Part shown: positions 1 through 32,000 of the stretch, in pieces | How positions within the stretch are numbered: the first letter of the stretch is position 1 | Layout of the letters: each line of letters begins with the position of its first letter | Source: Halomicrobium mukohataei DSM 12286 | Lineage (GTDB): Archaea; Halobacteriota; Halobacteria; Halobacteriales; Haloarculaceae | Assembly (NCBI RefSeq): GCF_000023965.1 | Contig: NC_013202.1 | Span: forward strand, 1,050,001 to 1,082,000 | DNA length: 32,000 nucleotides | Reading direction: 5' to 3' | Position numbers and translations under genes: made by a program | Notes under the pieces: model-generated | The model's database searches: none | What the model saw: the letters and a program-made list of their open reading frames with translations, nothing else | Told to the model about the DNA's origin: nothing

Positions 1-556
1 CGGCCACGTGATGTACCTCTCGAAGGCGACGATGGAGCAGCGCTTCGGCCGCCGGGCCGCCACGAGAGAGTACGAGCGAGCCTTCCCGACGGACCCGGCG
101 GGCCGCTTTTTCCCCTACCGGGACGTGGAGTCCTATCTCGATCACAACGCCACGAAGTTCGTCGACCGCTTCGACGCCAACAGCTACCTCTACCTGACTC
201 GGGCGATGGACAACTACGACCTCTCGTCGGGCTTCGAGTCCGACGCGGACGCCGTCGCCGCTTTCGACGGCGAGGCGCTGCTGATGTCCTTTACCGGCGA
301 CTGGCACTTCACGACAGCACAGTCCGAGGAGCTGGCCGAGTCGTTCCGCGAGACCGACACCGCGACCGCACACCACGTGGTCGACTCCGACTACGGCCAC
401 GACGCCTTCCTCGTCGAGCCCGATCGCGTCGGCCCGCCCGTCGCGGACTTCCTCGCTGACGGCGTCGGTGGCAGCGCCGTCTCCGACACCACCGACGACG
501 ACGACGGCGACGACGGTCCCGACCACGCACCGGTCCACACGAGCCTCTTCTCGTGA
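1..556 (+). CDS. metX: homoserine O-acetyltransferase, C-terminal part (5' end lies outside the window)
   Basis: The ORF runs in from the left edge. It has an alpha/beta-hydrolase C-terminal region with [17 protein letters not shown] and [12 protein letters not shown], which is typical of MetX, followed by a D-rich acidic tail. Confidence 0.8.
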
Positions 557-583
557 TCGGGACGAGCTGTTGTCCCAGTGACC

Positions 584-589
584 TTTATT
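584..589 (+). promoter_or_regulatory. TATA-like box (TTTATT) for the downstream small zinc-ribbon gene
   Basis: An AT-rich hexamer is centred about 30 nt upstream of the ATG at 617. This spacing fits an archaeal promoter giving a near-leaderless transcript. Confidence 0.35.
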
Positions 590-616
590 GGCGTGTGGTG
601 TGAACTGTGTTACACA

Positions 617-919
617 ATGTCAGAGATGCCAGACGCGGCCAGCGACATGGGACTGGGCTTCGGAGAGACCGTCTACGACGAGGACGGCCAACGGCTCGGC
701 ACGATCCGCGGGTTCGACGAGCGGGGGTTCTACGTCACGCTCGACGGCGGCATGGCCGCCATGTCGATCGAACACGTCCGCGCCGGTGAGTCCGGCGAAG
801 CCGAACTGATGTGGCGCTGCTGGGACTGTGGCGCGATGGGCGAGATCGAGGACATCCCCGAGGAGTGTCCCGACTGCGGTGCGCCAAAGGAGGACATCTA
901 CTACTGGACGGAGGATTAG
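617..919 (+). CDS. small acidic protein with a C-terminal zinc ribbon (CWDCG...CPDCG)
   Basis: I chose the internal ATG at 617 (MSEMPD...) over the track start at 578. Two CxxC pairs are present, and composition is acidic with GC-rich third codon positions. Confidence 0.7.
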   Translation: MSEMPDAASDMGLGFGETVYDEDGQRLGTIRGFDERGFYVTLDGGMAAMSIEHVRAGESGEAELMWRCWDCGAMGEIEDIPEECPDCGAPKEDIYYWTED

Positions 920-1013
920 GGGGCGGCCCGAGGGAACGAGGACCGGTCCGCGGAACAGACGAACGGCGACCGCGGGGAGCCAGCGCCCTGCGGACGGCGA
1001 CCTGTCGCCCCCG

Positions 1014-1493
1014 CTACGAGACGCCTTCGAGTCGCTCCCGCAGCGACGACGGCAGCGACGACTCGACGGCCTCAATCGCCTCGTCGGGCATGGCGAACGT
1101 GAACCGTTCGTCGCGCCGCGTGACGATCGCGAGTCCGTCGGCGTCTCGAACCACCAGCGTGCGGATCTCCGGGGACACGTCTGCCAGCGCGTCGAAGGTG
1201 TCGCCGGTCAGTGGAACCGATCCGGTGGTCTCCTCGTGGCCGACCGCCACGTCCGAGTGGGCAGCCAGATCGGCCAGCGCGTGGCGGACGCGGTCGCGGT
1301 CGTCGCGTCGGCCGGACCCCACGCGGACGGTGGCCGCGGCCGGTGATCGGGGGCTCTCGTCGAGCACCGTCGCCAGCAGCTCGATCGACGCCAGTTCCGG
1401 TGCCGTCGCCGGGACGACGAGACGGTACCGCGGCGTCTCGGCCGGCCACTCGGCGTCGTCGAGGGGCTCGTCGGAAGCGGATCCGTCGGTCAT
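1014..1493 (-). CDS. hypothetical acidic protein
   Basis: I chose the ATG at 1493 (MTDGSASDEPLDD...). The upstream 58 codons of the track ORF are Arg/Cys-rich and look non-coding. No family recognised. Confidence 0.55.
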   Translation of the reverse strand: MTDGSASDEPLDDAEWPAETPRYRLVVPATAPELASIELLATVLDESPRSPAAATVRVGSGRRDDRDRVRHALADLAAHSDVAVGHEETTGSVPLTGDTFDALADVSPEIRTLVVRDADGLAIVTRRDERFTFAMPDEAIEAVESSLPSSLRERLEGVS

Positions 1494-1570
1494 ACCCGTC
1501 GTTGGCGACGGCGCGGCAAGTGGGTGGTGATCCCCGTCGCGTTTTTCAGCACCCGCGACGGAGTGGGCGC

Positions 1571-2479
1571 ATGGAGATCGTCGTCTTCGGAGCGGGCAGT
1601 CTCGGCAGTCTGATCGGGGGGCTGCTGGCACGCAGCCACGACGTGACTCTGGTCGGGCGCGAGCCACACGTCGGGACGGTCGAGCGGTCGGGGCTGGCGA
1701 TCGAGGGCGCGATCGACGCGCACGTGAGGCCGGCCGCGGGGACTACATCGCCCGCCGCGGCAGACCTCGCCGTCGTGACGGTCACGGCCGGCGACACCGA
1801 CGCCGCCGCCGCGGCGCTCTCTGACACGGCACTCGACGCCTGCCTCTCGCTGCAAAACGGCATGGGCAACGAGGCGACGCTCGCCGAGCGACTGGGCTGT
1901 CCCGTCCTCGCGGGCACCTGCACCTACGGCGCACGCCTGACCGAGCCCGGCGTGGTCGCGTGTACCGGCGTCGGCGAGGTCGTGCTGGGTCCCCGCGAGG
2001 GCGGCCGCTCCGAGCCGGCCGACCGCGCTGGGGCGGCGTTTACCGACGCCGGTGTCGAGACCACCGTCGCCGACGACATGCCGCGACGGCTCTGGGAGAA
2101 GCTGGCGGTCAACGCCGGAATCAACGCCACGACGGCGCTGGCCCGCGTCCCCAACGGCGCGCTCGTCGACGGTCCGGCACGGCGGGTCGCCGAGCGCGCT
2201 GCACGGGAAACGGCGGCCGTGGCCCGCGAACACGGCGTCGATCTGCCGGACGAGCGGGCCGCCCAGATAGCGATGCAGGTGGCTACGGACACCGCCGCGA
2301 ACCGCTCCTCGATGTTGCAGGACGTGGCCGACGGACGACAGACCGAGATCGACGCGATCAGCGGCTACGTCGTAGAGCGGTCTGGGGGTGTGGCGGTCCC
2401 CGTCAACGAGACGCTGACCGCGCTCGTGCGGGCGTGGGAAGACGAGAACAGTACGGGACGACGCTATAGTAGCCATTGA
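1571..2479 (+). CDS. panE: 2-dehydropantoate 2-reductase (ketopantoate reductase family)
   Basis: The N-terminal Rossmann motif MEIVVFGAGSLGSLIGGLLA and the overall length (302 aa) match ApbA/PanE. I chose the ATG at 1571 because the track's 120-codon upstream extension is Arg-rich. The last four codons and the stop lie inside a palindromic element. Confidence 0.8.
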   Translation: MEIVVFGAGSLGSLIGGLLARSHDVTLVGREPHVGTVERSGLAIEGAIDAHVRPAAGTTSPAAADLAVVTVTAGDTDAAAAALSDTALDACLSLQNGMGNEATLAERLGCPVLAGTCTYGARLTEPGVVACTGVGEVVLGPREGGRSEPADRAGAAFTDAGVETTVADDMPRRLWEKLAVNAGINATTALARVPNGALVDGPARRVAERAARETAAVAREHGVDLPDERAAQIAMQVATDTAANRSSMLQDVADGRQTEIDAISGYVVERSGGVAVPVNETLTALVRAWEDENSTGRRYSSH

Positions 2480-2548
2480 AAATCAATGCACACCCGATCG
2501 CACGACGGCAGTGCGATCGGTGTGTCAATCGTTTCAATTGTTACTATA
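2465..2548. repeat. palindromic MITE-like element, family 1, copy 1 (84 bp)
   Basis: It is 83/84 identical to 17620-17703. The terminal inverted repeats TATAGTAGCCATTGAAA / TTTCAATTGTTACTATA are 15/17 complementary. The central hairpin is CCGATCGCAC-GACGGCA-GTGCGATCGG. Confidence 0.9.
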
Positions 2549-3577
2549 GCTCCGACGGAGCACGAACACCGCGGCCGCGCCGCCCACGAGGAGCGCGAAG
2601 ACGTAGCTCGCGACCCGGTAGAGAATCGAGATGGCGGTTGCTCCGTCGCTGGCGATCGGCGTGAGCGCGACGATCAGAATCACCAGGAACGCCTCGACCG
2701 CGCCCGAGCCTCCCGGCGAGGGCGCGAGTCCGCCCAGCGTGCTCGCGGGGACGATGAAGAAGACGAGCAAGAGCGGGATCGCCGCGTCGCCGACGGCCAT
2801 CGCGACGAAGTACAGCGGGAGCGCGAAGAAGATCCAGCCGACGTACGAGTAGCCAAGTGCCCGCACGAGCGCTCTCCGGTCCGTCGCGATCCGATTGAAG
2901 GCCTCGTCCAGTTCCGCAAGGCGGCTCCGGAGCCCGTCGACGGTCAGGCGCGGCAGGAGCCGGACGATCGGGACCACGACGCTGGCACCGACTCGTCGCA
3001 GGGACAGCCGGTAGCGCCAGCCGACCGCCGCGAGCACCGGGACTCCCAGCGCGACGGCGAACAGCGCCACAGCGAGTGGCTCCAGCACTGCCGGCAGCGA
3101 CGACTGGTAGAGCAGGGCCGCAAAGCCCACCCCGGAGAAGGTGACGAACGGAAAGAGGTTCAGCAGGTCCGCCGTGACGACCGAGGCCAGCGCGTCCTCG
3201 TAGCTGGCGTCCGTGTCTCGCGAGAGGACGTAGGCGATGAAGGGCTCGCCCCCGGCCTGGCCCAGGGGCGTCACGTAGTTGGCGAACGTCGCGGCGTAGT
3301 AGGTCACGACCAGTCGGCGAAACGACTCGCGGACGCCGGCCACGTCCAGGACGATCTGCCAGGCTTTCCCCCAGAACGTGAGACAGAGCAGCGTCGAGAG
3401 ACAGCCCATCGCCAGCCAGCGCAGGTCCGCCGTCGCCAGCCGATCGAGGACGTTGCGCGTCCCGACGAACTCGACCAGCACGGAGAGAACGAGGCCGGCG
3501 ACGGCGAACCCCAGGACGATCTGGACGACTGTCCGACGGTCGAACAGGTCACCGATCCCGCCTGCGTCGTCGCTCAC
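2534..3577 (-). CDS. flippase-like / lysylphosphatidylglycerol-synthase-TM (UPF0104) family membrane protein
   Basis: A multi-TM protein with the family-typical NYVTPLGQAGGEPFIAYVL segment. It starts with GTG at 3577, 2 nt after the stop of the upstream sulfatase-fold gene. Its stop codon lies inside the family 1 element. Confidence 0.75.
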   Translation of the reverse strand: MSDDAGGIGDLFDRRTVVQIVLGFAVAGLVLSVLVEFVGTRNVLDRLATADLRWLAMGCLSTLLCLTFWGKAWQIVLDVAGVRESFRRLVVTYYAATFANYVTPLGQAGGEPFIAYVLSRDTDASYEDALASVVTADLLNLFPFVTFSGVGFAALLYQSSLPAVLEPLAVALFAVALGVPVLAAVGWRYRLSLRRVGASVVVPIVRLLPRLTVDGLRSRLAELDEAFNRIATDRRALVRALGYSYVGWIFFALPLYFVAMAVGDAAIPLLLVFFIVPASTLGGLAPSPGGSGAVEAFLVILIVALTPIASDGATAISILYRVASYVFALLVGGAAAVFVLRRSYSNN

Positions 3578-3579
3578 GA

Positions 3580-5100
3580 TCAGTCGATGTAGCCCAGGTC
3601 TTTCAGGCGATCCTTCGCGTCGTCGTCCATCGAGTCCAGCACCTCGCCGTCGGTGCCGTCGGCCTCGTCGGGCCAGTCGGCGTCGACGCGGTCGACGAAG
3701 TCGGAGAGCTCCGCTTCGAGGTCGACCAGCAGTTCGTCGTCACTGCCCGCACGGTCCTCGGTCTCGCCGGGGTCGCTGTCGATCCGGTACGCCTCGTCCG
3801 GGATGCGCGTACAGTGGATGTACTTGCCCTCGGGCGAACGGGCCGCGCCCATCCGAGAGTAGAACCGCGAGTCCGTCTCCAGGGCGATGCCGGCCGCGCT
3901 GGCTTTCCCCTCCAGCTGGCGGAGCTCGACGACCGGCTGGTGGTACTCGACGAAGCCCACGTCACCGCGGGGGCCGTGTGCGCCCGCACCGTTCGAGGCC
4001 GTCCCGGCGAACTCGCGATACTCCGTCGAGAGCAGGGAGCGAGCGGGATCGAGCGAGACGCCGTCGCCCGCGACGCCGGTCGCGTCCAGCACGGAGTGAT
4101 ACAGGTCGACGAGTTCGACGACCGTCTCGTCGTCGCGTTCGGGCTCGATCTCGGGGTGCTTGACCATGCAGGGGACGTTCACCAGCGGATCGTAGATGCA
4201 GAACTCGTGGCCGTAGAGGCCGTGTTCGCCGTGCAGTTCGCCGTGGTCGGCCGCTACGACGACCATCGTCTCGTCCCACTGGCCGGTCTCCTTGAGGTGG
4301 GTAAAGAGCCGGTCGAGCTGGTCGTCGATGTGGCGGATCTCGGCGTCGTACAGCCCCTCGATGTCGTCCCACTCCGCGTCGTCGATGTCGCGAGCGCCGC
4401 AGTTGAACTCCTTGGAGTTCTGGCACACCTCGGCCGAGTCGACGCCGGGCGCGAACTGCTCGACGTACTCCTCGGGCGGGTGGTAGGGGAGGTGGGCGTC
4501 CATCAGGTTGATGAACGTGAAGAAGTTCTCCGAGTCGTCGATGAAGTCCATCGTCTTGTCGATCACGGCGGGGGTCTTCGTGTCGCCCCCGCCCTCGGAG
4601 GCGAAGTACTCGTGGAACTTGTTGCCCAGCTGGACCATCCGATCGGCGACGCCCCGCAGGGTGTCGCTGTCGTTCATCGTCTGCCAGATCCGGGCCAGCG
4701 GCCCCGAGAGGAGTTCGCTGGGCATGATCTGGAAGAAGTTGTCGTGGTCGTCGAACCCCGCGGTGAGGTTCGTGTAGGGCGTGATCCAGGCGTTCGAGGA
4801 GTAACAGGCCGTGTCGTAGCCGGCCGCCGACAGCGACTCGGCCAGCGTGGTCGCCCCGTCGAGATAGGGGTCCTCCTGTGTGGCCTCGTGTTCGGAGGGG
4901 TACAGCCCCGTAAACAGGGAGGCGTGGACCGGCAGGGTCCAGGGGGCCGGCGCAACGGCGTGTTCGAAGACCGCCGCTTCCTCGGCGAACGCCTCCAGGG
5001 TCGGAGTCGTCGGCTCGTCGTACCCGTACGCCGAGAGGTGGTCCTTGCGGACCGTATCGAGCACGACGAAGAGCACGTTCGTCCCGTCCGCACCAGTCAT
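3580..5100 (-). CDS. sulfatase-fold (alkaline phosphatase superfamily) protein with Thr at the nucleophile position
   Basis: Motifs are VLDTVRKDH, PWTLPVHASLFTG (aligning to the sulfatase C/S-x-P-x-R signature) and ADHGELHGEHGLYGH. I chose the ATG at 5100 (MTGADGTNV) because a TTTAAA box lies about 27 nt upstream. Confidence 0.8.
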   Translation of the reverse strand: MTGADGTNVLFVVLDTVRKDHLSAYGYDEPTTPTLEAFAEEAAVFEHAVAPAPWTLPVHASLFTGLYPSEHEATQEDPYLDGATTLAESLSAAGYDTACYSSNAWITPYTNLTAGFDDHDNFFQIMPSELLSGPLARIWQTMNDSDTLRGVADRMVQLGNKFHEYFASEGGGDTKTPAVIDKTMDFIDDSENFFTFINLMDAHLPYHPPEEYVEQFAPGVDSAEVCQNSKEFNCGARDIDDAEWDDIEGLYDAEIRHIDDQLDRLFTHLKETGQWDETMVVVAADHGELHGEHGLYGHEFCIYDPLVNVPCMVKHPEIEPERDDETVVELVDLYHSVLDATGVAGDGVSLDPARSLLSTEYREFAGTASNGAGAHGPRGDVGFVEYHQPVVELRQLEGKASAAGIALETDSRFYSRMGAARSPEGKYIHCTRIPDEAYRIDSDPGETEDRAGSDDELLVDLEAELSDFVDRVDADWPDEADGTDGEVLDSMDDDAKDRLKDLGYID

Positions 5101-5124
5101 ACTGAGTACGGCATCGTCCACGAG

Positions 5125-5130
5125 TTTAAA
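5125..5130 (-). promoter_or_regulatory. TATA-like box (TTTAAA) upstream of the sulfatase-fold gene
   Basis: This is the only AT-rich hexamer in the region. It is centred about 27 nt upstream of the ATG at 5100. Confidence 0.35.
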
Positions 5131-5298
5131 GACCGCGTTTCGCGGCTCTGGGTGGCCTCCGAGCGAGCCGGCCGCCCGACCCGCTGCTCATACTGCCGGC
5201 TGTAACTTCGTGAAGGTCTTCGCTACCCCGGGGTGGTGAAATCGCTCACAGATTTACAGCCGGTAGTCTCAGTTGCTGTAACGTCACAGCCCGCAGCG

Positions 5299-6051
5299 TC
5301 ACTCGCGGTGACTCGGCGCGGCCGCCTCGACCGCCGTCGTCGCCAGTGTCTCGAAGTCGGCGGTGTCGGGAACGACGTCGACGTCGATGCCCGCGTCCGT
5401 GGCCGTCTGTCGGGTCGGCTCGCCGATCGCGCCGACGACGGCGTCGTTCAGCCCCTCGACAGCGTCCGCTCGAATTCCTCGCTCGTCGGCCGCAGCGAGG
5501 AAGTGTCGAACGGTCAGCGAGGAGGTGAACAGTGCGGCGTCGAGGTCGCCGGCCGCCGCACGCTCCGTCGACGCTCCGGCCCCCTCTGGCCGGACGAGTC
5601 GGTAGAGGATCGTCTCGTGGACGTACGCGCCGGCCGCTTCCAGTCCGTCGGTCAGGACCGCCGAGCCGTGATCCGAGCGCGCCACCTCGACGCGCGCGCC
5701 GTCGACGCTCTCTTCGAGCGCGGCGACCAGTCCGGTCGAGGAGTACTCCTCGGGCACCAGATCGACCGCGTAGCCGGCGTCTTCGAGCACGTCTGCGGTC
5801 GGCCGGCCGATCGCACAGACTGTCGCGTCGCCGGGGTCCCACCCGGCCTCTGTGGCCAGTTCGACGCCGGTCTTGCTCGTGAGGACGACGTAGTCCGCGT
5901 CGGATCGGGGCGTCGCCCCGGTCGCCTCGACGGCGAGCATCGGGTCCGGGACCGGGTCGGCACCGAGCGACTCCAGCAACTCGACGGCCTGGGTGGTCCG
6001 CTCGTCGTCGGGGCGGAACACGGCGACGCTGAGCCGCGGTTCCTCACGCAT
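5299..6051 (-). CDS. hemD: uroporphyrinogen-III synthase
   Basis: HemD-like two-lobed sequence (VAVFRPDDE..., VLTSKTGVE..., ALFTSSLTVRHF). The ATG at 6051 overlaps the cobA stop (ATGCGTGA). Confidence 0.8.
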   Translation of the reverse strand: MREEPRLSVAVFRPDDERTTQAVELLESLGADPVPDPMLAVEATGATPRSDADYVVLTSKTGVELATEAGWDPGDATVCAIGRPTADVLEDAGYAVDLVPEEYSSTGLVAALEESVDGARVEVARSDHGSAVLTDGLEAAGAYVHETILYRLVRPEGAGASTERAAAGDLDAALFTSSLTVRHFLAAADERGIRADAVEGLNDAVVGAIGEPTRQTATDAGIDVDVVPDTADFETLATTAVEAAAPSHRE

Positions 6052-6871
6052 CGCCGTCACCGCCGTCGTCGACCGCCTCGTTCTCCGGCTCCCGATCGGC
6101 TCCGACGAGGAACTCCAGGACGTCCGCGCGCGTCGCCGCTACGTCGCCGATGACGGTGATCGCTGGCGGCTCGATGCCGGCCGCGTCGCGGGCGGAGACG
6201 ATACTGTCGAGGGTCCCCGTCGCGACCTGCTGGCCCGGCCACGTCGCGCGCTCGATCAGCGCGACCGGTGTCTCGGGGTCCATGCCGGCCTCGCGGAGCG
6301 CGGCCGTGTAGTCGGGCAGCTTGCCGACGCCCATCAGCACGACGATGGTGCCGCCGGTCGCGGCGAGTGCCGCCCAGTCGACGGCCGACTCCGCTTTCGT
6401 GGGGTCTTCGTGGCCGGTGACGAACGACACCGACGACGCGTGGTCGCGGTGGGTGACCGGGATGCCGGCGGCCGCCGGACCGGCGACGGCCGACGTGATT
6501 CCGGGGACGATCTCGACCGGAACGCCGTGCCGTGCGAGGTGGACGAGCTCCTCGCCGCCGCGGCCAAACACCGTGGGATCCCCGCCCTTGAGCCGCACCA
6601 CGTCCTTGCCCTCGCGGGCCAGCTCCACGAGGCGACGGTTCGTGTACTCCTGGGGCGTCCACTCGCCGCCCGCGCGCTTGCCCACGTCCTCGCGTTTCGC
6701 CTCGGGGATCATGCCGATGATCTCCGGACCGGGGAGCTTGTCGTGTAACACCACGTCGGCCGTTTCGAGCAGTCGCTTGGCCTTCACCGTCAGCAGTTCC
6801 GGATCGCCGGGGCCGGAGCCGACGAGGTGGACCGTCCCGGTCGCTTCGCCCTCGCCCGTGTCGTCGCTCAT
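6044..6871 (-). CDS. cobA: uroporphyrinogen-III C-methyltransferase (SUMT)
   Basis: VHLVGSGPGDPELLTVKA, VVRLKGGDPTVFGRGGEE and VPGITSA are the tetrapyrrole methylase signatures. Its start overlaps the hemC stop (ATGA). Confidence 0.85.
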   Translation of the reverse strand: MSDDTGEGEATGTVHLVGSGPGDPELLTVKAKRLLETADVVLHDKLPGPEIIGMIPEAKREDVGKRAGGEWTPQEYTNRRLVELAREGKDVVRLKGGDPTVFGRGGEELVHLARHGVPVEIVPGITSAVAGPAAAGIPVTHRDHASSVSFVTGHEDPTKAESAVDWAALAATGGTIVVLMGVGKLPDYTAALREAGMDPETPVALIERATWPGQQVATGTLDSIVSARDAAGIEPPAITVIGDVAATRADVLEFLVGADREPENEAVDDGGDGDA

Positions 6872-8001
6872 TCGTCGCCGGCTCCCTGGGCCGTCGCCGC
6901 GTCGCCGCCCTCGCCCGCTCGCTTGGCTTGCTCGATGAGGTCTGCTCCACCCTGTTCCGCCAGATCGGCGGCGAACGCTCGCGCGTCGTCGACGTGGCGA
7001 TCCGCCGAGAGGTCACGCGTGGCGGCGACCTCCCGCTCGCCCGCCTGGTCGAGGACGCGCACGGTCGTCCGGATCACGCTGCCCTGCAAGATCGCGTGGA
7101 CGCCCAGCGGTGCGACACACCCCCCGCCCAGCTCGTCGAGGACGGTCCGCTCGACGGTCGTCTCCGCCCGCGAGCGCGGGTGGTCGAGGGCGTCGTTGAG
7201 TTCCCGTGCGAACTCGTCGTCGGTCGCGGTGACCGCCAGCGCCCCCTGGCCGGGCGCGGGGACGAACGTCCCGGTCGGGAGCGACTGGTACTCGACGTGG
7301 TGGAGCAGTCCGGCCCGTTCCAGGCCCGCGCGAGCGAGGACGACGGCGTCGTACGCCGTCTCGACCTCGCGGCCCAGCGCCTGCCGTTCGATCTCGGTGA
7401 GCCCGTCGAACCACGTCTCTACGTCCTGCTCGTACGGGAATTCGTACTCCTCGTCGTCGACCTTCTCTTTTTGCTCTTTCTCGGCCTCGCTGCGCTCCTC
7501 GTGTTCGGACTGGAGGGTCGGCGCGAGCAGCTTCTCGATGCGCGTGTCGACGTTGCCACGGAGCGGTTGCACGTCGAGATCCGGTCGCTCGGCCAGCAGC
7601 TGGGCCTTTCGACGGAGGCTCGACGTGCCGACGGTCGCGCCGTCGGGCAGCTCATCGACGGTGGCTCCGTCCGGCGTCACCAGCACGTCGTCGGGTGATT
7701 CCCGCTGGGGCACGCCAGCGACGACCAGCTCCTCGGGCTGTTCGGTCGGCACGTCTTTCATCGAGTGGACGGCGGCGTCGACCTCGCCGTCGACGACCTG
7801 TTCGTCGAGGCTGCGGACGAACGCGCCGGTCTTGCCCAGCCGGTGGATCAGTTCGTCCCGGATCTGATCGCCTGTCGTCTCTACCTCGACGATCTCGACC
7901 GTGTACCCCCGCGCTTCGAGCGTCTCGGTGACGGTCGCGGCCTGACGCAGGGCCAGGTCCGAGCCCCGCGTCGCCAGTCGCACCGTCGTCGCTGTAGTCA
8001 T
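6868..8001 (-). CDS. hemC: hydroxymethylbilane synthase (porphobilinogen deaminase) with an acidic insertion
   Basis: RLATRGSDLALRQA, HSMKDVPT, GTSSLRRKAQL and LRGNVDTRIEKL are present. An acidic insert of about 55 aa precedes YDAVVLARAGL. Confidence 0.9.
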   Translation of the reverse strand: MTTATTVRLATRGSDLALRQAATVTETLEARGYTVEIVEVETTGDQIRDELIHRLGKTGAFVRSLDEQVVDGEVDAAVHSMKDVPTEQPEELVVAGVPQRESPDDVLVTPDGATVDELPDGATVGTSSLRRKAQLLAERPDLDVQPLRGNVDTRIEKLLAPTLQSEHEERSEAEKEQKEKVDDEEYEFPYEQDVETWFDGLTEIERQALGREVETAYDAVVLARAGLERAGLLHHVEYQSLPTGTFVPAPGQGALAVTATDDEFARELNDALDHPRSRAETTVERTVLDELGGGCVAPLGVHAILQGSVIRTTVRVLDQAGEREVAATRDLSADRHVDDARAFAADLAEQGGADLIEQAKRAGEGGDAATAQGAGDE

Positions 8002-8086
8002 ACACGGTGGTCGTCGGCCAGCGTAGAAAAGCCCACCACTTTCGTCGCTCTCGGCGAACGCGCCCCACGCGATCCCGGCCCGCCGA

Positions 8087-8632
8087 TCACCACGGCTCGT
8101 CTTTCAGCCCCAGCGCGTACGCGATGCCGTTGGTGACGACGTGCAAGAGCGGCGTGATCACGACGACTGCGACCAGTACTGACGGCCGAAACGTCGCCAG
8201 CGCCCACTCGGGTGCGAACAGCGTCGCCAGTGCGAGCGCCCCGACGACGAAGTCGAGCTGGTCGAGCCCCGGGAACGCCGCCCCGCGTTCGCGACCGGTG
8301 CGACGCTTGAGGAACGAAGCGCCGATGTCGCCGACCATCGCACCGAGTGCCAGCCCCAGGCCGGCCACCACCGGGAACGGGTCGGCGACGACCCCCAGCG
8401 TCGCGGCGACCGGCTCGTAGACGGCGTTGAGCGCCAGCGCCAGCGCCGTCCCCGCGAGCGTTCCGGCAGCGGTCCCGCGCCAGGTCTTCCCGTCGCCGAG
8501 GAGTCGCCGGCCCCCCCAGCTCCGTCCCCCGTCGATCGGCCGTCCCCCTCCGGCGAGGACGGCCGCGTTGTTGGGGACGTACGCCGGTAGCATCGCCCAC
8601 AGCGCCGTCGCCACGATCGCGAGTACGTCCAT
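8087..8632 (-). CDS. carS: CDP-archaeol synthase (DUF46 family)
   Basis: [12 protein letters not shown]...PIDGG...[10 protein letters not shown] is the conserved CarS core, in a multi-TM protein. I chose the ATG at 8632 (MDVLAIV). Confidence 0.75.
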
Positions 8633-8756
8633 GTCGCGGTGCTGTCCCGCGGGCGGCTTAACGTCGGCGACTCCCCGCGGCACCTGACCGGCCACGCCGC
8701 GGAACAGATCTCCTCGGTGACAAACCTCATAGGTAGGCGGGTCTTACCGGCAGACG

Positions 8757-9590
8757 ATGATTCCGCCACTGGCCCGGCGGTTCGTCGCGGGTGAGACGAC
8801 CGCCGGAGCACTGGAGCACGCGCGACAGTGCAACGAGGAGGGGATCGGCGTCATCCTGAACCAGCTGGGTGAACACTACGACCGTCGCGAACCGGCCAAG
8901 GAGGCCGCCGCGACCTACGAGTCCCTCGTCGAGGAGATCGATCTGGCGGGGCTGCGCGCCTGCCTCTCGATCAAGCCCTCTCAGCTGGGTCTCGACGTGA
9001 GCGAGCAGCTCTTCGAGTCGAACCTCGACAGCGTCGTCACGCACGCCGCGGCCCGCGACGTGTTCGTCTGGATCGACATGGAGGACCACGAGACGACGGA
9101 CGCGACGCTCGACGCCTTCGAGCGACTCGCCCGCCAGACCGACGGCGGCGTCGGGCTCTGCGTGCAGGCGAACCTCCGACGGACGCCCGACGACCTCGAA
9201 CGGCTGGCCGATCTGCCGGGGAAGATCCGGCTCGTCAAGGGCGCGTACGATCCGCCGCCGTCGATCGCGCTCCAGGACAAGGCCGAGATCAATCAGGCCT
9301 ACCGCGACCAGTTGCGATACCTCTTCGAGCACTTCCAGGGCGAGGTCGCCGTCGGCAGCCACGACCCGGAGATGATCGACCTCGCCGCGTCGCTGCACGA
9401 CGAGTACGGGACGCCGTACGAGGTCCAGATGCTGATGGGCGTTCGCGACGACGCCCAGCGCTCGCTGGCGACGGACTGCGAGGTCTGGCAGTACGCTCCC
9501 TACGGCGGCGAGTGGCTCGCGTACTTCTATCGACGCGTCGCAGAGCGGAAGGAAAACGCGTTGTTCGCCCTGCGGGCGATACTCTCCTAG
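8757..9590 (+). CDS. proline dehydrogenase family protein
   Basis: 277 aa, with the FVAGET..A.. N-terminus, LSIKPSQLG, VWIDMED and RLVKGAY motifs typical of the monofunctional PRODH barrel. Confidence 0.75.
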   Translation: MIPPLARRFVAGETTAGALEHARQCNEEGIGVILNQLGEHYDRREPAKEAAATYESLVEEIDLAGLRACLSIKPSQLGLDVSEQLFESNLDSVVTHAAARDVFVWIDMEDHETTDATLDAFERLARQTDGGVGLCVQANLRRTPDDLERLADLPGKIRLVKGAYDPPPSIALQDKAEINQAYRDQLRYLFEHFQGEVAVGSHDPEMIDLAASLHDEYGTPYEVQMLMGVRDDAQRSLATDCEVWQYAPYGGEWLAYFYRRVAERKENALFALRAILS

Positions 9591-9653
9591 CTGGCAGTCG
9601 TCTGACAGAGACGAAGGGAAGGGCTGATAACGGGTGAGGGCTACGGACACCAC

Positions 9654-10319
9654 ATGGCCTCGGCGACGTGGAAACGTGACTTCGCGAGCGGACTGATCAT
9701 CCTGCTCCCCCTGTTGGTGACGGTCTACGTACTCGCCTACCTCTACGGCATTCTGGCCTCGTTACCGCTCGCGAACGTCATCACCCCCGAGCGGCTCGCT
9801 CCGCTGCTCAACATTTCGGCGGAACACCAGCTGATGACACAGCTGGTGACGTTCGTCCGCGTGCTCACGACCCTCGCGGTCTTCGTGCTCCTCGTGTTCT
9901 CGATCGGCTATCTGATGCGGACCGCTTTCGGCGACGTGATCGAACAGGCCCTCGACGACATGATGAATCAGGTCCCCGGTCTCCGCGTGGTGTACAACGC
10001 CTCGAAGATGGCCGTCGAGACGGCCGTCTCGGGGGCCGACGAACTCCAGACGCCGGTGAAACTCGAAGTGTGGGACGGGCTGCGGATGACGGCGTTCAAG
10101 ACCGGCCAACAGACCGAGGACGGACGGGACGTGCTCTTCTTGCCGACCGCGCCGAACATCACGACCGGCTACGTCATCGAAGTCGAGCCCGACGCCTACG
10201 AGGAGACCGACGAGCGCGTCGAGGACGCGCTGACTCGGATCCTCTCGGCCGGCTTCGGCGACGCCGAGGAGAATCACACGCAGGTGCCGGCCGGACTCGT
10301 CGACGCCGACGACGACTAG
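9654..10319 (+). CDS. DUF502 domain membrane protein
   Basis: The N-terminus KRDFASGLIILLPLLVTVYVLAYL and the later FLPTAPNITTGY segment match my recollection of the DUF502 pattern. Confidence 0.7.
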   Translation: MASATWKRDFASGLIILLPLLVTVYVLAYLYGILASLPLANVITPERLAPLLNISAEHQLMTQLVTFVRVLTTLAVFVLLVFSIGYLMRTAFGDVIEQALDDMMNQVPGLRVVYNASKMAVETAVSGADELQTPVKLEVWDGLRMTAFKTGQQTEDGRDVLFLPTAPNITTGYVIEVEPDAYEETDERVEDALTRILSAGFGDAEENHTQVPAGLVDADDD

Positions 10320-10328
10320 ACTACCACC

Positions 10329-10362
10329 TTTTTCCAGCGGGGGTGCGCTCCGCGCACCCCGC
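10329..10362 (+). terminator. oligo-T run plus GC hairpin downstream of the DUF502 gene
   Basis: A T5 run at 10329-10333 lies 10 nt after the stop. It is followed by the stem GGGGTGCGC-TCC-GCGCACCCC. Confidence 0.35.
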
Positions 10363-10386
10363 TTGCAAAAACGTGGGCGAAAAAGA

Positions 10387-10458
10387 CCGGAATCGCCGAC
10401 GGCGATTCCGGTGAACCGGGCGACCTGCCGGGTCCTGACGGACCGCTCGGTCGCCCGG
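10387..10458. other. two further perfect hairpins (11-bp and 10-bp stems, the second with a nested 5-bp stem)
   Basis: The first hairpin is CCGGAATCGCC-GAC-GGCGATTCCGG (10387-10411). The second is CCGGGCGACC...GGTCGCCCGG (10416-10458) with an inner GGTCC-TGAC-GGACC stem. Confidence 0.6.
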
Positions 10459-10603
10459 ATGCTCACAGCCATTGTTTGGTCAGTATATACACTCGTTCTT
10501 TCGACAAATCCGCCGTGTAAGAGCGGGAAACAAAGACTTAGGAATCGCTCAAGACAGCGATTTTATGTAGCTCACAAGAGAGAGTGATCGAATATCTCTA
10601 CCG

Positions 10604-10774
10604 TCACCTTGACAAAATCAGAAGTGCCGCTGCAAGAACTAACACACCAATAGTAACATAAAACAACACTTGAGGGCTGGTGATTAGAACTGCAAACAAA
10701 ATGAGGTACCCAATAATGACGTATGCAGAGATTATTTTCCAGTCGCGTGTGATGGCGTCAGCCGAGTGATTCAT
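10604..10774 (-). CDS. small 2-TM membrane protein (56 aa) in an AT-rich patch
   Basis: I chose the ATG at 10774 (MNHSADAITRDWK...) over the TTG start of the track ORF. Two hydrophobic helices are present. Low-GC codon usage is unlike the neighbouring genes. Confidence 0.4.
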   Translation of the reverse strand: MNHSADAITRDWKIISAYVIIGYLILFAVLITSPQVLFYVTIGVLVLAAALLILSR

Positions 10775-10902
10775 CGGTTTAGTAGCTTTCAATCTATGTT
10801 CATTTGTGCCACGGAAATAGATTCGGTTAACTCGCACATCTACCAAACAGCAGATTCTCCGGAGACACTATGAGACGAACCCAAGTATAGCAGCCGTGTC
10901 AC

Positions 10903-11055
10903 TCAAATCAACTCCTGACGAGACGGTGTCTCACGGCGCAGCGCTGACTCCATCAGCGTCGATTCCACGAGGGGGACATCACCCGAGAACTCGATCTCGT
11001 CGTGCCAGATCTGTAGTTGCTTCGTGCGGGTGTCAAACGACTCGCGCCGCCACTC
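10903..11055 (-). pseudogene. orphan 3' gene fragment without a start codon (…EWRRESFDTRTKQLQIWHDEIEFSGDVPLVESTLMESALRRETPSRQELI*)
   Basis: A 50-codon open frame has strong G/C third-position bias typical of haloarchaeal coding DNA. It has no usable start, and its 5' side runs straight into the family 2 palindromic element. Confidence 0.3.
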
Positions 11056-11138
11056 ATACGGATTATTGTAGCGATTTACCGGTGATCGTCTACTCCGTGG
11101 CGACGATCACCGGTAAGCAACTACAATAAACCGTATCA
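11054..11138. repeat. palindromic element, family 2, copy B (85 bp)
   Basis: In ilvE sense it reads TGATACGGTTTATTGTAG..TTACCGGTGATCGTC-loop-GACGATCACCGGTAA..CTACAATAATCCGTATGA. The inner stem is a perfect 15 bp. The outer arms resemble 30471-30556. Confidence 0.75.
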
Positions 11139-12074
11139 GACGTACTTGAACCAGTCGTCGTACTGCTCGGGTGGCTCTTCGAGGATGTCGAAAAACCGCG
11201 TCTGGATCTCGTCGGTGACCGGCCCCTTCGTTCCGGCACCGATCTCGTTGTCGTCGACGCTGCGGATCGGCGTCACCTCGGCGGCGGTGCCGGTGAAGAA
11301 CAGTTCGTCGGCGGCGTACAGCTCGCCCCGCGAGATGGTGGCGTCGTCGTGGACGGTGTAGCCCAGATCCTCGGCGAGGGTAATGACGCTGCGGCGGGTG
11401 ATGCCGTCGAGGATCGACTCGGCCAGCCCGGTCGTGTAGATCTCGCCGTCGCGGACGAGGAAGATGTTCTCGCCCGGCCCCTCGGCGACGTTGCCCTCCT
11501 TGTTGAGGACGATCGCCTCGCCGTAGTCGTTGCCCTTTGCCTCCAGCGAGGCGAGGACGCTGTTGACGTAGGCTCCCGTCGTCTTCGCGCTGGTCGGGAT
11601 CTGGCTGGAGGCGTGCTTGCGCCACGAGGAGATCGCCGTGTCGATACCCTCTTCGAGCGCTTCCTCGCCGAGGTAGGCACCCCACGGCCAGACGCCGATG
11701 GCGGTCTCGACTGGCGACTCGCTCGGGTTGAGCCCCAGCGGGCCGTAGCCGTAGAAGGCGATCGGGCGGATGTAACACGACTCCAGCCCCTCCCGACGGA
11801 TCAGCTCGACGGTCGCCTCGGTGAGTTCTTCCGGCGTGTAGGGAATCTCGATGTCGTAGACCTTCGCCGACTCGTACAGTCGGTCGAGGTGTTCCTCCCA
11901 GCGGAAGATCGCCGGGCCGTCGTCGGTGTCGTAACAGCGCACGCCCTCGAAGACGCCGGTGCCGTAGTGTAGCGCGTGAGTCAGGACGTGGACCTGTGCG
12001 TCCTCGAAGTCGACGAACTCGCCGTCCTGCCAGATCGTCTCGACCCCTTCGAACATCTCCGGGCGCTCGCTCAT
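11136..12074 (-). CDS. ilvE: branched-chain amino acid aminotransferase
   Basis: Class IV aminotransferase fold, with HALHYGTGVFEGVRCY, KTTGAYVNSVLA, EGPGENIF and FFTGTAAEVTPI. I chose the ATG at 12074 (MSERPEMF). The stop TGA is the first triplet of the family 2 element. Confidence 0.9.
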   Translation of the reverse strand: MSERPEMFEGVETIWQDGEFVDFEDAQVHVLTHALHYGTGVFEGVRCYDTDDGPAIFRWEEHLDRLYESAKVYDIEIPYTPEELTEATVELIRREGLESCYIRPIAFYGYGPLGLNPSESPVETAIGVWPWGAYLGEEALEEGIDTAISSWRKHASSQIPTSAKTTGAYVNSVLASLEAKGNDYGEAIVLNKEGNVAEGPGENIFLVRDGEIYTTGLAESILDGITRRSVITLAEDLGYTVHDDATISRGELYAADELFFTGTAAEVTPIRSVDDNEIGAGTKGPVTDEIQTRFFDILEEPPEQYDDWFKYV

Positions 12075-12229
12075 CGTGCCCACCCCTCGCGTGTGGCGTG
12101 GCGATCACAGCACTGTCCGCAACCAGTGTCCTCGAAGTGCATACCAGGGCATTGCGGCCCATCGTTAAGAGTGTTGACGATGTACGAGTCGATCTGACAC
12201 ACCGCGAGAACGTTCGGCGAGAGCGCCGG

Positions 12230-12289
12230 TTACGCGAGTCGCTCGACCAGCGCGCTGTCCTCGACGTAGGCCAGTCCCTCGCGGTCGGC
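12230..12289 (-). pseudogene. diverged duplicate of the ribB 3' end ([19 protein letters not shown])
   Basis: It aligns codon for codon with the last 20 codons of ribB at 13709-13768 (48/60 nt by my count). The two share an identical 16-mer, CCTCGACGTAGGCCAG, at 12259-12274 and 13738-13753. Confidence 0.7.
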
Positions 12290-12338
12290 ATTGGTTCTAA
12301 TATCTATAGGGCGAAAATACACTATATAAGAAACCGAT

Positions 12339-12638
12339 TCAGGAGAATATTTTGAGTGCCCACAGTACGGCGGCAATGGTCATGAGAATAGTTCCAATAT
12401 ACCAAATCCATGCTTTCGATAGGATACGGGCCCCATCACTATCGAAAGACGGAATTTTACCTGATTTTCCACCAATTGCGTAAAGCATACCACTTGCTAT
12501 CATTAATATACCCGCAAGTGTCATTCTATTCAATACAAAGTGAAAACGCAAATCAGATTCAACGAGCCCGTCAAGAGTTATAATTGTACCAAGTAATACA
12601 GTAGACAATCCAAATGAAATTTTACCCATTCTTCCCAT
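12339..12638 (-). CDS. small 3-TM membrane protein (99 aa) in the AT-rich cassette
   Basis: ATG at 12638 (or 12629). Three hydrophobic segments and low-GC codon usage. It has its own AT-rich upstream region (ATATTATATTTTT). No family recognised. Confidence 0.6.
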   Translation of the reverse strand: MGRMGKISFGLSTVLLGTIITLDGLVESDLRFHFVLNRMTLAGILMIASGMLYAIGGKSGKIPSFDSDGARILSKAWIWYIGTILMTIAAVLWALKIFS

Positions 12639-12695
12639 ATCTTTTACACTCCTGAATAATACCCAAGAACCATATTATATTTTTGGCAAATATAA

Positions 12696-13526
12696 TCAAC
12701 CGCAGAGATCTTCCGCGTACTCTTCTTTGATACAGGCGTTAACTGTATCTTTACAGCCCAAACAATCTACGTTACCCAATAGACCCTGGGCGATCAAAGC
12801 GAGTACACACGCGTAGCATGCTGGATTATACCAGCTGGGAACTAATTTACAGCCACTACAACCAACGCCTGTGGCAGCGATACTAGTAATCCGACCCAAG
12901 CATTCTCTGGACGGAGAGCAATTCACCCCAGTTTCAATACGGCAAGTATCACATTCACCTTCAGGAGGGTCATACCAGACTTCATTACCAACACCTTGCG
13001 TACGCAACGTATTGATACTGGTCGAATCAGTCTTGACAATGTCGCCGTCAACATAATATCGTTCAGACTGGAGTGTTGAACCAGTAGACACAATGTTGTA
13101 ACCTGCTACCGTGGGTTCGTTTTCGTTTACTTCTTCTGGATAAGTATCTAATTGATCTATCCCATTATCGAGAATGAATTTTTCTGTCTCGTCTGTATCT
13201 TCGTAAACTGCTGACACGACAACCCTCTCTTCTCCATTTTCTTCGGTTACTCGTGTTGCACTCGCAGATTGCATCGTAACACTTCGTTTACCACCCTCAG
13301 CCGAATCAACAACCATCTCACGCCAGATCTTTCTCCACTCTCTACCAGTTCGCGCCCTTTGTATGGCCTCCCACTTTTCCCAACCCGATAGCTCCACCAC
13401 GTCCATACCTGATAGGTTCTCTGATACTTCTTGGGCAGTGACAGTGCCGGCTGAAACTGTCGTTAAACTGGCTGTACCGAGTGATTTGAGTGCCTTTCTT
13501 CTGGATATTTTATTCTCTTCGGGCAT
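12696..13526 (-). CDS. halocin C8-type bacteriocin precursor (Tat signal, long pro-region, Cys-rich C-terminal domain)
   Basis: I chose the ATG at 13526 (MPEENKISRRKALKSLG.. has a twin-arginine motif) over the TTG track start. The C-terminal ~86 aa contain 12 Cys, including GCSGCK, and end in ...CIKEEYAEDLCG. This resembles my recollection of HalC8 (GCSACK ... ACNRAGLC). The gene is AT-rich. Confidence 0.7.
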   Translation of the reverse strand: MPEENKISRRKALKSLGTASLTTVSAGTVTAQEVSENLSGMDVVELSGWEKWEAIQRARTGREWRKIWREMVVDSAEGGKRSVTMQSASATRVTEENGEERVVVSAVYEDTDETEKFILDNGIDQLDTYPEEVNENEPTVAGYNIVSTGSTLQSERYYVDGDIVKTDSTSINTLRTQGVGNEVWYDPPEGECDTCRIETGVNCSPSRECLGRITSIAATGVGCSGCKLVPSWYNPACYACVLALIAQGLLGNVDCLGCKDTVNACIKEEYAEDLCG

Positions 13527-13708
13527 CGAGTTACTATATATCTCCAAGTAAAAAAAGCTTTCATATTTCAAATATTTAATATTAGATCTACAAGATGTTT
13601 TTAAATAGTTGGAGAATCGCTAATAATCTCCCCTGACGACATGATATGAGTCGTTCATACGTCCTGCGCAGTATATGAGAGAAAAAAATCAACGCATTTT
13701 GTAGATTT

Positions 13709-14377
13709 TCACATCAGCCGTTCGACGAGAGCGCTCCCCTCGACGTAGGCCAGCCCCTCGCGCTCGGCGTAGGCTCGCGCCGCCGCCGGCGTCAGTGCGC
13801 CGCCGGTCTCGTCGTCGAGCATCTCACAGACCACGACTGCCGGGGGCTGGTCGGCCGCCGCGGCGACGGCCAGCCCGAGTTCGGTGTGTCCCAGCCGGTC
13901 CGAGAGCAGTCCGGGCGCACCGCGCAGCAGCGTCACGTGGCCCGGCGACCGGAACTGTTCGGCGAAGGTCGTTCCGTCGGGCTCGCTCGCGGCCCCTGCG
14001 AGTTCGGTGATCGTCAGCGACCGGTCCTCGTCGGTGATGCCGGTGTGGGTGTCGCGGTGGTTGACCGTCAGCGAGAACGACGAGCGTTCGTCGTACCCCA
14101 GTTCGTGATCGGCGGCACTGGGGTGATCGAGCGACTCCTGCATGAACGGCAGGTCGAACGAATGGGCCACCGAATCCGAGAGCGCGACACAGACCAGTCC
14201 GCCGGCGTCGTTGCGCAGTCGGGCGACGGCGTCGGGCGTCACTGCGCCGGCCGGATACACCAGATCGACCTCGCCCTCGCGATCGGCCGCGTCGTGGATC
14301 AGGATCGGCTGGCCGCGGCCAAAGGCCGCGATGGCGTCGTCGGCACCCGTCGCTGCCTGCTCACTGCTCCGAGACAT
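13709..14377 (-). CDS. ribB: 3,4-dihydroxy-2-butanone-4-phosphate synthase
   Basis: [32 protein letters not shown] and RSPGHV are the DHBP synthase signatures. It overlaps the ribK 3' end by 17 nt. Confidence 0.9.
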
Positions 14378-15059
14378 GGACAGTCACCTCGTCACCGTCG
14401 GCCAGGCCGACCACGTCGCGGAGTTTCTCCGGGGCGATCACTTCCAGCTGGCTCTCTCCGTGGTGGGTTCGCTCGGGGGCGATGACGTGGGCGGGCTCGT
14501 ACTCGCTGTCCCCGGCGACGACGGAGGCCGGATAGCAGTACGCCGGGCCGTACGTTCGCTCGTCGTCCTCCCAGCCCTCGATCGTGACGGGCTCGAAGGC
14601 GCTCAGCCGAGCGCGCTTGCGGACGCTCTCGTCGACGAGGTCGACGTTGAGCGTCCCGGCGAAGGGCTCGTAGCCGAGCTTGTCGATGAACTGCTCCATG
14701 TACCCTGGCAGCGTGATGTAGTGTCGCCCCTCGCCCATGCCGGAGGTGACGATCCCGCCCAGATCGACGCCGACGGCTCCCTCGAAGATCCGTCGGTAGT
14801 CGGCGTACTCTCGCTGGAGAGCCCGCTCGCCGACCTCGCTGATCTGGATGAGCTGTCCGTCGCCGACGATGTCCCGATCGATCATCTCCGCTTCCTCCAG
14901 CCGCTGGAGCCGCCGCGAGGCGGTCTGGTTGGAGGCGTCCAGCCGGTCGGCGAGCGCCGAACAGGACTCCTTTCGCTCGCCTTCGATCGCGCCGTCGAGG
15001 GCCAGCAACTTCAGCGTCGCCAGCTCGTCGTGGCCGACGGCCCGCGTTGTCTCTGCCAT
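14361..15059 (-). CDS. ribK: CTP-dependent riboflavin kinase fused to an N-terminal winged-HTH domain (RbkR-like)
   Basis: The C-terminal half ([23 protein letters not shown]...GTLNVDL...YCYPA) matches the archaeal MJ0056-type kinase. The N-terminal ~90 aa look like a MarR/ArsR-like wHTH. ATG at 15059. Confidence 0.85.
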
Positions 15060-15093
15060 GCACACGAGTTGGCACTATCGCGGGAAAAGGATA

Positions 15094-15110
15094 ACGAATG
15101 TGTCATCCGT
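15094..15110. promoter_or_regulatory. imperfect 7-3-7 palindrome ACGAATG-TGT-CATCCGT upstream of ribK (candidate operator)
   Basis: It lies 35-50 nt upstream of the ribK ATG, next to the AT-rich CGTTATCC stretch. One mismatch in the palindrome. Confidence 0.25.
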
Positions 15111-15226
15111 CACAGTTCTGGAACGGGCGGCAACGGGACTGGCGTTGTCCTCGCTCGTTCCCGGTAGCCACTTGCCCGTCGAGTCGTTACGACCGGTATC
15201 GCCGTCGAGCAGGCGGCCACACTATC

Positions 15227-15499
15227 ATGAACGAAACGGATTCGACCACGTCGGGGCGGCGCGTCGTCGGCTGGGTGTTCGTCGCGGCGCTGGCGCTCGG
15301 CGTGGGCTTCGGTGCCTTCGTCGGTCTCGTGATCAGCAACGACGCCGCCGTCCCGGTCGGTCTCTTCGGCGTCCAGTTTCGCCCTACGCCACTCAACATG
15401 GCCAGCTACGGCGGCGGTGCGGTACTCGCGCTGTCGGGACTCTTCTACGTCGTCATGCGCTACACCCGCCGGTACGACGACGAGATCGAGTCCGTCTGA
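15227..15499 (+). CDS. small 2-TM membrane protein (90 aa)
   Basis: I chose the ATG at 15227 (MNETDSTTSGRR...). Two hydrophobic helices and an acidic C-terminus. Confidence 0.6.
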   Translation: MNETDSTTSGRRVVGWVFVAALALGVGFGAFVGLVISNDAAVPVGLFGVQFRPTPLNMASYGGGAVLALSGLFYVVMRYTRRYDDEIESV

Positions 15500-15552
15500 T
15501 CGCCGCTGTCGCCGAGCGCGTCCGACCCGGCACGAGCGGAGCGAGTGCCGTT

Positions 15553-15599
15553 CACCCCGAGCGCCAGCAGCGCTCGGGGTGTGTTTTCGCCCACTTTTT
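15553..15599 (+). terminator. perfect 12-bp hairpin followed by T-runs
   Basis: CACCCCGAGCGC-CAGCA-GCGCTCGGGGTG (15553-15581) is followed by TTTT (15583-15586) and TTTTT (15595-15599), between convergent genes. Confidence 0.5.
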
Positions 15600-15605
15600 G
15601 CGATC

Positions 15606-15626
15606 GGGGTCGCCGTCGGCGACCCC
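15606..15626 (-). terminator. 9-bp hairpin GGGGTCGCC-GTC-GGCGACCCC downstream of the DUF5789-like gene
   Basis: A perfect stem lies 14 nt after the stop of the minus-strand gene. A-runs on the plus strand give T-runs on the minus strand further downstream. Confidence 0.3.
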
Positions 15627-15639
15627 CGCGGTACACGGT

Positions 15640-15927
15640 CTAGAAGGAGACCTGGTCCGGGCCGTCCTCGCCCATCGCGATCGGATCGCGGTCGGAGTAG
15701 CCCTTTCGACCGATGCCCTTCTGACTGACGGCGCTGTAGGCCGCCAGTCTGGCCTCGTTCTCGGTGTCGTAGGTCTCCTCGGTCAGGCGGCCCAGAACGT
15801 CGGCAATCGTCTCCGAGCCGTTGGGCAACTCCAGGGTGAGGTGGCCGTGGGCCTCGATCAGATCGGTCGTCGTCGCGGGGTAGCTCTGTGCCGTGAACAT
15901 CTCGTCTGCGCTGTCGAACAGTCGCAT
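15640..15927 (-). CDS. small acidic protein, DUF5789-like
   Basis: 95 aa. YPATTTDLIEAHG...LELPNGSETIADVLGRL...GRKGYSDRDP matches my recollection of this haloarchaeal family. The family name is from memory. Confidence 0.65.
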   Translation of the reverse strand: MRLFDSADEMFTAQSYPATTTDLIEAHGHLTLELPNGSETIADVLGRLTEETYDTENEARLAAYSAVSQKGIGRKGYSDRDPIAMGEDGPDQVSF

Positions 15928-15950
15928 GGCTCTGGAAAGTTAATGAACGA

Positions 15951-15957
15951 TAATAAA
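15951..15957 (-). promoter_or_regulatory. TATA-like box (TTTATTA on the minus strand) for the DUF5789-like gene
   Basis: It lies 24-30 nt upstream of the ATG at 15927, within the AT-rich divergent intergenic region 15928-16044. Confidence 0.4.
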
Positions 15958-16044
15958 CCTTCATTATTAATAATTAATACACTCCTTAATGTGTATAAGG
16001 GCCACGACCCGAAGTGGCTTGGGCTCCGGCGGCCAGGCTCCGGT

Positions 16045-16830
16045 ATGACTGTCGCGGACCTCCACGTCCACACGCAGCGCTCGGACGGGACGCTGTCCCT
16101 CGACGAGGTGCCGGCGGCCGCACGGCGCGGCGGCCTCGACGCCGTCGCGGTGACCGACCACGACCGGCTCTCGCCCGACCTCGACGCCCCCGTGACGACA
16201 CGCGAGGGGATCACGGTCGTCCACGGGATCGAGCTCCGGGTCGAGGCCGGCCAGCAGCGTCTCGACCTGCTCGGCTACGGCGTCTCGCCGACGGACGCGC
16301 TGGTCGCCGAGTGCGAGCGCATCCAGCGAAACCGGGCCGAGCGCGGGGCGGCCATCGTCGACTGCGTCGAGGAGCGACTGTCCGTTTCGCTGCCGATCGA
16401 ACCGCGGCCCGGACTGGGTCGGCCACACATCGCACGCGCGATCGCGGAAGTCAGCGACTACGACGTCGACGGCGCGTTCGCCCACCTCATCGGCGACGAC
16501 TGTCCGTGTTACGTCTCCCGCGAAGTCCCCTCTTTCGAGCGGGGCCGTGAGTTACTGGCCGACGCGTGCGGACTCGTGGGGCTGGCCCATCCGCTGCGCT
16601 ACGACGACCCCGAGAGCGCGCTCGCGCTCTGTGACACGCTCGACGCCGTCGAAGGTCCCTACCCCTACGCCGACGACCCCGACCTGTCTGCCGTCGACCG
16701 GGCCATCGAGCGCCACGACCTGCTGGTGACCGGGGGGAGCGACGCGCACGACGACCGGCTGGGCCTGGCCGGTCTGGACAGCGCTCAGTGGGAGCGCGTC
16801 CGGGACGCCCTGGACGTGTCGCCGGAGTGA
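16045..16830 (+). CDS. PHP-domain metal-dependent phosphoesterase
   Basis: I chose the ATG at 16045. ADLHVHTQRSDG, AVTDHD, HGIEL and GGSDAHD are the PHP motifs. The 399 upstream codons of the track ORF are antisense to ribK. Confidence 0.8.
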   Translation: MTVADLHVHTQRSDGTLSLDEVPAAARRGGLDAVAVTDHDRLSPDLDAPVTTREGITVVHGIELRVEAGQQRLDLLGYGVSPTDALVAECERIQRNRAERGAAIVDCVEERLSVSLPIEPRPGLGRPHIARAIAEVSDYDVDGAFAHLIGDDCPCYVSREVPSFERGRELLADACGLVGLAHPLRYDDPESALALCDTLDAVEGPYPYADDPDLSAVDRAIERHDLLVTGGSDAHDDRLGLAGLDSAQWERVRDALDVSPE

Positions 16831-16875
16831 CCGGCGAACGGAGCATTCAATGTCACAGGGACCCAACCATGTCGT

Positions 16876-17040
16876 ATGCAATGTCACTACTGCGAGAGTG
16901 AAGCGGACATCGCAGTCGAGAAAGACGGTATCTCTGTGGGGGTCTGCAAGACTCACTTCCGCGAGCAACTCGAAGAACTCGAAGAGACCGAGTGGCTCGG
17001 CGATCTCGACGAGGAGCTCGACATCGACCGAACGGAGTGA
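16876..17040 (+). CDS. possible small acidic Cys/His protein (54 aa): MQCHYCESEADIAVEKDGISVGVCKTHFREQLEELEETEWLGDLDEELDIDRTE
   Basis: Not in the ORF track (under 60 aa). It has a CxxC...CxxH pattern, an acidic tail and G/C-biased third positions. The overlapping 175-aa track ORF is Ser/Arg-rich and unlikely to be real. Confidence 0.45.
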   Translation: MQCHYCESEADIAVEKDGISVGVCKTHFREQLEELEETEWLGDLDEELDIDRTE

Positions 17041-17154
17041 TGCGGAACGTCGTCGTCGCGTACCGGTGACCGTCGCCACGGGGGAGACGTTCACCAGTGC
17101 ATTCCGACGACCGTCCGTACGAGGACTTTTTCGGCCGGCAGTCCCAGCCCGTGT

Positions 17155-17634
17155 ATGGAACGGACCAGCATCGACGACGTGGACGCGCGGATCGGTCCCG
17201 CGGCCGTCAAGCGAGCGCTCGGCCCGGCGCTGGAGACGACCGAGGTCGCTCTCAACTACTACGAACTCGCGCCCGGCGACAGCTTCGGCTTCGGCTATCA
17301 CCGCCACAGCGATCAGGAAGAGGTCTTCTACGTCTTTCAGGGGACCGCCACCTTCGAGACCGAGGACGGGCCGGTAGCGGTCGGTCCCGACGAGGTGATC
17401 CGGTTCGCGCCGGGCGAGTGGCAGCTCGGTCGCAACGCGGGCGACGAGCGAGTCGTCGCACTGGCCGTCGGTGCTCCCGAAGCCAGCGGCGACACGGAGA
17501 TGGTACGTGCGTGTCCCGACTGTGAGGAGCGAACCGAACAGACCGTCGACTGGGCCGACGACGGCGACGCTCTCGTGACGCTGTGTGTCGACTGCGGTGC
17601 CAGAACCGGGCGATTCGAATATAGTAGCCATTGA
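17155..17634 (+). CDS. cupin-domain protein with a C-terminal zinc ribbon
   Basis: The cupin motifs are GYHRHSDQEEVFYVFQG and IRFAPGEW. CPDCE...CVDCG forms a zinc ribbon. The last four codons (YSSH) and the stop lie inside family 1 element copy 2. Confidence 0.8.
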   Translation: MERTSIDDVDARIGPAAVKRALGPALETTEVALNYYELAPGDSFGFGYHRHSDQEEVFYVFQGTATFETEDGPVAVGPDEVIRFAPGEWQLGRNAGDERVVALAVGAPEASGDTEMVRACPDCEERTEQTVDWADDGDALVTLCVDCGARTGRFEYSSH

Positions 17635-17703
17635 AAATCAATGCACACCCGATCGCACGACAGCAGTGCGATCGGTGTGTCAATCGTTTCAATTGTTACT
17701 ATA
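17620..17703. repeat. palindromic MITE-like element, family 1, copy 2 (84 bp)
   Basis: It is 83/84 identical to 2465-2548. The single G/A difference is in the hairpin loop (2507 vs 17662). Confidence 0.9.
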
Positions 17704-17704
17704 G

Positions 17705-17819
17705 CTACTCGAAGGCGTCGATGCCGGTCAGATCGGCCCCGAGGATCAGCGTGTGGATGTCGTGAGTCCCCTCGTAGGTGTAGACGGTCTCCATGTTTGC
17801 GGCGTGGCACATCGACGGG
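17705..17819 (-). pseudogene. duplicated 3' end of the acyl-CoA dehydrogenase gene (left copy of the 118-bp direct repeat 17702-17819)
   Basis: 107 nt are identical to 19615-19721. Identity then continues to 17819/19732 with 2 mismatches. The fragment encodes ...[33 protein letters not shown] with no upstream gene body. Confidence 0.85.
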
Positions 17820-18057
17820 CTTTCGCCGAGGGGTTCGCGTCACGAACCCAAGGCGAAAAGCGGTCGTGCTTATACCGCCGGCTGTACGTCTGTACAGAAT
17901 TTCGCGACCCCGTGGTCGCGCAGATCTTGAAACAGTTACAGTCGGCAGTATTATTCCACAACTTTGCGGCGCAGCTCTGTCGTTGCGTCCGAGCGTCATT
18001 GCTCGGTGGAATACGAGATCCGAAGTACTTATTTCAACCACTACGCTTCTGGTTGGT

Positions 18058-19488
18058 ATGCCACGCCCGGCCACCGTACTCCTTGTCGTACTCGTTTCCG
18101 TCGGTGGTGTCGGACTGGTGCTCTCGACGAACGTCGTCGCGCTCGACGAGGACGGGATGCCGGCGGTAGCGGAACTGCAGCAAGACACGGATCCACTCGT
18201 CGCCGATACGGACGATGACGGTCTCGACGACGGTTCCGAAGTCGACGAGCTCGGGACGGATCCAGTGGTCGCCGATACGGACGATGATGGTCTCGACGAC
18301 GGTTCTGAAGTCGACGAGCTCGGGACGGATCCAGTGGTCGCCGACACGGACGAGGACGGTCTCGACGACGGTTCCGAAGTCGACGAGCTCGGGACGGATC
18401 CAGTGGTCGCCGACACGGACGGCGACGGTCTCGACGACGGCTCCGAAGTATATACGCACGAGACGGGGCCGATGTCGGCCGATACAGACCACGATGGACT
18501 CAACGACAGTACCGAGATCGAGATCCACGGAACAGACCCCACCTCGGCCGACAGCGACGCCGACGATCTCGAAGACCTCGACGAAATCGAGCTTCACGGC
18601 ACAGATCCTGCGGCAGCCGACACGGACGGGGACGGCCTCGACGACGGTGCCGAAGTGTACCAGCACCGAACTGGCACGACGACAGCTGACACGGACGGTG
18701 ACGGTCTCGACGACGGCACAGAGATCGAAGTCCACGGTACGGATCCCACGGCAGCCGACACGGACGGAGACGGCCTCGAAGACGCTGCCGAAATCGAGAT
18801 TCATGACACGGACCCCCTACAGGCCGACATGGACGGGGACGGTCTCAAGGACGGTGACGAAGTCGACCACGACGCGCTTGACGAGGCAGATCCATTCCGT
18901 ATGGATATTTTCGTCGAGGTAGACTACGTCGAGGGATACAAACCGCCGACGCGATCTCTGGAGATGGTCAGGGAAGCGTACGCGGCGGCACCGATATCGA
19001 ACCCGGACAGTTCAACTGGTATTCGACTCCACATCAGTTACGGCGAGGCGATCGATACTGACGGTCGCGTTAGTCTCGACGAGCTGCGGCAACGTTACAC
19101 GCCCGTATACTTCGATCACGAAGACGACGGTTACCACTACGGCATCGCGGTCGGCGACGCTCGGCACGACGCCCGCTCCGTCGCTGGGGTAACCCAAGGC
19201 TGGGGCGACAACAGACCATTTCTCTTCGAGACGGCCCGAGACGACAGTGACCAGACGCTACCCGACGACTCCATCGCGAGTACATTCATGCACGAACTGG
19301 GCCACTCGAACGGGATCCGACCGAACGACTACGAGGGCGTCGACTCGAAGGCTGTCAGTACAGACCGCTACGAAAGTGCGATGAACTACAACGCTCCGAA
19401 TGGGTACGTGGGCTACAACGACGGAGTGCCGTTCGACGACTGGGACCACATCGAGCACCACCTCCACACGCCGGACGTACGAGACTGA
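18058..19488 (+). CDS. secreted protein with 10 thrombospondin-type-3-like calcium-binding repeats and a C-terminal metzincin-like zinc peptidase domain
   Basis: I chose the ATG at 18058 (MPRPATVLLVVLVSVGGVGLVL is a signal/anchor). There are ten DxDxDGLxDxxE units. HELGH lies at 19291-19305 and a Met-turn-like SAMNY at 19375-19389. The track ORF's upstream 139 codons start inside the palindromic element. Confidence 0.75.
   Translation: MPRPATVLLVVLVSVGGVGLVLSTNVVALDEDGMPAVAELQQDTDPLVADTDDDGLDDGSEVDELGTDPVVADTDDDGLDDGSEVDELGTDPVVADTDEDGLDDGSEVDELGTDPVVADTDGDGLDDGSEVYTHETGPMSADTDHDGLNDSTEIEIHGTDPTSADSDADDLEDLDEIELHGTDPAAADTDGDGLDDGAEVYQHRTGTTTADTDGDGLDDGTEIEVHGTDPTAADTDGDGLEDAAEIEIHDTDPLQADMDGDGLKDGDEVDHDALDEADPFRMDIFVEVDYVEGYKPPTRSLEMVREAYAAAPISNPDSSTGIRLHISYGEAIDTDGRVSLDELRQRYTPVYFDHEDDGYHYGIAVGDARHDARSVAGVTQGWGDNRPFLFETARDDSDQTLPDDSIASTFMHELGHSNGIRPNDYEGVDSKAVSTDRYESAMNYNAPNGYVGYNDGVPFDDWDHIEHHLHTPDVRD
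18190..18465 (+). repeat. four tandem 69-bp (23-codon) repeats, about 94% identical, within the TSP3 region
   Basis: The units are 18190-18258, 18259-18327, 18328-18396 and 18397-18465 (the last diverges at its end). Neighbouring full units differ at 4/69 positions. More diverged units continue to about 18870. Confidence 0.9.
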
Positions 19489-19614
19489 TACTGTCGACTG
19501 TCACCGCCTCAACCCGCATCTCCGGAGACAGTAGTCGCCACATGTCACTGCACAGCCAGCGGTGTATGTCGTCGCGTTTCGTTGTGTGAGAACGCAGTCC
19601 GCTCGCGATTCGAG

Positions 19615-19732
19615 TAGCTACTCGAAGGCGTCGATGCCGGTCAGATCGGCCCCGAGGATCAGCGTGTGGATGTCGTGAGTCCCCTCGTAGGTGTAGACGG
19701 TCTCCATGTTTGCGGCGTGGCGCATCGGCGGG
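19615..19732. repeat. right copy of the 118-bp direct repeat (functional 3' end of the acyl-CoA dehydrogenase gene)
   Basis: See 17702-17819. The offset between copies is 1913 bp. Confidence 0.9.
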
Positions 19733-20844
19733 TAGTCGGTCGTGATCCCGTTGCCCCCCAGCATCTCGCGGGCGGTCTGTGCGACCTCGCGGGCCATCCG
19801 GACGTTGTTGCGCTTGGCCATCGACACCTGCTGGGGGCGCAGATCGCCGCGTGCTTTCAGCGTCGCCAGCCTGTCGGCGAGCAGCTGTGCGGTCGTAATG
19901 CGGGTCGCCATCTCGGCGAGCTTCTCCTGTTGGAGCTGGAAGCGGGCGATCGGGCCGCCGAACTGCTCGCGGTCGGTCGCGTACTCGCGGGCCGCCTCGA
20001 AGCAGTCTCGGGCGGCCCCGACCGCGCCCCACGCGATGCCGTAGCGTGCTTCGGTGAGACAGGACAGCGGCCCTTTCATCCCCTCGACGCCGGGCAGGAG
20101 GGCGTCCTCTGGCACCCACGCGTCCCGGAGGTGGATCTCGCCGGTCGAAGAGGCCCGCATCGAGAGCTTCCCGTCGATCTCGCTGGTCTCGACACCGCCA
20201 GACCGGTCGGTCTGGCGAGGCTCGGTCTCGCCTTGCTCCTCCGAGACGCCCTCACTGTCCAGATCGACGAGAACGCCACGAACGGGATCGTCGGTCTCGG
20301 CGTCCCCGTCGTCGATCTTGCACCAGATCACGGCCACGTCGGCGATCGGCGCGTTCGTGATCCACGTCTTCGTTCCCGAGAGCCGATAGCCGTCCCCGTC
20401 GGGCACCGCAGTCGTCTCCATGCTCGCCGGGTCAGAGCCGTGCTCTGGCTCTGTCAGGCCGAAACAGCCGACGGCGTCGCCCGCGGCGAGGTCGGGCAGC
20501 CATCGCTCTCGCTGGGCCTCGCTTCCGAACTCGTGGATCGGATACATCACCAGCGCGCCCTGGACGCTGGCCATCGAGCGCACGCCGGAGTCGCCGGCCT
20601 CCAGTTCCTGCATGAGCAGGCCGTACGAGCGGGGACTCACTCCCGGAAGCGTTCCCCACGACAGCGTCGGCGCGAAGAAGTCCAGTTCGCCCATCGCCTC
20701 GAACAGGTGGTCGGGCGAGGTCCCGGACTCGAACCACTCGCCGATCTCGGGGCGAACGTGCTCGTCGACGAACTCGCGGGCGGTGTCGCGGATCATACGT
20801 TCCTCGCCGTCGAGGTCGCTCTCCAGGTCCAGATAGTCGAGCAT
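19618..20844 (-). CDS. acyl-CoA dehydrogenase, glutaryl-CoA dehydrogenase-like
   Basis: I chose the ATG at 20844 (MLDYLDLESDL...). GCFGLTEPEHGSDPASM, WITNAPIADVAVIW and [13 protein letters not shown] are present. The track's upstream 287 codons are Arg-rich and overlap the next gene. Confidence 0.85.
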   Translation of the reverse strand: MLDYLDLESDLDGEERMIRDTAREFVDEHVRPEIGEWFESGTSPDHLFEAMGELDFFAPTLSWGTLPGVSPRSYGLLMQELEAGDSGVRSMASVQGALVMYPIHEFGSEAQRERWLPDLAAGDAVGCFGLTEPEHGSDPASMETTAVPDGDGYRLSGTKTWITNAPIADVAVIWCKIDDGDAETDDPVRGVLVDLDSEGVSEEQGETEPRQTDRSGGVETSEIDGKLSMRASSTGEIHLRDAWVPEDALLPGVEGMKGPLSCLTEARYGIAWGAVGAARDCFEAAREYATDREQFGGPIARFQLQQEKLAEMATRITTAQLLADRLATLKARGDLRPQQVSMAKRNNVRMAREVAQTAREMLGGNGITTDYPPMRHAANMETVYTYEGTHDIHTLILGADLTGIDAFE

Positions 20845-20957
20845 ACGACGGCTACGCGTGGCGCGGGCAAAAGTGTGGTCCGCGGTGACGAGAGCCGTGG
20901 CGACCGGAGTCGATGGGGCCGATCGCGCTCGTCCACGTTGCCAGTGTGTTGCTGCCG

Positions 20958-21677
20958 TCAGTCGTCTGCGGCCGCGACGCCGCCGGACTCTCCCGTCCCG
21001 GCTCGCCCTCGGAGGTACTGCGTGAAGTTGTCGAAGAGGCGTTTTGCCTCGCAGGCGGCGTCGTAGTTCTCGGACGTGATCCCGTCGAGGACCTGCTGTA
21101 TCCGTTCTTCGGAGAGCTGATCGTCCTTGCCTCGGGTGACCTCGCGGGCCGTCTCGGTGTCGTACTCGGGGTGGAACTGCACCGAGAACACGTCCTCGGT
21201 CTGGAACCCGTGGATGCCGTAGTCGTTGGCGGCGAACTGCTCGGCTCCCGGTGGCAGCTCGACGACGCGGTCGGAGTGGGTCGTAAAGACGGTGAACCGC
21301 TCGTCGACGCCGTCGAGCAGTTCGCTGGTGCCGTCGTGTTCGACGGTGCGATAGCCGATCTCGTACTCGTCCATCGGCTCGACCTCGCCGCCCAGTGCGT
21401 GTGCGAGCAGCTGGTGGCCGAAACAGACGCCCAGGAACGCCACGTCGCGCTCGACCGCGTCGCGGACCCACGAGGTCAGGTCCGCGATCCAGGGCTCCTC
21501 CCAGTAGACGGAGGCGCGGGACCCGGTGAGGAGACAGCCGTCGAACGCGAAGGTGTCTGGCAGTTCGCGTTCGGTCACGTCGTACTCGACGAGGTCGGCG
21601 TCTAGCTCCCGCCGGAAGTTCCGGCGGTTGAGCGCCCCGTCGTGGGCCGCGTTCAGCAAGGCGATCCTGAGGCTCAT
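20958..21677 (-). CDS. class I glutamine amidotransferase-like protein
   Basis: GVCFGHQLLAHALGG is the nucleophile-elbow Cys motif, and FSVQFHPE is the His-Glu region. ATG at 21677. Confidence 0.8.
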   Translation of the reverse strand: MSLRIALLNAAHDGALNRRNFRRELDADLVEYDVTERELPDTFAFDGCLLTGSRASVYWEEPWIADLTSWVRDAVERDVAFLGVCFGHQLLAHALGGEVEPMDEYEIGYRTVEHDGTSELLDGVDERFTVFTTHSDRVVELPPGAEQFAANDYGIHGFQTEDVFSVQFHPEYDTETAREVTRGKDDQLSEERIQQVLDGITSENYDAACEAKRLFDNFTQYLRGRAGTGESGGVAAADD

Positions 21678-21768
21678 CACTCCTATTCAGCGGGTCGAGC
21701 CACAAAAGCGTACAGATACGTGGCCGTATTTGCCGATCTCCGCGACGCCGCTGTCGCGGGTCGGCCGG

Positions 21769-22548
21769 TCACGCGTCGTCGGTCTGTTCGTCGAGCCAGC
21801 CAAGCACCGCGTCCGAGACCGCGGCGCTCTCCTCGACGAAGGCCCAGTGGCCGCCCTCGACGGCGCGGTACTCCCCTCGCGGGAGGTCCGCGGCCAGGGA
21901 CTCGCCGGCCGACGCCGGAACGATCTCGTCGTCGACGCCGTGCAGAACCAGCGTGGGCAGCGTGATCTCGTACAGCGGCGGGGCCTCGAACGCCCGCATC
22001 GCGGCGGCCTGTGCGTCCCACGCCGCCGGGTCGGCGTCGTCGGCCTGTCGCCACTCGACCATCTCCTCGCGGATGGTGGGGTGGTCGGTTAGATCCGATG
22101 CGAACGCGGTCTGTAGCGACGTTTCGAGCGCCGCGCGGTCGTCCAGCGAGGCACGGAGGTCGTCCAGCTTGTCGGTCACCGCGTCGCCGCTGGCGGCGGT
22201 CCCGAAGAGCGTCAGCGACGCCCCACGGTCGTACTCGTGGGCGTAGGCCAGGGCGACCATCCCGCCCAGTCCCGCGCCGACGAGGTGGACCCGCGCGACG
22301 CCGGCATCGGCAAACACCGCCTCCAGATCGGCCGCGAGTCGGTCGACACTGTAGGGCCCCGGCGGCGCGTCCGAGCGCCCGGTCCCGCGGAGGTCCCACA
22401 CGAGGCTCTCGTATGGGCCGGCGACGACGCCGTGTTGCCAGCTCCAGAGCCACGCGCCGGCCCCCACGTCGTTGACGAACGCCACTGTCTCGCCGTCTCC
22501 GTCGCACTCGTAGTGTACTGCGACGCCGTCGGCTGTCGCGGTCGGCAT
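21769..22548 (-). CDS. alpha/beta-hydrolase-fold protein lacking the nucleophile serine
   Basis: The fold motifs are present (LRGTGRSD, LHGVDDEIVP, GGHWAFVEE). The nucleophile elbow reads VGAGLGG (Gly where Ser is expected), and the HG oxyanion dipeptide reads ND. Confidence 0.7.
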   Translation of the reverse strand: MPTATADGVAVHYECDGDGETVAFVNDVGAGAWLWSWQHGVVAGPYESLVWDLRGTGRSDAPPGPYSVDRLAADLEAVFADAGVARVHLVGAGLGGMVALAYAHEYDRGASLTLFGTAASGDAVTDKLDDLRASLDDRAALETSLQTAFASDLTDHPTIREEMVEWRQADDADPAAWDAQAAAMRAFEAPPLYEITLPTLVLHGVDDEIVPASAGESLAADLPRGEYRAVEGGHWAFVEESAAVSDAVLGWLDEQTDDA

Positions 22549-22587
22549 AGTCGAACCGTGGCTCGCGAGCCCGTTGTGCGTATCGGT

Positions 22588-23544
22588 TCACCGAACGGGC
22601 TCGTCGGGAGCCGTCGGAACGACGCCCTCGGCGGCGGCCTGGCGGTAGTAGTACCCCCACAGCACTCCCAGCGAGTAGGTCCCCCAGGCCCGGACGACGA
22701 CGGGGCCGACGAGCGTGATCACCGACAGCACCGCCGCGACGGCGACGGCGACGATCCCGGCGATCCAGGCGAGCCACGCTCTGACGTACGTCCCCGAGGT
22801 CGCGAACCGACCGGTCGACGCCCGCGAGAACGCCGTTCGCAGCTCGCCGGTCGCGGCGTAGACCGTCAGCGACGCCGGGAACGGGTAGAGTCCCAGCACG
22901 CCGGTCGTCACGCCCAGTGCGATCCCGAGCGGTTCGTCGACGGTCCAGACCGCCGCTGTGGCCCCCCCACCGACTGCCAGGATCGCCCCGTAGAGCCCCG
23001 CCACGAGCAGGCACTGGAGCCCGCCGACCAGCGACTCGCCGTAGTCGTCGAACGCCGGCCGCTCGCGCTGGCCCCGCGCGACCGCGCCACAGAGACGGAA
23101 GCCGTACCCGACGGTGACGAGCGAGAAGACGGGCAACACGAGCGCGAGCAGCTCCACGATCCCGCCGACGATCAGCGGCCGGTAGTCCTCCTCGACCGGA
23201 TAGGTCGCCGCCACGCCGAACGACCAGCGACCGGCGAAGGGCGACGGCCCCGACGGGTCCGTCGACGGCGGGGCGTCTTCGTCGGCCCCGTCCCCGTTCT
23301 CACCGCTCGCGAGCGTGTCGTCGATCCCCGCCAGCGGCTTCGACTCCTCGTCCCCGGCCCCGTTCGTGGCGTCGCCCCCACCGGAGTCGGCGTCGCCCCC
23401 CTCATCCCAGGGCACCTCCGGCTCGGGCGGTCCCGGGAACGCGTCTCCCGGCGGCTCGATCCGGTGCCTGACCGCCTGCCCGCAGGACGGACACGTCTGT
23501 GTCTCGAAATCCGTCTTCGTCCCGCAGGCCAGACAGTATGGCAT
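22588..23544 (-). CDS. zinc-ribbon plus DUF4013-like membrane protein
   Basis: The N-terminus has CLACG...CPSCG, followed by an acidic Gly/Asp linker. The 4-6 TM region with GYGFRL...RPAFDDYGESLVGGL matches my recollection of DUF4013. ATG at 23544. Confidence 0.7.
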   Translation of the reverse strand: MPYCLACGTKTDFETQTCPSCGQAVRHRIEPPGDAFPGPPEPEVPWDEGGDADSGGGDATNGAGDEESKPLAGIDDTLASGENGDGADEDAPPSTDPSGPSPFAGRWSFGVAATYPVEEDYRPLIVGGIVELLALVLPVFSLVTVGYGFRLCGAVARGQRERPAFDDYGESLVGGLQCLLVAGLYGAILAVGGGATAAVWTVDEPLGIALGVTTGVLGLYPFPASLTVYAATGELRTAFSRASTGRFATSGTYVRAWLAWIAGIVAVAVAAVLSVITLVGPVVVRAWGTYSLGVLWGYYYRQAAAEGVVPTAPDEPVR

Positions 23545-23595
23545 CACTCGCCCCTTCTGGGGCGGAATAAAAGTAGCTTGGTACTCCGGGAGCGG

Positions 23596-26370
23596 TTACG
23601 CGTTCGCGACCTGCCGGAGGATCTCCGGCGCGTCCGCGAGGGCGTCGTCGAGCTTGTCGGCGTCGGGACCGCCACCCTGTGCGAAGTCCGACGGACCGCC
23701 GCCGCCGCCGCCGACGCGGCCGGCGAGTTCGCCGACGACCTCGCCGGCGTTGACCGCGACGCCGTCGGGAACGGCGACGACGAACTGCGCACCGCTGGCA
23801 CCGGAGCCGAGTACGGCGATCGAGCCCTGGTCGACGACGGCGTTGGCCTGGGCCCGGAGTTCGTCCATGTCGGCGTCGATGCGCTGGACGACGGCGGTCG
23901 TGTCGGCGACCTCGATCTCTTCGCTGTCCCCGCCGCCGCTGGCGCGGGCCTCCGCGAGCTGTTCCTTGAGGTCCTCGATCTCCTTGCCCCGCGCTTTCCA
24001 CTCGTCGAAAAAGCGTGCGGCGGTGTCGGGCACGTCCTCGGTGGCCACGTCGTAGAGCTCGGCGGTCTCGTAGAGGGCGTCCTCGATTTCGTGGGTGGCG
24101 TCGATAGCGGCATCGCCGGCGGCGAAGGTGAGTCGGATGACGCCGTCCTGGATGCGCTCGGTGTTCAGCAGCTTGATCGCCCCGATGTCGCCGGTCCGGC
24201 CGACGTGGGTGCCACCGCAGGCCTGCACGTCGTCGGCGACGTGGATCAGGCGGATCTGCTCGCCGGTCGGGATCCCGCCCTGGTAGAGGTCGAATCCGTG
24301 CGCTTTCTCGGCCTCGTGGCGATCTGGCCACTCCTGGGTGACGGCGGCGTTGTCCATCACGATCTCGTTGGCGCGGTGCTCGATCTCCTTGACCTGTTCG
24401 CGACTGATCGACTCGTAGTGGCGGATGTCGATCCGCGAGGAGTCGGTTCCCTTCTGTGCGCCGGCCTGGCGGACGTGCTCGCCCAGCACTTGCCGGGCGC
24501 TGTGGATGACGACGTGTGTCGCGGTGTGGTGGCGCATCAATCGACGGCGACGGGTGGCGTCGACCTGTCCGCGGACGAACTCTCCCGTTCCGGGGTCCTC
24601 GTCACAGGTGTGGACGATGACGCCGCCGTGGACCTGTACGTCGGTCACCTCGCCGGTGACGTCGTCGGTCGAGATGGTCCCGTGGTCCGGGGGCTGGCCC
24701 CCGCCTTCGGGGTAGAACATCGTCTGGTCGAGCACCACGTCGTAGTCGCCGTCCTCGCGGTCGAACACTTCGAGGACGACCGCCTCGAACTCCATGCGCT
24801 GCTGGTCCTCGTAGTAGAGCCGGTCGGTCTCTGGGAGTTCGTCGAGCCGTTTCTCGTGTGGGACCGTCGCGTCCTCCTCGAAGGCCTGGCCGCCGCCGTG
24901 GCGGTCGGCGACGAGTCCGTAGAAGTTGTCGGGTACGTCCACGTCGACGCCGCGCTCGGCGGCGATCTCCGCGACCATGTCCGGCTGGATGCCGTGGGAG
25001 TCGTACAGCTCGATCAGCTCTTGCACCGGAATCGGCTCGTCTTTCTCGGCGTAGTCGTCGGCCAGCTGGCGGACCTTCCGGCCGCCACGGTCCAGCGTCT
25101 CGCGGTACTTTTCGACTTCGGTCCGGACGATGTCGCGGATGGTGTCGCGGTTGTCGTAGCCCAGCCGGTCGGCCTGCATGTCGACGAGTTCGTCCAGGGG
25201 CGCGTCGACGCCGACCGTGTCGACGAGGCGCTTGGTGCGACGCAGCACCATCCGCGCGAGATAGCCCGTGCCGACGTTCGAGGGGACGATGCCGTCGCCG
25301 AGCATGTACGCGAGCGTCCGGGAGTGGTCGGCGATGGCGTAGATGTCTTCGAGGGGCTCCATCAGCTCGACGAGCCGCGCCGTCTCGACGCCCAGCTGCT
25401 CGGCCATGGTGTCGCGGGCCGCCTCGACGTCCTCGGCCTCGTCGATGTCCATGTGGCCGGCCAGCTTGGCCGCCCGGAAGACGATCTCGTCTTCCTCGTC
25501 GGTGTAGTCGAGCCCGGCGTTGTCCCGCAGGAACTCGATCATCTCGGGGTAGATCGCCTCGTAGACCGTCGGGGTCCCCTGGCTCATCCAGGTCCAGCGT
25601 TCGATCCCGTACCCCGTGTCGACGACCCGGCGGTCCATCTCCGAGTAGCTGTTGCCGTCTTTCATCTCGTAGTCGCCGTCGGGGTCCTGCTCGAACTGCA
25701 TGAACACGAGCGTCGCCAGCTCCAGGCCCTGGTAGATCACCTCGAAACACGGCCCGGCGTTGCCGCCGCCCACCCACACGTCCTCGATGAGGGTCAGCTC
25801 GCTGCTGTCGACGCCGAGTTCCTCGAACAGCTCGACGCAGTACTGGACGGTCTCTTCCTTCCAGTACACCTCGCCCTCGTAGGCGTAGCCCGCCCCCTCG
25901 TCGGCGTTGAACGCGTGGTGGCCGCCCATCTCGAAGGCCATCGTGTGACGCCCGGTCTTGCCGACGTTGTCGATGTCCTGCATCCGGATGCAGGGCTGGG
26001 AGACCACGAGCGGGTTCGACGGCGGCGGCGACTGGCCCGTCGTGACGTGGGGCTGGAAGTCGTAGATCGACGCCTGCGTCAACAGTACGTCGTCGCGCCA
26101 GCGGTTGGCGGCGACGGGATAGGGGTCGACCCGCCCGTGGTCGCGCTCTTCGAAGAAGGAGAGAAACGTCTCGCGCATCTCTTCGAGCGAGAGCGTCTCC
26201 TCGAAGCCGGGGTCGTCGATGAAGCCGTACTCGGCACAGGGCGGCTCACCGCAGGTCTCGCGGGAGGCGTCGCGCGTCCAGAAGTGATCGCCACACGTCC
26301 CACACGTCAGCCGCTCGAACCCCTCCTTCTCGAAGTAGTCGAGTCGATATTCGTCGGCGAGGTCGCTCAT
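23596..26370 (-). CDS. alaS: alanine--tRNA ligase
   Basis: 924 aa with the class II AlaRS core, the editing domain ([14 protein letters not shown]) and a C-terminal DHHA1-like region. I chose the ATG at 26370 ([13 protein letters not shown]). Confidence 0.95.
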
Positions 26371-26537
26371 TGGGATACTGTTGGCCCAGCAGCGGGTAAA
26401 ACAGTTCCGAAGGCTCAATCCGTGGCAGCCGGCGTGACGCGCCGTCTGCCGACGCCGGTGTTAAGCGTTGCCCGGTCGTGCCAGACGCGCCACGACCACC
26501 ACACGAGTTTTATCTCCCCCTTCGATTCTCCGGCCGC

Positions 26538-27011
26538 ATGTCAACAGAAAACGTCGACGCGCAGCGAACCGCGACCGGGACCGCCGACTGGAAGGCCGGC
26601 GTCCTCGGTGGCATCGCTGGCGCGCTCGCGATGGGTGTACTGGTGCTGGTGATGAACGACGCGACGCTCGCCGTCGCGATTCCGTCGCTGTACGGCCTCG
26701 CGCCGCCGCCCAACCCCGGTCTCGGGATGGTCGTCCACGTCTCTCACGGGGCCGTGCTGGGCCTCGGCTTCGCCGCGCTCGCACAGGCACTCGACGTGCG
26801 AGAGACGAACCGTCTCGTGGGACTCGGCCTCGGCTGGGGCGTGCTCACATGGGTCGGACTGGCCGCGCTGGTGATGCCGGTCTGGCTGAGCGTCGTCGGG
26901 TCGCCGGCCTCGCCGCCGTTCCCGAACTTCGCGCCGCCGTCGCTGCTGTGGCACGCCGTCTACGGGCTGGTGCTGGGCGTCGTCGCGGCCGCACTGCGAA
27001 CCCGGCTCTGA
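26538..27011 (+). CDS. hypothetical 4-TM membrane protein
   Basis: I chose the ATG at 26538 (MSTENVDAQ...). Four hydrophobic segments. No family recognised. Confidence 0.55.
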   Translation: MSTENVDAQRTATGTADWKAGVLGGIAGALAMGVLVLVMNDATLAVAIPSLYGLAPPPNPGLGMVVHVSHGAVLGLGFAALAQALDVRETNRLVGLGLGWGVLTWVGLAALVMPVWLSVVGSPASPPFPNFAPPSLLWHAVYGLVLGVVAAALRTRL

Positions 27012-27980
27012 TCAGTCGTCAAGGCTCAGCGACGCCAGCATCGCCTCCAGCTGGATTCGCTCGTTCGCGCCCTCGGTGATCCGGTAGTCCGTCTCGCCGA
27101 CCCGGTCGAGGATGCGCACGGCCTGCTCGTCCGGCACGTCGAACTCCCAGATCGAGCGGTGGAGCTGGTCGATGATGTCGCCACCGGCGATCCCCTCGTC
27201 GGTGATGAGATCGTCGAGCTGGGAGCGTGCGGCCGTGAAGTCGCCGTCGATGGCGTCCTGTACCATCCCCTGAATCACCTCGGGGCGGGCCGTCGAGGTG
27301 ATCGCGAAGACCGCTTCCTCGTCGACAACGTCGCCGGAGACCGACGCCGCCTGCAGCCCGTTGATCGCCTTGCGCATGTCGCCCCCGGCGGCGTAGACCA
27401 GCGCGTCGACGCCGTCGTCGGTGAGCTCGATCCCCTCCTCGTCGGCGATGTGGCGGATCTCCGCCTCGACGGCCTCGTCGCCAAGCGGTGAGAAGCGAAA
27501 GACGGCACACCGCGACTGGATGGGGTCGATGATCTGGCTGGAGTAATTGCAGGACATGATGAAGCGGACGTTGTTCGAGAACTGCTCCATCGTCCGGCGG
27601 AGTGCTGACTGGGCGTCAGAAGTAAGCGCGTCGGCCTCATCAAGGAATATTATTCGGTAGTCGACACCGCCGAAAGAAGTCCGTGCGAAGCTCTTGATCC
27701 GGTCTCGGACCACGTCGATCCCGCGCTCGTCGGAGGCGTTCAGTTCGAGGAAGTGCTCTTGCCAGTCGTCGCCGTACAGTTCCCGGGCGATGGCGGTCGC
27801 GCTCGTGGTCTTCCCGGTTCCGGCCGGTCCTGCGAACAACATGTGACTCAGGTCGTTTCGATCGACGTAGCTCTGCAGGCGCTCGACGATCGTCTCGTGG
27901 CCCACCACGTCCGAAAGCGTCTGCGGGCGGTACTTCTCGATCCAGACTTCTTCCCGGCCCGAACGCTCGACCTCGCTCAT
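27012..27980 (-). CDS. rfcS: replication factor C small subunit
   Basis: WIEKYRP, the Walker [10 protein letters not shown], the DEAD-type FLDEADALT and the SRC motif SRCAVFRF are present. No intein. Confidence 0.9.
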
Positions 27981-28035
27981 GGGAGAGTGGAGGGCGGGGC
28001 CGGCCTTAACTGGTTTGAAACTGCGAGGTCGCTGG

Positions 28036-28776
28036 CTACGCTGTGTTGACGCCGACGGTCAACAGCGTTCCGTACTCGCGGTATCGCTCGACCATCGCCT
28101 CGCGCGTCTCCCAGTCCTCGGTCGGGAAGTCGCTCTCGGCGGGGATCTCCGTCTCCGTGTCGGGGATCCGGTCCTGGCTCGCGACGGCGAAGCCGGCCTC
28201 GCGGAACGCCTCGCGGTACTGGGCCTCGCTCCACAGCAACATCGGCACGCCGACCAGCTCCTCCCACTCGTGGGAGTGGACGTGCTCCTCCCAGCGATTC
28301 ACGGCGCAGTAGAAGGTGCCGCCGGGACGCAGGACTCGGCGGAGTTCGGCGAGCACGGCGTGTGGGTCCTGTGCGTAGTAGAACGCCTCCATCGAGAAGC
28401 AGTGGTCGATGCTGTCGTCGTCGAAGGGCAGATGCTCGAAGTCACCGATAGCGAAGCCGACCCGCGGGTCGTCGGTGTAGGAACTGGCGTTGTGGGCCAT
28501 CTCCGGGGCGGCGTCGATGCCGTAGACGCGGCCCGCGCCCTTCGTCTCGCGCAGGGCGCGGCCGGCGTAGCCGCTGCCACAGCCCAGGTCGAGGACGGTG
28601 TCGCCCTCGTCTCGCGGGTCGCTTCGCTCCTCGCTCGACTGTTCCGAGTCGCTGCGCGCCTCGCTCTCGACGGGCATTCGAGCCAGCACGTGCTTGGCCG
28701 TGTGCCAGTGGCGTCGTTCCATGCCCTGATCCTTGCCCGAGCGGGCCCACTCGTCGAAGGCGTCGCTGACGCTCAT
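28036..28776 (-). CDS. class I SAM-dependent methyltransferase
   Basis: [12 protein letters not shown] is motif I, in a Methyltransf_11-like layout. I prefer the ATG at 28776. The upstream start at 28803 is possible. Confidence 0.75.
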
Positions 28777-28862
28777 AGGCGATCGAACGCGGGGACGGGA
28801 CAAAACCGGTTCGGAAGATCGTGACCGAAACCCTCATTTTCTGTGTCTCTGTGGGAGAAATT

Positions 28863-29297
28863 ATGGCTGTCGAGCCCCCCGTTCTGGCCCTCCTCCCGAC
28901 CGACCTGTCACTGGCGCTCGTGGCCGCGCTCGGACTCGCCCCTCCTCTCTGTCTGGTGGCGTTGCTCGGCTACTGGCTCTATCGCGACGCCGAGGCCCAC
29001 GGCACCCGCGCTCCGATCCTGCTGGTGCCCCTGGCCCTGTTCGCGCCGTTCGGACCGCTGCTCTATCTGTACGCTCGGCGCGACTGGGAACGAACTCGCA
29101 CGAAGACCGAGCGAGATCGCCGCGTCGAGACGGTGCTCGTCGCCCTCGGTACGGCGTTTGTCCTCGGCATGATACTGACGCCGCCGGACCCGGTCACACA
29201 GGCCATCGCACTGCCGGTGCTCACGCTCGTGGCGCTCCCGGTCGCTTACTTTTTCGTCTACCGCGACGGCTGGGCGCGCGTCCGGAGCGCGCTGTAG
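28863..29297 (+). CDS. hypothetical membrane protein
   Basis: I chose the ATG at 28863 (MAVEPPVL...). Four hydrophobic segments. The YWLYRDAEAHG...PFGPLLYLYARR region is reminiscent of PLD-N-terminal-like small membrane domains (weak). Confidence 0.5.
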   Translation: MAVEPPVLALLPTDLSLALVAALGLAPPLCLVALLGYWLYRDAEAHGTRAPILLVPLALFAPFGPLLYLYARRDWERTRTKTERDRRVETVLVALGTAFVLGMILTPPDPVTQAIALPVLTLVALPVAYFFVYRDGWARVRSAL

Positions 29298-29346
29298 CCC
29301 GTGTGAAACGCCGGGGGTTTTTCCTGTCCCAGATCGGAGAGCACGT

Positions 29347-29787
29347 ATGGCACGGCCACCGCGGTATCGCATCGCCGACAGCGCTCAGCAACTGGTCGGT
29401 GGCTTCCTGCTGGCGGGTCCGTTCGTCGTCACCGAGGAGGTGTGGGTGCTGGCGGCCAACATGACCTACGCACACGCCCTCCTCGTCGTCGCCATCGTCT
29501 TCGCGATCGGCTACGGTGCGCTGTACAAGGCCGACGACGACCGCGATCCCGACACCGAGGCGGAGGTCGCCGGTGTTCCGATCCGGTTCGTCTCGCTGAT
29601 GGGCGTGTCCTTTGGCTCCGTGGCGATTCTGGCACTCGCGCTCACCGCACCCCAGACGTTCCTCGTCGAGGCGGAGATCCTCCCAGATCCGACCCGGATG
29701 GCGGTCGCCAGGACGACGGTGAAGGCGATCTCCGTCGGCGCGATCTTCAGCGTCGTCGGGGCCGCGACCGCCGACAGCGTCTTCTGA
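29347..29787 (+). CDS. DUF2391-like integral membrane protein
   Basis: QQLVGGFLLAGPFVVTEEVW is followed by three TM helices. The family assignment is from memory. Confidence 0.55.
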   Translation: MARPPRYRIADSAQQLVGGFLLAGPFVVTEEVWVLAANMTYAHALLVVAIVFAIGYGALYKADDDRDPDTEAEVAGVPIRFVSLMGVSFGSVAILALALTAPQTFLVEAEILPDPTRMAVARTTVKAISVGAIFSVVGAATADSVF

Positions 29788-29894
29788 CGGCTCTCTGAAC
29801 GCCCGTCCGTCCCCCGACCGCGTCCGGGGTGCTCACACATCCCGACGAAAAGCGACCGATACTCTAAAGCGCGCCGGGCACACTTTGGGACCAC

Positions 29895-30473
29895 ATGGAG
29901 TATTCCCTCGCCATCGAGAACACGCCCGAGTCGATCCCGGGCGGGACGGGCGTCCTCTTGTTGCATCCGAGCACCGGCGAGACGGACCGACTGGACACGG
30001 ACTTTCTCAGTACCGACACCGACCACCTGCTGGTCGTCTCGACGCGGACGACGGCTCGCGAGGTCGAACAGAAGCTGGAGTACTACGAGGTCGACGAGGA
30101 CCGGGCGACGATCCTCGATACGCTGTCGGTCGAACGGGGCTACACGCGCCGCAAGTCCGACAACGTCCAGTACGTCTCCGCGCCGGACGACTGGGCGGCC
30201 ATCGTCGAGCAGACCGAGCAGTTCCTCGCGGACCACGAGGGCAAGCGGCGGGTGACCTTCGACTCCGTGACGGAACTGATCTACTACGCCGACGAGGACC
30301 AGGCCGTCGAGGCGCTCGGCCAGCTGCTCGACCTGCTCGCCGAGTACGACGCCGTCGGGCTGTTCCACCTCGCCCGCGGCGTCCACGACGACGAGACGCT
30401 CGACCGCTTCCGGGAGCTGTTCGACGGCGTCGTCGAACTCGACGAGGACGGCTCGATCACCAGCCAGTTCTGA
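29895..30473 (+). CDS. hypothetical acidic protein (possibly a KaiC/RecA-like fold without a P-loop)
   Basis: 192 aa with alternating beta-alpha character (LLLHPSTG.., LLVVSTR.., RVTFDSVTELIYY, GLFHLARG). No Walker A motif is seen. The stop TGA is the first triplet of the family 2 element. Confidence 0.6.
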   Translation: MEYSLAIENTPESIPGGTGVLLLHPSTGETDRLDTDFLSTDTDHLLVVSTRTTAREVEQKLEYYEVDEDRATILDTLSVERGYTRRKSDNVQYVSAPDDWAAIVEQTEQFLADHEGKRRVTFDSVTELIYYADEDQAVEALGQLLDLLAEYDAVGLFHLARGVHDDETLDRFRELFDGVVELDEDGSITSQF

Positions 30474-30556
30474 TACGAACGGTTGTAGGCGTTTACCCAG
30501 TCGACCGCACGACGGCGTGCGGTCGATCTGGTAAAGACCTACAACTTTCCGTATGA
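30471..30556. repeat. palindromic element, family 2, copy A (86 bp)
   Basis: TGATACGAACGGTTGTAGGCGTTTACCCAG-TCGACCGCAC-GACGGC-GTGCGGTCGA-TCTGGTAAAGACCTACAACTTTCCGTATGA. The core stem is a perfect 10 bp, and the arms are 31/40 complementary overall. Confidence 0.8.
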
Positions 30557-30650
30557 GACGGCCCGGCCGTCGCCGTCAACGCCGAACCGCGACCGCGCTC
30601 GCATCGAGGAACGAACCATTAAGAGGCCAGATTTCCTTGTTGAGAGACGT

Positions 30651-30809
30651 ATGCCGGAATGCCAGAACTGCGGTAACTTCGTGACGGCTGACTACGCACG
30701 GGTCTTCACACCCAACGGGGTCGATGCACCGCGGGTCTGTCCGCAGTGCGAGGACAAGATTCGCGACGGCGCGGGCGTTCGGGAAGCCCGGTCGACACGC
30801 CGCGGATAG
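30651..30809 (+). CDS. small CPxCG-type zinc-finger protein (52 aa): MPECQNCGNFVTADYARVFTPNGVDAPRVCPQCEDKIRDGAGVREARSTRRG
   Basis: Not in the ORF track (under 60 aa). It has two CxxC knuckles (CQNCG, CPQCE) and G/C-biased third positions. It resembles the small zinc-finger proteins common in haloarchaea. Confidence 0.6.
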   Translation: MPECQNCGNFVTADYARVFTPNGVDAPRVCPQCEDKIRDGAGVREARSTRRG

Positions 30810-30923
30810 TCTCCGATCGTCGCGCGGTATGACAGACACGCGAACGCTGCGGTTTCTCTCGTCGCACGTCGTGCTACAGTCGAGCGCGCGTAGCGAGCGC
30901 TCGGTCGGGGAGTCCCGCCGGTC

Positions 30924-32000
30924 TCACTCGCGGGCCCCGGCGACGGCGTCGCGTGCGATCTCGAAGGCGTCCCTCGCCCGCTCCTCGTCTCGTGCCTCGG
31001 CGGTGATCCGGACCAGCGGCTGGGTCCCGCTGGCCCGGACCAGGAACCACGCGTCCCCGAGGTCGACCCGAACGCCGTCGAGCGTCGCCACGTCGTCGTA
31101 CTCGGCCGTGATCCGGTCGGCCAGGCGATCCACGACGGCGCGCTTGTCCTCGACGGCGATACTCTCGCGGCGGATCGGATAGTCGGGCACCGCGGCGACG
31201 CGTTCCCGAAGCGGCTCCTCGGCGTGGAGCGCCACGAGCCGGCAGGCCGCGAGGGGGCCATCGGGACACAGCGTCTGGTCTGGCCAGATCCAGGCCCCGC
31301 TGGGCTCGCCGCCGAAGGCGACGCCCGGCCGGCTCGCTCGCTCGGCCACGTACACGTCGCCGACGGGCGTGTACGTCACCGCCACGTCGGCCTCTGCGAG
31401 GAAGTCCGCGACCGCGAGGCTCGTGTCGACCGGCACCGCGACGGTGTCGCCGGGCGACGCCGCTTCGCGGGCGAAGACGGCCAGCAGTTCGTCTCCGGAG
31501 ACGAAGCTTCCGTCGGCCGTCGCCGCCCGAAGGCGGTCGGCGTCGCCGTCGTGTGCCACGCCGAGTTCGGCGTCCGTGTTCGCGACCAGCGCCGACAGGG
31601 ACGCGCAGTTGTCCGCGGTCGGTTCGCTGGGACGGCCCGGAAACGAGCCGTCCGGCTGGGCGTTCAGCGTCTCGACCGCACAGCCCAGCTCCTGGAGCGC
31701 GTCGACGCTCACGCCGCCCGCGCCGTTACCGAGATCGACGGCCACCGGCGGTGCGTCCGCCGGAGCGAGCGAGACGGCGTCCGCGATCGTCCGCGCGTGG
31801 CGCTCGCGGCCGTCCCACGTCGTCCGCGTGCCGAGCTCGTCCCACGCTTCCAGATCGGCGACGCCGTCGCGGACCCGCTCGGCGATCCGCTCCCGGCCGG
31901 CCTCGTCGAACGCCTGCCCGGAGGGCTGCCAGAGCTTGATCCCGTTGTCTGGCGCGGGGTTGTGCGAGGCCGTGATCGCCGCCCCGGCGTCGGCGTCGCG
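30924..32000 (-). CDS. phosphoglucosamine mutase / phosphomannomutase family protein (5' end outside the window)
   Basis: The frame stays open to the right edge. ITASHNPAPDNGIKL (active-site Ser loop) is encoded at about 31930-31976. DGDADR is the metal loop and GGEPSG the sugar loop. The track start at 31745 is an internal GTG. Confidence 0.85.
   Translation of the reverse strand, partial: RDADAGAAITASHNPAPDNGIKLWQPSGQAFDEAGRERIAERVRDGVADLEAWDELGTRTTWDGRERHARTIADAVSLAPADAPPVAVDLGNGAGGVSVDALQELGCAVETLNAQPDGSFPGRPSEPTADNCASLSALVANTDAELGVAHDGDADRLRAATADGSFVSGDELLAVFAREAASPGDTVAVPVDTSLAVADFLAEADVAVTYTPVGDVYVAERASRPGVAFGGEPSGAWIWPDQTLCPDGPLAACRLVALHAEEPLRERVAAVPDYPIRRESIAVEDKRAVVDRLADRITAEYDDVATLDGVRVDLGDAWFLVRASGTQPLVRITAEARDEERARDAFEIARDAVAGARE

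Follow-up and report, generated by a model that had tools for sequence, protein, structure and literature searches.

A displaced ribB 3' end beside a low-GC two-gene island in Halomicrobium mukohataei

A duplicated gene end beside inserted DNA is a textbook arrangement, and the scar at the riboflavin-synthesis gene ribB of the archaeon H. mukohataei is of a known type, resembling those left by element e14 in icd or by toxin-immunity displacement. In Escherichia coli, e14 (and phage 21) brings a substitute 3' end to icd, and the old end is left as the C-terminal pseudogene icdC (PMC13626634). The 15-kb e14 is a cryptic prophage that encodes an integrase and has been shown to excise. The H. mukohataei locus resembles e14/icd in that foreign DNA lies in the 3' end of a housekeeping gene, the substitute end carries mostly silent or conservative changes, the original end persists as a short pseudogene on the far side, and recombination between the two copies would give a chimeric but complete gene. 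Unlike e14, however, the insert is 1.4 kb long and comes without a recombinase, a known vehicle or any sign of excision, and the structure seems to have arrived second-hand by homologous recombination.

Illegitimate recombination facilitated by homology is proposed to displace toxin-immunity modules in the T6SS effector-immunity arrays of Vibrio cholerae and in Rhs/CDI orphan 3' regions, leaving displaced 3' fragments and orphan immunity genes behind (PMC5361080). Here, too, a small antagonism-type gene pair lies beside a conserved anchor gene with a displaced 3' fragment downstream and no recombinase, and at this locus a sister species still has a homologue of the putative immunity gene that lacks a partner. 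The anchor in the bacterial systems belongs to the secretion or toxin locus itself, whereas here it is an unrelated riboflavin-synthesis gene, and in an archaeon; moreover, there is one displaced fragment rather than an array, and the toxin and immunity functions are ones we infer. Cis-mobilizable elements (CIMEs) of streptococci are decayed, att-flanked islands of 1.2-13 kb at gene 3' ends (PMC7563491). The H. mukohataei island is likewise small and cargo-only, lies at the 3' end of a housekeeping gene between direct repeats, and has no integrase. CIMEs, in contrast, are recognised by att sites belonging to known ICE/IME families, and an element of such a family mobilises them by inserting alongside; no cognate element or integrase was found here.

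The cargo invites comparison with ProC8/HalI, the precursor of halocin C8, which is ~280 aa long and has a twin-arginine signal and a Cys-rich C-terminal part (bioRxiv 10.64898/2026.07.27.741052). The two precursors have in common a length of ~280 aa, the twin-arginine signal, a Cys-rich C-terminal part of ~76-85 aa and a haloarchaeal host. Unlike halocin C8, the precursor has no match to TIGR04449 (E up to 10), none of the 12 members of its family matches this halocin C8 domain model (0/12) or a Pfam model, and the halR, halU and ABC-transporter neighbours are absent. A further difference concerns immunity, which derives from the N-terminal part of the precursor in ProC8, while a separate three-segment membrane protein travels with the H. 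mukohataei gene. The label 'halocin-type', given to this gene in an earlier sequence-only reading of the locus, is best understood as an analogy of architecture.

Duplication of the ribB 3' end

The window analysed here is the whole stretch of 32,000 nucleotides of H. mukohataei DSM 12286 DNA, and positions are counted from its first nucleotide. Within it, ribB (13709-14377, minus strand) is intact and encodes a 3,4-dihydroxy-2-butanone-4-phosphate synthase of 222 aa (Pfam PF00926 DHBP_synthase, E 2.4e-51), with an identical protein in the records of strains DSM 12286 and ZPS1. Its start is overlapped by rfk, the gene for CTP-dependent riboflavin kinase (14361-15065, minus strand; Pfam PF01982, E 1.1e-42), and ilvE, for a branched-chain aminotransferase (11136-12074, minus strand; 312 aa from ATG; Pfam PF01063, E 7e-51), lies downstream. 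The order rfk-ribB-ilvE is kept across Halobacteria.

The last 19 codons and the stop of ribB (13709-13768) are present a second time on the same strand, at 12230-12289. The proximal copy (copy A) and the distal copy (copy B) are identical at 48/60 nt in an ungapped alignment and share the 16-mer CCTCGACGTAGGCCAG, found at 12259-12274 and 13738-13753. Weaker similarity reaches 12297 and 13776, respectively (61 nt at 82%), which delimits a working ribB 3' end at 13709-13776 and a displaced remnant at 12230-12297, both on the minus strand. Recounting upheld the earlier figures for the identity, the shared 16-mer and the 1419 nt between the copies. When the 60-mer was scored over both strands of the window, the mean was 17 (sd 3.8) and the runner-up 35/60; scores from 4000 shuffles of a 1.6-kb segment, AT-rich or GC-rich, also peaked at 35, so that the shuffling suggested earlier bears out the alignment. 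A chance similarity, or membership of the 60-mer in some unrelated conserved feature (an RNA or another gene), would find some support in the codon bias shared by GC-rich coding DNA and in a further 15/16 match to the proximal tail at 12211-12226, just downstream of the remnant. We give this explanation practically no credence in view of the real score against both maxima, the common frame and stop position, the lack of an Rfam match in 9500-15500, the absence of the 60-mer at that place in relatives, and the collinearity of copy B with intact ribB ends upstream of ilvE in four compared loci (L004, L023, L002 and L013). As judged from these alignments, 12230-12289 is a genuine displaced ribB 3' end.

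The 12 nucleotide differences between the tails fall in 10 codons, of which seven differ silently and three change the amino acid, in line with the earlier remark that most differences are synonymous or conservative; frame and stop position are kept in both copies. Under random substitution, three or fewer amino-acid changes would have a probability of 3e-4 to 7e-4 for 12 changes and of 0.05 for 8 changes. Because 12 nucleotide differences give only three amino-acid changes, the copies appear to have diverged as working ribB ends in separate lineages rather than by decay in place. This pattern counts against an old duplication in place, in which ~60 nt of target would have been copied and the identical copies would have drifted to 80% identity. 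What such a duplication has in its favour is a Gly to Asp change in copy B at a near-invariant glycine (Gly in 118/120 ribB homologues, Asp in none), which points to some decay of the remnant after displacement. Set against it are also a cargo whose GC content, 41.7%, still stands apart from the 66% of the genome, the absence of the island from Halomicrobium katesii, whose flanks are 95-98% identical, and the lack of a transposase or terminal inverted repeats, and we regard it as very improbable. Target duplication by a transposon or IS was rejected outright: neither transposase nor terminal inverted repeats were found at the island, and a repeat of 60-68 nt that is just 80% identical is too long and too diverged. 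The sequence-only reading had offered two accounts of the divergence, an old event or a heterologous ribB-like sequence. The small number of amino-acid changes, the unameliorated GC content of the cargo and the island-free close relative speak against the former, and the latter is favoured.

The low-GC island and its cargo

Between the two tail copies lie exactly 1419 nt (12290-13708) with a GC content of 41.7%, against 66.3% in the window and 66% in the genome (H. mukohataei/ZPS1). The low-GC DNA starts directly after the ribB stop codon and, as described earlier for this AT-rich segment, holds just two genes, together with one upstream region and no spare space. The upstream region is an AT-rich non-coding stretch (13527-13708, minus strand) that contains palindromes and, ~25-33 nt before the ATG of the first gene, a T-rich run; from its sequence, it presumably serves as that gene's own promoter.

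The first gene (12696-13526, minus strand) encodes a protein of 276 aa from ATG, or 291 aa from TTG, with the twin-arginine signal SRRKALKSLG and a C-terminal domain of ~85 aa containing 12 Cys, and is a candidate precursor of a secreted antimicrobial peptide. The family is rare, with 12 relatives among 1.84 billion representatives; 10 of the 12 Cys are invariant within it, one further Cys is nearly so, and Tat-signal models match 8/12 members. No function could be assigned to the precursor from Pfam, NCBIfam, PADLOC, a PDB sequence search, or an AF2 model (mean pLDDT 68) compared by Foldseek, which returned no PDB fold match; searches of Pfam, NCBIfam and PADLOC gave no match for the second island gene either.

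This second gene (12339-12638, minus strand) encodes a 99-aa protein with three hydrophobic segments by hydropathy, a candidate immunity partner. Its homologues adjoin a homologue of the precursor gene at two other loci (L065 and L069), and the closest one is encoded by H. katesii, in a 106-aa gene that lies immediately upstream of ilvE (34% identity, E 9e-19). The H. katesii gene has a normal GC content and is unpaired, with the precursor gene absent nearby, and by analogy it resembles an orphan immunity gene. GCA_012726095 has no homologue of the membrane protein. The island gene pair is probably a toxin/immunity module, and we regard the cargo family as a candidate for a new archaeocin that has its immunity partner as a separate protein.

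The ribB-ilvE interval in related genomes

H. katesii and GCA_012726095 have neither the island nor the ribB-like 60-mer near ilvE; the best score was 33/60 in L073, and L056 gave a single ribB match. Cassette-less relatives that keep the 60-mer, or a longer conserved feature containing it, would have spoken against a displaced gene end, and neither was encountered. An empty site with ilvE directly after ribB, as anticipated earlier for close relatives, was not found in the nearest ones: a 78-80-aa membrane gene lies between ribB and ilvE in both H. katesii and GCA_012726095. A ribB of the 225-aa type is also found in three further Halomicrobium strains, and the accession numbers of their ribB and ilvE proteins, which are two apart, suggest by this numbering that one gene intervenes there as well. 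Among the genomes compared, none had the exact empty site (an intact ribB with a copy-B-like end and the same spacer and leader) or qualified as a donor, and no ribB above 72% identity was among the matches listed in the ribB homologue search. The ribB-ilvE interval of Halomicrobium occurs in three haplotypes, namely with cassette and remnant (H. mukohataei), with the orphan membrane gene (H. katesii) and with the 78-80-aa membrane gene only.

Some other relatives have ilvE directly after ribB, and the spacing can be compared there. A conserved motif, CATCGTCAACACTCTTAACGATGG, lies upstream of ilvE at 12159-12182 (minus strand) and is a putative promoter element, present at the same place in relatives (L002, L004, L012, L013, L023, L056, L060, L062 and L073). 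It is separated from the stop of the remnant by a 47-nt spacer (12183-12229, minus strand), a length within the range of 23-51 nt seen between the stop of an intact ribB and the motif in such 'empty' genomes (45 nt in L004, 51 in L023, 36 in L002 and 23 in L013). The spacer has no homology to L056 or L073.

The window and H. katesii are 95-98% identical in the flanks of the island, and the ilvE protein shows 98.4% amino-acid identity, with the coding sequence ~1% diverged. The last 88 nt of ribB (13709-13796, minus strand) are abnormally diverged, with 14 mismatches to H. katesii (16%), against 1-3% in the rest of rfk and ribB with the exception of one patch at 14126-14177. On the other side, the ilvE leader, which contains a 23-codon upstream ORF (12071-12142, minus strand), is a divergent allele that mismatches H. 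katesii at 24 positions in ~60 nt. Just 6 differences separate H. katesii from GCA_012726095 there, and in this leader H. katesii groups with GCA_012726095, the more distant genome. The divergent tract takes in these 88 nt of ribB and reaches as far as the ilvE start; its left end lies between 88 and 130 nt ahead of the ribB stop. We had also considered a special mosaic of ribB alleles against GCA_012726095, and dropped it, as overall identity to that genome is only ~85-93%.

The tails themselves show no preference for this lineage. Over 57 nt, copies A and B differ at 11 positions, each copy differs from H. katesii at 8, copy A also differs from GCA_012726095 at 8, and H. katesii and GCA_012726095 differ from each other at 5. 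The attempt to identify one tail as native by its likeness to either genome failed, both being equally far (8-9/57 nt). In these comparisons neither ribB tail looks native to the H. mukohataei lineage, and the scar probably originated elsewhere, in a different lineage, and arrived en bloc. Abnormal divergence affects the two tails, the final 88 nt of ribB and the leader of ilvE, while the flanks are 97-99% identical, and import of the whole block in one piece by homologous recombination is therefore probable. The argument from the left boundary is weakened by the patch at 14126-14177, which shows that ribB divergence is locally heterogeneous, and the direction of the transfer is argued by parsimony over few genomes, three of them through accession numbering only.

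Mode of insertion and its implications

The sequence-only reading proposed that foreign DNA had been inserted into the 3' end of ribB and had supplied a replacement end. This much is supported by the displaced tail, the low-GC DNA and the atypical end of the intact ribB; integration of the integrase type fared less well, with no integrase, vector, attP-bearing element or recurrent targeting of ribB being found. Site-specific integration would imply a small element, or the remnant of a larger one, whose attP was a ribB-like 3' end and whose tyrosine-type integrase was lost or acted in trans, as in the e14/icd or CIME arrangement. Direct repeats do flank the foreign DNA, the replacement tail extends to the stop codon and no further, with low-GC DNA following at once, the target gene is left intact, and precedents exist in the CIMEs at gene 3' ends (PMC7563491) and, closely, in e14 with icdC (PMC13626634). 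The identical 16-mer could be the crossover core. The residues it encodes (L-A-Y-V-E) are the tail's most conserved ones, and the 16-mer is identical in H. katesii too, so its identity needs no crossover, and we dropped it as evidence for one. Because this core is the most conserved coding stretch, flanking repeats that share it are weak evidence for an integrase element. In addition, a crossover within the repeat leaves unexplained the divergence seen 61-88 nt ahead of the ribB stop, which is outside the repeat.

Searches for a recombinase or a vehicle were uniformly negative. As noted earlier, no integrase is present, nor is a fragment of one, in the island (which has no room for it) or within 6 kb on either side, where the genes are rfk, ribB, ilvE, DUF502, Pro_dh and similar; the window contains no tRNA. 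In IMG/VR, neither the junction 20-21-mers nor the precursor profile had a match, and plasmid (PLSDB) and phage collections contained nothing matching the island DNA or the precursor protein. No cognate integrase-bearing element occupied the same att site in the 74 loci listed, IMG/VR, PLSDB or the phage records. An exact search of metagenome contigs for the junction of remnant and spacer returned three matches, all in unrelated non-haloarchaeal DNA and attributable to chance.

A cassette that always sits next to ribB, as had been envisaged, was not seen either. It adjoins ribB only in H. mukohataei strains, and the homologous modules elsewhere lie in low-GC islets at unrelated loci, beside other genes. 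No duplicated gene tail was found around the module at L068, the only other complete integrated one, or on the incomplete contig of L069. Second ribB tails or low-GC ribB-ilvE gaps were absent from ~30 other Halobacteria loci (z <=3.2; gaps of normal GC), and we found no recurrent ribB-specific targeting. Taken with these results, site-specific integration appears rather unlikely.

Host homologous recombination could also have acted by a Campbell-type single crossover ('pop-in') of a 1.5-kb circle carrying ~68 nt of ribB tail and the cargo. The topology would be as seen, with direct chimeric repeats as long as the homology carried, and haloarchaea recombine readily; circular non-replicating DNA integrates by pop-in in laboratory genetics. 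Just 60-68 nt at 80-85% identity would nevertheless be a poor substrate, the origin of the circle is left unexplained, and neither circle nor empty site was observed, which makes this route improbable.

The explanation that we consider best, and hold tentatively, is a homology-driven insertion in a donor followed by import of the finished block into H. mukohataei. The two-gene low-GC module would have entered a Halomicrobium-type ribB within its last 60-68 nt, in a donor lineage where ilvE directly followed ribB. The incoming DNA would have come with a ribB 3' end derived from a different lineage of the Halomicrobium clade, and that end now appears to complete ribB; the resident 3' end would have been pushed 1419 nt downstream, to survive as a 60-nt pseudo-tail upstream of the untouched ilvE promoter region. 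This primary event was most likely driven by ribB homology, with no need for a dedicated integrase: the incoming DNA may have been anchored by homologous pairing in ribB, its far end being joined illegitimately a few tens of nucleotides on. The mechanism would correspond to the homology-facilitated illegitimate 'displacement' proposed for bacterial toxin-immunity modules. With the ilvE motif a mere 47 nt beyond the ribB stop, and with neither gene dispensable, nearly every viable joint would fall inside the ribB tail and leave a remnant. The finished block (~12065-13796) then probably passed into the H. mukohataei lineage through ordinary homologous recombination, by a crossover 88-130 nt ahead of the ribB stop and a second one at the start of ilvE, and took the place of a resident segment that contained the 78-80-aa membrane gene. 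The sequences themselves show the duplication and where it lies, that relatives lack it, how its divergence is constrained and where the divergent tract ends; the enzymology of the first event and the order of the two events are what we infer from this arrangement.

The junctions bear on this homology-driven insertion in different ways. On the anchor side, the low-GC cargo is immediately preceded by a ribB tail of the Halomicrobium type. At the distal junction (12290-12297) the comparison is CCAAT against CCTAC alone, with no clear microhomology. The exact start of the low-GC DNA at the ribB stop, where the element-side homology ends precisely with the gene, counts against the favoured reading; attP regions have just this design in elements that insert into gene 3' ends. 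To our knowledge, no haloarchaeon has been shown to undergo homology-facilitated illegitimate recombination.

The scar records the gain of a probable antagonism cassette without breakage of the essential neighbours ribB and ilvE, and it probably also shows that a finished arrangement of this kind passed between lineages by homologous recombination. It is possible, if rather doubtful, that haloarchaea turn over small toxin-immunity cassettes without a recombinase, anchored on the 3' ends of housekeeping genes and leaving tails and orphan immunity genes behind, and that the cargo represents an undescribed, rare family of Tat-secreted archaeocin precursors with 12 Cys that moves among haloarchaea in low-GC islets with a dedicated three-segment membrane immunity protein. 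If this recombinase-free route is real, the toxin-immunity 'displacement' of bacterial secretion loci would extend to archaea, and the stretch between ribB and ilvE in Halomicrobium would make a small hot spot that lends itself to experiment.

The second ribB end and its position

In the window, the genes for riboflavin kinase (rfk, 14361-15065), ribB (13709-14377), a 276-aa precursor (12696-13526), a 99-aa membrane protein (12339-12638) and ilvE (11136-12074) lie on the minus strand. The ribB protein is unchanged on CP045142.1 (GCA_009217585.1, Halomicrobium sp. ZPS1), and DSM 12286 has the same protein on record; the locus retrieved from CP045142.1 (L049), once reverse-complemented, coincides exactly with part of the window. 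A second copy of the ribB end, reported in the sequence-only reading, was confirmed. This remnant (copy B, 12230-12289) matches the end of intact ribB (copy A, 13709-13768) at 48 of 60 nt, including the common 16-mer CCTCGACGTAGGCCAG, in the same frame and with the stop at the identical place, and weaker similarity extends to 12297/13776. Scanned over both window strands, the 60-mer scored a mean of 17 (sd 3.8) with a next-best of 35, and in the shuffling test proposed in that reading, shuffled AT-rich or GC-rich segments never scored above 35. The 1419 nt separating the copies are AT-rich, as had been described, with 41.7% GC against 66.3% for the window. No tRNA was detected in the window and no Rfam match within 9500-15500; the stated absence of an integrase also held, since no recombinase is encoded in this low-GC island or within 6 kb. 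Just downstream of the remnant stop, the 16-mer CGTTCGGCGAGAGCGC (12211-12226) matches the proximal tail (13719-13734) at 15 of 16 positions and could form a short hairpin on the minus strand (CGGCG-CTCT-CGCCG); possible readings are a third tail fragment, a terminator-like hairpin and chance similarity.

The gene order rfk-ribB-ilvE is conserved throughout Halobacteria, and ilvE starts 55–150 nt past ribB in many of their genomes. Upstream of ilvE, many Haloarculaceae carry the motif CATCGTCAACACTCTTAACGATGG, which lies 45, 51, 36 and 23 nt past the intact ribB stop in four relatives where ilvE directly follows ribB (L004, L023, L002 and L013, respectively) and 47 nt past the remnant stop in the window. 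The remnant and its downstream sequence are also collinear with the intact ribB ends of these relatives. Because of this spacing and collinearity, we regard the remnant as a ribB end still at its original place, upstream of which foreign DNA and a new ribB end were set. The core of the sequence-only reading, a scar left by an insertion that supplied its own replacement end, is upheld; events of this kind are known, and this is a further case.

A 23-codon upstream ORF (MHFEDTGCGQCCDRHATREGWAR*; 12071-12142, minus strand) starts about 17 nt past the conserved ilvE motif, and its TGA overlaps the ilvE ATG (ATGA). The loci L056 (GCA_012726095) and L073 (H. katesii) have an ORF of different sequence at the equivalent position; in L013 and L021, ilvE itself seems to start at the corresponding ATG. 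The ORF may encode a leader peptide or act as a coupling device for ilvE. On the other side of ilvE, a second variable low-GC islet (10464-11135, 43–54% GC) separates the convergent ends of ilvE and a DUF502 gene. An 80-aa hydrophobic ORF within it (10604-10846, minus strand) has no family match, and in GCA_012726095 an HD-domain gene takes the place of the islet. A 38-nt inverted repeat (11053-11090/11102-11139) abuts the ilvE stop.

The locus in relatives and a probably imported block

The H. katesii sequence is 95–98% identical to the window flanks, and an 80-aa two-segment membrane gene comes after its ribB (98% protein identity). Its contig KB905378.1 carries a 374-nt repeat with internal inverted repeats, which looks like a MITE and occurs as 95.7% identical inverted copies about 194 kb apart (L054 7006-7379 and L073 5037-5410). 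Judged by this arrangement, the repeat marks an inversion that split ribB and the 80-aa gene from a 106-aa gene and ilvE; with the inversion undone, the order is ribB, 80-aa gene, repeat, 106-aa gene, ilvE. In GCA_012726095 (labelled H. mukohataei, ~85–93% identical) the order is ribB, 78-aa gene, ilvE. Neither genome has the island or a ribB-like 60-mer near ilvE (best 33/60, in L073), and in both, homology with the window upstream of ilvE begins only at the ilvE motif. The insertion-scar reading thus survives the comparison with cassette-free relatives on which it had been made to depend. Three further Halomicrobium strains have the 225-aa ribB type in common, and the accession numbers of their ribB and ilvE proteins lie two apart, a numbering that suggests one intervening gene. 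In the closest metagenomic relatives, which are more distant than those above, the interval carries PAS histidine-kinase genes, and it is therefore variable. Among the loci compared (L057, L060, L062, L001-L040) it spans 55–150 nt in many, and in others genes of normal GC take up 0.4–4.6 kb; in Halobacteria the interval appears to gain genes repeatedly.

Copies A and B differ in 10 codons; seven of the differences, TGA to TAA among them, are silent, and three alter an amino acid. For 12 random substitutions, the probability of at most three amino-acid changes is 3e-4 to 7e-4; for eight it is still 0.05. Given this silent bias, most of the divergence arose while both were working ribB ends in separate lineages. 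The sole clear sign of decay in the remnant is an Asp replacing a Gly found in 118 of 120 ribB homologues. The sequence-only reading had left open an old event or a heterologous ribB-like sequence. The silent-biased differences favour the latter; an old duplication within this lineage is very unlikely in view of the same differences, a GC content that has not ameliorated and the lack of the island in H. katesii despite its closely similar flanks. At the protein level both tails are of the Halomicrobium-clade type. Over 57 nt, A differs from B at 11 positions and from H. katesii and GCA_012726095 at 8 each, B differs from these two at 8 and 9, and the two differ from each other at 5; by these distances, neither tail looks native in this lineage.

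Compared with H. katesii, rfk and most of ribB are 1–3% different, whereas 14 mismatches fall in the last 88 nt of ribB. Six of these precede the duplicated 60-mer, and the next mismatches upstream lie 130 and 136 nt before the stop (distances adjusted for a 9-column alignment gap). Likewise, ilvE coding sequence is ~1% diverged, and the leader of ~66 nt from the motif to the ilvE ATG has 24 mismatches, against only six between H. katesii and the more distant GCA_012726095. Since divergence between the latter two is ordinary at this locus, it is the window lineage that departs from the pattern. On the simplest reading, a block at ~12065-13796 probably entered the H. mukohataei lineage in one piece via homologous recombination. 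It would extend from the ribB end with copy A, through the island and copy B, to the spacer, ilvE motif and leader, and would have replaced a resident segment with a small membrane gene. The scar was thus probably imported ready-made; the insertion behind it would be the older event, in a donor lineage where ilvE came directly after ribB. Within ribB, 14126-14177 has 13 mismatches to H. katesii in 52 nt (SVAHSFD versus GVAESFG) in a gene otherwise 97–99% identical, and is probably a separate short recombination tract; ribB is therefore somewhat mosaic, which weakens the left block boundary a little.

The cassette genes

The precursor has a twin-arginine signal (Tat-signal models match 8 of 12 family members), and its last 85 residues contain 12 Cys, of which 10 are invariant in the family and an eleventh almost is. 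This family is very small, with two matches in the 5.8-billion word-indexed search and 12 when 1.84 billion representatives were searched exhaustively with HMMER; those members that have a name are all 'hypothetical'. The gene had been called halocin-type. However, TIGR04449, the domain model by which the halocin C8 family is defined (bioRxiv 10.64898/2026.07.27.741052), matches no family member, Pfam, PADLOC and PDB gave no match, and the AlphaFold model (shallow alignment, mean pLDDT 68) gave no significant fold match. The likeness is therefore one of architecture, not of membership.

The 99-aa protein has three hydrophobic segments, and its homologues accompany a precursor homologue at two loci, one on a wholly low-GC contig (L065) and one in a 35–47% GC islet beside a recJ-like gene in a ~64% GC contig (L069). 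The L065 gene (1110-2047, on a 2-kb contig of 31–51% GC) is the closest precursor homologue outside H. mukohataei (45% identity), and a frameshift splits its signal-peptide part from the rest; this low GC is a hint as to where the cassette came from in compositional terms. A Halopiger locus (L068) has a family member in a low-GC islet that follows the polD large-subunit gene. None of these three loci adjoins ribB or shows a duplicated gene tail, the L069 contig ending 236 nt past the precursor gene with the far flank outside it. The 99-aa protein has its closest homologue in H. katesii (34% identity, E 9e-19), encoded immediately upstream of ilvE by the 106-aa gene, whose GC is normal. As no precursor gene stands beside it, this gene presents the picture of an orphan immunity gene, the toxin and immunity functions of the cassette being putative.

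Route of insertion and consequences

Three routes would yield the observed topology: an integrase, crossover of a circle, and homology-facilitated illegitimate recombination. The last, which we favour for the primary insertion, has been proposed for the displacement of effector-immunity modules in Vibrio (PMC5361080). Linear DNA would anchor in ribB and then join illegitimately a little further on. With the ilvE motif 47 nt past the ribB stop, a joint sparing both genes must fall within or just after the ribB tail, and the remnant is therefore a likely by-product. This route is not known from haloarchaea; no convincing microhomology is visible at the joint, and no donor genome for the cassette block was found. 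Also counted against it is that low-GC DNA begins exactly at the ribB stop codon, which instead fits designs in which an integrase recombines at an attP built from the ribB tail. The model case for such integration is e14 in icd with its icdC pseudogene (PMC13626634), and a variant is a decayed att-flanked element (PMC7563491). We consider integration of either form possible though rather unlikely, because a recombinase is absent, there is no space for a decayed one, the collections searched hold no vehicle, and related modules insert elsewhere without tail repeats. These points favour illegitimate recombination, as do the short distance to the ilvE motif and the orphan homologue at the same locus in the sister species. 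That host recombination inserted a small circle through a single crossover is improbable. The shared 16-mer is not decisive between the routes, since the residues it encodes are the best conserved and H. katesii has the identical sequence.

For the cell, ribB presumably retains its full-length product and ilvE its upstream motif and leader, and an AT-rich upstream region appears to have come with the cassette. If the tails recombined with each other, the cassette would be removed and ribB left with the Gly-to-Asp tail; loss of the cassette may therefore be selected against.

Follow-up and report, generated by a model that had tools for sequence, protein, structure and literature searches.

A 32-kb stretch of Halomicrobium mukohataei DNA (the window) carries two inserts, I1 and I2, each lying between an intact gene end and an orphan copy of the same end. 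Both inserts are specific to the lineage, lie at the 3' ends of genes and are bordered by a duplicated target segment, as a preliminary description of this DNA had proposed. Such a layout is what usually remains when a circle of DNA has recombined into a chromosome, and nothing in it indicates a novel system for moving cassettes. The account that we prefer, and to which we give about an even chance, is that two separate Campbell-type insertions introduced circular DNAs carrying copies of their targets; the inserts would be decayed or cargo-only elements or, at locus 2, the outcome of host recombination.

Two inserts bordered by duplicated gene ends

The features of both loci are listed in Table 1. 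The window has a GC content of 66%, compared with 42% for I1 and 61% for I2. Pfam searches upheld the reported identities of the neighbouring genes as DHBP synthase (ribB), acyl-CoA dehydrogenase (acd) and class IV aminotransferase (ilvE). At both loci, local alignment of the gene tail with the region downstream scored above 500 of 500 shuffles, so the tail duplications exceed chance. All assemblies with these proteins are 100% identical across 10 kb.

Table 1. Positions of genes, repeats and inserts in the window.
Feature	Position	Strand	Evidence or remark
ilvE (class IV aminotransferase), ancestral downstream neighbour of ribB	11136..12083	-	Pfam Aminotran_4
Orphan ribB 3' tail, 22 codons and TAA stop (ending ...EGLAYVEDSALVERLA)	12230..12297	-	alignment to ribB
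16-nt exact core CCTCGACGTAGGCCAG in both ribB tails, candidate crossover segment	12259..12274 and 13738-13753	.	
Insert I1, 1411 nt, 41.7% GC	12298..13708	-	
99-aa hydrophobic protein of I1	12339..12638	-	hydrophobic stretches seen in translation
276-aa Tat-signal protein of I1, Cys-rich C-terminal region of ~85 aa	12696..13526	-	
Intact ribB (DHBP synthase)	13709..14377	-	profile match
Cupin gene	17155..17634	+	profile match
Left copy of U, cupin-tail part (GCGATTCGAA)	17610..17619	+	
el87, 80-nt palindromic MITE	17622..17701	.	TA/TA target duplication at 17620-21 and 17702-03
Orphan acd 3' end (acd-tail part of the left U)	17702..17819	-	116/118 to acd
Insert I2, 1785 nt, 60.7% GC	17820..19604	+	
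476-aa protein of I2	18058..19488	+	Pfam TSP3_bac and AF2/Foldseek
Right copy of U, 128 nt: orphan cupin tail GCGATTCGAG and TAG, then functional acd tail	19605..19732	-	
Intact acd (acyl-CoA dehydrogenase)	19618..20844	-	profile match

In a Campbell-type insertion, a circular DNA with its own copy of a chromosomal target would recombine once with the chromosome. Such a single crossover would keep the flanking genes intact and leave a partial target copy at the far border. The target at locus 1 would be the last ~68 nt of ribB, including the 16-nt exact core, and at locus 2 a 128-nt unit (U) across the tail-to-tail cupin/acd junction. The circle as intermediate and the crossover enzyme are our inferences from this pattern.

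Locus 1: the ribB 3' end

The gene order ribK-ribB-ilvE, with a ribB-ilvE gap of ~64-191 nt, is kept in 13 metagenomic loci. In the window it is the orphan ribB tail that lies at the normal ribB-ilvE spacing, 146-155 nt upstream of ilvE, with its stop codon kept. This tail matches those of relatives (E = 2e-12), with identities of 90.6% to H. katesii and 88.7% to the relative L069. The repeat reported between 12237-12297 and 13716-13776 is present (61 nt, 82%), and extending it to the stop codons gives 53 identical positions out of 68 (78-82% identity overall). The last ~30 nt and stop of the intact ribB are unlike those of both relatives (...VERLM, then stop). I1 is absent from H. katesii and L069, where a gene for a membrane protein of ~80 aa fills the slot. 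For insertion by a circle, the loss of that gene at locus 1 is an extra event required.

The differences between the two tails follow a hybrid pattern in part. Next to the insert, the orphan arm agrees with H. katesii at 15 of 21 positions, and the same segment of the intact ribB agrees at 20 of 21. This insert-side orphan arm is ribB-like (16/21 identical to intact ribB), and the incoming DNA therefore already bore a copy of the ribB tail. Over the 32 nt nearest the stop, one tail is about as distant from H. katesii as the other (23/32 and 24/32), so that at locus 1 the hybrid pattern fits the gene-internal arm only and either tail may be the imported one.

Part of the evidence from this locus points instead to unrelated local histories with no common integration type. 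The orphan ribB tail could, for example, be the deletion remnant of an older second ribB allele imported by recombination, and locus 2 an old duplication that later received an insert. The two ribB tails are 82% identical to each other, which is less than either is to H. katesii (~91-92%) and places their divergence no later than the species split. Identity to L069 is higher for ilvE (92.8%) than for ribB (86.7%), suggesting a recombination boundary here, and H. katesii has rearrangement breakpoints within ~20 nt of that position. Moreover, the ribB-ilvE and cupin-acd slots hold various genes in relatives, with no duplications. Nevertheless, we consider unrelated histories quite unlikely: at both loci the duplicated segments adjoin the foreign DNA exactly at either border, an arrangement that would not result from independent events, and at locus 2 the MITE-free junction of the right U lies directly at the insert border.

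Locus 2: the cupin/acd junction

The duplication at locus 2 had been described as 118 bp of acd. That repeat is real (17702-17819 and 19615-19732, 118 nt with 2 mismatches), but its true length is 128 nt (125/128 identical) once the 80-nt MITE is subtracted, and it is not confined to acd. U takes in the 3' end of cupin as well as that of the convergent acd, and both genes leave orphan pieces. The orphan acd 3' end has its stop at 17705-07 and, adjoining the insert, differs by G>A at 17809 and again at 17815.

The MITE, el87, interrupts the left copy of U only. It has terminal inverted repeats (TAGTAGCC.../...GTTACTA) flanked by TA/TA, a target duplication confirmed by two empty sites, one in the right copy of U and one in the metagenomic relative L118, and many dispersed copies (198 places in 50 haloarchaeal plasmid records). 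The last four codons and stop of the cupin gene (YSSH, then stop) come from this MITE; homologues elsewhere finish ...GRF[ETDS] before the stop. The right copy of U, which runs 13 nt into the cupin tail, keeps the ancestral MITE-free junction TTCGAG-TAG-CTACTCGAA. This is the junction predicted by deleting the MITE and one TA, and it is identical to that of L118 (TTCGAGTAGCTACTCGAA).

In H. katesii the arrangement is cupin-MITE-acd, with a single U and no insert, and the flanks match the outer flanks of the two U copies in the window. I2 is also absent from other genera with the cupin-acd arrangement. The single-copy site of H. katesii could also have arisen by secondary deletion between repeats. 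The two copies of U differ at 3 of 128 positions (10, 118 and 124), every one insert-proximal. This is the pattern expected of a circle insertion, because the inner halves would have come with the incoming DNA, although gene conversion between repeats could likewise confine differences to the repeat ends.

Duplicated tails could also be produced without a circle, by illegitimate or one-sided recombination, either homology-facilitated or through microhomology-mediated template switching. A linear foreign fragment would be anchored in the gene tail and its other end would join upstream of the resident tail, duplicating it. One-sided illegitimate events usually delete recipient DNA rather than duplicate it, which tells against this route, and the orphan pieces at locus 2 come from both convergent genes, symmetrical as in a reciprocal single crossover. 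The ribB-tail copy already present in the DNA that entered locus 1 is a further difficulty. On the other hand, no attP or circular form was found in the databases searched, the inserts differ from the host in composition and have no mobility genes, and locus 1 also lost a neighbouring gene, as is often seen in one-sided events. We therefore regard a one-sided origin as unlikely, while allowing it a real chance.

Under insertion of circular DNAs, the two loci may have used different machinery. We favour a site-specific recombinase at locus 1, since lost or acting in trans, because the repeat there is short and diverged with a short exact core; I1 would then be a decayed element. Host homologous recombination is feasible at locus 2 because 128 nt at ~98% identity suffices, and it could have acted either as a pop-in or through import of a U-insert-U allele from a close relative. 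Gene replacement in Haloferax works in this way: a circle with a chromosomal segment pops in by one crossover and the segment is duplicated on both sides. Laboratory pop-in constructs carry several hundred bp of homology. Locus 2, with 128 nt at 98%, fits a pop-in, whereas the 16-nt exact core of locus 1, in 80%-identical DNA, is too short for that route. Capture by homologous recombination, as suggested in the preliminary description, is a live explanation for locus 2.

Cargo of the inserts

The inserted DNAs would now be cargo-only islets: I1 encodes a toxin-like protein, Cys-rich and putatively exported by the Tat route, together with a small membrane protein, and I2 encodes a predicted TSP3-repeat metzincin. 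With two genes (for the 276-aa and 99-aa proteins), I1 departs from the single-function cargo first attributed to both inserts. The 276-aa protein matched Tat-signal models, and its family has 11 invariant Cys residues (12 representatives). It had been called bacteriocin-type, and this holds for its architecture. However, the halocin C8 domain model (TIGR04449, halocin_C8_dom) gave no match at E <= 0.1 to this protein or to any of the 12 family members; judged by sequence, the resemblance to halocin C8 is in architecture only, without detectable homology. A family search with the 99-aa protein returned no match, and it is possibly an immunity or accessory protein.

I2 opens with a compound hairpin (17820-17862). 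At the N terminus of its 476-aa protein is a hydrophobic segment, either an anchor or a signal; the protein also has nine Ca-binding repeats of the bacterial TSP3 type (69 nt each) and a C-terminal metzincin-like domain. The zinc motif HELGHSNG (HExxHxxG) is invariant in the alignment. The AF2 model (pLDDT 87) matched TACE/ADAM, fragilysin and ulilysin in Foldseek (E ~5e-6, TM 0.5-0.6), and the match to Pfam Reprolysin_3 was sub-threshold. Motif and modelled fold together indicate a metzincin metallopeptidase, bearing out the original metallopeptidase-like assignment.

Searches for recombinases, free forms and further cases

As first reported, no recombinase is aboard: no recombinase or transposase domain was detected in any frame of I1 or I2, or elsewhere in the 32-kb window. 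Neither insert has inverted repeats at its ends. A transposon, IS or MITE identity for I1 and I2 was rejected, as terminal inverted repeats are absent and the duplications are 68 and 128 nt rather than 2-15 bp. The inserts were also rejected as integron cassettes, since they have no common end motif and are not arrayed, and the window lacks an integrase. Searches of plasmids, phages and viral contigs revealed neither a circular form nor an attP-type junction, and no related element either, although absence from databases is weak evidence.

The preliminary description had attributed both inserts to one recurring trans-mobilised cassette system, in which a single recombinase encoded elsewhere moves single cassettes into gene 3' ends. 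Such a reading is invited by the finding, within 32 kb, of two cases separated by 4 kb, each of which has cargo for an exported protein and lacks a recombinase, and their local clustering is odd given that no such structures were seen in 1.2 Mb of related DNA. However, neither an end motif nor an att core is common to the inserts, and the two differ in GC, cargo orientation, end sequences and the length and identity of their repeats (68 nt at ~80% versus 128 nt at 98%). Neither the remainder of the window, nor the 221-kb plasmid of H. mukohataei, nor 1.22 Mb of related haloarchaeal loci yielded a further tail-duplicated insert, and the gene table of the plasmid, which is incomplete, lists no integrase. 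Tail duplication is missing from a third islet of low GC within the window (10487-11052), and homologues of the cargo genes elsewhere have no flanking duplication. Because the two events differ, no further cases were found in the DNA scanned and the third islet is unduplicated, a dedicated system is not supported, and we consider it very unlikely. In a variant of this idea, a recombinase encoded elsewhere in the Halomicrobium genome would act in trans, moving cargo cassettes of one or two genes to the 3' ends of housekeeping genes or to points where two such genes meet tail to tail, and a gene-tail mimic carried by each cassette would serve as its att site; this too we consider very unlikely. 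If true, such trans-mobilised cassettes would be integron-like in function, but dispersed and with gene-tail att sites.

Comparison with known systems and significance

Small cargo-only satellites are known among the tycheposons of Prochlorococcus, which use tRNA and related targets and have known partner elements. I1 and I2 are like them in being small cargo islands beside partial target copies, without an integrase of their own.

Integrated elements of archaea can enter the 3'-distal parts of protein genes, with the element supplying the stop codon, and in a survey of Thaumarchaeota 14 of 68 elements lay at protein-gene 3' ends (PMC6563490). Those elements have direct repeats, an intact target gene and empty sites verified in relatives (PMC6563490). 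The inserts resemble them in the repeats, in the intact target gene, for which the element would supply the stop, and, at locus 2, in the single-copy site of a relative. Most of those elements encode an integrase and all span several kb or more, whereas each islet measures 1.4-1.8 kb and carries one or two cargo genes but no integrase.

The CIMEs are bacterial elements that keep both att sites and have lost their integration and transfer genes (PMC5704250). Both islets likewise keep attL/attR-type repeats and have no integration or transfer genes, and, as in the CIMEs of streptococcal ICE/IME systems, they sit at housekeeping-gene 3' ends with cargo only. I1 in particular would be a CIME-like element. 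However, CIMEs are defined by a cognate ICE or IME of the same att specificity, and neither an autonomous element of that kind nor an integrase is known for these islets. They also differ in having an archaeal host and, at locus 2, a 128-nt near-identical repeat that exceeds typical att identity segments. Comparable layouts are documented in archaea (PMC6563490) and bacteria (PMC5704250). Current views of archaeal mobile elements are unchanged.

If the circle-insertion account is right, I1 and I2 would be clear haloarchaeal examples of minimal integrase-less islets with both attachment-site scars, one of which (I2) is datable relative to a MITE insertion. It would also mean that genes for secreted and toxin-like proteins reach haloarchaeal chromosomes in this way, leaving the housekeeping genes undisrupted.

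Two inserts bordered by copied gene 3' ends

The sequence analyzed is that of the Halomicrobium mukohataei chromosome (GCA_009217585.1, CP045142.1), and the comparison species was Halomicrobium katesii DSM 19301 (locus L001), the closest other species available (95–97.5% nucleotide identity). Two foreign inserts, I1 at the ribB/ilvE site (locus 1) and I2 at the cupin/acd site (locus 2), are each followed at the far border by an orphan tail, a leftover copy of a gene 3' end. The repeats lie where the preliminary description had placed them: the acd pair spans 118 nt with 2 mismatches, and the ribB pair spans 61 nt at 82% identity, or 53/68 identical positions when taken out to the stop codons. 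Alignment of the gene tail with its own downstream region scored above 500/500 shuffles at each locus, and comparison of the orphan ribB tail with relatives' ribB tails gave a match with E = 2e-12. No recombinase or transposase domain was found in any frame of I1 or I2, as that description had also stated for the inserts, nor in any gene of the 32-kb window. There is no tRNA gene in the window, and there are no inverted repeats at the ends of I1 or I2.

Features of the region around inserts I1 and I2 (window positions)
Feature	Position	Strand
ilvE	11136-12083	-
Orphan ribB tail	12230-12297	-
Insert I1	12298-13708	
ribB	13709-14377	-
ribK, DUF5789, PHP, cupin, in that order after ribB	cupin at 17155-17634	
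80-nt palindromic element (el87)	17622-17701	
Orphan acd tail	17702-17819	-
Insert I2	17820-19604	
acd	19618-20844	-

Structure of the cupin/acd site

In H. katesii the order is cupin, palindromic element, acd; the 118-nt segment is single-copy and the insert is absent. Its left flank corresponds to the left flank of the window's orphan acd tail, and its right flank to intact acd. The cupin and acd genes also stand tail to tail, with no TSP3 gene, in other genera (Halorientalis and others).

Directly adjoining the intact acd copy on its left is GCGATTCGAG-TAG-CTACTCGAA. The cupin gene ends in GCGATTCGAA, followed by the palindromic element (el87, a MITE) and then CTACTCGAA. Removal of el87 and one TA gives the predicted junction GCGATTCGAA-TA-GCTACTCG, which agrees with the right border of I2 at 19/20 positions, and a metagenomic relative without el87 (L118; 83% amino-acid identity in cupin, 92% nucleotide identity in the acd tail) has the matching junction GGTTCGAG-TAG-CTACTCGAA. 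Because the right-border junction matches the MITE-free cupin/acd junction, both predicted and in L118, the duplicated unit (U) is 128 nt long, comprising 10 nt of cupin tail, the stop codon and 115 nt of acd tail, with 125/128 positions identical between copies. The 118-nt acd duplication first described is present, but its true extent reaches into the cupin tail. The left copy of U is broken by the MITE and the right copy has the ancestral state. Cupin homologues of all other genera are 155 aa long and end in ...GRF[ETDS] before the stop codon; the ending ...GRFEYSSH is found only in H. mukohataei and H. katesii, with the extension read from el87. The segment 19489-19604, at the right end of I2, was tested as a longer cupin pseudogene and this reading was rejected, as clear homology is limited to the last 10 nt plus the stop, and the likeness "SLCEN...RSRFE" there is weak and non-significant.

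For both convergent genes, cupin and acd, the orphan piece sits across the insert from its parent gene. The copies of U differ at positions 10, 118 and 124, always at the insert-touching end of the copy, as predicted by a single reciprocal crossover; H. katesii agrees with the functional copy at 3/3 of these positions. In this crossover with the chromosome, a circular DNA would have brought in a U that lacked the MITE and had diverged slightly, so that the insert-proximal half of each U copy would be incoming DNA. A dedicated recombinase is not needed at this locus, because 128 nt at about 98% identity suffices for host homologous recombination. Gene conversion between the U copies would likewise confine differences to the repeat ends. 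As to timing, I2 could alternatively have inserted before the MITE and the species split, with H. katesii losing it through recombination between the repeats.

A compound hairpin, CTTTCGCC-GA-GGGTTCG-CGTCA-CGAACCC-AA-GGCGAAAAG, occupies 17820-17862 (z = -3.05), the exact left end of I2.

Palindromic elements

Copies of el87 occur in the window at 17620-17706 and 2465-2551 (99% identical to each other), at L001 11570-11656 in H. katesii, and at 198 places across 50 haloarchaeal plasmid records from many genera. It folds into one long hairpin (z = -7.2), and no Rfam family matches it. In an alignment of seven copies it begins with the terminal inverted repeat TAGTAGCC and ends in GTTACTA, with a TA on either side representing a TA target duplication. 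It sits between convergent genes and gives both neighbours their final codons and stop: YSSH for the cupin and panE-like genes, and SYSNN for the LPG_synthase_TM gene. Two further palindromic elements of ~86 nt, at 11053-11139 and 17038-17123, belong to a different sequence family (72% identical to each other, hairpin z = -8.4) and have related copies in H. katesii. One of them overlaps the stop codon of ilvE; the cupin gene starts shortly after the other.

Structure of the ribB/ilvE site

Comparison shows that the ancestral order is ribK-ribB-ilvE. A metagenome scan with ribB gave a ribB-ilvE gap of ~64-191 nt in 13 contigs, and the 146-155 nt from the orphan ribB stop to ilvE fall within this spacing. 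In the two closest relatives, a gene for an ~80-aa membrane protein directly follows ribB (743-979 in contig L069; about 7261-7500 in L001). L069, with 87% nucleotide identity to the window in ribB and 93% in ilvE, has ilvE after this gene. The membrane-protein gene is absent from the window, as it is from haloarchaea further removed, and is therefore another small variable gene of the post-ribB slot; in its place the window lineage has I1 and the orphan tail. In H. katesii the ribB block sits at another place, and one of its breakpoints is no more than about 20 nt from where the window and L069 become collinear again. It is the H. katesii block that moved, because both of its ends break synteny and the window retains the ancestral neighbours (ilvE, abhydrolase). 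The block shared by the two species is only 8 kb (L001 7251-13772, window 13715-21735; small membrane-protein gene, ribB to GATase).

An exact core of 16 nt, CCTCGACGTAGGCCAG, is common to the two ribB tails. On the gene-internal side of the core, intact ribB matches H. katesii at 20/21 positions and the orphan at only 15/21, so the orphan's gene-internal arm arrived with the insert; on the stop-proximal side the two tails are about equally distant (23/32 and 24/32). Overall, the tails are 82% identical to each other and each is about 91% identical to H. katesii, and the second copy is thus no recent in-place duplication. It is a ribB-tail copy whose source lineage had diverged about as far as the species itself. 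An attP that imitates a gene end usually looks like this, with a short exact core within diverged arms and an insert rich in AT. The core is too short for efficient homologous recombination, which would point to a site-specific enzyme, lost or acting from elsewhere, at locus 1.

The 47 nt downstream of the orphan ribB stop (12184-12230) resemble native ribB-downstream DNA, at a level reached in 77/2000 shuffles, which is suggestive only. Enlarged ribB-ilvE gaps in four other contigs (L070, L079, L089, L107) were rejected as parallel cases: in none of them is there an orphan tail, and the genes present are ordinary (copper and nickel genes, an MFS transporter). A ~63-nt direct repeat in L072 (5144-5206, 7258-7320), whose copies start at the ribB and Lrp/AsnC stop codons and enclose a glnA-lrp pair, was rejected as a target duplication: its third copy close by (9894-9927), partial and inverted, points to a dispersed terminator-like repeat.

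Cargo and source of the inserts

I1 has 41.7% GC, compared to 66% for the window, and carries two densely packed genes. The product of the first (12696-13526, minus strand) is 276 aa long; it carries a twin-arginine signal, and 11 invariant cysteines lie in its C-terminal region of ~85 aa. Its family has just 12 representatives among 1.8 billion protein clusters. The architecture is that of the halocin C8 precursor, a Tat-secreted protein of 283 aa from which a 76-aa C-terminal peptide is released (bioRxiv 10.64898/2026.07.27.741052). However, neither this protein nor any family member matches the halocin C8 domain (halocin_C8_dom, TIGR04449), so the "bacteriocin-type precursor" label holds for architecture but not for domain content. 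The family may represent archaeocins not described so far. The other I1 gene has a hydrophobic product of 99 aa, which matches no family.

I2 (60.7% GC) carries a single gene, whose product has a hydrophobic N-terminal segment, nine bacterial TSP3 repeats (69 nt each) and a C-terminal domain with HELGHSNG. This domain is confidently predicted to adopt a metzincin fold (pLDDT 87), in agreement with its earlier description as metallopeptidase-like, and its Foldseek matches include TACE/ADAM, fragilysin and ulilysin (E about 5e-6).

Searches of plasmids, phages and viral contigs for a source of I1 or I2, using DNA, protein and attP-type junction sequences, returned generic TSP3-repeat matches only. 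Cargo homologues are rare, the best for the metzincin domain being 55% identical, and no flanking tail duplication was found around those in readable contexts (L063, L064, L065). Every assembly found through exact copies of four window proteins was 100% identical over 10 kb and therefore gives no independent evidence on strain polymorphism.

No support for a dedicated cassette system

The preliminary description had suggested a single, trans-mobilised cassette system. Our tests do not support one: the inserts share no end motif, and they are unlike in GC content, repeat length, repeat identity and cargo orientation. A single complex replacement event producing both loci was rejected, since no version could be constructed to fit the equal divergence of all blocks (95-97.5% relative to H. 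katesii).

Self-comparison of the whole window detected tail duplications at these two loci only. A third lineage-specific low-GC islet (10487-11052, 48% GC), between the convergent DUF502 and ilvE genes and absent from L069, has no gene-tail duplication around it; a small ORF there (10604-10846, minus strand) may encode a membrane protein. No convincing tail-duplicated cassette was seen in the 221-kb plasmid of H. mukohataei JP60, its direct-repeat pairs being paralogues, internal protein repeats or part of a CRISPR region, and its incomplete gene table lists no integrase. At the same thresholds, 1.22 Mb of related haloarchaeal loci yielded only five direct-repeat pairs, all short dispersed palindromic repeats and none a coding-tail duplication. 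In other relatives the ribB-ilvE and cupin-acd slots hold different genes without duplications, and both act as general hot spots of gene gain. Gap contents include a halocyanin-like protein, a His-rich membrane protein and a NikR-like regulator (L079 8654-11560), an MFS transporter (L089 8010-9427) and a 173-aa protein (L117 1879-2400). It is still somewhat odd that two such structures should lie within 4 kb of each other.

Relation to known integrated elements

The standard scar left by integrative elements is a direct repeat, formed when the element and the chromosome recombine at homologous sites. The most likely account of I1 and I2, to which we give about even weight, is that two small circular DNAs, each with a copy of its target, integrated separately by Campbell-type events. 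Its main rivals are illegitimate recombination and unrelated local histories of the two loci. The original observation holds in refined form, and its reading as insertion with duplication is supported. I1 and I2 fail the defining features of both transposons and integron cassettes. Among thaumarchaeal integrated elements, 14/68 lie in 3'-distal parts of protein genes, where the element gives a new stop codon (PMC6563490). In bacteria, CIMEs form a defined class in which integration and transfer genes are lost and attL and attR are kept (PMC5704250). The I1 and I2 islets work like this class; with no cognate autonomous element or integrase known, they are candidate members of it.

Follow-up and report, generated by a model that had tools for sequence, protein, structure and literature searches.

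An AT-rich cassette of Halomicrobium mukohataei encodes a halocin C8-type pro-protein with a distinct twelve-cysteine end and a small membrane partner: a candidate archaeal antimicrobial system

To our knowledge, the archaeal antimicrobial proteins with known genes amount to only a handful: halocins C8, H4, and S8/R1, and the sulfolobicins. More broadly, class II bacteriocin loci combine a precursor with a small membrane immunity protein, and polymorphic toxins join a constant carrier to a variable toxic end. [quoted passage not shown] In Natrinema, the accessory genes comprise halR, halU, and the ABC transporter genes halT1-3, and the mechanism by which HalC8 is cleaved is reported as unknown (doi 10.64898/2026.07.27.741052). 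Recent surveys define the HalC8 family by the models TIGR04449 and PF22862 (Strock and Warnecke preprint, doi 10.64898/2026.07.27.741052). Both curated models were used here: TIGR04449 (halocin_C8_dom, cut-off 24 bits) and PF22862 (Hac8_like_N, the HalI immunity part).

We analyzed a 32,000-nt stretch of Halomicrobium mukohataei DSM 12286 (NC_013202.1, positions 1,050,001 to 1,082,000), hereafter termed the window. It contains the following features, given in window coordinates with the evidence for each in parentheses:

12696..13526, minus strand: Tat-type precursor gene (open reading frame list; same protein in public assemblies; relatives with the same plan)
13431..13526, minus strand: twin-arginine signal, residues 1-32, with SRRKALK, a hydrophobic stretch, and VTA/QE (motif read from the sequence)
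12999..13430, minus strand: acidic pro-domain, residues 33-176, predicted beta-alpha-alpha-beta6 (hhalign, AF2)
12699..12998, minus strand: flexible linker (~177-189) and 12-Cys C-terminal domain, together residues 177-276 (pLDDT, Cys conservation)
12339..12638, minus strand: gene for a 99-aa protein, candidate immunity protein or partner, 57 nt downstream of the precursor gene (hydropathy)
12298..13708, no strand: AT-rich two-gene cassette between ribB and ilvE, 1411 bp, 41.7% GC (composition)
13716..13776, minus strand: direct-repeat copy in the intact ribB 3' end (repeat search, alignment)
12232..12297, minus strand: direct-repeat copy, an in-frame relic of the ribB 3' end with its own stop codon (repeat search, alignment)

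The precursor ORF begins with ATG and ends with a stop codon at 12696-12698, giving a product of 276 aa. An alternative TTG start lies 45 nt 5' of the ATG and would extend the ORF to 12696..13571 (291 aa), but the ATG is preferred because the N-termini of two homologs, MVEENGISRRR in P0003 and MKKESSISRRK in the ORF of locus L006, match its position. The translation agrees with a first-pass annotation, made from the sequence alone, in placing a twin-arginine motif, SRRKALKSLG, near the N-terminus and 12 Cys in the C-terminal end, where they occupy the last 87 residues in exactly the motifs that had been listed (CDTC, CSPSREC, GCSGC, ACYAC, DCLGC, AC, and LC). That annotation had further described an acidic region followed by a hydrophobic domain. 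Residues 33-176 are indeed acidic (pI 4.3), but the hydrophobicity of the last 87 residues is only mild (GRAVY +0.27); this end has a pI of 4.5 and a mass of ~9.0 kDa, or 10.5 kDa with the linker, and the C-terminal 12-Cys domain (~9-10.5 kDa) is the putative released peptide. In the AF2 model (mean pLDDT 72), the N-domain is confidently folded (86-94), residues 1-31 fall below 50, linker residues 176-180 are low, and the 12-Cys domain is predicted with moderate confidence (62-78). The Tat region matches the TIGR02811 TAT target model weakly (E 0.024), and SRR is kept in 12/12 members of the family described below whose called product reaches the N-terminus; in P0002 the gene is frameshifted and the SRR part lies in a separate upstream ORF. 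Because Tat is the route of most haloarchaeal secreted proteins, this signal is uninformative on function.

As the first-pass annotation had proposed, the overall precursor plan (Tat signal, ~145-aa acidic pro-domain, linker, and Cys-rich C-terminal ~90 aa) is that of HalC8. Like ProC8 (UniProt P83716; HalI plus HalC8), the window protein has a Tat-type signal and a total length near ~280-310 aa (276 here), a pro-domain that appears to belong to the same superfamily and is predicted to share the order beta-alpha-alpha-beta6, and a Cys-rich, mildly hydrophobic end of 75-100 aa after the linker. Unlike ProC8, it has 12 conserved Cys that read as three 4-Cys units, compared with 10 Cys in another spacing, it goes undetected by PF22862 and TIGR04449, and halR, halU, and ABC transporter genes are missing from its locus.

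While the HalC8-like genes examined have a GC content of 53-65%, the window gene lies in a 1.4-kb AT-rich chromosomal cassette within DNA of ~68% GC. The contrast with the neighboring genes had been noted at first pass and is evident here (GC 0.42-0.46 in 12501-13500, against ~0.66-0.72 around it), as it is at third codon positions: GC3 is 0.40 in the precursor gene and 0.32 in the 99-aa gene, compared with 0.85-0.91 in ribB (13709..14377), ilvE (11136..12083), and rfk. A 61-nt direct repeat (12237-12297 and 13716-13776; 82% identical, spacing 1479) flanks the cassette on both sides, and the relic ribB copy adjoins the native upstream region of ilvE. The gene order rfk-ribB-ilvE is widespread in Halobacteria, with ilvE 60-180 bp after ribB in many genomes; larger ribB-ilvE gaps elsewhere hold ordinary GC-rich genes and no duplication. 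A search for the empty site via RibB homologs (closest genome 72% identical) revealed no closely related genome without the cassette, and among the genomes of these homologs there were no further ribB-tail duplications or AT-rich inserts. The foreign composition, together with the bracketing duplication of the ribB end, argues for an acquired, dispensable cassette. Elements that integrate into a gene's 3' end and supply a substitute for it leave such a duplication as their signature; because no recombinase gene is present in the cassette, we only infer this mechanism. The cassettes of relatives at loci L058 and L061 are likewise islands of 35-49% GC within DNA of 63-67% GC, and no flanking repeats were found around relatives' cassettes on their short contigs.

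Over 12.8 kb, the window matches CP045142.1 (GCA_009217585.1) with 100% identity. Of four sequencing-run assemblies, three are identical to it along their whole lengths, and the fourth (SRR017870) differs at one base. An identical precursor is called on 11 contigs from public assemblies, with the same context among the matches listed.

A word-index protein search recovered, besides the precursor, only one metagenomic protein (45% identity). HMMER, run exhaustively with a two-sequence profile over 1.84 billion cluster representatives, recovered 16 proteins (P0016 included) of 224-327 aa, with E-values from 1e-160 to 6e-4. The new 12-Cys precursor family is taken here as the window protein plus P0002-P0015, whose HMMER E-values range from 7.5e-79 to 7.7e-05; P0016 is set apart. 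The members share a plan in which a Tat signal is followed by a pro-domain bearing the motifs V-x-E-x-NGE-x-RYVV-x-x-PY and FIQYNG-x-D, then by a linker that varies and a Cys-rich domain, and each of the 12 Cys of the window protein is retained in 13-15 of the 15 members (P0016 left out). One relative, P0009, comes from a Halopiger djelfimassiliensis assembly (GCA_000455345.1), and the others are from hypersaline or other metagenome assemblies; the relative at L006 is split by a frameshift. Carriage by plasmids or viruses is unsupported, since tblastn of the precursor found nothing in PLSDB plasmids or INPHARED phages. Family peptide patterns also found no relative in species-representative genomes, among which H. 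mukohataei itself seems to be absent or masked. In the searchable literature the 12-Cys family is not described, although a prior mention is possible (e.g., Makarova et al., 2019, mBio 10:e00715-19). These proteins would form a rare family, so far without annotation, that is sister to the HalC8-type precursors and probably represents a toxin-immunity module.

The existence of homologs and the retention of the 12 Cys indicate that the 276-aa ORF is not a chance ORF. That it is nonetheless spurious or decaying, in AT-rich junk left by an old insertion, might be suggested by its odd composition, the lack of accessory genes, and the frameshift at L006, but we regard this as very improbable: a frame of 276 codons stays open within DNA of 42-47% GC and is identical in all assemblies of the organism, full-length homologs at 24-47% identity retain the signal and the NGExRYVV/FIQYNG motifs as well as all 12 Cys, and the N-domain has a confidently predicted fold.

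The relationship of this precursor to HalC8 was examined with hhalign, run with signals removed and with the N- and Cys domains treated separately. The HalC8-like precursors compared were those of Haloferax volcanii pHV4, of Halobacterium salinarum and Haloferax larsenii plasmids, and P0018-P0023, the last all with PF22862; enlarging this alignment through plasmid and word-index searches gained only a few sequences. Between the N-domains of the new family and those of the HalC8 family, hhalign gave 94.4% (E 8e-8), compared with 0.4-0.6% for decoys in which either alignment was reversed, and 80.2% (E 1.4e-5) when P0016 was omitted. The link is visible only at the profile-profile level: the window N-domain alone gave 5.8% against the HalC8 N-domains, the three closest members (without P0016) gave 0.7%, and PF22862 has no direct match to the window protein or its relatives (E<=10). 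Predicted structures are consistent with the profile comparison. In the AF2 model of the window protein, the N-domain comprises a strand (42-45), two helices (48-59 and 62-73), and then six strands; in the model of the HalC8-like P0022 (mean pLDDT 52; N-domain 71-89), a strand (41-43), two helices (46-57 and 60-71), and six strands follow, so that the two models have the order beta-alpha-alpha-beta6 in common at nearly the same positions. The Cys domain of P0022 is poorly predicted. Together, these comparisons support a superfamily-level relationship between the pro-domain and HalI/Hac8_like_N, not family membership.

P0016, a 281-aa metagenomic protein from a Logan assembly whose signal and size resemble those of the new family, connects the two groups. 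In hhalign its N-domain aligns with the new family (95.5%, E 1.4e-8) and not with the canonical HalC8 N-domains (0.7%), and its C-terminus scores 30.7 bits with TIGR04449, above the cut-off of 24. Judged by these profile matches, P0016 is a natural chimera, or bridge, of a new-family-type N-domain with a genuine HalC8 domain, and the pro-domain therefore appears to be used with interchangeable Cys-rich ends.

The C-terminal end of the window protein had been likened at first pass to mature HalC8 and read as a possible halocin variant with two extra Cys. TIGR04449 gave no match at E<=10 for the full window protein, its isolated 89-aa C-terminus, or P0002-P0015, and NF040679 gave none at E<=10 for the window protein or P0002-P0015; the mature HalC8 sequence used as a positive control reached 59.1 bits with TIGR04449, and P0017, a Natrinema gari homolog, 51.9 bits. 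BLASTP of the window protein against that HalC8 sequence aligned only the six residues GCSGCK/GCSACK (E 0.52). With no model match and only this six-residue BLASTP match, membership of the C-terminal domain in HalC8 fails. Profile comparison of the Cys domains of the two families gave 0.1% in each of the local, global, and relaxed modes of hhalign. The GCSGCK segment, which had been taken as a HalC8 likeness, is not supported as one by closer comparison, in that its lysine is not conserved in the family and its CxxC supplies the fifth and sixth Cys here and the first and second in HalC8.

The Cys frameworks also differ. In the subgroup of the window protein the framework is CxxC-x7-9-C-x5-C-x13-14-CxxC-x8-13-CxxC-x13-15-CxxC-x6-C-x9-C, with the tenth Cys shifted a few residues onward in six family members, while the ten Cys of HalC8 domains follow C-x2-C-x7-C-x3-C-x7-C-x13-C-x7-C-x8-C-x8-C-x5-C. 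The four CxxC pairs of the 12-Cys domain could equally bind metal.

A true but very divergent halocin C8 member, in which the 12-Cys domain arose from that of HalC8 by the gain of two Cys, would account for the shared overall precursor plan, the related pro-domain, and loose motif echoes (GCSGCK and GCSACK; a C-terminal GC-x-D-x-V...AC...LC). Given the silence of both models across the family, the profile comparison in all three modes, and the dissimilar frameworks, we consider such a descent improbable. On sequence comparison, the domain is better described as a Cys-rich module of another kind, joined to a related pro-domain and separate from the halocin C8 domain. The first-pass annotation is thus partly supported: it correctly recognized a HalC8-style precursor, but in part for the wrong reason, in that the kinship lies in the pro-domain and the reading of the C-terminal domain as HalC8 plus two Cys does not stand.

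The second gene of the cassette encodes a 99-aa protein with three membrane spans predicted from hydropathy (7-26, 39-57, and 76-99). Homologs of it occur at the loci of the two closest precursor homologs: in L058 (3363-3656, E 1.8e-10) on the same strand upstream of the precursor gene, and in L006 (606-866, E 3e-4 / 4e-5) upstream and divergent. Across the family, a gene for a small multi-pass membrane protein adjoins the precursor gene in all ten cases with readable flanks (10/10). Close relatives have homologous partners and distant relatives have different ones, with shuffled gene order: membrane proteins of 130-160 aa with an RPPTWxD motif adjoin P0004, P0005, P0009, and P0012, those in L059 and L064 matching each other (E 6e-11), and three-span proteins of 79-89 aa lie downstream of P0007 and P0010. 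Adjacent, co-varying, and reordered membrane-protein genes are the pattern expected of toxin/immunity pairs.

Small membrane-protein neighbors, and a DUF8054 gene, are found at some loci of both the new family and the HalC8 type. The HalC8-like genes of Halobacterium salinarum and Haloferax larsenii have genes for membrane proteins of 68 and 75 aa on both sides, and the DUF8054 gene beside P0005 is homologous (E 5e-28) to one downstream of the Haloferax volcanii HalC8-like gene; the window contains no DUF8054 gene. Likewise, halR, halU, and halT1-3 are absent, the cassette consisting of two genes with rfk, ribB, and ilvE as neighbors. Since annotation of the HalC8-like loci examined in Haloferax and Halobacterium likewise lacks these accessory genes, their presence is only weakly defining.

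Searches with the full protein, isolated domains, and relatives against Pfam and NCBIfam returned nothing beyond weak Tat-signal matches. For the 12-Cys domain there was no Pfam, NCBIfam, or PDB sequence-profile match, and none of the models and PDB profiles searched related it to a known family of antimicrobial peptides; comparison of the AF2 model with PDB and BFVD by Foldseek gave no match with an E-value below 0.06. This lack of similarity to any known toxin, across PDB profiles, Foldseek, and Pfam/NCBIfam, would suit a secreted or surface protein with no antagonistic role, in which the 12 Cys serve metal binding, redox chemistry, or structure, the membrane protein is an anchor or export partner, and the halocin link is confined to a shared carrier domain; spacings such as CxxC-x10-CxxC do resemble zinc-knuckle pairs. 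Against such a role are the rare and patchy distribution (16 clusters in 1.84 billion representatives), the occurrence of AT-rich, recently acquired mini-cassettes at unrelated chromosomal sites, the variation of the partner membrane proteins with the precursor, and the bona fide HalC8 domain borne by the same pro-domain type in P0016. Conflict modules therefore fit these observations better than housekeeping surface proteins, and we judge a non-antagonistic function to be unlikely.

We consider it fairly probable that the cassette is a horizontally acquired two-gene module of a HalC8-type pro-protein with a novel 12-Cys end and a three-span membrane partner, for which comparison with HalC8 suggests an antagonistic role; all three alternatives discussed above are less well supported. 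Under this explanation, the first gene would encode a ~30-kDa pro-protein comprising the twin-arginine signal, a pro-domain of the HalI/Hac8_like_N superfamily, the linker, and the 12-Cys domain, and the second the 99-aa protein predicted to cross the membrane three times. By analogy with HalC8, and given the genomic pattern, the precursor may leave the cell via the Tat pathway and be cleaved in the linker, after which a disulfide-rich C-terminal peptide could act on competing haloarchaea at their envelope or membrane, and the producer may be shielded by the pro-domain, by the co-inherited membrane protein, or by both. Export, cleavage, disulfide formation, killing, and immunity are all inferred on this basis.

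A possible processing route for the window precursor is offered by HFX_0892/HmHapP of Haloferax mediterranei, in which a secreted precursor is made inhibitory by extracellular serine protease cleavage (PMC12893001). Compared by description only, the active part of HFX_0892 is its N-terminal alpha-helical region and the paper never mentions cysteine (PMC12893001); with this unrelated architecture, the system was set aside as a counterpart of the window precursor.

The module bears functional analogies to two better known arrangements. Like class II bacteriocin loci, it pairs a secreted precursor with an adjacent, co-varying small multi-pass membrane protein, although there is no sequence relationship, the predicted export route is Tat in place of a leader peptide and ABC transporter or Sec, and the pro-domain is far larger. 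Like polymorphic toxin systems, the family has a conserved N-terminal part and seemingly exchangeable C-terminal modules. More tentatively, and as a proposal that we hold to be possible but doubtful in its full form, the HalI-like pro-domain could be a general carrier, perhaps with a self-protective role, for polymorphic Cys-rich peptides, and the cassette the first example from a cultured organism of a second class of "warhead" with its own co-varying membrane immunity protein, moving as a minimal AT-rich two-gene unit into the ribB 3' end, and replacing it, without a recombinase of its own.

What is new at this locus is that a HalC8-type scaffold is combined with an end module of a novel kind and with a small membrane protein as its dedicated partner, making it a candidate archaeal antimicrobial and not a HalC8 copy. 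Surveys based on TIGR04449 or on sequence searches would miss the 12-Cys family entirely. The duplicated ribB end points to a way in which very small cassettes may integrate in haloarchaea. If the 12-Cys peptide is active, it would add to the archaeocins a new class found in an organism that is both cultivable and sequenced, the HalC8-type pro-domain would be shown to bear exchangeable toxic ends, and the cassette would provide a simple two-gene system for studies of processing and immunity.

The AT-rich cassette that carries the precursor gene and its 99-aa partner gene is bounded on both sides by the end of ribB: roughly the last 20 codons of this gene are duplicated (61 nt, 82% identical), and the distal copy retains both the reading frame and the stop codon. 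Together, these features suggest that the cassette arose by integration at the 3′ end of ribB of an element bearing a replacement end for the gene, and an integrase is absent despite this integration-like duplication around the cassette.

Window 12232-12297 and 13709-13776: ribB-end copies, flanking the AT-rich cassette

Another AT-rich patch (∼10470-10900) separates ilvE from a DUF502-type gene and has a GC content of 0.47 over positions 10501-11000. It holds a short ORF whose product is hydrophobic in its C-terminal half, and for which similarity to the 99-aa partner protein was undetectable (hhalign 0.4%).

Window 10604..10846, minus strand: 80-aa ORF

Repeated sequences also occur elsewhere in the window, in and around a large ORF containing a tandem array; for the identical locus, public annotation lists a 476-aa product with a faint match to the thrombospondin type-3 repeat. 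The gene is flanked by a direct repeat, one copy of which adjoins an 87-nt element with inverted-repeat ends. This element, present in two copies 15 kb apart, resembles a hairpin or a miniature mobile element.

Window 18133-18891: about eleven tandem 69-nt (23-codon) units
Window 17702-17819 and 19615-19732: 118-nt direct repeat, 98% identical
Window 2465-2551 and 17620-17706: 87-nt element, 99% identical

Among metagenomic homologues of the precursor, the closest (locus L006, 1110-2047) is split by a frameshift, which may represent an assembly error or a pseudogene.

L006 1110-1325: signal and N-terminal ORF
L006 1289-2047: ORF for the remainder

In Halobacterium salinarum and Haloferax larsenii, the genes for halocin C8-type (HalC8-like) precursors are flanked by conserved genes for two hydrophobic proteins, of 75 aa (upstream, divergent) and 68 aa (downstream). 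Annotated as hypothetical, these may be immunity or partner proteins of the classical HalC8 loci.

L056 3033-3260 and 4304-4510: 75-aa and 68-aa protein genes
L057 3026-3253 and 4299-4505: 75-aa and 68-aa protein genes

One neighbor is common to both kinds of locus: DUF8054 genes that match each other at E 5e-28 adjoin a HalC8-like gene of the canonical type, on Hfx. volcanii pHV4, and one member of the new family formed by the precursor and its relatives.

L055 4329-5021 and L064 950-1798: DUF8054 protein genes

With its N-terminal membrane span and C-terminal CxxC pairs, the DUF8054 protein may be an accessory factor common to halocin-type loci.

Follow-up and report, generated by a model that had tools for sequence, protein, structure and literature searches.

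An apparently foreign 1.8-kb insert bracketed by a duplicated junction of two convergent genes in Halomicrobium mukohataei

In Halomicrobium mukohataei DSM 12286 a single gene for a predicted secreted or anchored protein lies between two convergent housekeeping genes, a cupin gene and the acyl-CoA dehydrogenase gene acd, and is flanked by long direct repeats. How did this DNA enter a site without intergenic space, and by what agent? We addressed these questions in a 32-kb window (contig NC_013202.1, positions 1,050,001 to 1,082,000), to which all coordinates refer unless stated otherwise. The original prediction for this locus was of an insertion produced by integration of a circular element carrying an attachment region that resembles the 3′ end of acd. 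The features of the locus are collected in Table 1.

Table 1. Positions of the insert, its flanking repeats and neighbouring features in the window.
Feature	Coordinates	Strand	Remarks
Cupin gene with C-terminal zinc ribbon	17155..17634	+	Convergent with acd; Pfam Cupin_2, E 2.5e-13
Outer 12 nt of left repeat copy (GCGATTCGAA + TA)	17610..17621		Cupin end before the MITE; 11/12 match to 19605-19616 without M2
M2, palindromic MITE-like repeat (TAGTAGCCATTGAAA...TTTCAATTGTTACTA)	17622..17701		80 bp; interrupts left repeat copy
Left repeat copy, as first seen	17702..17819	-	Orphan acd 3′ end: 37 codons, stop and 3 nt
Insert proper	17820..19604	+	1785 bp; not in H. katesii or other relatives (BLAST)
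Nested hairpin at left end of insert	17821..17858		-16 kcal/mol; z -3.55; 0/200 shuffles as good
MITE-1, palindromic MITE in insert	17873..17950	+	78 bp; TTA target duplication 17870-17872 / 17951-17953
Cargo gene	18058..19488	+	476 aa; TSP3_bac Pfam E 3.4e-27; sole convincing gene of insert
Terminator-like stem with T-rich tail	19559..19585	+	3′ of cargo gene; suggestive, from a consensus scan designed for bacteria
Right repeat copy	19605..19732	-	128 nt; cupin-end relic, both stops, functional acd 3′ end
Functional acyl-CoA dehydrogenase gene acd	19618..20844	-	408 aa; Pfam Acyl-CoA_dh_N/M/1 (all three domains); NCBIfam; UniRef name

A repeat search returned the predicted direct repeats at 17702-17819 and 19615-19732, 118 nt long, 98% (116/118) identical and spaced 1913 nt apart. 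The first 107 nt are identical, with the two mismatches at 108 and 114 of the repeat. Both copies, read on the minus strand, code for the C-terminal end of the acd product, which is glutaryl-CoA dehydrogenase-like. The right copy is in frame with the whole of the enzyme, whereas the left copy is truncated by upstream stops, in agreement with the proposal that acd is completed by the right copy, the left one being an orphan. A 71-aa ORF annotated across this fragment is probably spurious.

The repeat had been taken to be specific to acd and to end 3 nt past its stop codon, which proved incorrect. M2 lies within the left copy, with a probable TA target duplication at 17620-17621 and 17702-17703. 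When M2 and one TA were taken out, the repeat gained 10 nt, giving 128 nt with 125/128 identical (17610-17621 plus 17704-17819 against 19605-19732) and including the last 10 nt of the MITE-free cupin gene. An anchored-match shuffle test gave p of about 0.002-0.003 for the match of 17610-17621 to 19605-19616. Within the right copy, 19605-19614 is a relic of the cupin end (CGA TTC GAG, encoding RFE), 19615-19617 is the former cupin stop codon TAG, 19618-19620 is the acd stop codon, and the remainder is the working 3′ end of acd. The duplicated segment is thus the stop-to-stop junction of both convergent genes and not the end of acd alone; its boundary apparently matched the acd gene end because the MITE later inserted in the left copy. 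As the 128-bp duplication brackets the insert, the cupin end is kept in the left copy and the acd end in the right copy, and both genes remain intact. The last four codons and the stop of the present cupin gene (YSSH-stop) come from M2, and the last four residues of its product are MITE-derived; cupin orthologues end GRF(D/T/E)-stop. At 19609-19626 the right copy contains a perfect 18-nt palindrome, TTCGAGTAG/CTACTCGAA. We rejected its interpretation as a fold-back signature or as the core site of a recombinase, because the two convergent genes each end F-E-stop (TTC GAG TAG).

The three mismatches of the 128-nt repeat are all no more than 11 nt from the insert, the odd allele in each case being on the side next to it. 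Two of them are G to A changes (+ strand) near the inner edge of the left copy. At these positions 80/80 and 79/80 orthologues have G on the + strand (C on the acd strand). Both left-copy variants are non-synonymous, altering invariant Pro and Arg codons, and both are C to T on one strand. They do not derive from a functional acd allele, and could equally be junction-associated or post-insertion mutations.

The predicted insertion was borne out by comparison with relatives. In Halomicrobium katesii, positions 7113-7230 of contig L006 form an exact empty site with one repeat copy, which is matched by both copies in the window; here acd runs directly into M2 and then into the cupin gene. In six more distant relatives acd and the cupin gene are adjacent, convergent neighbours and the TSP3 gene is absent. 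The insertion is thus genuine and lineage-specific, and separates two housekeeping genes that meet tail to tail. Halomicrobium sp. ZPS1, H. mukohataei DSM 12286 and a third NCBI record have identical acd and TSP3 proteins, and on other large contigs with acd and TSP3 proteins the neighbouring proteins are mostly the same. Independent Logan contigs span the right repeat into the insert with 100% identity. Given the 116/118 identity of the repeats, the three NCBI records and the independent contigs over the right junction, we regard an assembly artefact or a chance repeat as virtually excluded. The Logan contigs that cross the right repeat were also considered as proof that the left repeat is missing from these sequences. 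This was rejected: tip-clipping can explain the traversal, as both the M2 palindrome and the TSP3 repeats interrupt these assemblies.

A second copy of M2, with one base different, lies in the window at 2467-2546; the copy in H. katesii is orthologous to that at the cupin gene, and more copies were found at six other loci. The native cupin/acd "intergenic hairpin" is M2 itself. The right repeat copy keeps the MITE-free junction, which fits either an incoming copy that never contained M2 or an event older than M2. When the MITEs landed with respect to the integration event is an inference.

The GC content of the insert is 0.607, compared with 0.663 for the whole window, and falls to 0.53-0.60 at its left end, where a low-GC start had been noted before. 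GC3 of the cargo gene is 0.72, compared with 0.79-0.91 in the flanking genes. By composition, the insert appears to be foreign DNA. Two hairpins had been proposed near its left end. The nested hairpin folds as expected (Table 1), and a sequence search found no second copy of it. The other, at 17904-17921, is the centre of MITE-1. This element is short and non-coding, with terminal inverted repeats, a target duplication of fixed length and many copies, as is characteristic of MITEs: haloarchaeal contigs contain 88 distinct full copies, of which 75 have identical T-N-A flanks, and another copy lies at ~5191-5268 in the window. Literature searches for these MITEs, the locus tags and the accession returned nothing. 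No tRNA or Rfam features were found in the window or the insert, and past the terminal 10 nt the acd-proximal insert end showed no significant similarity to native flanking DNA or to the 3′ part of the cupin coding sequence.

As predicted, the repeats enclose one convincing gene (Hmuk_1119). Its product has a predicted hydrophobic N-terminal signal or anchor, about 10 TSP3 repeats (18133-18891, in tandem units of 69 nt) and, at the C-terminus, a metzincin-like domain in which HELGH (19291-19305) is accompanied by a Met-turn-like motif, SAMNY. Homologues conserve the pattern HELGH..G.DS..Y.SAMNY, in which SAMNY is invariant and HELGHSNG is conserved. The third ligand of the zinc motif lies outside the canonical HExxHxxGxxH/D position. 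Matches to Pfam Reprolysin, M12B and M10 were below threshold, the best PDB metalloproteinase profile match was to catrocollastatin (E 0.009), and the AlphaFold model was unusable (pLDDT 47). We describe the product as a TSP3-repeat protein that is predicted to be secreted or anchored and has a metzincin-like domain; RefSeq start sites of the protein leave out its signal peptide. Some 27 nt before the ATG there is a BRE/TATA-like sequence, CGAAgtaCTTATTT, which may act as a promoter. With its own promoter-like and terminator-like signals, the cargo gene appears to be self-contained.

The closest homologues of the cargo protein among about 15 billion proteins are no more than 51% identical and lie in unrelated neighbourhoods. 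A profile search of 1.84 billion proteins, run with an alignment that contained the repeats, for that reason gave mostly TSP3-repeat giants, together with about 17 further homologues of the full architecture. No comparable direct repeats were found around cargo homologues on other contigs. One candidate, a 350-nt repeat with 83% identity beside a homologue, looks like tandem paralogues.

No recombinase, integrase, transposase or Rep gene was found on the insert, in agreement with the original prediction, or anywhere else in the window. Among the 25 longest inverted-repeat pairs listed, none joined the ends of the insert (17820 with 19604). With no transposase, no end inverted repeats among those listed and a duplication of 128 bp as against 2-15 bp, the insert does not resemble a transposon or insertion sequence. 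Searches of plasmids and phages with the repeats and the insert DNA gave only TSP3-repeat matches and ordinary acd genes, and neither the acd C-terminal fragment nor the cargo domain was found in IMG/VR. The circle (attP) junction expected of a circular form was not found in an exact scan of metagenome contigs, which is weak evidence in a collection that probably contains no H. mukohataei DNA. At 78 other haloarchaeal acd loci, no integrase family was common to two or more of the 150 ORFs directly downstream of acd (an integrase at one single locus would not have been listed), and no second large duplication of the acd end was present. No copy of the insert turned up in plasmids, phages, IMG/VR or metagenome contigs. 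Nothing thus pointed to a family of mobile elements, there being no other copy, circle junction, recurrent integrase at the site or like repeats around cargo homologues. Of the attributes of a site-specific integrative element, the locus displays flanking direct repeats and an empty site; neither an integrase of its own nor related elements or reuse of attB were found.

As the best explanation we tentatively favour integration of the Campbell type, in which a 1913-bp circle with a copy of the junction would have entered by a single crossover, probably through the host's homologous recombination. The circular molecule would consist of the insert and one repeat, the latter a copy of the acd/cupin junction. 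One reciprocal crossover between circle and chromosome ("pop-in") would double the junction in direct orientation, with the foreign DNA in between. On the acd strand, the predicted circle junction would read ...GGCGAAAG, the 128-bp repeat, CTCGCC.... We infer both the circular intermediate and the enzyme: as the insert and the whole window lack a recombinase and the block of identity is long, the crossover is attributed to host homologous recombination and not to a dedicated integrase. The empty site has a single junction segment and the insert is flanked by two direct copies of it, as Campbell integration requires. Haloarchaea integrate non-replicating circles efficiently by a single crossover, and pop-in/pop-out genetics is built on this. 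The three mismatches would be alleles of the incoming copy, since a crossover in the middle of the block would leave incoming alleles at both insert-adjacent edges, where all three sit; this placement is equally predicted by junction-associated mutation or by drift in the non-functional parts. Today the insertion behaves as fixed and non-autonomous, and recombination between the repeats could still remove it or release it as a circle. One difficulty is that the Campbell model needs a prior circle that joined foreign DNA to a 128-bp host fragment whose core is 107/107 identical to the recipient. Such a circle would presuppose that something unexplained had already happened in a very close relative, or that the repeats later underwent gene conversion with each other. 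The two non-synonymous left-copy variants at invariant codons also weigh against the model. In addition, small duplications at the acd 3′ end recur in other haloarchaea and hint at a locus prone to template switching, in favour of the main alternative. Integration of a circular element, as originally predicted, is thus upheld in its topology, which is that of a single crossover with a circle, but a one-step duplicative insertion fits about equally well.

In such a one-step event, the main alternative and in our view a possible but less probable one, the insert would arise during replication or break repair, by template switching of the MMBIR/FoSTeS type or at a break whose long staggered ends took up a foreign fragment. 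Synthesis would pass through the acd/cupin junction, move to a foreign template, copy 1.8 kb of it, and return 128 nt behind the point of departure. Both repeat copies would then come from the recipient itself, which explains the identical 107-nt core and the states shared against H. katesii without extra assumptions. The position of all three mismatches, no more than 11 nt from the insert junctions, is where error-prone synthesis or single-strand damage would act, and the site adjoins a long palindrome, M2, between convergent genes. In other haloarchaea the 3′ end of acd is moreover a hot spot of small duplications, either tandem or of a hairpin-containing "A-b-A" form: among the gene ends tested, which included about 75 of acd, they were present at 4 acd ends, as against 1 among roughly 500 other gene ends at the same loci (an Rfam search of the hairpin arrays at acd ends gave nothing relevant). 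The absence of M2 from the right copy is harder to accommodate. Either the polymerase skipped the 80-bp palindrome precisely, or the event predates M2, in which case H. katesii would have lost the insert afterwards. To our knowledge, insertion of foreign DNA on the kilobase scale by template switching is poorly documented in prokaryotes.

An improbable reading, to our minds, is that the insert is the remnant of a site-specific integrative element or a satellite mobilized in trans. A tyrosine-integrase element would have used the acd/cupin junction as attB, its 128-bp attP restoring both gene ends, and deletions would have left one cargo gene; alternatively, a small element could have been served by an integrase encoded elsewhere in the genome. 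In its favour, the repeats restore the interrupted genes, and integration of this kind is classic for e14 and phage 21 at icd in Escherichia coli. The right junction, TTCGAG-TAGCTA-CTCGAA, resembles a recombinase core of 6-6-6 layout, but that palindrome is fully explained by two genes both ending F-E-stop. Integrated elements of archaea likewise enter 3′-distal parts of protein-coding genes, with direct repeats and with empty sites in relatives; their att sites are only 8-69 bp long, however, compared with 128 bp here (Krupovic et al. 2019, PMC6563490). Neither the insert nor the window encodes an integrase, the 78 other loci contributed no integrase family shared by two or more downstream ORFs and no further large acd-end duplication, IMG/VR contained no acd-end fragment or cargo homologue, and the DNA matches in phages and plasmids were only to TSP3 repeats and ordinary acd genes. 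Very improbable is homology-facilitated illegitimate recombination with a linear donor in which the insert already lay beside a truncated cupin end and acd. One end would have joined by homology within acd and the other illegitimately, 116 nt inside the acd gene of the recipient, leaving the recipient's 3′ end as the orphan. The geometry is feasible on a single chromosome, and the right copy with its 10 nt of cupin end, which shows a synonymous GAA to GAG difference, looks like a contiguous, MITE-free orthologous piece. Yet the donor must already have held the insert through another unexplained event, and must have been MITE-free while identical to the recipient over 107 nt; beyond the 10 nt, the right insert end has no significant similarity to the cupin gene.

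Several known systems resemble this locus in part. In E. coli, e14 and phage 21 integrate at the 3′ end of icd; they are prophage-sized, encode their own integrase and excise, and the replacement icd end is visibly diverged along its length. As there, a housekeeping gene is cut near its 3′ end, the incoming replacement end keeps it functional, an orphan end lies on the far side, and the direct repeats are long. Here, by contrast, there is one cargo gene and no recombinase, the 128-bp repeats are nearly identical, and two convergent genes are restored together. CIMEs are att-flanked islands that lack recombination genes and are mobilized by a related ICE, with which, as an identifiable partner, they share att. 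The present insert likewise has att-like flanking repeats and no integrase of its own, but no partner element or shared att was found among plasmids, phages, IMG/VR or the 78 loci. Duplication-insertions by MMBIR or template switching come mostly from eukaryotes and from stress studies in E. coli, and their inserts are usually short or drawn from nearby in the same genome. In both cases a target duplication flanks the insert, mutations cluster near the junctions and the site is palindrome-rich; the insert described here differs in being 1.8 kb long and compositionally foreign. Pop-in/pop-out is a laboratory procedure with engineered plasmids and several hundred base pairs of homology. The topology is the same, with the shared segment doubled around the inserted DNA and recombination between the repeats reversing the event, whereas the locus studied here would involve a natural 1.9-kb circle and only 128 bp of homology. 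Finally, integrated elements of archaea share with this locus the direct repeats, the empty site in a close relative and the intact target gene. The smallest of them, however, is 2.6 kb long with four genes and carries an integrase, and it is by an integrase that each "cryptic integrated element" is recognized, whereas the present insert is 1.8 kb long, lacks an integrase and has a 128-bp repeat (PMC6563490).

The insert lies between genes without intergenic space, and the long duplication protects both. If it entered by a homologous single crossover or by template switching, it would represent a clean, natural gain of a gene by an archaeon without a dedicated mobility enzyme. This would add a route of acquisition to integrases, transposases and double crossover, and would predict cassettes that are reversibly present or absent within populations. 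As a single case, it carries moderate weight. A more speculative reading, which we consider rather unlikely, is that the 1913-bp unit is a recombinase-free cassette which enters and leaves the chromosomes of Halomicrobium solely through homologous recombination of the host, acting on a host-derived "handle". H. katesii would then be a revertant, in which pop-out followed the landing of M2 in the left repeat. Duplications of gene ends would be a general route by which polyploid, recombination-proficient haloarchaea add genes between abutting convergent genes with damage to neither.

The paired direct repeats at 17702–17819 and 19615–19732 are identical at 116 of 118 positions, with no mismatch in the first 107 nt. 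Read on the minus strand, the right copy forms the in-frame 3′ terminus of acd; the left copy, an orphan fragment, codes for an identical 37 residues plus stop but has stop codons in front of it. The duplication is not an assembly artefact: three NCBI records carry the same proteins, and other large contigs with these proteins mostly share the neighbouring ones. Exact matches to the acd, TSP3 and cupin proteins were found on the Halomicrobium sp. ZPS1 chromosome (GCA_009217585.1, CP045142.1, at about 1.70–1.72 Mb); the TSP3 and acd proteins of H. mukohataei DSM 12286 (Hmuk_1119, ACV47245/ACV47246) and of a third record (QCD65718/QCD65719) are the same. In addition, Logan contigs assembled independently from other read sets pass from acd across the right repeat and into the insert, with 100% identity. 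The public genome calls a 71-aa hypothetical gene (17746–17961, minus strand) on the orphan acd fragment and the insert's left non-coding end. Its frame differs from that of the orphan fragment, it has no Pfam match, and it is probably spurious.

The original prediction took the duplicated segment to be the acd 3′ end. The acd end is indeed duplicated, but the segment also takes in the end of the cupin gene and measures 128 nt once M2, an 80-bp palindromic MITE-like repeat with ends TAGTAGCCATTGAAA...TTTCAATTGTTACTA, is removed. The 65–80 nt between the cupin gene and the left repeat, with their long hairpin, are a copy of M2 and not unique sequence. Taking out M2 and one TA gives the pre-MITE junction ...GCGATTCGAA TAG/CTA CTCGAA..., in which the cupin RFE-stop abuts the acd stop. 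Because the right junction of the insert (19605–19626, ...GCGATTCGAG TAG CTA CTCGAA...) reads exactly as this M2-free junction, the duplicated segment is 128 nt long (17610–17621 plus 17704–17819 versus 19605–19732), with 125 of 128 positions identical and mismatches at positions 10, 118 and 124. The extra 10 nt match at 9/10 positions in an anchored comparison (p about 0.002–0.003, shuffle test), and no significant cupin similarity was found beyond it at the DNA or protein level. The 128-nt duplication protects both cupin and acd. An 18-nt perfect palindrome at the right junction is neither a recombinase core site nor a fold-back scar; the corrected anatomy explains it as two genes, both ending Phe-Glu-stop, lying tail to tail. 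By the same anatomy, the fit of the repeat boundary to the acd stop plus 3 nt is an accident of later MITE insertion.

Further M2 copies were found in unrelated haloarchaeal contigs (L111, L189, L199, L206, L084 and L023), and in L199 a copy of a second, 78-bp MITE is nested within M2. The target duplication of M2 is probably TA. In Halomicrobium the last four cupin codons and the stop come from M2 (...GRFE-YSSH-stop); cupin orthologues lacking M2 end in GRFD, GRFT or GRFE.

Coordinates of genes, alignment blocks, M2 copies and acd-end repeat units (positions in the window, or in the L-numbered loci of other haloarchaea; L006 is H. katesii)
Feature	Location	Strand	Remark
ribB	13709–14377	minus	
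Riboflavin kinase	14361–15065	minus	
PHP-domain gene	about 16045–16830	plus	
Cupin gene	17155–17634	plus	C-terminal zinc ribbon
TSP3-repeat gene	18058–19488	plus	cargo of the insert
acd	19618–20844	minus	408 aa
Class-I glutamine amidotransferase	20958–21680	minus	
Alpha/beta hydrolase	21769–22548	minus	
H. katesii block 1	L006 5110–7230		aligns with window 21735–19615
H. katesii block 2	L006 7113–9289		aligns with window 17819–15637
M2	17622–17701		exactly between cupin and acd stop codons (Halomicrobium)
M2, second window copy	2467–2546		1 base different
M2, H. katesii	L006 ~7225–7312		orthologous position
acd-end units	L081 7141–7370		four units
acd-end units	L018 7141–7290		three units
acd-end units	L053 7139–7225		two units
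acd-end units	L011 5660–5744		one extra copy
acd-end units	L013, just downstream of acd (acd match stops at 6089)		degenerate version of the arrangement

Scanning one genome per species yielded 80 orthologous acd loci, and among these the end of acd is present in a large second copy only in the lineage of the window. The acd gene of H. katesii DSM 19301 is 98% identical to that of the window, and its locus provides the empty site expected of an insertion: the alignment falls into two blocks whose overlap is one repeat copy, so the 1795 bp between the repeats and one repeat are missing. Nor is the duplicated arrangement shared by all relatives: in loci L005, L008, L016, L019, L047 and L068, from more distant ones, acd and cupin still lie side by side and convergent, with no TSP3 gene. 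Since H. katesii and more distant relatives have no insert, its absence is the ancestral state. The insert is compositionally foreign, with a GC content of 0.607 against 0.663 for the whole window; GC3 is 0.72 in the cargo gene and 0.79–0.91 in its neighbours. The acd protein has 408 aa in Halomicrobium versus about 386–390 aa in most orthologues, and in Halomicrobium its middle domain contains an acidic insertion of ~20 residues (DLDSEGVSEEQGETEPRQTDRSGGVETSEIDGK; residues ~195–228, window ~20160–20260).

The insert proper (17820–19604) has the predicted nested hairpin at its left end (17821–17858, z −3.55) and carries one gene, for the 476-aa TSP3-repeat protein. A BRE/TATA-like sequence read about 27 nt upstream of the ATG, CGAAgtaCTTATTT, is consistent with a leaderless haloarchaeal transcript, and a terminator-like stem with a T-rich tail follows the gene. 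The 78-bp palindromic MITE lies within the insert at 17873–17950, with ends TACTRCCGGCTGTA...TACAGCCGGCAGTA and a TTA target duplication. Other copies occur at window ~5191–5268, in L005 (2058–2137 and 9157–9245) and at about 85 metagenome loci (L100–L219). Haloarchaeal metagenome contigs supplied 88 distinct full copies, 75 of them with identical 3-nt T-N-A flanks, mostly TGA or TCA. The family has two sequence subtypes and is very abundant in samples Ga0207754 and ERZ1034569; it has no Rfam match, and we found no published description.

The cargo protein has a hydrophobic N-terminus followed by nine to ten 23-residue TSP3 repeats, coded by 69-nt tandem units (18133–18891), of which units 1–3 are nearly identical at the DNA level. 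Short-read Logan contigs stop within these units, at 18392. The RefSeq models WP_394324820.1 (384 aa) and WP_049940747.1 (338 aa) begin within the repeats and lack the N-terminal signal or anchor that the 476-aa GenBank models retain. In the C-terminal domain (about 210 residues) the pattern HELGHS-G...G-DS...Y-SAMNY is conserved. Its Pfam matches (reprolysin-like, matrixin) are sub-threshold, the best metalloproteinase match among solved structures has an E value of 0.009, and the structure model (pLDDT 47) is too poor for use; ‘metzincin-like’ is therefore a reasonable but provisional label. Homologues form a real but sparse family: 23 that have the C-terminal domain were found (26–51% identity, none higher), most also with TSP3 repeats. 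In the six different neighbourhoods covered, no homologue adjoins acd or cupin or has comparable flanking repeats. The homologue in L220 (C-terminal domain 47% identical) has a 350-nt direct repeat of 83% identity on either side (1822–2170 and 5044–5392), extending to the contig end; this repeat probably represents tandem paralogues of a 230-aa gene and not an insertion scar.

For the arrival of the insert we tentatively favour Campbell-type integration, in which a small circle of 1913 bp, comprising the insert and one repeat, would enter by a single crossover through host homologous recombination. The three repeat mismatches are all no more than 11 nt from the insert, each time with the unusual allele on the insert-adjacent, non-functional side. 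Positions 118 and 124 have A in the left copy and G in the right, corresponding on the acd strand to C>T changes at the first codon positions of Pro and Arg; there, 80/80 and 79/80 orthologues have C. At position 10, GAG in the right copy stands against GAA in H. katesii and in the functional end of cupin. This pattern is predicted by one crossover joining two 128-bp sequences that differed slightly, by error-prone synthesis or single-strand damage beside template-switch junctions, and by drift in non-functional parts with gene conversion of the core. Duplicative insertion in one step is possible but rather less probable than circle integration, and gains some support from downstream copies of the acd end. 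The last 23–30 nt of acd are repeated shortly downstream in four other haloarchaeal loci, as ‘A-b-A’ or tandem ~58-nt units. Each unit contains a hairpin-forming inverted repeat in which the last codons of acd pair with sequence downstream and the stop codon lies in the loop; the pairing shows covariation between lineages, and the units have no Rfam match. Among 584 gene ends in the same loci, five had a downstream copy; four of the five were acd ends, and only one came from the roughly 500 others, which suggests an unusual susceptibility of the acd end to local template switching.

A site-specific element, decayed or mobilised in trans, is improbable, and an illegitimate event with a linear donor very much so. 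As originally noted, no recombinase is encoded on the insert; the 32-kb window as a whole has no integrase, transposase or replication genes, tRNA genes or Rfam matches. No integrase family recurred in at least two of 150 ORFs directly downstream of acd (78 loci), and none of the 25 longest inverted-repeat pairs listed joined the two insert ends. For the archaeal elements they discuss, Krupovic et al. 2019 (PMC6563490) give att sites of 8–69 bp, and their cryptic elements, defined by an integrase, are at least 2.6 kb. Searched against plasmids and phages, the repeats plus insert gave no DNA match except TSP3 repeats and ordinary acd genes; IMG/VR held no acd-end fragment or cargo homologue, the predicted circle junction was absent from the metagenome contigs scanned, and no evidence of current mobility was found. 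Three orders of events fit: duplication in an M2-free ancestor, followed by M2 entry into the left copy and loss of the insert from H. katesii by repeat recombination; a crossover in the acd part of the repeat on an M2-bearing chromosome, the M2-free incoming copy bringing the insert; or a template-switch event with the polymerase bypassing the M2 palindrome. Divergence between the repeats (3/128) is similar to that between the window and H. katesii in M2 (2/88) and the flanks (about 3%). In all, this is a genuine, lineage-specific structure, more intricate than at first described; it varies a known kind of structure and does not amount to a new type of element.
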